A stretch of DNA of 44,904 nt from Octopus bimaculoides (taxonomy: Eukaryota), in assembly GCF_001194135.2 (NCBI RefSeq), contig NC_068996.1, positions 27,979,864 to 28,024,767 of the forward strand, written 5' to 3'. Below are positions 1-44,904 of the stretch, piece after piece (the stretch's first letter is position 1; every line of letters starts with the position of its first letter). The notes under the pieces are model-generated. The model made no database searches. It was not told the DNA's origin and was given only the letters and a program-made list of their open reading frames with translations. Made by a program: the position numbers and the translations under genes.

Positions 1-13199: not shown

Positions 13200-13800
13200 T
13201 TTCAGACAAAATCAAAGCCTTTAAAAATTGGGAAGTTCCTGGAATCGATAACCTCTAATTTCTGGCTAAAATATTTAGACAGTATATATGATGCTGTAAC
13301 AGCATTATAGAATAACTTAATTATAAACACTAGAATCAACACCTGATCTTATCACTAGAGACAAATAATATCAAAACCTGATCCCTATACATGAAATAAA
13401 AAAAAAAATTATTAATAACTAAGATTTTGAAACCTAGAGACCAATAACCTGTTTACCAACAATATATAAAGACTTGGCATTTTTACTTTGCAACATATTG
13501 GTTGTTCATCTGGACATCATCTTATCAGATTATCAGAGAGGGTGTTGAAAAGGATTTTAATGAGGAAAAAATTTATTATTGATGAAGAGAGTAGGAAGAA
13601 ACTAATGTCTAATCATGGCATTGGTTAATTACCAAAATAGCCTTCAGTAACAAAACAAAATTCTTGGATATTGTTGATGATGTACTGGCACAAAGCAATA
13701 ATTCTGCAAAATAACCTAGTCATAAACCTTTATATAGGGGTCTTTCTTCAAGAAGACTTTTTACCTCCATTACTCTTCTGTTTAACTTTGACTTTTTTAA
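13200..13800 (+). mobile_element. Highly decayed R4/Dong-like non-LTR RT fragment
   Basis: Frameshifted motifs: 'NWEVPGID..NFWLK', 'RPITCLPTIYK', a degenerate 'AWIDYKKAF' and 'GxFxxDxLxPLLFCL'. These are collinear with the RT at 20681-21200. Confidence 0.65.
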
Positions 13801-14458
13801 CAAATTTGTTGAATCAAACTTTTTGTTAGAAATATTTCTGTATGGGGCTACATTAGATACGTCTCATTTATCTAAACGGTGAACATTCTGGTTGAATCTG
13901 TAAGGCCTCTGTCAGTGAATGTTGACGTCCTTGCACAAAAATCTTCTCAACACAATCAATATTTATTCAAGGAAAAGGCTGCCAATTTGGGCTGATATAG
14001 TTGACACTAAGGGGATTGCTATTAGGAAACAAAAAGCCAGAACAGATACCACAGTGCATTTGTCTGAACTAACATTTCTGCCAGTCCATTGCTCAGGACT
14101 GGCACTTTTTTAAATCTATAACAGAGGCAATGTTGAATTTCAACTCAGAGTTGGAGAAAATACAGTGTGCATTCTATCTTGTGCTCTAATGAATCTACCA
14201 ATTCTCCACCTTTGAGTGAATCTAGAAACATTCAAATTGTGATTCACATTAAAACTAATTATACACCACTGAGCCTTATTCATCTGTACTCTGTAATATT
14301 GTCATTGTTATACTGGTGTAGTGTACTCTATTGTAACTGTACTGCTATGATGTATTGTGCTACTTTCTTGTACTCTTTCTTATGTATTGGGAACAGTTTA
14401 GTCAATTCTCTATAAATGAGAAGCTATCTATCAGTGTCATCACTATGAACAATATTCA

Positions 14459-14492
<34 letters not shown>

Positions 14493-14634
14493 GTTGTTGT
14501 TGTTGTTGTTGTTATTATTATTCATGCTTCTGAGTTGTGAGCAGGAGCTAAGGCTTAATTACACACAACCCAACTGTAGAAGATCTATGTGTTGGAGAAT
14601 AACAAAAGCAATAACAATAGTTATAATAAGAATG

Positions 14635-14850
14635 ATATTGGTTTCACATTTTGGCACAAGGCCAGCATTTTCAGGAAAGGAGTAGGTTGATTACATCGAC
14701 CCCAGTGCTCAGTTGGTACTTATTTTATCGACCCTGAAAGGATGAAAGGCAAAGTTGACCTTGGCAGAATTTGAACTCAGAATGTAAAGATGGATGAAAT
14801 GCTGCTAAGAATTTTGCCCAATGTGTTGATTATTCTGCCAGCTGGCTGCC
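14635..14850 (-). mobile_element. SINE family 2 copy
   Basis: 'TTACATCGACCCCAGTGCTCAGTTGGTACTTATTTTATCGACCCTGAAAGGATGAAAGGCAAAGTTGACC' is the same family as 12110-13000, 24655-24815 and 30040-30180. Confidence 0.75.
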
Positions 14851-15051
14851 TTTATAATAATAATAATGCTGTTGTAGTTGCTGATGTTGTTATTGTTGCC
14901 ATCTTATATTCTGATATATATATACACACACACATACAAAATACGTATATATATATATATATATAAGGATTTATGACATAGTTATACTGCCTTTTTGTTA
15001 TCACCAAATCTGTTGTGACAGCTACCACCACCACCACTGCTGCTGCTGCCG

Positions 15052-15120
<69 letters not shown>

Positions 15121-15420
15121 TCTAAACTTTTCAAACAAAGTGATGTTGGATCATATTTCCTGGTGTGCCTTCTTCCACAACTTTATACTCTTCCCATCTA
15201 TTGTTGTTACTATTTTGTTTTAGATATTTATAATTTAAGCAAGAACCTCAAAAATTGCATCGTTAAGTGTCACGTTTTGTTAATTTTTCAGCAATATGCA
15301 AAGTAAATTACCCAATTCTTGTTACATGCACTTTTTGTTTCTTAGGGTCACAAATAAGTATTTTTGTTCGCTTATTTTAAAATAAAATGCCCGGCAGATG
15401 AATGTCAGACAGGACTTCTA

Positions 15421-15456
<36 letters not shown>

Positions 15457-16050
15457 GTGCGTGTGTGTGTGTGTGTGTGTGTATGCGCACATGTAACACA
15501 CATACACACACACACACCAAACAAATCAAAAGAGTTTGTATTGTTAACAGGCATTGCATATATAACGTCTTCGCTTTTTTAAAATTTTGTTTGTAGATAT
15601 AATGTAGTTTAATTAAATTCTCGTACTAATTGAGAATCAGTAAAACGTGAAATGCAGAGTCACAATTTGGAAGTTCCAGCATGAAATAAATTTTATTATA
15701 TTACTCTTTTTCCTTACATTGAGTTCTTTTGTTCTCTGGATTGTGGTGTATTTCCTTCCTGTATAAATAGATTTTTGGTGTATGTAGGTATACGCTTATG
15801 TATTGCTTCTGTATGTGTATGTGCAGTTATGTATGTATGTATAAATATATACATACATTGCCCTTATTCAATGCTCACACTTATATAAATATACGTGTGT
15901 GAATATATATATTTCTGTTTTGCACACACATATGCGCACACATAAATAAAACATTATGTTCATGTTACTGCATAGAGTTCCTCGCCTTCTTCTGCTGTTT
16001 ACCACATCACCTCAACGCCACCGCTTCACTCACCCCAACCTGGTGACTAT

Positions 16051-16961
16051 TTAGCTGTCTTTGTCCTTTTGGTAAGCGTCGTACCAGATCTCTGACAGAC
16101 ATATCACTGAGTGGAAGCGTATGAAAATGAGAAGTGGAAGACACAGGTGAATAATTATATTCCAAGCCAGCAGACCATAGAAATTTTCGTGTAGAGGAAT
16201 CACCATGGTTTTCTTCACCTCAAAGCTGCTGACTGCCCAAAGTGCCAAGTTGCAGACCAACAGGAAGGTTACAACGGCCCGTCCAGGTTTTCGCGTTTGC
16301 TGTTCTTCGTACTTGATACTGCGACAGAGACCGTCCAACAGGAAGACAGCCTGCAAGCTAAGCTGCACAAGTTCCATGCTGATACAGATGAGTGATAGGA
16401 TAGCCACGACGCCGAACTCCTCCAGTCCGGTAGCAGAAGATATGAGGACTAAGAACAAGTAGACGTAAGCGCCGGACAATGCAATGATAAGCAAGATAGA
16501 ATCGAGAGAGATCATATGGCTTCCTCTGAACTTGAGTGCCGACAAACGAAGGTAGCCGAGCACAACTCCAACAGATGTAATCAGCAGCAGAGCAATTTCA
16601 GTAATGAAAAACACTTTAATGGCCGTTACAGAATCTGAGATACGAACTTCAAAGACGAAGAATGTTGCAATTGCTATCAGTGTTATGACACCGATCAAGA
16701 GACCGAGGAAAAGGCCGCGGTTAGCTTTCTCACAATCCATGGAAGCAGTGCTCTGTGGCTGAGAACTTGTCAGAGACATATGGCTTGGCCACTTTTGCTT
16801 GACTTTTACACCAACGTAAAGGTACATTCGATGGATAATACCCGACGCTATCAGGCTATACATTATGGTACAGGGAAACAAGTAAGGAGAAGCAACTCTT
16901 GCGAGCGTGACGTCCTCAAAACAACTCTTGGTTGCGTTGATCAGCGGTTTAACAGTGGCAG
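16051..16961 (-). CDS. otop: Otopetrin proton-channel family gene, terminal exon (TM6-TM12, stop TAA at 16051-16053)
   Basis: Acceptor ttttttgcag|CT at 16961 (phase 1). Encodes 'SPYLFPCTIMYSLIA', 'CEKANRGLFLG', 'VQLSLQAVFLLD', 'KPGRAVVTFLLVCNLALW..SFE', 'FYG...W.II...LPLLIFIRFHS..CLSEIW', which are otopetrin C-domain hallmarks. 302 aa after the split codon. Confidence 0.95.
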
Positions 16962-17561
16962 CTGCAAAAAACAAAAACAAACATAAATAGATAAATAAAT
17001 AAAAATACATACACACATATAAAGCAGAATAACACTCAAAGAATAACATAAGAGTGTGAAACGTAACAGTACAACTTTCTTCAGCGGCACAACCCATGAT
17101 AACATTTCTTTCTGACATCGATTTCATCCAGTCAGTAACTAATAGTCATTTTCTGAGATCAAGGAACTTTTCGAGTTTTTGGTTCAACATCGTTATCGAA
17201 TATCAATGGATCTTGTTTATGCACACATTATTGAAATTATTATTTTATTTTTCCAGCGCACTTATGATTTTATACACACCTTTGAAAAACTTAACTTTGA
17301 TTTACATTCACTAATACTATACATATTAACCTTAAGTTGTATCAGCAAGGTATACAGATAGCAAAACGGGCGTATACAGATGAAAGGGAGAGATAAAAGG
17401 AAGAAACAATGATATAGAATTTCAATTTTTAATTTTCAGTTTACGCGGTGTTTGACGTTGAAGATTTATAGAGATAAGTACAGGTCACTCAATTAACAAG
17501 ATTCAAAATTTTACTCTATATTGAGCAATAAATAATAATTTCTACACACTATTTGCTGGTA

Positions 17562-17760
17562 AAGGTGCGTGGCCTAATGGTTAGAGTGTTTCGATTCCTG
17601 GACCAAGTAGTGCAAAAATATTTAATTCCATGTTGCTCCAGTTCAACTCTAAGTGAGTAACTCTACAACGGACTGGCGTATTGCTCAAGGGGAATGTTGT
17701 GGTCTCGGTTACTTATACGCCATGGGAACCTAGAAACTGGCACTATCTAGTCTAGCACTC
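17562..17760 (+). mobile_element. Decayed tRNA-derived SINE (third family)
   Basis: A-box-like GCGTGGCCTAATGGTTAGA and B-box-like TTCGATTCC, followed by a 'GGACTGGCGT...CAAGGGG' central segment. It cannot fold as an intact tRNA. Confidence 0.45.
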
Positions 17761-18313
17761 GAAGACATTAATGTCCAGAAATTATTTGTTGTCCACATCC
17801 ACAAAAAAAAGAAACAAAGAAAGAAAAATAAAGGCTAGTGAACTATGAACCATTCTTTTGAATAGTAAGCTATAATAAAAGGAAAATTACATGGCGTATG
17901 AATGATGCATGAAATATTATTAATGATATTCTTAACCAGGAAATAAAGAACAATTACATTCGTCATAATTTGTAACTGAACAACTTTTGGCTAATGGCCA
18001 GAGACGGCAGCTGGTTATGTCGTAGAATGATTATTTTGCACGGCAGATGTTAATTTCGATCTTACCAAGCAAAATCCCACTAGTTCGAATGAACTTTTCC
18101 AGTGATTGAACGTGAATGTATGTTTGTTTTACGTCAACTACGAGTGTACATAAACTAGTATATTTCGAACAATTTCCTTTCTGTATGATGCTGTGTGTAT
18201 ATATTTATGTTGTGCTTCCCAGGAACAAAATTATGTTAGACGTGAAAAAACATATACATGTATTTATTTTAATAACTATAATACATGTATTTATTATAAT
18301 CTCTCTTCCCCCC

Positions 18314-18357
<44 letters not shown>

Positions 18358-19372
18358 TATATATATATATAGGTTATGAGAGGTAATGGTGTCAAGAAAA
18401 TCCAAAGGTGTCAGGTAATGCTGAGTAAGTGCTATGGACGGACTATAGTTAAACTCAAGGTTTATGCGAATGTCTTTTCTCCTGTCCATCGCAAAGAAAC
18501 TCGCACACAGGCACATACACACAAATACATACATATGTATACGTATGTACATACATATGTACATACATATACACATATGTATGTCTACTATACACCGTTT
18601 AAAACTCGAGATTACCTGTGTTTACGTTTGTGTGTGTGTGTGTGGGCGTCCTATAGCTGTCTGTCTCTCTATTTTTGTAGGGTATTCTCTGTTGCTGTCA
18701 TATATTGTGAACTTTTAAAATTACGTCAAAATTTTCAAGTTTGGTATATTGAAATAATTTTCCATGTTAAATCCGATTTTGTTATTTATTTGTTCCAGAA
18801 AAATTGCAGAAAAATGTTACTGAAGTTTAAAGTTTAATCTATTTTACCTAATCAGAAAACAGGATTTAGAAGCTGGCATTTTGTGCATAATAGCTGTCTA
18901 TCACCAAATGAAAGCAAAATCATTACGTGGAGAAATTTTTATTAAANNNNNNNNNNNNNNNNNNNNNNNNNNNNNNNNNNNNNNNNNNNNNNNNNNNNNN
19001 NNNNNNNNNNNNNNNNNNNNNNNNNNNNNNNNNNNNNNNNNNNNNNNNNNNNNNNNNNNNNNNNNNNNNNNNNNNNNNNNNNNNNNNNNNNNNNNNNNNN
19101 NNNNNNNNNNNNNNNNNNNNNNNNNNNNNNNNNNNNNNNNNNNNNNNNNNNNNNNNNNNNNNNNNNNNNNNNNNNNNNNNNNNNNNNNNNNNNNNNNNNN
19201 NNNNNNNNNNNNNNNNNNNNNNNNNNNNNNNNNNNNNNNNNNNNNNNNNNNNNNNNNNNNNNNNNNNNNNNNNNNNNNNNNNNNNNNNNNNNNNNNNNNN
19301 NNNNNNNNNNNNNNNNNNNNNNNNNNNNNNNNNNNNNNNNNNNNNNNNNNNNNNNNNNNNNNNNNNNNNNNN

Positions 19373-19413
<41 letters not shown>

Positions 19414-19799
19414 CACACACACACATATATGTGTATGTATGTACATATATATATAATACATATCTCTTAATTAACACACACACATTTAATGTAAAGAATA
19501 ATCTTAAAGAATTTTGATTCTCTTAAAAAGGGCGGACCTGACTGGTTTTGTAACGTGTCTTCCACTTTTATCTAACAGGATATCTAATTATCTATAAATA
19601 ACATTTTGTCACTCATTTTAAACCGGATAATTAGACGTTTGCCTTAACTGCGAATCTAAATATATCATCTATTAGTATATTATACCAGAAACCCCAGAAG
19701 CTCCAAACTGTCCATTTTTTTTCAATAATAAAACAAGTTCACACACACCTAATTAGACAGTTAACGAATGGCGTGAAAAAGAACATCCTGGTATCTCAC

Positions 19800-19965
19800 C
19801 TGATGCCTGTTGCTGTTGTTGGTGTGCAACACTCTTGAAATAGGTCTGCTGCTTGTAGTCTTTCGCAGTTTCTGCTATGGCTGTAGAAGACCAAACGCAA
19901 AGATTTGTTGCCAGAAGATGCATCAGGCCAAAACGAACCAAAGCTTTGCTTTTATTAATCACCAA
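19800..19965 (-). CDS. otop: Otopetrin exon (TM5), 166 nt, phase 0 to 1
   Basis: ttttgttatag|TTG...TCA G|gtgaga. Encodes 'LVINKSKALVRFGLMHLLATNLCVWSSTAIAE...QQQQQAS' (RFGLMH.xATN.CVW motif). G+CT joins the terminal exon in frame. Confidence 0.93.
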
Positions 19966-20049
19966 CTATAACAAAAAACAAAACAAAAATAAATAAAGAA
20001 CATGATGATGACGACAACAACAACAACAACAACAACAATAATAATAATA

Positions 20050-20590
20050 AAAGTCCTGATGCAGTACCAGGCAGTGGATCTCATAGCTTCTGATCTTTAC
20101 TAATTGGAAGTGTTATCATGTACATTGTTTTGTCTTGGTATAAAAGATGGGCTACAGCAAATATTCTGCTTAACACCACAGATTTGCTTGTAAGTTGTTT
20201 GACCTTAACCAGTTGAGAATGTCCCTTAGTGGCTGACGATATGTGCATCTCTGATCATGAGCAGGAGTAGTGGAGTAGCATCATAGCCATGCGTTGAGAG
20301 GAATTCTTTGGGTTTTGGATAATTCACCTTTGGAAACATGGGTGTTTCGTTCAACAGCCTTAAATAATCCTTATTCAGGGACCTTTTGAGTAGGATGGGC
20401 CACTCAACCTGAAGAAAATTCTAACTGGGCCCCGCTATTTATCTGAATATGTGATCACCATGTCACGCACATATGGTTGTGATGCATGTACCTGGTTTAC
20501 CCCTATCAGAAGGATAGTCATGATGGGTATACTGGGCTTCGTATATTTTACCCCAGTGTCACTTTGATGGCATGCACTGCTCTCTCACTC
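20050..20590. repeat. Interspersed repeat between trinucleotide tracts (probable retroposon)
   Basis: A complex-sequence block bounded by (AAC/AAT)n and (AAT/GAT)n. It resembles a common octopus repeat from memory. No coding motif was recognised. Confidence 0.35.
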
Positions 20591-20609
20591 AATAATAATA
20601 ATAATAATA

Positions 20610-20666
<57 letters not shown>

Positions 20667-20680
20667 ATGATGATGATGAT
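20591..20680. repeat. (AAT)n(GAT)n microsatellite, immediately 5' of the Dong-like element
   Basis: Directly visible. Confidence 0.95.
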
Positions 20681-23600
20681 AATACCACCTACAAGATCCT
20701 CACATCCATACTAACTGAAAGAATATACGCTTTCCTGGAACAGAACTTTATCCTTCCACAAGCTCAAAAAGGTTGTAAAAGGAATTCTTATAGATGCAAA
20801 GATCAATAACTCATAAATAAAACGATTGTAGAGAATTGCTGGAGTAACAAGAACCTGAGAATGGCATGGATAGACTACAGGAAAGCATTTGATAGTGTCC
20901 CACATAATTGACTCCTCAAAGCCCTTGAAATATATAAGATCTCTCCAGTCATTTACAAATTCTTACAAAGTAGCATGCTCAAATGGAACACACGTCTCCT
21001 TCTGAACCATAGTAATAGGATGAGCCAATCTAACAACATCAACATCAAATGAGGGATCTTTCAAGGTGACTCCCTCTCTCCATTACACTTTTGCATGACA
21101 ACCTACTCTCAAACGAACTGAGTAACATCAGGTATGGGTTCAAAATGTATATTATAGTAAATCATCTGTTTTATATGGACGATCTGAAGCTATTTGCTAG
21201 AAATGATGAAGAGCTAAAGAGTTCAACAATGGCATCGGGATGGATTTTGGCCTTGACAAGTGTGCTAAAGGAACTTTTGTAAGAAGACATCTCAAGCAAA
21301 CAACTTCCATTAAATTAAGTACCGACACTACCATCAAGGAGCTTGACCAACAAGGAAGCTATAAATACCTGTGGATAAACGAAGGGGACGGTATACAACA
21401 TACTACTATGAAGGAAAAAATACGAAAGGAATATTACAGAAGAATACGACTCGTACTAAAAACTGAACTCGACTCTGAAAATCGTATCGAAGTCAAATAC
21501 ATTTTTAATATTAATTGGAATCTTACAGAACTCCAACGCCTGGACAGGAAGACAAGAAAACTACTAACATCTAAGAACATGCACCACCCAAAAGCAGACG
21601 TTGATTGTCTGTGCCTACCTAGAAGTAATGGGGGAAGACCTCCACAACAGGAATGAACAAGTATTTATCTAGAAAAGAGGACTGGATGCTGCAGCTTGTG
21701 TGCAAACACGAAAGCATAAAAAAATCACATTCTATTGTCAAGGAAGCTTGCAAATTCGCAAGGAAACTCGGAATTAGATGAAGAACCTGAAACCACTGTC
21801 ACGCAAAAAGCAAAACGGATCAAGCAGACTGCAAAAAAGAACGGGCAGAAACAAATTGAGGAGTGGTGGAGCCAGAAACCTCTGCAGGGACAGTATATAC
21901 TTTGAAACTGAAATGCTGATGTAGACCAATCTCAAGATTGAAAGCAGAGACTGAAGGTTTCATATTGGCGGCACAAGATCAAAACTTACTTACCAAAAAC
22001 TACCAGGCTGACGTTCTTTAAAACGATTCTGACTCTAAATCCAGATTCTGCGATAAATTTGATGAAACAATAGCCCATCTCGGCTCGGGATGTCCTGTGC
22101 TGACACCAAACGAATCCAAAAGTCGCCATGATAGGGTAGGACATTGGAAAATATGTAAACACTTCAAAATCAGGATATCCAACGAGTTTGTCTAAAACAA
22201 TTCGTCTAAAATACAATTGATCTAAATGCAATTCATCTAAAACAATTTGTCTAAAACAGTATTAACCCTGAAACAATTTAACTAAAAATAAAAATTGTTT
22301 CTTTTTTTTATGAATTCGTAGGAAGTGGAAAGGAATAGTTGTTTACTCATGCTATGGAGTAGAAATAGTTGTTTGCGATAATGTGGAATAAATCTAGAAA
22401 AAAAAAAACTAGTTGTTTTCTAAAAAACAAAAATTCTTATTTGGAATTATTCACAGTGAAAAGACCCATATCCAAAGATGCCTACTGAATTTACTGAATC
22501 AGAAAACGATCATTGATTGATAATGGACATACATACTACAAGAATGGTGAAAATGGCGAACGTGATTATTGGAGGTGCGAAAAATATCCGAAAACAAAAT
22601 GCCGTGCTCGCATAATTACTGTAAAGGATGAAATTGTAAAATTTTCCAACGACCATAATCATATATTGGATGCCGTTGAAATTACAGCGAAAGAAGCTAT
22701 TTAAAAAAATACATCAACTGGCTAAGTCAACACGAGATTCAGTTGTATCTAGTGTTTTCGATGATGGCGATCAAGCTGTTGCCTCAAAACTAACAAAAAT
22801 GCAAAATATTAAGAGAACAATAAGATATATAAGGCAACAAACCCTTACTGGACCGGCCCTACCATCAACTTGCCGTGAAATAGTTTTCCCATCTGAACTT
22901 ACGAAATCTTTTAAAGATAAGATGATCAATATCTGCTTTATAACTCAGGACCTGTTGAAAAGCGTATTGTGATATTTGCGATAAGGCGTAACTTTTAGTG
23001 TTTATCACTAAGCAGTCACTGGTATGCAGACGGCACATTTAAAACAGTCCCTTTATTATTTCACCAGTTATATACCTTACATGGATTAAAAGAGGCCCAC
23101 CTCTCAACTACCAAATATGTGGAATATGTATTTAAGAGTTCTTGATTTGCCCAGAACAAATAACTCTGTCGAAGGGTGGCATCGAGCATTCAAAACCCAA
23201 GTTGGGTCTCATCACCCCAACATCTGGAAATTTGTCAACTTTTTACAAAGAGAGCGAAGTCTAAGCAAGATTCGGATTGAGCAGTATATTGCTGGAATGG
23301 ATCCAGAATCTCCAAAGAAGCGCTGTCGAGATACTGCAAAATGAATAAAAAATCTTGTTCAAAATTTTGATCCACAAAATATTATTGATTACGTTCGTGG
23401 TATAACACACAACCTTTCCTTTTAAGTAAATGCTATCTTTTGTTTTTTATGCATTTCGAATTAAAATAATCCTAATGTTTTTATAAATAGTTAACAACTA
23501 GTTATAAACCCAAAGAATTATAAATTATGAATAAAAAATACGAATTCATCAGAAATAAACAATTTTACTTTTTAGTCAGATTGTGTTTTAGACAAATTGC

Positions 23601-24033
23601 ATTTAAATCAATTGTATTTTAGACGAATTGTTTTAGATAAGCTCCCTTAGACCCCAAAATCAGCACTCCTGCTTACTAGTATGAACATCATCCTGAGCCA
23701 GTCGCTGAAGGTAAAAATGTCACTCTCCTCTGGGATTTTCTAGTCAACACCGACGGAACGATCCAGGCTAACTGATCAGACATAGTCATTAAAAATAGAC
23801 AAGAAAATACTTATAAACTAAAAGATGTAAGTAAATATAAGCACCTGGAACTTGAAATACAAAAGATGTGGCATCTTAAAGCGAGAACTGTTCCTGTTAT
23901 TGTGGGTGCTCTTGGTATGACAAGAAAGGGATGTCAGAAACATCTAGATAAGATCCCAGGAGAACCATGTCTCAGAGAAAGGCAAAAAATTATGCTGACA
24001 AGTACTGCCCATATCCTTAGACAAACCCTATCA
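20681..24033 (+). mobile_element. 5'-truncated R4/Dong-like non-LTR retrotransposon (RT plus C-terminal restriction-like endonuclease), decayed and split by a MULE insertion
   Basis: RT motifs: 'TTYKILT', 'QKGC', 'AWIDYRKAFDSVPH', 'GIFQGDSLSP', 'HLFYMDDLKLFA'. C-terminal region: 'ETEGFILAAQDQ', 'RHDRV..HWKIC', 'LLWDF..TD.TIQAN', 'VPVIVGALG', 'STAHILRQTLS'. Many stops and frameshifts. Confidence 0.88.
22174..23654 (+). mobile_element. Mutator-like (MULE) DNA transposon with a FLYWCH domain, internally deleted, 1481 bp, 9-bp TSD CAAAATCAG
   Basis: TSD at 22165-22173 and 23655-23663. TIR cores GAGTTTGTCTAAAACAATTCGTCTAAAATACAATTG (from 22184) and the reverse-complement match ending at 23644. 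FLYWCH motif 'LIDNGHTYYKN...YWRCEKY..KCRARI...NDHNH'. MULE motifs 'WYADGTFKTVP..F.QLYTLHG' and 'RTNNSVEGWHR'. Confidence 0.9.
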
Positions 24034-24196
24034 TGCGTTGTATTACATGAAGATATTTCGCTACTGCCCCTGCAACTTGCCCTCTCCAAACTTTGATATC
24101 TCTAATAAAGGTTTTTTGTTTTTACTTAATATAACAAAACTGGTGAGTTGGCAGAATTGTTTAAGGCGTCGGATAAAATTCCTTGTGATATTCATC

Positions 24197-24630
24197 TTTT
24201 ACTGGTTTCAATCATTAGACTGCAGTCATGCTGGGGCACTACCTTTAAGAATTTTTAGTCAAATGAATCGATCCCAAGATTTAGTCTTTAATTGTCCAAT
24301 CTTGGTACTTATTCTATCGGTCTCTGGCCGAACCGCTAGCCTACGGGAGCGTAAACATTCGAACACCATTCCAACACCTGCTGTTAGGCAGCAGACACAC
24401 ACACACACACACACGCACGCACGCACGCACGCACACCCACACGCACACACACCCACACGCACGCACACACACACACACACACACACACGACTGGTTTCTT
24501 TCAGTTTCTACCAAATCCACTCACAAGGCTTTGGTCGGCCCGAGGATATAGCAGAAAACACTTGCTCAAGGTGCCACGCAGTGGGACTGAACCCGAATCC
24601 ATGTGGTTAGGAAGCAAACTTCTCACCATA
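24197..24630 (-). mobile_element. Near full-length SINE family 1 with internal (CA)n
   Basis: The head (24488-24630) matches 3633-3808. The tail (24197-24400) matches 4120-4295. Confidence 0.8.
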
Positions 24631-24654
24631 TGGTCACGCTTGCGCCAATATTTC

Positions 24655-24815
24655 TTTGCTCTTAGTTTTTGTGTTCCAAGTTCAAATCTCACCGAGGTCA
24701 ACTCTGCCTTTCATCGTTTGGACTTGATAAATAAAGTACCAGCAAGTACTGGTGTCAGTGATACAAGCTTACCTCTTCTCTTCAAAATTACTGGCCTTGT
24801 GTTTTCAATAAGAAA
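24655..24815 (+). mobile_element. SINE family 2 copy (sense)
   Basis: GTTCAAATCTCACCGAGGTCAACTCTGCCTTTCATC is the reverse complement of the 14635-14850 core. Confidence 0.65.
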
Positions 24816-25642
24816 CTATTTTACGCAATGTAGCAGACAAATGTCCTCTAACAAACTTCCTGTTTTCTTTTAAATTAATGAACGCGCCGCACAATCCAGT
24901 TAAAGAGCTTGTAATAGGATCGTTAGACATGCTGCGTGTGGCTTACCTCTTAGAACATCGAAAGGCCTCTATATTGTGAATCGGCCTGCTACAAACAGAA
25001 ATCAAATGTCTTTCAAATAACACTATACAGCCATCCTCTTGTCCTTCTCTGATATGTTGCATATGATCCAAAGTGTCGGTTCATTTGAGGGAAATTTGGA
25101 CGTTATTTCTTGCAGGTTACTGACCACGTAGAGGATCTCTCGTGACCAAAGCAATTTTGTATGGCAAGCACTTATGACAGTTAGAGACAAATAGTTGACT
25201 CAATGGACAACATATAACGAAATGGAAAAGTGAAAGATGAACTAACTGCGAGAAAGGTTTGTCGGCCAAATAGTCAAATACTGTGAATACTGTGCCCAAG
25301 TAACCACGGCAGTAAAGGGGTGTCAGCTCCTGATGGAAGGGGAGCGAGAGTGAGAAAGAAAGAAAGACAGAGAGAGAGAAAGAGAGAGAGAGAAGGATTG
25401 AATATAAAAAAAGGTAGGGTGCTTTATTGTTGTTTAACAGCAGGTTAGTCCTGTTGTTGTTATTGTTGCCAATATCCCAATCCATCTGAGACGGTCACCT
25501 CATCAAGCGGACATGATCAAATGATCAAAGTTATTTCAACGATGACCATCCTAGCTAATATTCAAATGTTGTATACCTAGTATCTAGCTAGAATGACATT
25601 AGCCAAATGAGTTCGTCACCATTCCGGTCAGCCAAGCATGGT

Positions 25643-25693
<51 letters not shown>

Positions 25694-26204
25694 GCGCTTT
25701 CTCGCAGATCGAGCTACCATGCAGAAGCACGATATATCTCGTTTGATTATAGCGGACAAATAGATCTGATTGGTTCTCCTTTAGTGACCTCTTTAATGAT
25801 CCCATAGGAACTCAGGCAGTAGATCAACCAGTCTGTATCTAGTTTTAGTGAGCTTATAATAGTAAAACAGTGAATCATATAGTATGGCGCTGGGTTTAGT
25901 GAACTTAAAGAAGTGAATTACTAAACAACACAGTTTGGAGCCGTCTTTAGATGTTCGCGACGTCAGTTTGGAGACAGTTATGAGAGTCATTTATTAAATG
26001 TATATTGTATATAATGTATCGTCTTTCCTGACCGCATTCCAGAGAAGAAAATGCTTCATCTTTTAACTATCAGATGCTTAGCATACTGGTGCTCGTGTTT
26101 GCATACATATGATACATACCAACATACAAACATTTACATACATACATACATACATATACGTATACTCATACGCCTGTGTAAATATGCATACATGTGTGTC
26201 AACA

Positions 26205-26221
26205 CATGTATCCATCCATCC

Positions 26222-26270
<49 letters not shown>

Positions 26271-26285
26271 ATCTGTCTATCTATC

Positions 26286-26320
<35 letters not shown>

Positions 26321-26335
26321 ATCTGTCTATCTATC

Positions 26336-26398
<63 letters not shown>

Positions 26399-26460
26399 AT
26401 CTGTCTATCTATCTTATCTGTCTATCTATCTGTCTGTCTGTCAGTCTCTCTGTCATATCT
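26205..26460. repeat. (TATC)n microsatellite with a higher-order TATCTTATCTGTC unit
   Basis: Directly visible. Confidence 0.95.
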
Positions 26461-26629
26461 CTCACTATATATATCTGTACTGTAGGTACACACCATATGT
26501 ACGTCGTCTGTCTGGCTGTCAGTTCGTCTGTCTGTCTGTCTGTCTGTATATATGCACGTATGTAAGTATGCATGCATGCAGACTCGAAGGTTGACCTTCT
26601 TAACACAATCATTAATACAAGCATTAATC

Positions 26630-26745
26630 TAGCACTACCCACCACCATCTTCACGATCACTACCACCACAACCACTACCAACACCACGACCACAACTACC
26701 ATCACGGTCACCATGACCACCGCCAACACTACGACCACAGTTACC

Positions 26746-26777
<32 letters not shown>

Positions 26778-26800
26778 CAGCAGCAGCAGCAACTCGTCAA
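26630..26800. repeat. (ACC/ACT/AAC/AGC)n trinucleotide mosaic
   Basis: Directly visible. It explains the poly-Thr and poly-Val ORFs. Confidence 0.85.
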
Positions 26801-27963
26801 CACAACCAGCATTACTCTACAGTCAACCGCCATGTAGAAATATCCTTACACGTCACAGGCAACATCATTTTCGTCTTTATCGATACCATCTCCAGTTCGA
26901 TCATTCTCACCAATACCACTATGACCAACAAAAACAACGACACTCTCACCAGCACTAACACTAACTCTATCTTACTTACTATCTTCATCTGCATCACTTT
27001 CTCTTTAGTACCTCTGACAGCCCACACACATTCGTCATCACCGTCCTCCTCATATTCTCTACATTTGTTATCATTGCTTTTGCATCTGCTCTATCACTGC
27101 CTTCAACAGGGGCCAGATGGACCTCTCCCACCTCTCTCACACAGACATGAATAATATATTAAATCTTACACATGCAACTTCCTCGCCCCCGTCATTTCTT
27201 TTACTTCTTTTTATCTAGAACAATTTGCAGAGCCTATCTTATCATTTTTAGATATCCTCTTAGTCCATCTTATCACAATGATACACTCTGAATGCTTGAC
27301 TGAACTATTTTTGGTAAAAGCTGTTTACGCGAACAAATCTGAAACGGGTCTGGCAGTGATAACGCCCCCCCCCACCCGAAAATCTATCTTACTATCTTGT
27401 AATCTTTCAGTAGCGATACCTTAGACCATATTACGCCATATATGTGTGTGTGTGTGTGTGCGCGCGTGTATGTACACACACACACACACACATACACACA
27501 TATATTAATCAATGTATGTATGAGTAAATGTATATATGTTTTGGAAATATGTCATTTCATATCTCCTAGACAGTGTGATAAGTAAATTCAAGGCAAATCC
27601 CAGCCATACTTAACACGCATGAAGTCTATTTTATCTTTATTTTTGTCTTGTTCGTTATAATCAATCTAAAAATGTCCTCTGAATTAAGTTTAAAGGGGAG
27701 GAGTCCTAGAACTTTAATATGTTACCTTGAAAGTAGTGCTATCACTGTTTAATTAATTTGGAATTCGGAGTCGTCTCCCTTGCTGTATTAACCAGAATTA
27801 CACCGCCTTCGTATATATATGTATATATGTANNNNNNNNNNNNNNNNNNNNNNNNNNNNNNNNNNNNNNNNNNNNNNNNNNNNNNNNNNNNNNNNNNNNN
27901 NNNNNNNNNNNNNNNNNNNNNNNNNNNNNNNNNNNNNNNNNNNNNNNNNNATATATATATATA

Positions 27964-28002
<39 letters not shown>

Positions 28003-28144
28003 ATACGCAGATATATACGCAGGATTCCTAAGGACTTACGCTTATGGATCTTATTTCTTTCCATCTTATTCTTTTACTCCATTCCTGTCTGTCGTCATCT
28101 TATTAATATATACTATTCTCATTTTCCCTTTTTTTCTCTTATTT

Positions 28145-28199
28145 GTCTCTGATGAGGAATATCCCATACTCGGGGATATCCCAGAAACAGCTGTAAGTC
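28145..28199 (+). ncRNA. Minimal type I hammerhead ribozyme motif (Penelope-type), slightly decayed
   Basis: GTCT-CTGATGA(28149-55)-GGAATATCCC-atactcg-GGGATATCCC-a-GAAA(28184-87)-C-AGCT-G-TA-AGTC. Stem II is 9/10 paired. Stem III is very short with a palindromic AGCT loop. The cleavage triplet is GUA. Stem I has 1 mismatch and there is 1 extra A before GAAA. Confidence 0.6.
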
Positions 28200-28414
28200 T
28201 CAGTACAACTTAAGATGTTTGCTTTAACTTAATGTTTGCTCTCCTATTTAACAATTATATATCCGCTGCATCGGAGATCTGCAATGGGTCCATAACTACC
28301 GTTTCGGCTATAATTTTGGAGCCCCAGTAATCCGTTACAGTACTTACCTAGCGTACCTAATCGTTTAGACCACCTAAACCCCCAAACTATGTGTGTGCGT
28401 GTATATATATATTG

Positions 28415-28480
<66 letters not shown>

Positions 28481-30039
28481 TGTATATAATTAAACCTTGG
28501 GAGAGGCATTATGCCGGTAATAAACACACGCACTGGTTCAGTCCTTTATTAATTTATATAGTTTTTTGTTAAATTATTTCATTGCACTCTTGCAATCTCT
28601 TCAGTAACTTGTCTNNNNNNNNNNNNNNNNNNNNNNNNNNNNNNNNNNNNNNNNNNNNNNNNNNNNNNNNNNNNNNNNNNNNNNNNNNNNNNNNNNNNNN
28701 NNNNNNNNNNNNNNNNNNNNNNNNNNNNNNNNNNNNNNNNNNNNNNNNNNNNNNNNNNNNNNNNNNNNNNNNNNNNNNNNNNNNNNNNNNNNNNNNNNNN
28801 NNNNNNNNNNNNNNNNNNNNNNNNNNNNNNNNNNNNNNNNNNNNNNNNNNNNNNNNNNNNNNNNNNNNNNNNNNNNNNNNNNNNNNNNNNNNNNNNNNNN
28901 NNNNNNNNNNNNNNNNNNNNNNNNNNNNNNNNNNNNNNNNNNNNNNNNNNNNNNNNNNNNNNNNNNNNNNNNNNNNNNNNNNNNNNNNNNNNNNNNNNNN
29001 NNNNNNNNNNNNNNNNNNNNNNNNNNNNNNNNNNNNNNNNNNNNNNNNNNNNNNNNNNNNNNNNNNNNNNNNNNNNNNNNNNNNNNNNNNNNNNNNNNNN
29101 NNNNNNNNNNNNNNNNNNNNNNNNNNNNNNNNNNNNNNNNNNNNNNNNNNNNNNNNNNNNNNNNNNNNNNNNNNNNNNNNNNNNNNNNNNNNNNNNNNNN
29201 NNNNNNNNNNNNNNNNNNNNNNNNNNNNNNNNNNNNNNNNNNNNNNNNNNNNNNNNNNNNNNNNNNNNNNNNNNNNNNNNNNNNNNNNNNNNNNNNNNNN
29301 NNNNNNNNNNNNNNNNNNNNNNNNNNNNNNNNNNNNNNNNNNNNNNNNNNNNNNNNNNNNNNNNNNNNNNNNNNNNNNNNNNNNNNNNNNNNNNNNNNNN
29401 NNNNNNNNNNNNNNNNNNNNNNNNNNNNNNNNNNNNNNNNNNNNNNNNNNNNNNNNNNNNNNNNNNNNNNNNNNNNNNNNNNNNNNNNNNNNNNNNNNNN
29501 NNNNNNNNNNNNNNNNNNNNNNNNNNNNNNNNNNNNNNNNNNACATACATATAGTAATTAGATGAAGATAGTTATGGCCGGTCTATGGGGTTACCCAGGG
29601 TTTCACATACATAAAGGGCTTAGCATTAAAGCGTCTCTTCAGACCCTAATGGCCGGTGGCCTATAATCTTTCTTCAAAGTGTAGAGGGAAAAGAAGGGTT
29701 AAGTGCAAGGGATTGTCTACTTTAGACCGCTACCTGTAATTGAACCGGTCGGCTTGTGGATCCCAAGACTACAGTAATCTCCTGAAGTGTAAGCGGGGTC
29801 CGAAGACTTCCGTTCTGGAACTTAAGATTTTCCCCGGGTCAAGGGAGTTCATTAATATTCGCGCCCGTTCAGCTATGCGCAGCTTGCTCCCGTTTCTAGG
29901 ATCTTCCATGAGATTACGTGTGGAGTCCCTTCGTTCTTCAGGCGCCACATATAGCTTAGCAAAGCCATGGCGTATCGTCTCTCCGGGATCCTTTGACCAG
30001 CCATGTGTGGCACCTGAAGGATGAAGGGACAACGATCTC

Positions 30040-30180
30040 AGAGTTCAACTGGTACTTATTTTATCGATTCAGAAAGGATAAAAGGCAAAGTGGAATTTGA
30101 ATCCAGGACGCAAAGATGGACGAAATGTCACTAAGCATTTTACCCGGTGTGCTAACGACTGTCAGTTCGCCGCATTATAG
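30040..30180 (-). mobile_element. SINE family 2 copy
   Basis: 'CAACTGGTACTTATTTTATCGATTCAGAAAGGATAAAAGGCAAAG...GATGGACGAAATG' matches 14700-14850. Confidence 0.7.
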
Positions 30181-30885
30181 TATGAAGTATATCAACGCGC
30201 GCACAGACTCGCATATGTACACACGCGTGCACACATACATCACATAAACATATACATATATAACGTAGATTTCCTGCTCCCTACGTTCCAACAGTTTAAA
30301 AATTATTTAAAATTTAAATGTTGTTTCTCCTGCTATTTTCTTCTGACCAGAACCAGTTATTTAGATGACTATTCATGTAATTTACCAGTTTGTTTATGTA
30401 CGCATGTATGTTAAGTATATAGGTATGTGCATATATGTATGTGTGTCTTTCTATGTGTATATATATATGTCTGTCTGTCTGTAAGTATGCATGTATGTAT
30501 AACGTAAAATTATAAACAGTTGAAAAACCCTACAGAAGATGAATAAAGTACGTGGAATGCGGTATTAGCTTAACGCTTCAAACGATCATTTAAAATTACT
30601 ATGAAATGTCATGTTTAGGACACCAGTACCTCTTCAGAGTAAAGTAAGCACTGACATAGATACAGTGAACCAATAAGTTTTTATTATATAGATCACATCT
30701 AAATTGCGGAGAAACAAATTATCCGAATGACTTGTTTCAAGTGAAGAATGGCAAGGGGAGACAATTTCAATATAGATTAATTAAATAGTTAAAAACACTA
30801 TGCAGTAGACAGTAAATGGCGATAGTCTGACAAAACCATCTTATTATACCTCTTATTTCTGTTCGTTTTGGTGATTGTTTCTTAC

Positions 30886-31046
30886 CTTGTGGTTTTTGAA
30901 CACGAAGAAGGTTTGCACAAAAACGAATAGCAAGTGCATAACGTAAACAAGAGGGAATATCGGGCTCTCACAGGTGGCGGTTGCCTCTGTCTCAAAGTAA
31001 GTTGCAATATGGAAACCATCTAGGGCGACACTTCCAAGACTGAATG
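30886..31046 (-). CDS. otop: Otopetrin exon (TM3-TM4), 161 nt, phase 1 to 0
   Basis: ttcttttgcag|CA TTC...CAC AAG|gtaaga. Encodes '(A)FSLGSVALDGFHIATYFE...C...VYVMHLLFVFVQTFFVFKNHK'. Phases match both neighbouring exons. Confidence 0.93.
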
Positions 31047-31299
31047 CTGCAAAAGAAAGAGAAGAAAAAGAAATAATCAAATGAAGGAAAATTATAAATA
31101 TGCAAGAATATATGTAATCTATAGGCAACACGTACAGTTGTCACTAAAGTGACGGAAGGTGCTAGTAACTGTACTTGATGCTTATCGGTTCTGAATTGCA
31201 AATAACCACCTTAATAATTTATAATTCTCAAGAATATATGTGTATGTGTGTGTATGTGTGTGTACGTGTATATATACATACATGCTTACATATATATAA

Positions 31300-31331
<32 letters not shown>

Positions 31332-31336
31332 ATATA

Positions 31337-32298
31337 TGTAGACGACCGTGCGAACCAAAGGAGAAATGGTGACGAATGGAAACAGGCTCCTTTTAACGCG
31401 TCGCACGGTCGACACAAAAATATATGATAATATGTTATAATACTATAACATAAGTGAACTAGTAAATGCCAGTAAGGAAAAGAGGTTGACTCAACCGATA
31501 AAGATGTATAACAGTAAGATTTATTAGAGCATTAAATTGTATGTCTGTGTGTGTGTGAATGCGACATAATAAAACACAATATAAGACAGGCCGTCATGTA
31601 AACAAAGAGTGTGTATACAAATATATGTATGTGAATGCAAGAGATACAGAGTATAGATAAGAGTCTGTAACATGGATAAGAAAATATCAGTTCTCAGTTA
31701 AGGTACACAGTAGATTTGAAAGTCTGTATATAAGAGGTTGAGGCGTTGAGGCAGAGCTAAGTCACATGTCGTGCAGTTGAGGCTTCTATGCCGGGCCGGG
31801 CTACTTGATACAGATGGTCTTTTGAGTTCTGGCTGTTATTTCGTGGTGAACAATTCATACAAACAGGGTTGAGAAGCTACGGTTGCTGTTGGTAGCTTGT
31901 GTACGTAATGTGTTGACGCTGGGGACGAAGCTTGTAGTAAACAGTTGAACGATGGTGTTGATGTCGTCGCTGGAAACTGGCTGGTTGGTGTTACGTGTGG
32001 TCAACGACCAGATCTTAGAAGATCTGAAGCCGCGACAAACTGGCGCGTATAAAGCAGGCTATTTATAGGTACAGATAGACTCCAGAAAGCATCAGAAAAA
32101 CACTCTCTCACGTGACCTTATTAGATGGCCACGATTGGTCGGTTTGCACCCTGGCGCGAACAGGACTGGAAACAATTGCCGCGCAAATAAGAGTCAGTCA
32201 GGTGATGGACAACAGCCGAGTCCAAGGCGGGAAAGAGATGTTACCTGCTACGTTCGCATTTGTAAATAAATAACCGTGAGAGAGGTGGTTTCACTACA
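31337..32298. mobile_element. Putative solo LTR (962 bp, TGTAG...CTACA) inserted in a (TA)n tract
   Basis: 5-bp inverted termini TGTAG/CTACA, flanked by TATA on both sides. The interior is GC-richer and non-coding, with TATA-like (GTATAAAG), CCAAT-like (GATTGG) and AATAAA motifs. Confidence 0.5.
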
Positions 32299-32359
32299 TA
32301 TATATATATATAGATATTGTTGACACCCTTATGTATATATATCATGTATACACATACCT

Positions 32360-32394
<35 letters not shown>

Positions 32395-32599
32395 TACATA
32401 CATACATACATACATACATACATACATGCATATATATACATATATACATACATGCATACATACGCATACACACATTCATGTACAAGGTGGGCCAAAAGTT
32501 ACGCGTCAAAACATTTGACATTTTATTCATATTACGTTATTATTACTATTATTATTCCTTCGTAACACAGTGTAGGTAAAAATGCACCGAAATATTTAG

Positions 32600-32970
32600 T
32601 CATCTGTTAAATCACAACAAGGACCTTAGACAGATACTTTCCTTAAGGTGTGTGCTGTGCCCAATAAGATCGCCTTTTGCAAGACATCAATTTGGCATGG
32701 GATTTCCAGTTGCCTTTAAGAAGTCTTGAAGTTTCAATGGGATTGAGCCCAACGCTCCGATCACCACTGGTATCGCTTTTACATTATCCTCTCGCATTCC
32801 ATACAGTCTTGCCATTTCCGCTTTCAATTCGGAGTACTTGGTGATTTTTTCAACCTCTTTACTCACAACATTCGTCATTTGGTATGGCTCCATCAATGAT
32901 CTAACAGTATTTGTCTCTCTTATTCAATATGACAATATCCAGCGACGGTATTCGATTACACGATCCGTCT
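32600..32970 (-). mobile_element. R4/Dong-like non-LTR 3' end (RLE domain) running into an assembly gap
   Basis: 'TDRVIEYRRWDIVI...IID', 'EKITKYSELKAEMARLYG...IPVVIGALGSIP', 'GHSTHL'. Homologous to 23740-24033 but clearly diverged. Confidence 0.8.
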
Positions 32971-35900
32971 NNNNNNNNNNNNNNNNNNNNNNNNNNNNNN
33001 NNNNNNNNNNNNNNNNNNNNNNNNNNNNNNNNNNNNNNNNNNNNNNNNNNNNNNNNNNNNNNNNNNNNNNNNNNNNNNNNNNNNNNNNNNNNNNNNNNNN
33101 NNNNNNNNNNNNNNNNNNNNNNNNNNNNNNNNNNNNNNNNNNNNNNNNNNNNNNNNNNNNNNNNNNNNNNNNNNNNNNNNNNNNNNNNNNNNNNNNNNNN
33201 NNNNNNNNNNNNNNNNNNNNNNNNNNNNNNNNNNNNNNNNNNNNNNNNNNNNNNNNNNNNNNNNNNNNNNNNNNNNNNNNNNNNNNNNNNNNNNNNNNNN
33301 NNNNNNNNNNNNNNNNNNNNNNNNNNNNNNNNNNNNNNNNNNNNNNNNNNNNNNNNNNNNNNNNNNNNNNNNNNNNNNNNNNNNNNNNNNNNNNNNNNNN
33401 NNNNNNNNNNNNNNNNNNNNNNNNNNNNNNNNNNNNNNNNNNNNNNNNNNNNNNNNNNNNNNNNNNNNNNNNNNNNNNNNNNNNNNNNNNNNNNNNNNNN
33501 NNNNNNNNNNNNNNNNNNNNNNNNNNNNNNNNNNNNNNNNNNNNNNNNNNNNNNNNNNNNNNNNNNNNNNNNNNNNNNNNNNNNNNNNNNNNNNNNNNNN
33601 NNNNNNNNNNNNNNNNNNNNNNNNNNNNNNNNNNNNNNNNNNNNNNNNNNNNNNNNNNNNNNNNNNNNNNNNNNNNNNNNNNNNNNNNNNNNNNNNNNNN
33701 NNNNNNNNNNNNNNNNNNNNNNNNNNNNNNNNNNNNNNNNNNNNNNNNNNNNNNNNNNNNNNNNNNNNNNNNNNNNNNNNNNNNNNNNNNNNNNNNNNNN
33801 NNNNNNNNNNNNNNNNNNNNNNNNNNNNNNNNNNNNNNNNNNNNNNNNNNNNNNNNNNNNNNNNNNNNNNNNNNNNNNNNNNNNNNNNNNNNNNNNNNNN
33901 NNNNNNNNNNNNNNNNNNNNNNNNNNNATGCATATCTACAAGTACGTCAAAAAGTTTGTCAGTAGTGCATACCACATGTGAAATGTTTTGATCTTTCAGG
34001 TCAGAGGGCATGCCTGAAATTTTACGATAAAATGAAAATCCTTTCACTTCATTCTACATTGATGAATGAGGTGGAGGGTGGCCAGTTGGTGGGATGATGG
34101 GATAGCAGAGGGAACGCGAGGGGCAGTACAAGGTGGGTGGTAAAACAAGGTAGGTAACTGATATATGGTTCAATCAGAGATGGTATGTTATGAAATTGTG
34201 TGAATGTTTGTATGTTTATCTATATAGTGTATATATGTAGTATATGTATGTGTTGGAAATGTATGTACAAAAATGTGTGTACGATGCGGCTAGGTATGTG
34301 TATGCGGTTCACTGATGTGTGTCTATGTGTGTGCGTGTGTATGTGTGTATGAATGTGTGATGTGGTGTGGTGGTGGTGGTGGTGGAGGTGAGGGTGGTGG
34401 CGGCGGCGGCGGTGGTGGTGGTATGTGTGTGTGTGTGTGTGTGTTTGCGTACATGCGCGTGTGAATGTTTTCCTTTGCAAAATATTTCTTTTTCTATGTA
34501 GTAATTTGAGGACACACAATTTCAGATTTTAGTAACATGAACCCACATCATACAATCCATCGCCAATTTCTGAGCACACATTTTGTAACTGAAAAGGTCT
34601 AAAAAAAACCTGGCCTGTTCTTTCACCAGATAGCTTTAAAGATCAGATCCACACCAAAATGTATCATTATTTTATGCAAAAGTTTCGATCAACTGATCTT
34701 AATGGAGTTATTTCCCTTGCTTATATATTTAAAAAAAATTAAATCCCCCTATCCAAAAGAAATTTCAAGTTGATCAAAAATGTTCAATTTACAATATATT
34801 GCATATGTGAGACTCTACCGTGTAAGCACAAACTTCCTGCAAACCGCTCTCCGCTTTTTACAGCAATTTATTTTTATGCAAACAGTCCTTTTGTCTATAA
34901 GTCTTGAGTAATGTTCTACCAAAATATCTATAATGTTCTAAACAGATACACATAATATATTTATTACACACATACATATGCATGCGCGAGCATAGAAATG
35001 CACATGCAAAGGTGATTTGCAATTCTATGGATGTTGACACCACACGCGCTGATGTAGATTTTTATATAATATTACAGAAAAATATTCTAAAAAGAAAAAA
35101 ATCATAACGGAAGAATTTCGAAACAGTTATGGTCTAATCTTATTCAAGAGATGAGTAAGGGGAGATATTATGCTGAGTTATGGGTCATTAACAATCTATA
35201 TGATATGAGTGTGTTGCTTACTAATGTTTTCCTATTTCATTTTGTTTTACGTTGTTTAGCAATTTCTCCTTATTGTAAGTGCATAGTGAGCCCATGGAAA
35301 AGTGTTGTACTTGTATAATCAAAGTAACAGTTACAGTCATGAACTTTATAACTTGCAATTTTACAATCAAATCTACAAATCATGCTATCTGCTTGTAGCT
35401 TGCTATTGACACGGCGGTTTTTTGATTTTAGTAAATTTGTAGCGTATTATTAATGTTAGTGCATGGTTTGATGTAAAGGTAGGACTGTGAAAATCTAGAA
35501 ACGTTGAGGATCGATTCAGGAACTTTACTGTTAAAAACGAAAATATAAGGAAAAACTTCAATAAAAAAGATAAAACTAGAATATAGTCATGCTTTCAATA
35601 CTTATTTATCCATCCATCCATCCACATGTGTGTGTGTGTGTATGTGTGTGTACACAAGCCTATAAATATGCACAATGTTTGTACAAACACGTAAGACCAG
35701 AAGAGTAAATATTTTGTCGAAAACACGTGCAGATCATATACACATATGTATGTATGTATATATGTATGTGATACTGACACACACACATATATATATGTAA
35801 GCAAATAAATAGATAAATTATATAAAAATAAGTGAAATTTAATGACTGCTCTAACAATTTTCGAACAGGAAACTTTCTAATTCAACTAATGTGTACGTCC

Positions 35901-36710
35901 GCTTATAGTTTCTAGCTTCCTCAGAGTCAAGTATGTTGTGTGCTAGATTGCACTTTACACGTGCAGCTGGGATTTTGATGTTTTTTTTTGTGATGAACTG
36001 CATACATCCTCATTACCAAATATTGGTCCTGTCATGGAGGTGTGTATATATATATATATAGACACACACATTCATAATACATTTAAGTAGATACATACAT
36101 ACATGCATGTATATATTATATACATATTTGTCTATCTATCTACCTATTTCTTTCTCTCCCACCCTCTCTCTCTATCTTTCGCCATATATGTTTATATATA
36201 TATATATATATGGGAGAATTTACGGAAAAAACAACAGACGAACACAGGTGGTGTAAACAACAAATGGATGTATACGCGTGCATACATACGTACACTCACA
36301 TATGACTTCATTAGTTTTATACTAACTATCCCTGGCAGCAAATGCATTTCAGACCCTGACCCAGACGAGCAGGTGTCTTAAACCACCCTCAAAAGTATGT
36401 CATTTCAGATCCTTCATGTTCATAACTTCAAATTTCTCAAGCGACTCTCAAGTAGCTTCTCTGCAGATGAGCGACAAACAAACTTTACCTCCCACATACG
36501 GATGAAAAGGACCCACCTACTGAATGTTGGTTTTTATCCACCACCTGCAACACTTGCAGGATGACTAGCTGAAAATCAAAATATACCTTCATACATCAAA
36601 CAGCCTGCAATGCTTCCCGCTTCCCAAACGTCAATCCATTTGGTCTCTTGCCAAAACGTGTTTTTGACAATTGCATAGAACAGGATTGTTTTTGACAATT
36701 ACATAGAACA

Positions 36711-36829
36711 GAAGCAAGCTTCTTACCACACAGCGTGGTAAGAAGCTTGCTTCCCAACCACATGGTTCCGGGTTCAGTCCCCACTGTGTGGCACCTTGGG
36801 CAACTGTCTTCTATTATAGCCTCGGACCG
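36711..36829 (+). mobile_element. SINE family 1 head with a 5' fold-back (19-bp perfect inverted repeat)
   Basis: GAAGCAAGCTTCTTACCAC-acagc-GTGGTAAGAAGCTTGCTTC, then the SINE continues into the N gap. Confidence 0.75.
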
Positions 36830-38690
36830 NNNNNNNNNNNNNNNNNNNNNNNNNNNNNNNNNNNNNNNNNNNNNNNNNNNNNNNNNNNNNNNNNNNNNNN
36901 NNNNNNNNNNNNNNNNNNNNNNNNNNNNNNNNNNNNNNNNNNNNNNNNNNNNNNNNNNNNNNNNNNNNNNNNNNNNNNNNNNNNNNNNNNNNNNNNNNNN
37001 NNNNNNNNNNNNNNNNNNNNNNNNNNNNNNNNNNNNNNNNNNNNNNNNNNNNNNNNNNNNNNNNNNNNNNNNNNNNNNNNNNNNNNNNNNNNNNNNNNNN
37101 NNNNNNNNNNNNNNNNNNNNNNNNNNNNNNNNNNNNNNNNNNNNNNNNNNNNNNNNNNNNNNNNNNNNNNNNNNNNNNNNNNNNNNNNNNNNNNNNNNNN
37201 NNNNNNNNNNNNNNNNNNNNNNNNNNNNNNNNNNNNNNNNNNNNNNNNNNNNNNNNNNNNNNNNNNNNNNNNNNNNNNNNNNNNNNNNNNNNNNNNNNNN
37301 NNNNNNNNNNNNNNNNNNNNNNNNNNNNNNNNNNNNNNNNNNNNNNNNNNNNNNNNNNNNNNNNNNNNNNNNNNNNNNNNNNNNNNNNNNNNNNNNNNNN
37401 NNNNNNNNNNNNNNNNNNNNNNNNNNNNNNNNNNNNNNNNNNNNNNNNNNNNNNNNNNNNNNNNNNNNNNNNNNNNNNNNNNNNNNNNNNNNNNNNNNNN
37501 NNNNNNNNNNNNNNNNNNNNNNNNNNNNNNNNNNNNNNNNNNNNNNNNNNNNNNNNNNNNNNNNNNNNNNNNNNNNNNNNNNNNNNNNNNNNNNNNNNNN
37601 NNNNNNNNNNNNNNNNNNNNNNNNNNNNNNNNNNNNNNNNNNNNNNNNNNNNNNNNNNNNNNNNNNNNNGGGTATACCCAGTGTAACGCAGTGTTCTTCG
37701 GCAGTTTACTGTTTGAGACTTACTGCGGTAAAGGAAGGGGTATCAAGTCAAATAAATTGAATTTTGCCAATTACGGGTGCAGGGTTCAGTGATTCTTGGG
37801 GGGGGGGGCATGTTGTATGTGATACAAAGCATTTTTTTGAGCGTGTAATGTGAAACACAAGACGTAAAGAGTTTCTCTGTGTGCATCGGGAAACATTTTC
37901 CTTAGTACCTAACGTGAAACATAAAAGATATGTAATATGTCTCTTTGTGTACAACAATAGTTCGAAAATATAATATAAAGTAAAAGAACAGAAGCAAGGG
38001 CTATAAAGTATTTTAGCCAGATGCTTTTCCAATTCTATCAACTCAGTTTTTCGGATTTTGTTTCTTTTTGGACCAGGTACAGCACTATATTTTACTTGAC
38101 ACGCAGCTACAGACAGCCATTAGAACTATCTCAAATCGCATTATATTGCCTTAAAATGGTAATATAAGCATTCAAGGCAAATTTCAAATTTTTGCACCGG
38201 ACTAGCAAGTTCAGGAGAAGTGGTAAGTTGGTTACATCGACCCAGGTGCTCAACTAGTGCCGGAATGTCTTTAATCATAGATCTACTCAACCAGGACTGA
38301 CCTGGGCTAAAACTCAACAACAATAACATCCTAGCATCGAACAAACAATAGTCTCTTGGTGGTCACTTGACCTGCTAGGAGAAGTAGTCAAATTTCCCTC
38401 AGATCATACCTAGCTGTTTTAAATAAGGAAAGGAAACATTGGCTAATACACTTCCACACCCACCTAAAAAGGCAGGATGGTCTCGACCAGAACGCTTTTG
38501 ATCACAAGTCTATTCAATCAGAACTGATTTGAATCGGGACAGATTTAAGAAGAAAAGTGTGAAGGAAAGGGAGGGAATTAAAAAAAATTAAAGGAAATTA
38601 TTTTATTATTGTCTTATCGGTTTCAGTCAGAGGCTATAGTCATGCCGGGGCCAAATAAGTTAAAAAAATAAATTCAAAAGTTAAGTTTAC

Positions 38691-39030
38691 CGAGACATCC
38701 AAGTCGTAGATAAAAGTTGATGCCTTCACCAACATGGGCTGCAGTTCCTTCGGTCGGCAATTCCAGGTGGCTTTGTGATGTAGTCTGTGAGGAGGTAGAC
38801 ATCTCATCAGGACTGCAACTCTTGTTAGTGATGTGATCAGACAGAACCTGTTCCTCATTGTCCTCGCTGATTGGTTCAGTCTGGTTGCATTTGTGAAGGT
38901 TATCCTGGCTTCTTCGAATGGTAATGCGAAGATTCTTTTCGAAGTAAGTATTCTTCATACCGCGCAGTAGATGAACGTGGAAGTAGAGCAGTATAATCAA
39001 CGACATGATGTATAAATAAACCAAGAATAC
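38691..39030 (-). CDS. otop: Otopetrin exon (TM2, long intracellular loop, start of TM3), 340 nt, phase 0 to 1
   Basis: catttccatag|GTA TTC TTG...TGT CTC G|gtaaac. Encodes 'VFLVYLYIMSLIILLYFHVHLL...EGINFYLRLGCL' (YLY..S and FYLRLG motifs). G+CA gives Ala in frame with the 31046 exon. Confidence 0.92.
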
Positions 39031-39283
39031 CTATGGAAATGAGGAAAGATAAATTTGGAAAAGAATAAAATGGAAAAATTCAAGAAAATGAACAGAAGAG
39101 AAATAAAAATAAAAATATAGATATAAAAATGTAACAAAATAGTTAAAACAAAAATTGCAACCTTTTTGTCTTTAAATGATGATGATGAGGATGATGAGGA
39201 TGATGATAATAATTTGTTTGTGGTGAGTGGACTAGTCAATTACATCGACTCCAGTGTTTCACTGGTACTGCCAGCTCACCGCC

Positions 39284-39344
<61 letters not shown>

Positions 39345-39345
<1 letters not shown>

Positions 39346-39625
39346 GTTCTGGAAATAGAGGTAACTCGAATGTAGAGTCTAAAAACAAATAATTCCTATC
39401 ATTAGGTATGATAAAAATATTTAAACAAATTCATAACAAAAACACCAGGACTTACAAGTATATATATATAATATACAGAAAATAGCACTACTAAGCACTG
39501 CACACATCCTACGTAAAACACTTTCAATGCAATGAAAGTAAGAGGATCACAAGAAACCACAGCACATACCCAAGGCACAGAGAGCTGCGCTCGGTAGTGC
39601 AGTGAAAGCACGTGATAAAAAAATC
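39345..39625 (+). mobile_element. Very short 3' fragment of an R4/Dong-like element inserted at an (AAT)n tract
   Basis: 'KVLEIEVTRM...KTPGLTS..NIQKIALLSTAHILRKTLSMQ*' followed by a 3' UTR. An (AAT)~19 tract lies directly upstream, and a SINE family 2 body starts directly downstream. Confidence 0.8.
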
Positions 39626-40552
39626 CTTTCTACTATAGGCACAAAGCCTGAAATTTGAGGGGAGGGGACTAGTCAATTACATCAACCCCAGTGTTTCACT
39701 TTGTCAGGAGTTAATCTCCCTGAGGCCAAGATACTATAGGAGCTCTTTATCAGGGCTAAACAAACGATAACATTTCCCCCTCCATATGCTCTTTCTTCCC
39801 GCCACTTATTCTCATTCTAATACACTTTCTCATTCCTCACTCTTGTTTTTTTACAAATATTTTCTTTCGCCCCCTCTCTATCACACGCGCACCCCCATCC
39901 CCCCACACGCAGTTCCTAAAAGACCAATTTTACTCTTTCATTCCATTTTCTACTTTGCTGTCGTCACTCTTTCTTACCACAAGCCAACTTCCGTTTCCGC
40001 TTCCGCCTCTGTTCCTTATTGAACAAATTTGTACTGTGAGTTTACGCATCTAATTAAACAAAACTATGAACATTTTCTTGCTGTTTTTTCTCCGAATACG
40101 AGACATTTACTTTATACAGTTGCTGTATACATACCAAACTGTTAACAAACACCTGGTATATAACCTGATACAGACAGTTGTCTATTTCTGTAAATTAACC
40201 GCCTTGATAATTCCCATGCGAATTTTTCTTGGCTTAATTACAATTTGTCGCGCATTTAAAAAATATTTATTTAACTCTTAATTATGAAGTTGTTTCATAC
40301 ACATACACGCACACACTAAAAAAATGGCAATCTTATCTTACATGCACCATCGCTATGGAGATGGTACCAGGTTAATATCCTGAAAGAAACTATAGCGAGC
40401 ACCATAAACATAGAGGAGGGTAGGGTGGAATGGGCTTTCCCAAACAGGTTACAACCATTAATTTCACAGACTTGCTGTGTCTTCTCTGCGTTTTTTCTGC
40501 TGCAGCTGTTACAACAACAACAACAACTGCTACTGGTGCTGCCGCCGCCGCC

Positions 40553-41085
40553 GGGTGAAATTTTACAACCTCTTCAGATTAAACGTCTGTCCACTCAATG
40601 AATTCTGAAGTGACCGAAACAGGTGGAAATTTGGAGGCGCAAGATCTGGAGAATATGGAAAGTGCACCAAAGCTTCCCAGCCAAGCTTCAATAACTTCTA
40701 CTGCGTCTGCATAGAAGTTCGCGGTCTGGTATTTTCGTGATCAATGACAATACCCTTACGATTAAAAAGTACTGAACGTTTCAAATTATTTAATTTATCC
40801 AGTTGATCACAGTAATGATCCGATTTATGGTTCTGTCTATTGGAAGAAGCTCGTAAAAGACAATACTCTTCCATTATCAACAAATTAAAAATATAACCAC
40901 TTCTTCGGTTGAAGTCCTTGCTTTGGAGATTGTTTGTGGTGGTGCGCCGCGCTCGAGCCATTTTTGTTTGCGTTTCACATTGTTATAGACGACCTGTTTT
41001 TCGTACCCTGTCACCATTCTCTTAAAAAAAAAAAAAAAATTTTTTAAATCGCTTTCTTCACGTTTCTGCAACGAATCGCAGTTGT
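40553..41085 (-). mobile_element. mariner transposase catalytic-domain remnant
   Basis: 'KRMVTGYEKQVVYNN' (decayed TGDE), 'HYCDQLDKL', 'RKGIVIDHENTRP' (HDNARP-like), '[27 protein letters not shown]' (YSPDLAPSD-like). Confidence 0.88.
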
Positions 41086-41164
41086 GAAACCGTTAGCTGA
41101 AGTTAGCCTCATCAATTGATGTGTGACCCAAACATGAAACTTGCGGAGGTGACGCAGGTTGATG

Positions 41165-41215
41165 AACCCAGAACCATGTGGTTGGGAAGCAAGATTCTTA
41201 CCACACAGACACTCA
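41165..41215 (-). mobile_element. SINE family 1 head fragment
   Basis: Reverse complement of GTGTGGTAAGAA.CTTGCTTCCCAACCACATGGTTC. Confidence 0.65.
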
Positions 41216-41791
41216 TATATATNNNNNNNNNNNNNNNNNNNNNNNNNNNNNNNNNNNNNNNNNNNNNNNNNNNNNNNNNNNNNNNNNNNNNNNNNNNNNN
41301 NNNNNNNNNNNNNNNNNNNNNNNNNNNNNNNNNNNNNNNNNNNNNNNNNNNNNNNNNNNNNNNNNNNNNNNNNNNNNNNNNNNNNNNNNNNNNNNNNNNN
41401 NNNNNNNNNNNNNNNNNNNNNNNNNNNNNNNNNNNNNNNNNNNNNNNNNNNNNNNNNNNNNNNNNNNNNNNNNNNNNNNNNNNNNNNNNNNNNNNNNNNN
41501 NNNNNNNNNNNNNNNNNNNNNNNNNNNNNNNNNNNNNNNNNNNNNNNNNNNNNNNNNNNNNNNNNNNNNNNNNNNNNNNNNNNNNNNNNNNNNNNNNNNN
41601 NNNNNNNNNNNNNNNNNNNNNNNNNNNNNNNNNNNNNNNNNNNATATATATATATATATATATAATTATGTAAATAAAAATAAAGGATAAAATCGTTAAT
41701 GATTTTAACAGTGACCAGTATATAATATAAACCTATTCAGGTGAATTCATATATAGAGATTTATAATAATATAAAATACAATTATCATTAA

Positions 41792-42226
41792 GAGCATGCT
41801 GAAAATAGACGCTAAATCGTCAAACCACTGAAGATTATCACCTTTATTATACACAACGTGTTGAAATCGAGGGAGTAGGCTCACAGAATTCATAAAATAG
41901 ATAGCCTTGGATTGATCAATTTCTGGATTAGTCCAATAATTTTTCCTCATCAACAAGGCATACTTAGGAAAATAAATGAGATATTTATACATACCCACAG
42001 GTATGTCGGTATGTATATCTCATTTATTTCCTTAAGTGTGTCTTACTGATGACAAAAAGTTATTGGACTAATCCAGAAATTGATCAATCCGAGGCTATCT
42101 ATTTTATGAATTTCTGTGAGCTTACTCCCTCGATTTCAGCACGTTGTGTACTATAAAGGTGATAATCCTAAGTGGTTTGACGATTTAGCGTCTACTTTCA
42201 GCATAGACATGGTTTCTTCTATGCCC
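41792..42226. mobile_element. Foldback MITE, 435 bp, ~200-bp imperfect TIRs, TTAA flanks (Kolobok-like)
   Basis: TTAA|GAGCAT...ATGCCC|TTAA. The arm 41796-~41997 is the reverse complement of ~42010-42204, for example CTGGATTAGTCCAATAA versus TTATTGGACTAATCCAG. The left arm carries an ~18-nt deletion. Confidence 0.8.
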
Positions 42227-42535
42227 TTAATCATAATGTATTTTACACTATTATAAATCGATCTCTCTCACCCTTTCTCTTCTCTCTCCTCTCTCTCTCT
42301 CTCTCTCNNNNNNNNNNNNNNNNNNNNNNNNNNNNNNNNNNNNNNNNNNNNNNNNNNNNNNNNNNNNNNNNNNNNNNNNNNNNNNNNNNNNNNNNNNNNN
42401 NNNNNNNNNNNNNNNNNNNNNNNNNNNNNNNNNNNNNNNNNNNNNNNNNNNNNNNNNNNNNNNNNNNNNNNNNNATATATATATATATTTATATATACAT
42501 ACACACGTACGTATGTTTGTATGCATGTATGTATG

Positions 42536-42566
<31 letters not shown>

Positions 42567-43615
42567 GAAGTTCTGTATATAAACCTAGAGAAACAAATTA
42601 GAAAAATTGTTCAATGGACTGTTAAGGCTTTATAATGTTTGAACGTGAGGAATGGATGAAGACACAGAGAGGTGTTAAATGGTCTAAATAGCTGGGAACA
42701 AGATTTCTTAAATTCTTGAAAGTTATCAGTTGTAGACGGAAAAATCGCAGCAACAAACAGAAAAACAACTTTAAGCTGATAGTGTCAGCTTCAAAGGGGA
42801 AAACAGTGTTATCTTCACATATATAAGAATATACATGCGTGCATGTTTGAACGTACGTATGTATGTATGTATGTATGTATGTATGTATGTATGTATGTAT
42901 GTATGTATGTATGTATGTATGTATGTATGTTACACAGTTTCGTACCGGGCAATAACATCTATTTTGCATAGGGACACATTTTTCCCAAAGAGGTCATAGG
43001 GGTATGAGATTTTTTTTTCTGATAATTTCTATGATTCAAGCGAGGTCGCTGCTGCTGATAGTTCGAAAGTAAAAACTGCTTCGTTAAATAAATAAATACA
43101 TAAATAAATAAATAAATAAATAAATAAGAGTTTTCAGGGTCGACAGTGGAATAGTGTGTGCGGTGTGCTGACTGATGTAGCAGAATAGATAAAGAGGTTT
43201 CTAGAACAAAGTCTAAGATGCAGACGCTTTGAAGAAGAGCGAGCAAGCGAGTGAGAGACAGACAAATAGATATAGATATAGATAGATAGACAGAGAGAGA
43301 GGGAGAGGGAGAGAGAGAGAGAATGAGAGAGTGAGAGAGAGAAAGAGAGGGATGGGGAAGAGAGAAGCCTTGGTCGGAATGTTACAGCCAATAGCTTCTT
43401 CTCACCGCAAAATAACATATGTCTCTTCTGTTTTCATTCCCGTCTGTGATTCTTTGCCAACACAAATCATCACTGCCTTACCAATTTGTGGTAACAACTA
43501 TCTTTGTATTCTAACTCTGATCTTTCTTTTCGTCCTGCGTGCGCGAGCGCGTGTGAGTATGTATTTGTACATATAGTTGTGTAAATATGTGTTTGTTTGG
43601 GAGTGTGTATGTGTG

Positions 43616-43665
<50 letters not shown>

Positions 43666-43755
43666 TGAGGGTCTTATAANNNNNNNNNNNNNNNNNNNNN
43701 NNNNNNNNNNNNNNNNNNNNNNNNNNNNNNNNNNNNNNNNNNNNNNNNNNNNNNN

Positions 43756-43799
<44 letters not shown>

Positions 43800-44181
43800 T
43801 GAGGGTCTTATAAAAACCATACATTGCTAGAAATAAGAGCTAAACGCTCTAATGTTGCAGTCTTCTTGATAGGCACTCGGTAACTTGCGGGAACTTGTTT
43901 TGCCTGATGGTCATCTAGCATTCCGATTGGCTAGTTCTCTTTAGAAGTCATTATTTGTTTTGTCTCCCTGAGATCCGGTTTTGACCAGAGGAAAATTTCC
44001 TTGATTTTGACTGAGATAACGCCAGCAAATGGTGCTTCAGAAGGTATATGGTGTTATTGTATAGTAATTTGGAGTTGAAGTTACGAATCCTTGAGGAAGC
44101 CTGTTACTTAAAGTTTTCGAATTATATCAGTTGTGTCTGATATGTTTTCGTGGAAAATTTTTTTTTCTTTCTAGTCTGTTA

Positions 44182-44830
44182 TCATAAGATATTTAGTTGC
44201 AGTTTGTATTTTTTAATGAGCATGCTTTCTTTATTCAATCGGAATTGGGTTGAAGTGTTTCCAGTGCATTGGTAGGAAGGGAAAAATCTGGTATTTAGGA
44301 TTTATGTTTGTGGGGTATTGATCTGTTTGCTCACGGGAATTTTCCTGGTCGTGGGGTCCCGGATCTATTGCCTGTGTGCCGTCAGTCTATCCCTCAAAGT
44401 CAAGTTAGGTTGACCTATGTAGTTCTCATCACACCTACCACTAATGAGAACATAAATTAAGTTTTACGATGTACAGCTGAAGTGATCTTTTATGATGAAT
44501 ATTTGACCTGACTTGAATTCATATATTGAACCTTCCATTAGGCTGATGCAGGTCCAGTTAGGGCGGTTGCATTTTTTAACTAGTGGAGTTGTATTTTTGG
44601 TGGGCAATTTGGTGCTGGTAAGTAACCTTTTTAGGGATTTGAGTTTTCTTTTACTGTTAAATTTTTTGTGTTTCGAGTGTTTTTTCAGGAGGGTATATTT
44701 TGATGGATAATGTCGTATGATTCCATGTTCCTTGGATTGCGTGTTGATACGTAAGACAAAGTTTTAAGCGTGTCTTGTTTTGCGTAATTTTTGGATGTCT
44801 ATCGTTTTTTCACCTTTTCTTCCATTTTTT
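44182..44830 (-). mobile_element. Penelope-like element, C-terminal GIY-YIG endonuclease remnant
   Basis: 'LSYVSTRNPRN', 'KKCNRPN..C', 'FSCTS*NLIYVLISGRCDENYIGQ..LTLRDRLTAHRQ', 'RLNKESMLIKKYKLQLN'. In-frame stops are present. Confidence 0.8.
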
Positions 44831-44904
44831 TAATTAAACTAACCGGATATTTTCTATCATCGTTTCCATCGCAGTCCCAGACAAACACACACACACAGCA
44901 CATA

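What the first reader, a model, noticed from the sequence alone, without database searches (positions are those of the whole stretch)
16858..16866. Otopetrin TM6 lacks the conserved glutamate: 'FPCTIMYSL' instead of 'P..IEYSL'
The codon is ATG (plus-strand 'cat', 16861-16863) where otopetrins normally have Glu. From memory of the vertebrate Otop1/Otop3 structures, this Glu (about zebrafish E267) pairs with the TM12 His at the N/C-domain interface, one proposed proton path. The His (16111-16113) and the adjacent Tyr are retained. Glu to Met needs at least 2 nucleotide changes, and A-to-I editing of ATG can only give Val, so editing cannot restore it. The ORF and splice sites are intact, so this may be a functionally diverged channel with altered gating, selectivity or ligand.
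Basis: partly seen in the sequence, partly recalled or inferred. Interest (0 to 1): 0.7.

Follow-up and report, generated by a model that had tools for sequence, protein, structure and literature searches.

The report
Molluscan otopetrin lacking the proton-relay glutamate
The octopus otopetrin gene in this window really has methionine where studied otopetrin proton channels need a glutamate, but this is an ancient trait of a whole molluscan gene lineage and not an octopus oddity, so these proteins probably do not move protons in the textbook way.

Summary
On the minus strand, 16866-16858 reads ATA ATG TAT (I-M-Y) inside 'FPCTIMYSL'. The Met (16863-16861) aligns with the TM6 glutamate of solved otopetrins (zebrafish OTOP1 E267, CeOTOP8 E325, mouse OTOP2). 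The window is Octopus bimaculoides and the gene is the annotated XP_014784578.1.

The substitution is not private to octopus. Every member of a well-supported pan-molluscan orthogroup (about 35 named bivalve, gastropod and cephalopod species; NJ bootstrap 192/200) has Ile, Met or Leu here and never Glu. All cephalopods have Met.

The gene is intact, transcribed in another cephalopod, and under strong purifying selection (pN 0.076, pS saturated). Cephalopods also replace the C-pore 'FYR' tyrosine with Ile.

Published mutagenesis shows neutralising this Glu abolishes current. The Glu/His proton relay therefore cannot operate here. Whether the protein conducts protons by another route is untested.

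Verdict: a new variant of a known kind, of moderate interest.

The parts
38691..39030 (-). Coding exon (second coding exon of XP_014784578.1; TM2 plus a long disordered loop up to 'GINFYLRLGCL')
   Evidence: tblastn with mollusc orthologs. Acceptor AG and donor GT found. Translation identical to P0217.
30886..31046 (-). Coding exon (TM3-TM4, 'AFSLGSVALDGFH...VQTFFVFKNHK'; carries the N-domain triad Gln)
19800..19965 (-). Coding exon (TM5, 'LVINKSKALVRFGLMHLLATNLCVW...'; carries the N-domain triad Asn)
16051..16961 (-). Last coding exon including the stop codon (TM6-TM12). Pfam Otopetrin PF03189, E = 2e-69.
16861..16863 (-). ATG = Met at the position of the TM6 interfacial proton-carrier Glu (zebrafish OTOP1 E267, XtOTOP3 E321, CeOTOP8 E325)
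   Evidence: It lies in a predicted helix with pLDDT of 90 or more.
16858..16860 (-). TAT = Tyr, equivalent to zebrafish Y268 (N-domain Gln-Asn-Tyr triad); retained
16501..16503 (-). GAT = TM9 Asp (CeOTOP8 D439 / XtOTOP3 D509 equivalent, salt-bridge partner of the His); retained
16351..16353 (-). CAG = Gln of the C-domain triad (zebrafish Q433 equivalent); retained
16249..16251 (-). AAC = Asn of the C-domain triad (zebrafish N528 equivalent); retained
16120..16122 (-). ATA = Ile where otopetrins have the Tyr/Phe of the 'FYR' motif (zebrafish Y571, C-domain triad). 'FIR' is fixed in cephalopods.
16111..16113 (-). CAC = TM12 His (zebrafish H574 / CeOTOP8 H567 equivalent); retained

Best explanation
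The window holds exons 2-5 of the Octopus bimaculoides gene for XP_014784578.1 / XP_052829438.1 ('otopetrin-2-like' / 'proton channel OtopLc'). It is the cephalopod ortholog of an ancient pan-molluscan otopetrin orthogroup. In that orthogroup the buried TM6 glutamate, which in studied otopetrins picks up the proton and hands it to the TM12 histidine, was replaced by a hydrophobic residue. That residue is Ile in most bivalves and gastropods, Met in cephalopods and abalone, and Leu in one sequence. The replacement predates the split of these classes. Shown here: the substitution, its clade-wide fixation, the intact transcribed gene, strong purifying selection, and retention of the otopetrin fold, the His, the TM9 Asp and most triad residues. 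Inferred: the Glu-to-His inter-barrel proton relay cannot operate without a titratable side chain at this site. A hydrophobic residue should instead seal and stabilise the already hydrophobic N/C-barrel interface. The protein is therefore most likely not a canonical acid-activated otopetrin proton channel. It keeps some selected function, either a different conduction route and gating or a non-conducting, modulatory role. In cephalopods the C-pore triad Tyr is also lost (FYR to FIR), so two of the three proposed proton routes are altered.
For: Identity and homology: Pfam Otopetrin E = 2e-69 and 5e-97. The product is 100% identical to XP_014784578.1. The AF2 model has pLDDT 83 and pTM 0.81, and all 12 significant Foldseek PDB hits are OTOP structures.
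Column homology.
Clade-wide hydrophobic residue.
Monophyly: NJ tree and 192/200 bootstraps with the focal column excluded. About 25 further clade-signature columns were found.
Cephalopod fixation: both O. bimaculoides annotations, O. vulgaris, Argonauta hians, Sepia pharaonis and Logan transcript contigs all read 'FPCTIMYSLI' and 'IFIRFHS'.
Expression and selection: an uninterrupted 954-aa ORF lies on a 3.3-kb Logan contig. Against it pN = 0.076 and pS = 0.82, which is saturated.
Functional weight of the site: XtOTOP3 E321D is tolerated and E321Q abolishes current (PMC6483595). [quoted passage not shown] The Glu/His-bridged relay model comes from the CeOTOP8 and mOTOP2 structures, which call the pair 'absolutely conserved' (PMC11343839).
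Against: No electrophysiology exists for any member of this orthogroup, so loss of proton conduction is inference only. Saotome et al. (10.1101/542308) propose two further possible proton paths through the N and C barrels. The N-domain Gln-Asn-Tyr triad is intact here. The conserved His and TM9 Asp suggest that part of the intracellular proton-handling apparatus is still used. Gln at this column recurs in at least 12 lineages, so naturally 'neutralised' otopetrins may be functional in ways the XtOTOP3 point mutant does not predict. The clade has Asp on TM3 ('ALDGFH') where most protostome otopetrins have Ser. I could not evaluate whether this compensates, and vertebrate OTOP1 and OTOP2 also have Asp there.
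Confidence: 0.6

Rival explanations
1. The protein is still a proton channel. In this orthogroup protons pass through the N-barrel and/or C-barrel pores or along a water wire, so the TM6 Glu is dispensable. The substitution changes only gating, desensitisation or pH dependence.
For: Three candidate pathways are discussed in the literature and remain unresolved. The N-domain Gln/Asn/Tyr triad, the C-domain Gln/Asn, the His and the TM9 Asp are retained. Strong purifying selection is seen. Non-acidic residues recur widely in protostome otopetrins.
Against: E-to-Q abolishes current in XtOTOP3, and E267 mutants of zebrafish OTOP1 lose function despite normal trafficking. The CeOTOP8 and mOTOP2 structures place the Glu directly on the path. 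In cephalopods the C-pore triad Tyr is also gone.
Confidence: 0.3
2. The protein is a non-conducting regulatory or partner subunit. It may dimerise with a conducting paralog or act as a pH- or lipid-sensing scaffold, as 'dead' members do in other channel families.
For: The hydrophobic replacement should stabilise the inter-barrel interface (inference, which notes the buried Glu is expected to be destabilising). The fold and dimer-forming helices are conserved. Several otopetrin paralogs coexist in molluscs.
Against: Otopetrin heterodimers are not established in the papers read. The only other octopus paralog found (P0053) has Gln at the same site, so a conducting partner was not identified.
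Confidence: 0.15
3. This is an octopus-specific (or cephalopod-specific) neofunctionalisation created by a recent Glu-to-Met change.
For: Met rather than Ile is found in all cephalopods, and 'FIR' is cephalopod-specific.
Against: No member of the orthogroup in bivalves or gastropods has Glu. Haliotis also has Met. Met is one nucleotide from Ile. The Glu loss predates the class-level divergence.
Confidence: 0.02
4. The Met is a sequencing or assembly error, or the gene is a decaying pseudogene.
For: The window comes from a gappy draft assembly with 12 N-runs totalling 4356 N.
Against: The same residue appears in two O. bimaculoides annotations, O. vulgaris, Argonauta, Sepia and many transcript contigs. 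The ORF and splice sites are intact. pN is far below pS.
Confidence: 0.01

Closest known systems
CeOTOP8 (C. elegans otopetrin 8; PDB 8ug4/8ug5)
   Same: It is the best sequence match (E = 4e-40) and the best structural match (Foldseek E = 1.7e-14). Shared features are the double-barrel fold, the TM12 His, the TM9 Asp and the 'P..I.YSLI' TM6 motif.
   Different: CeOTOP8 has Glu325, which forms the proton-transferring bridge with His567. The octopus protein has Met there and Ile for the FYR Tyr.
Vertebrate OTOP1/2/3 (zebrafish OTOP1 6nf4, chicken OTOP3 6nf6, Xenopus OTOP3 6o84, mouse OTOP2 8ug6)
   Same: Same Pfam family and fold. The N-domain Gln-Asn-Tyr triad, the C-domain Gln and Asn, and His574 are conserved.
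   Different: About 20% identity. E267/E321 is replaced by Met and Y571 by Ile. R540 is Lys.
Pan-molluscan orthologs annotated 'proton channel OtopLc-like' or 'otopetrin-2-like' (e.g. Crassostrea gigas XP_011418765.2, Aplysia californica P0204, Haliotis rubra P0212, Pecten maximus XP_033743719.1)
   Same: 54-65% identity, the same exon-encoded domains, a hydrophobic residue at the Glu column, and about 25 shared signature substitutions.
   Different: Most have Ile rather than Met, and Phe or Tyr rather than Ile in the FYR motif.
Second cephalopod otopetrin paralog (O. bimaculoides 'OtopLc isoform X4', P0053; Sepia pharaonis cluster P0335)
   Same: An otopetrin (Pfam E = 1.9e-137) that also lacks the Glu.
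   Different: About 36% identical. It has Gln, not a hydrophobic residue, and 'FFR'. It belongs to a different lophotrochozoan group in which E, Q, L, M, V and I all occur.

Membership tests
Otopetrin family (Pfam PF03189) | Significant match to the Otopetrin domain profile above the gathering score | tested here: met
   235 bits for the last exon and 326 bits for the full protein, against a cutoff of 27.8.
Otopetrin family (Pfam PF03189) | Twelve-TM fold with two homologous six-helix barrels | tested here: met
   The AF2 model of exons 2-5 (TM2-TM12) has pLDDT 83 and pTM 0.81. All 12 Foldseek hits with E <= 0.001 are OTOP structures, with target-normalised TM-score 0.61-0.73. TM1 is encoded by exon 1, which lies outside the window but is present in XP_014784578.1.
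Canonical otopetrin proton channel (Glu/His relay, as in OTOP1-3 and CeOTOP8) | Acidic residue (Glu, with Asp tolerated) on TM6 buried at the N/C-barrel interface | tested here: not met
   Met at 16863-16861 aligns with E267/E325. The whole orthogroup has I, M or L.
Canonical otopetrin proton channel (Glu/His relay, as in OTOP1-3 and CeOTOP8) | TM12 His (zebrafish H574) and its TM9 Asp partner | tested here: met
   His at 16113-16111 and Asp at 16503-16501. Both are conserved across the clade.
Canonical otopetrin proton channel (Glu/His relay, as in OTOP1-3 and CeOTOP8) | N-domain Gln-Asn-Tyr constriction triad | tested here: met
   'VQTFF' Gln, 'ATNLCVW' Asn and 'MYSL' Tyr align with Q174, N204 and Y268.
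Canonical otopetrin proton channel (Glu/His relay, as in OTOP1-3 and CeOTOP8) | C-domain Gln-Asn-Tyr constriction triad (Tyr from the FYR motif) | tested here: not met
   Gln and Asn are present. The Tyr position is Ile (16122-16120). Among 147 relatives the column is Y 96, F 42, H 7, one gap, and Ile only in the window sequence. All cephalopod orthologs read 'FIR'.
Canonical otopetrin proton channel (Glu/His relay, as in OTOP1-3 and CeOTOP8) | Proton-selective, Zn2+-sensitive current evoked by extracellular acid | not testable with these tools
   This needs heterologous expression and patch clamp.
Pan-molluscan hydrophobic-TM6 otopetrin orthogroup (defined here) | Monophyly with the mollusc orthologs, 54% or more identity, and shared signature columns (e.g. 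DGL-C-R for DGL-R-R, GS-V-x-L-D-G for GS-M-x-Y-S-G) | tested here: met
   NJ tree, bootstrap 192/200 with the focal column removed, signature columns.

The most novel reading that the evidence does not exclude
A conserved pan-molluscan class of otopetrins, which must predate the divergence of bivalves, gastropods and cephalopods, has abandoned the Glu/His proton relay altogether and performs a different job. The many Gln or hydrophobic variants in other protostome otopetrins would be similar cases. Possible jobs are a channel with a different conduction path or ligand, a sterol- or lipid-interacting protein at the sealed interface, or a modulatory subunit. Cephalopods, whose two identified paralogs carry Met and Gln, may lack a canonical otopetrin proton channel entirely.
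Probability: 0.3. Interest if true: 0.7.

Novelty: new variant of a known kind. Interest (0 to 1): 0.45.

Why it matters
Structural papers call this glutamate 'absolutely conserved' and build the current proton-conduction model on it. This survey shows that about one in five of the nearest invertebrate otopetrins lack it. One of these is an old, strongly constrained molluscan orthogroup expressed in oysters and cephalopods.

These natural variants are ready-made tests of which of the three proposed pathways carries protons, and of whether otopetrins have non-channel roles. They also warn against transferring 'proton channel OtopLc' annotations to molluscan genes, for example in studies of acid sensing, statolith or shell mineralisation and ocean acidification.

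Tried and rejected
- Exact look-up of the 358-aa ORF spanning the last exon in public assemblies found nothing on record.
- Exon 1 was sought by tblastn with ortholog N-termini and with residues 1-200 of XP_014784578.1. It is not in the window; it is upstream or in an N gap.
- tblastn of the last exon against the window found no tandem otopetrin paralog.
- A compensating acidic residue was sought in the interface helices. None is specific to TM6, TM11 or TM12. The TM3 Asp is clade-typical but is also present in vertebrate OTOPs, so this is inconclusive.
- dS between octopus and the other cephalopod is saturated, so only a bound on dN/dS can be given.
- The ORF at 21240-21656 has no Pfam match.
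- Literature searches for otopetrins in cephalopods or molluscs, or for natural loss of this Glu, found nothing relevant.
- A Glu-bearing cephalopod paralog was not found, but the searches were capped and are not exhaustive.

Full report
**Observation.** On the minus strand the bases 16866..16858 read ATA ATG TAT (Ile-Met-Tyr) inside '...ARVASPYLFPCTIMYSLIASGIIH...'. The surrounding 908-nt exon (16961-16054, stop at 16053-16051) matches Pfam Otopetrin at E = 2e-69. HMMER alignments to solved structures place the Met opposite the Glu of CeOTOP8 ('CIVEYSLIGA'), mouse OTOP2 ('PFNIEYSLF') and zebrafish OTOP1 ('PFNIEYHIF'). Counting along the zebrafish chain confirms that this is E267, followed by Y268. 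The flanks are almost invariant across the family, so the column is not in doubt.

**Gene and organism.** tblastn with mollusc homologs finds three more coding exons on the minus strand: 39030-38691, 31046-30886 and 19965-19800. All have AG/GT boundaries and compatible phases. Their joined translation (525 aa) is 100% identical to residues 194-718 of XP_014784578.1, 'otopetrin-2-like [Octopus bimaculoides]'. A newer annotation of the same gene is XP_052829438.1, 'proton channel OtopLc'. Exon 1 (N-terminus and TM1) is not in the window. An AlphaFold2 model built on a 50-sequence alignment has pLDDT 83 and pTM 0.81. It places the Met in a long helix (residues 242-270 of the model) with pLDDT above 90. 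All 12 significant Foldseek hits in the PDB are otopetrin structures.

**The substitution is not private to octopus.**
- The closest homologs found first (61-65% identity: Pinctada, Lottia, Littorina and others) all read 'FPCTIIYSI'.
- A full HMMER scan of 1.84 billion representative proteins gave 1329 hits. Of the best 150 plus the earlier hits, 149 cover the column: E 115, Q 20, I 10, L 1, M 1, V 1, D 1.
- In an NJ tree the window protein falls in one tight clade in which every member is hydrophobic at this site.
- With the focal column removed, the clade is recovered in 192 of 200 bootstraps.
- A profile search with the clade alignment, plus cluster look-ups, gave species names.
  - Bivalves have Ile: Pinctada, Ostrea, three Crassostrea species, Solemya, Potamilus, Dreissena, Mytilus and four scallop species.
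  - Gastropods have Ile: Lottia, Patella, Littorina, Batillaria, Pomacea, Nucella, Gigantopelta, Aplysia, two Elysia species, Plakobranchus, Biomphalaria, Physella, Lymnaea and Candidula.
  - Haliotis asinina and H. rubra have Met. One unnamed sequence has Leu.
  - Cephalopods have Met: both O. bimaculoides annotations, O. vulgaris, Argonauta hians, Sepia pharaonis and about ten transcript contigs.
- No member has Glu or Asp. The Glu was therefore lost before these classes diverged, and Met is one nucleotide away from the clade's usual Ile.
- The clade also carries about 25 private substitutions at otherwise conserved columns.

**How common is loss of the Glu?** Across all 352 fetched otopetrins that cover the column the counts are E 252, I 42, Q 29, M 21, L 5, V 2, D 1. 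After 90% de-duplication (282 sequences) they are E 223, Q 26, I 21, M 5, L 5, V 1, D 1, which is 21% non-acidic. The sample is biased towards relatives of mollusc queries. Gln appears in at least a dozen separate lineages. In a second lophotrochozoan otopetrin group the column is variable:
- E in most members;
- Q in Octopus bimaculoides (P0053), Sepia (P0335 cluster), Potamilus, Lingula, Tubulanus, Pomacea and Patella;
- L in Mactra and Mercenaria;
- M in Dreissena and Lineus;
- V in Owenia.

Both cephalopod paralog groups that I could identify lack the Glu. I could not make the paralog census exhaustive.

**The gene is real and constrained.** The Sepia-cluster ortholog P0221 lies on a 3265-nt Logan contig from run SRR8281666 as one uninterrupted 954-aa ORF, which indicates a spliced transcript. 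Against the window's coding sequence, pN is 0.076 and pS is 0.82 (saturated). The Met codon is ATG in both. This excludes an assembly error or a pseudogene, and it shows strong purifying selection.

**Other functional residues.** Mapping onto zebrafish OTOP1 and column counts give the following.
- Retained: N-domain triad Gln/Asn/Tyr, C-domain Gln and Asn, W532, the Arg of the FYR motif, His574, and the TM9 Asp that salt-bridges the His.
- R540 is Lys.
- The Tyr of the FYR motif (Y571, C-pore triad) is Ile (16122-16120). Among 147 relatives this column is otherwise only Y, F or H. All cephalopod orthologs read 'FIR', whereas bivalve and gastropod orthologs read FFR or FYR. This second change is specific to cephalopods.

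**Mechanism.**
- Published work shows that XtOTOP3 tolerates E321D but loses all current with E321Q (PMC6483595).
- Zebrafish E267 and H574 are needed for function but not for assembly or trafficking (PMC9348849).
- CeOTOP8 and mOTOP2 structures capture the Glu being exposed for protonation, buried, and then bridged to the His. They call the pair 'absolutely conserved' (PMC11343839).
- An Ile or Met cannot be protonated, so this relay cannot run in the molluscan orthogroup. That follows directly.
- It is inference that the protein lacks canonical acid-evoked proton current. The N-barrel and C-barrel routes proposed by Saotome et al. are not excluded, and the conserved His/Asp pair suggests that intracellular proton handling still matters.
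- I rate 'relay broken, non-canonical function' at about 0.6. I rate 'still a proton channel by another path' at about 0.3. A modulatory-subunit role is a sub-possibility.

**Comparison and novelty.** The gene is a member of the otopetrin family by sequence and fold, and it is already annotated. It fails one defining feature of the canonical channel mechanism (the TM6 acidic residue) and, in cephalopods, a second (the C-pore Tyr). Seven literature searches found no description of natural otopetrins lacking this Glu, and no work on cephalopod or molluscan otopetrins. I classify it as a new variant of a known kind. The interest lies in the conserved molluscan orthogroup and the recurrent loss across protostomes, because these offer natural tests of the disputed conduction pathway. 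The octopus residue on its own is less notable.

Noticed in passing
window 16120-16122 (minus strand): The Tyr/Phe of the conserved 'FYR' motif (C-pore Gln-Asn-Tyr triad, zebrafish Y571) is Ile. 'FIR' is shared by all cephalopod orthologs, and Ile was seen in none of the other 146 relatives (Y 96, F 42, H 7, one gap).
   Followed up: yes
outside the window: P0053 (O. bimaculoides 'OtopLc isoform X4') and the P0335 cluster (Sepia pharaonis): A second cephalopod otopetrin paralog has Gln at the same TM6 column. No Glu-bearing cephalopod otopetrin was found, so cephalopods may lack a canonical one. The census was not exhaustive.
   Followed up: partly
window 21240-21656 (+), inside the intron between the exons at 30886 and 19965: A 138-aa ORF ('MDFGLDKCAKGTF...YKYLWINEGDG...') resembles, from memory, the C-terminal part of a non-LTR retrotransposon ORF2. 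It has no Pfam match.
   Followed up: partly
window 39031-44904: Exon 1 of the gene (residues 1-193 of XP_014784578.1, including TM1) is not detectable in the window. It lies further upstream or in one of the N gaps (41223-41643, 42308-42474, 43680-43755).
   Followed up: yes
whole window: This is a draft-quality assembly with 12 runs of N totalling 4356 bases. Microsatellites and low-complexity repeats are dense ((TG)n, (ATAC)n, (TATC)n, (ATA)n and others) and generate many spurious repeat-encoded ORFs.
   Followed up: no
window 19800-19830 / 16950-16961 (exon 4/5 junction): A short poly-Gln run ('AHQQQQQASAAT') lies in the TM5-TM6 loop. This loop is variable in length and sequence among orthologs and is absent in most of them.
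   Followed up: no
window 30995-31010 (TM3, 'SVALDGFH'): The orthogroup has Asp and His on TM3 where most protostome otopetrins have Ser and Glu. Vertebrate OTOP1 and OTOP2 also have the Asp. It is a possible compensatory or co-evolving site at or near the N/C interface.
   Followed up: partly
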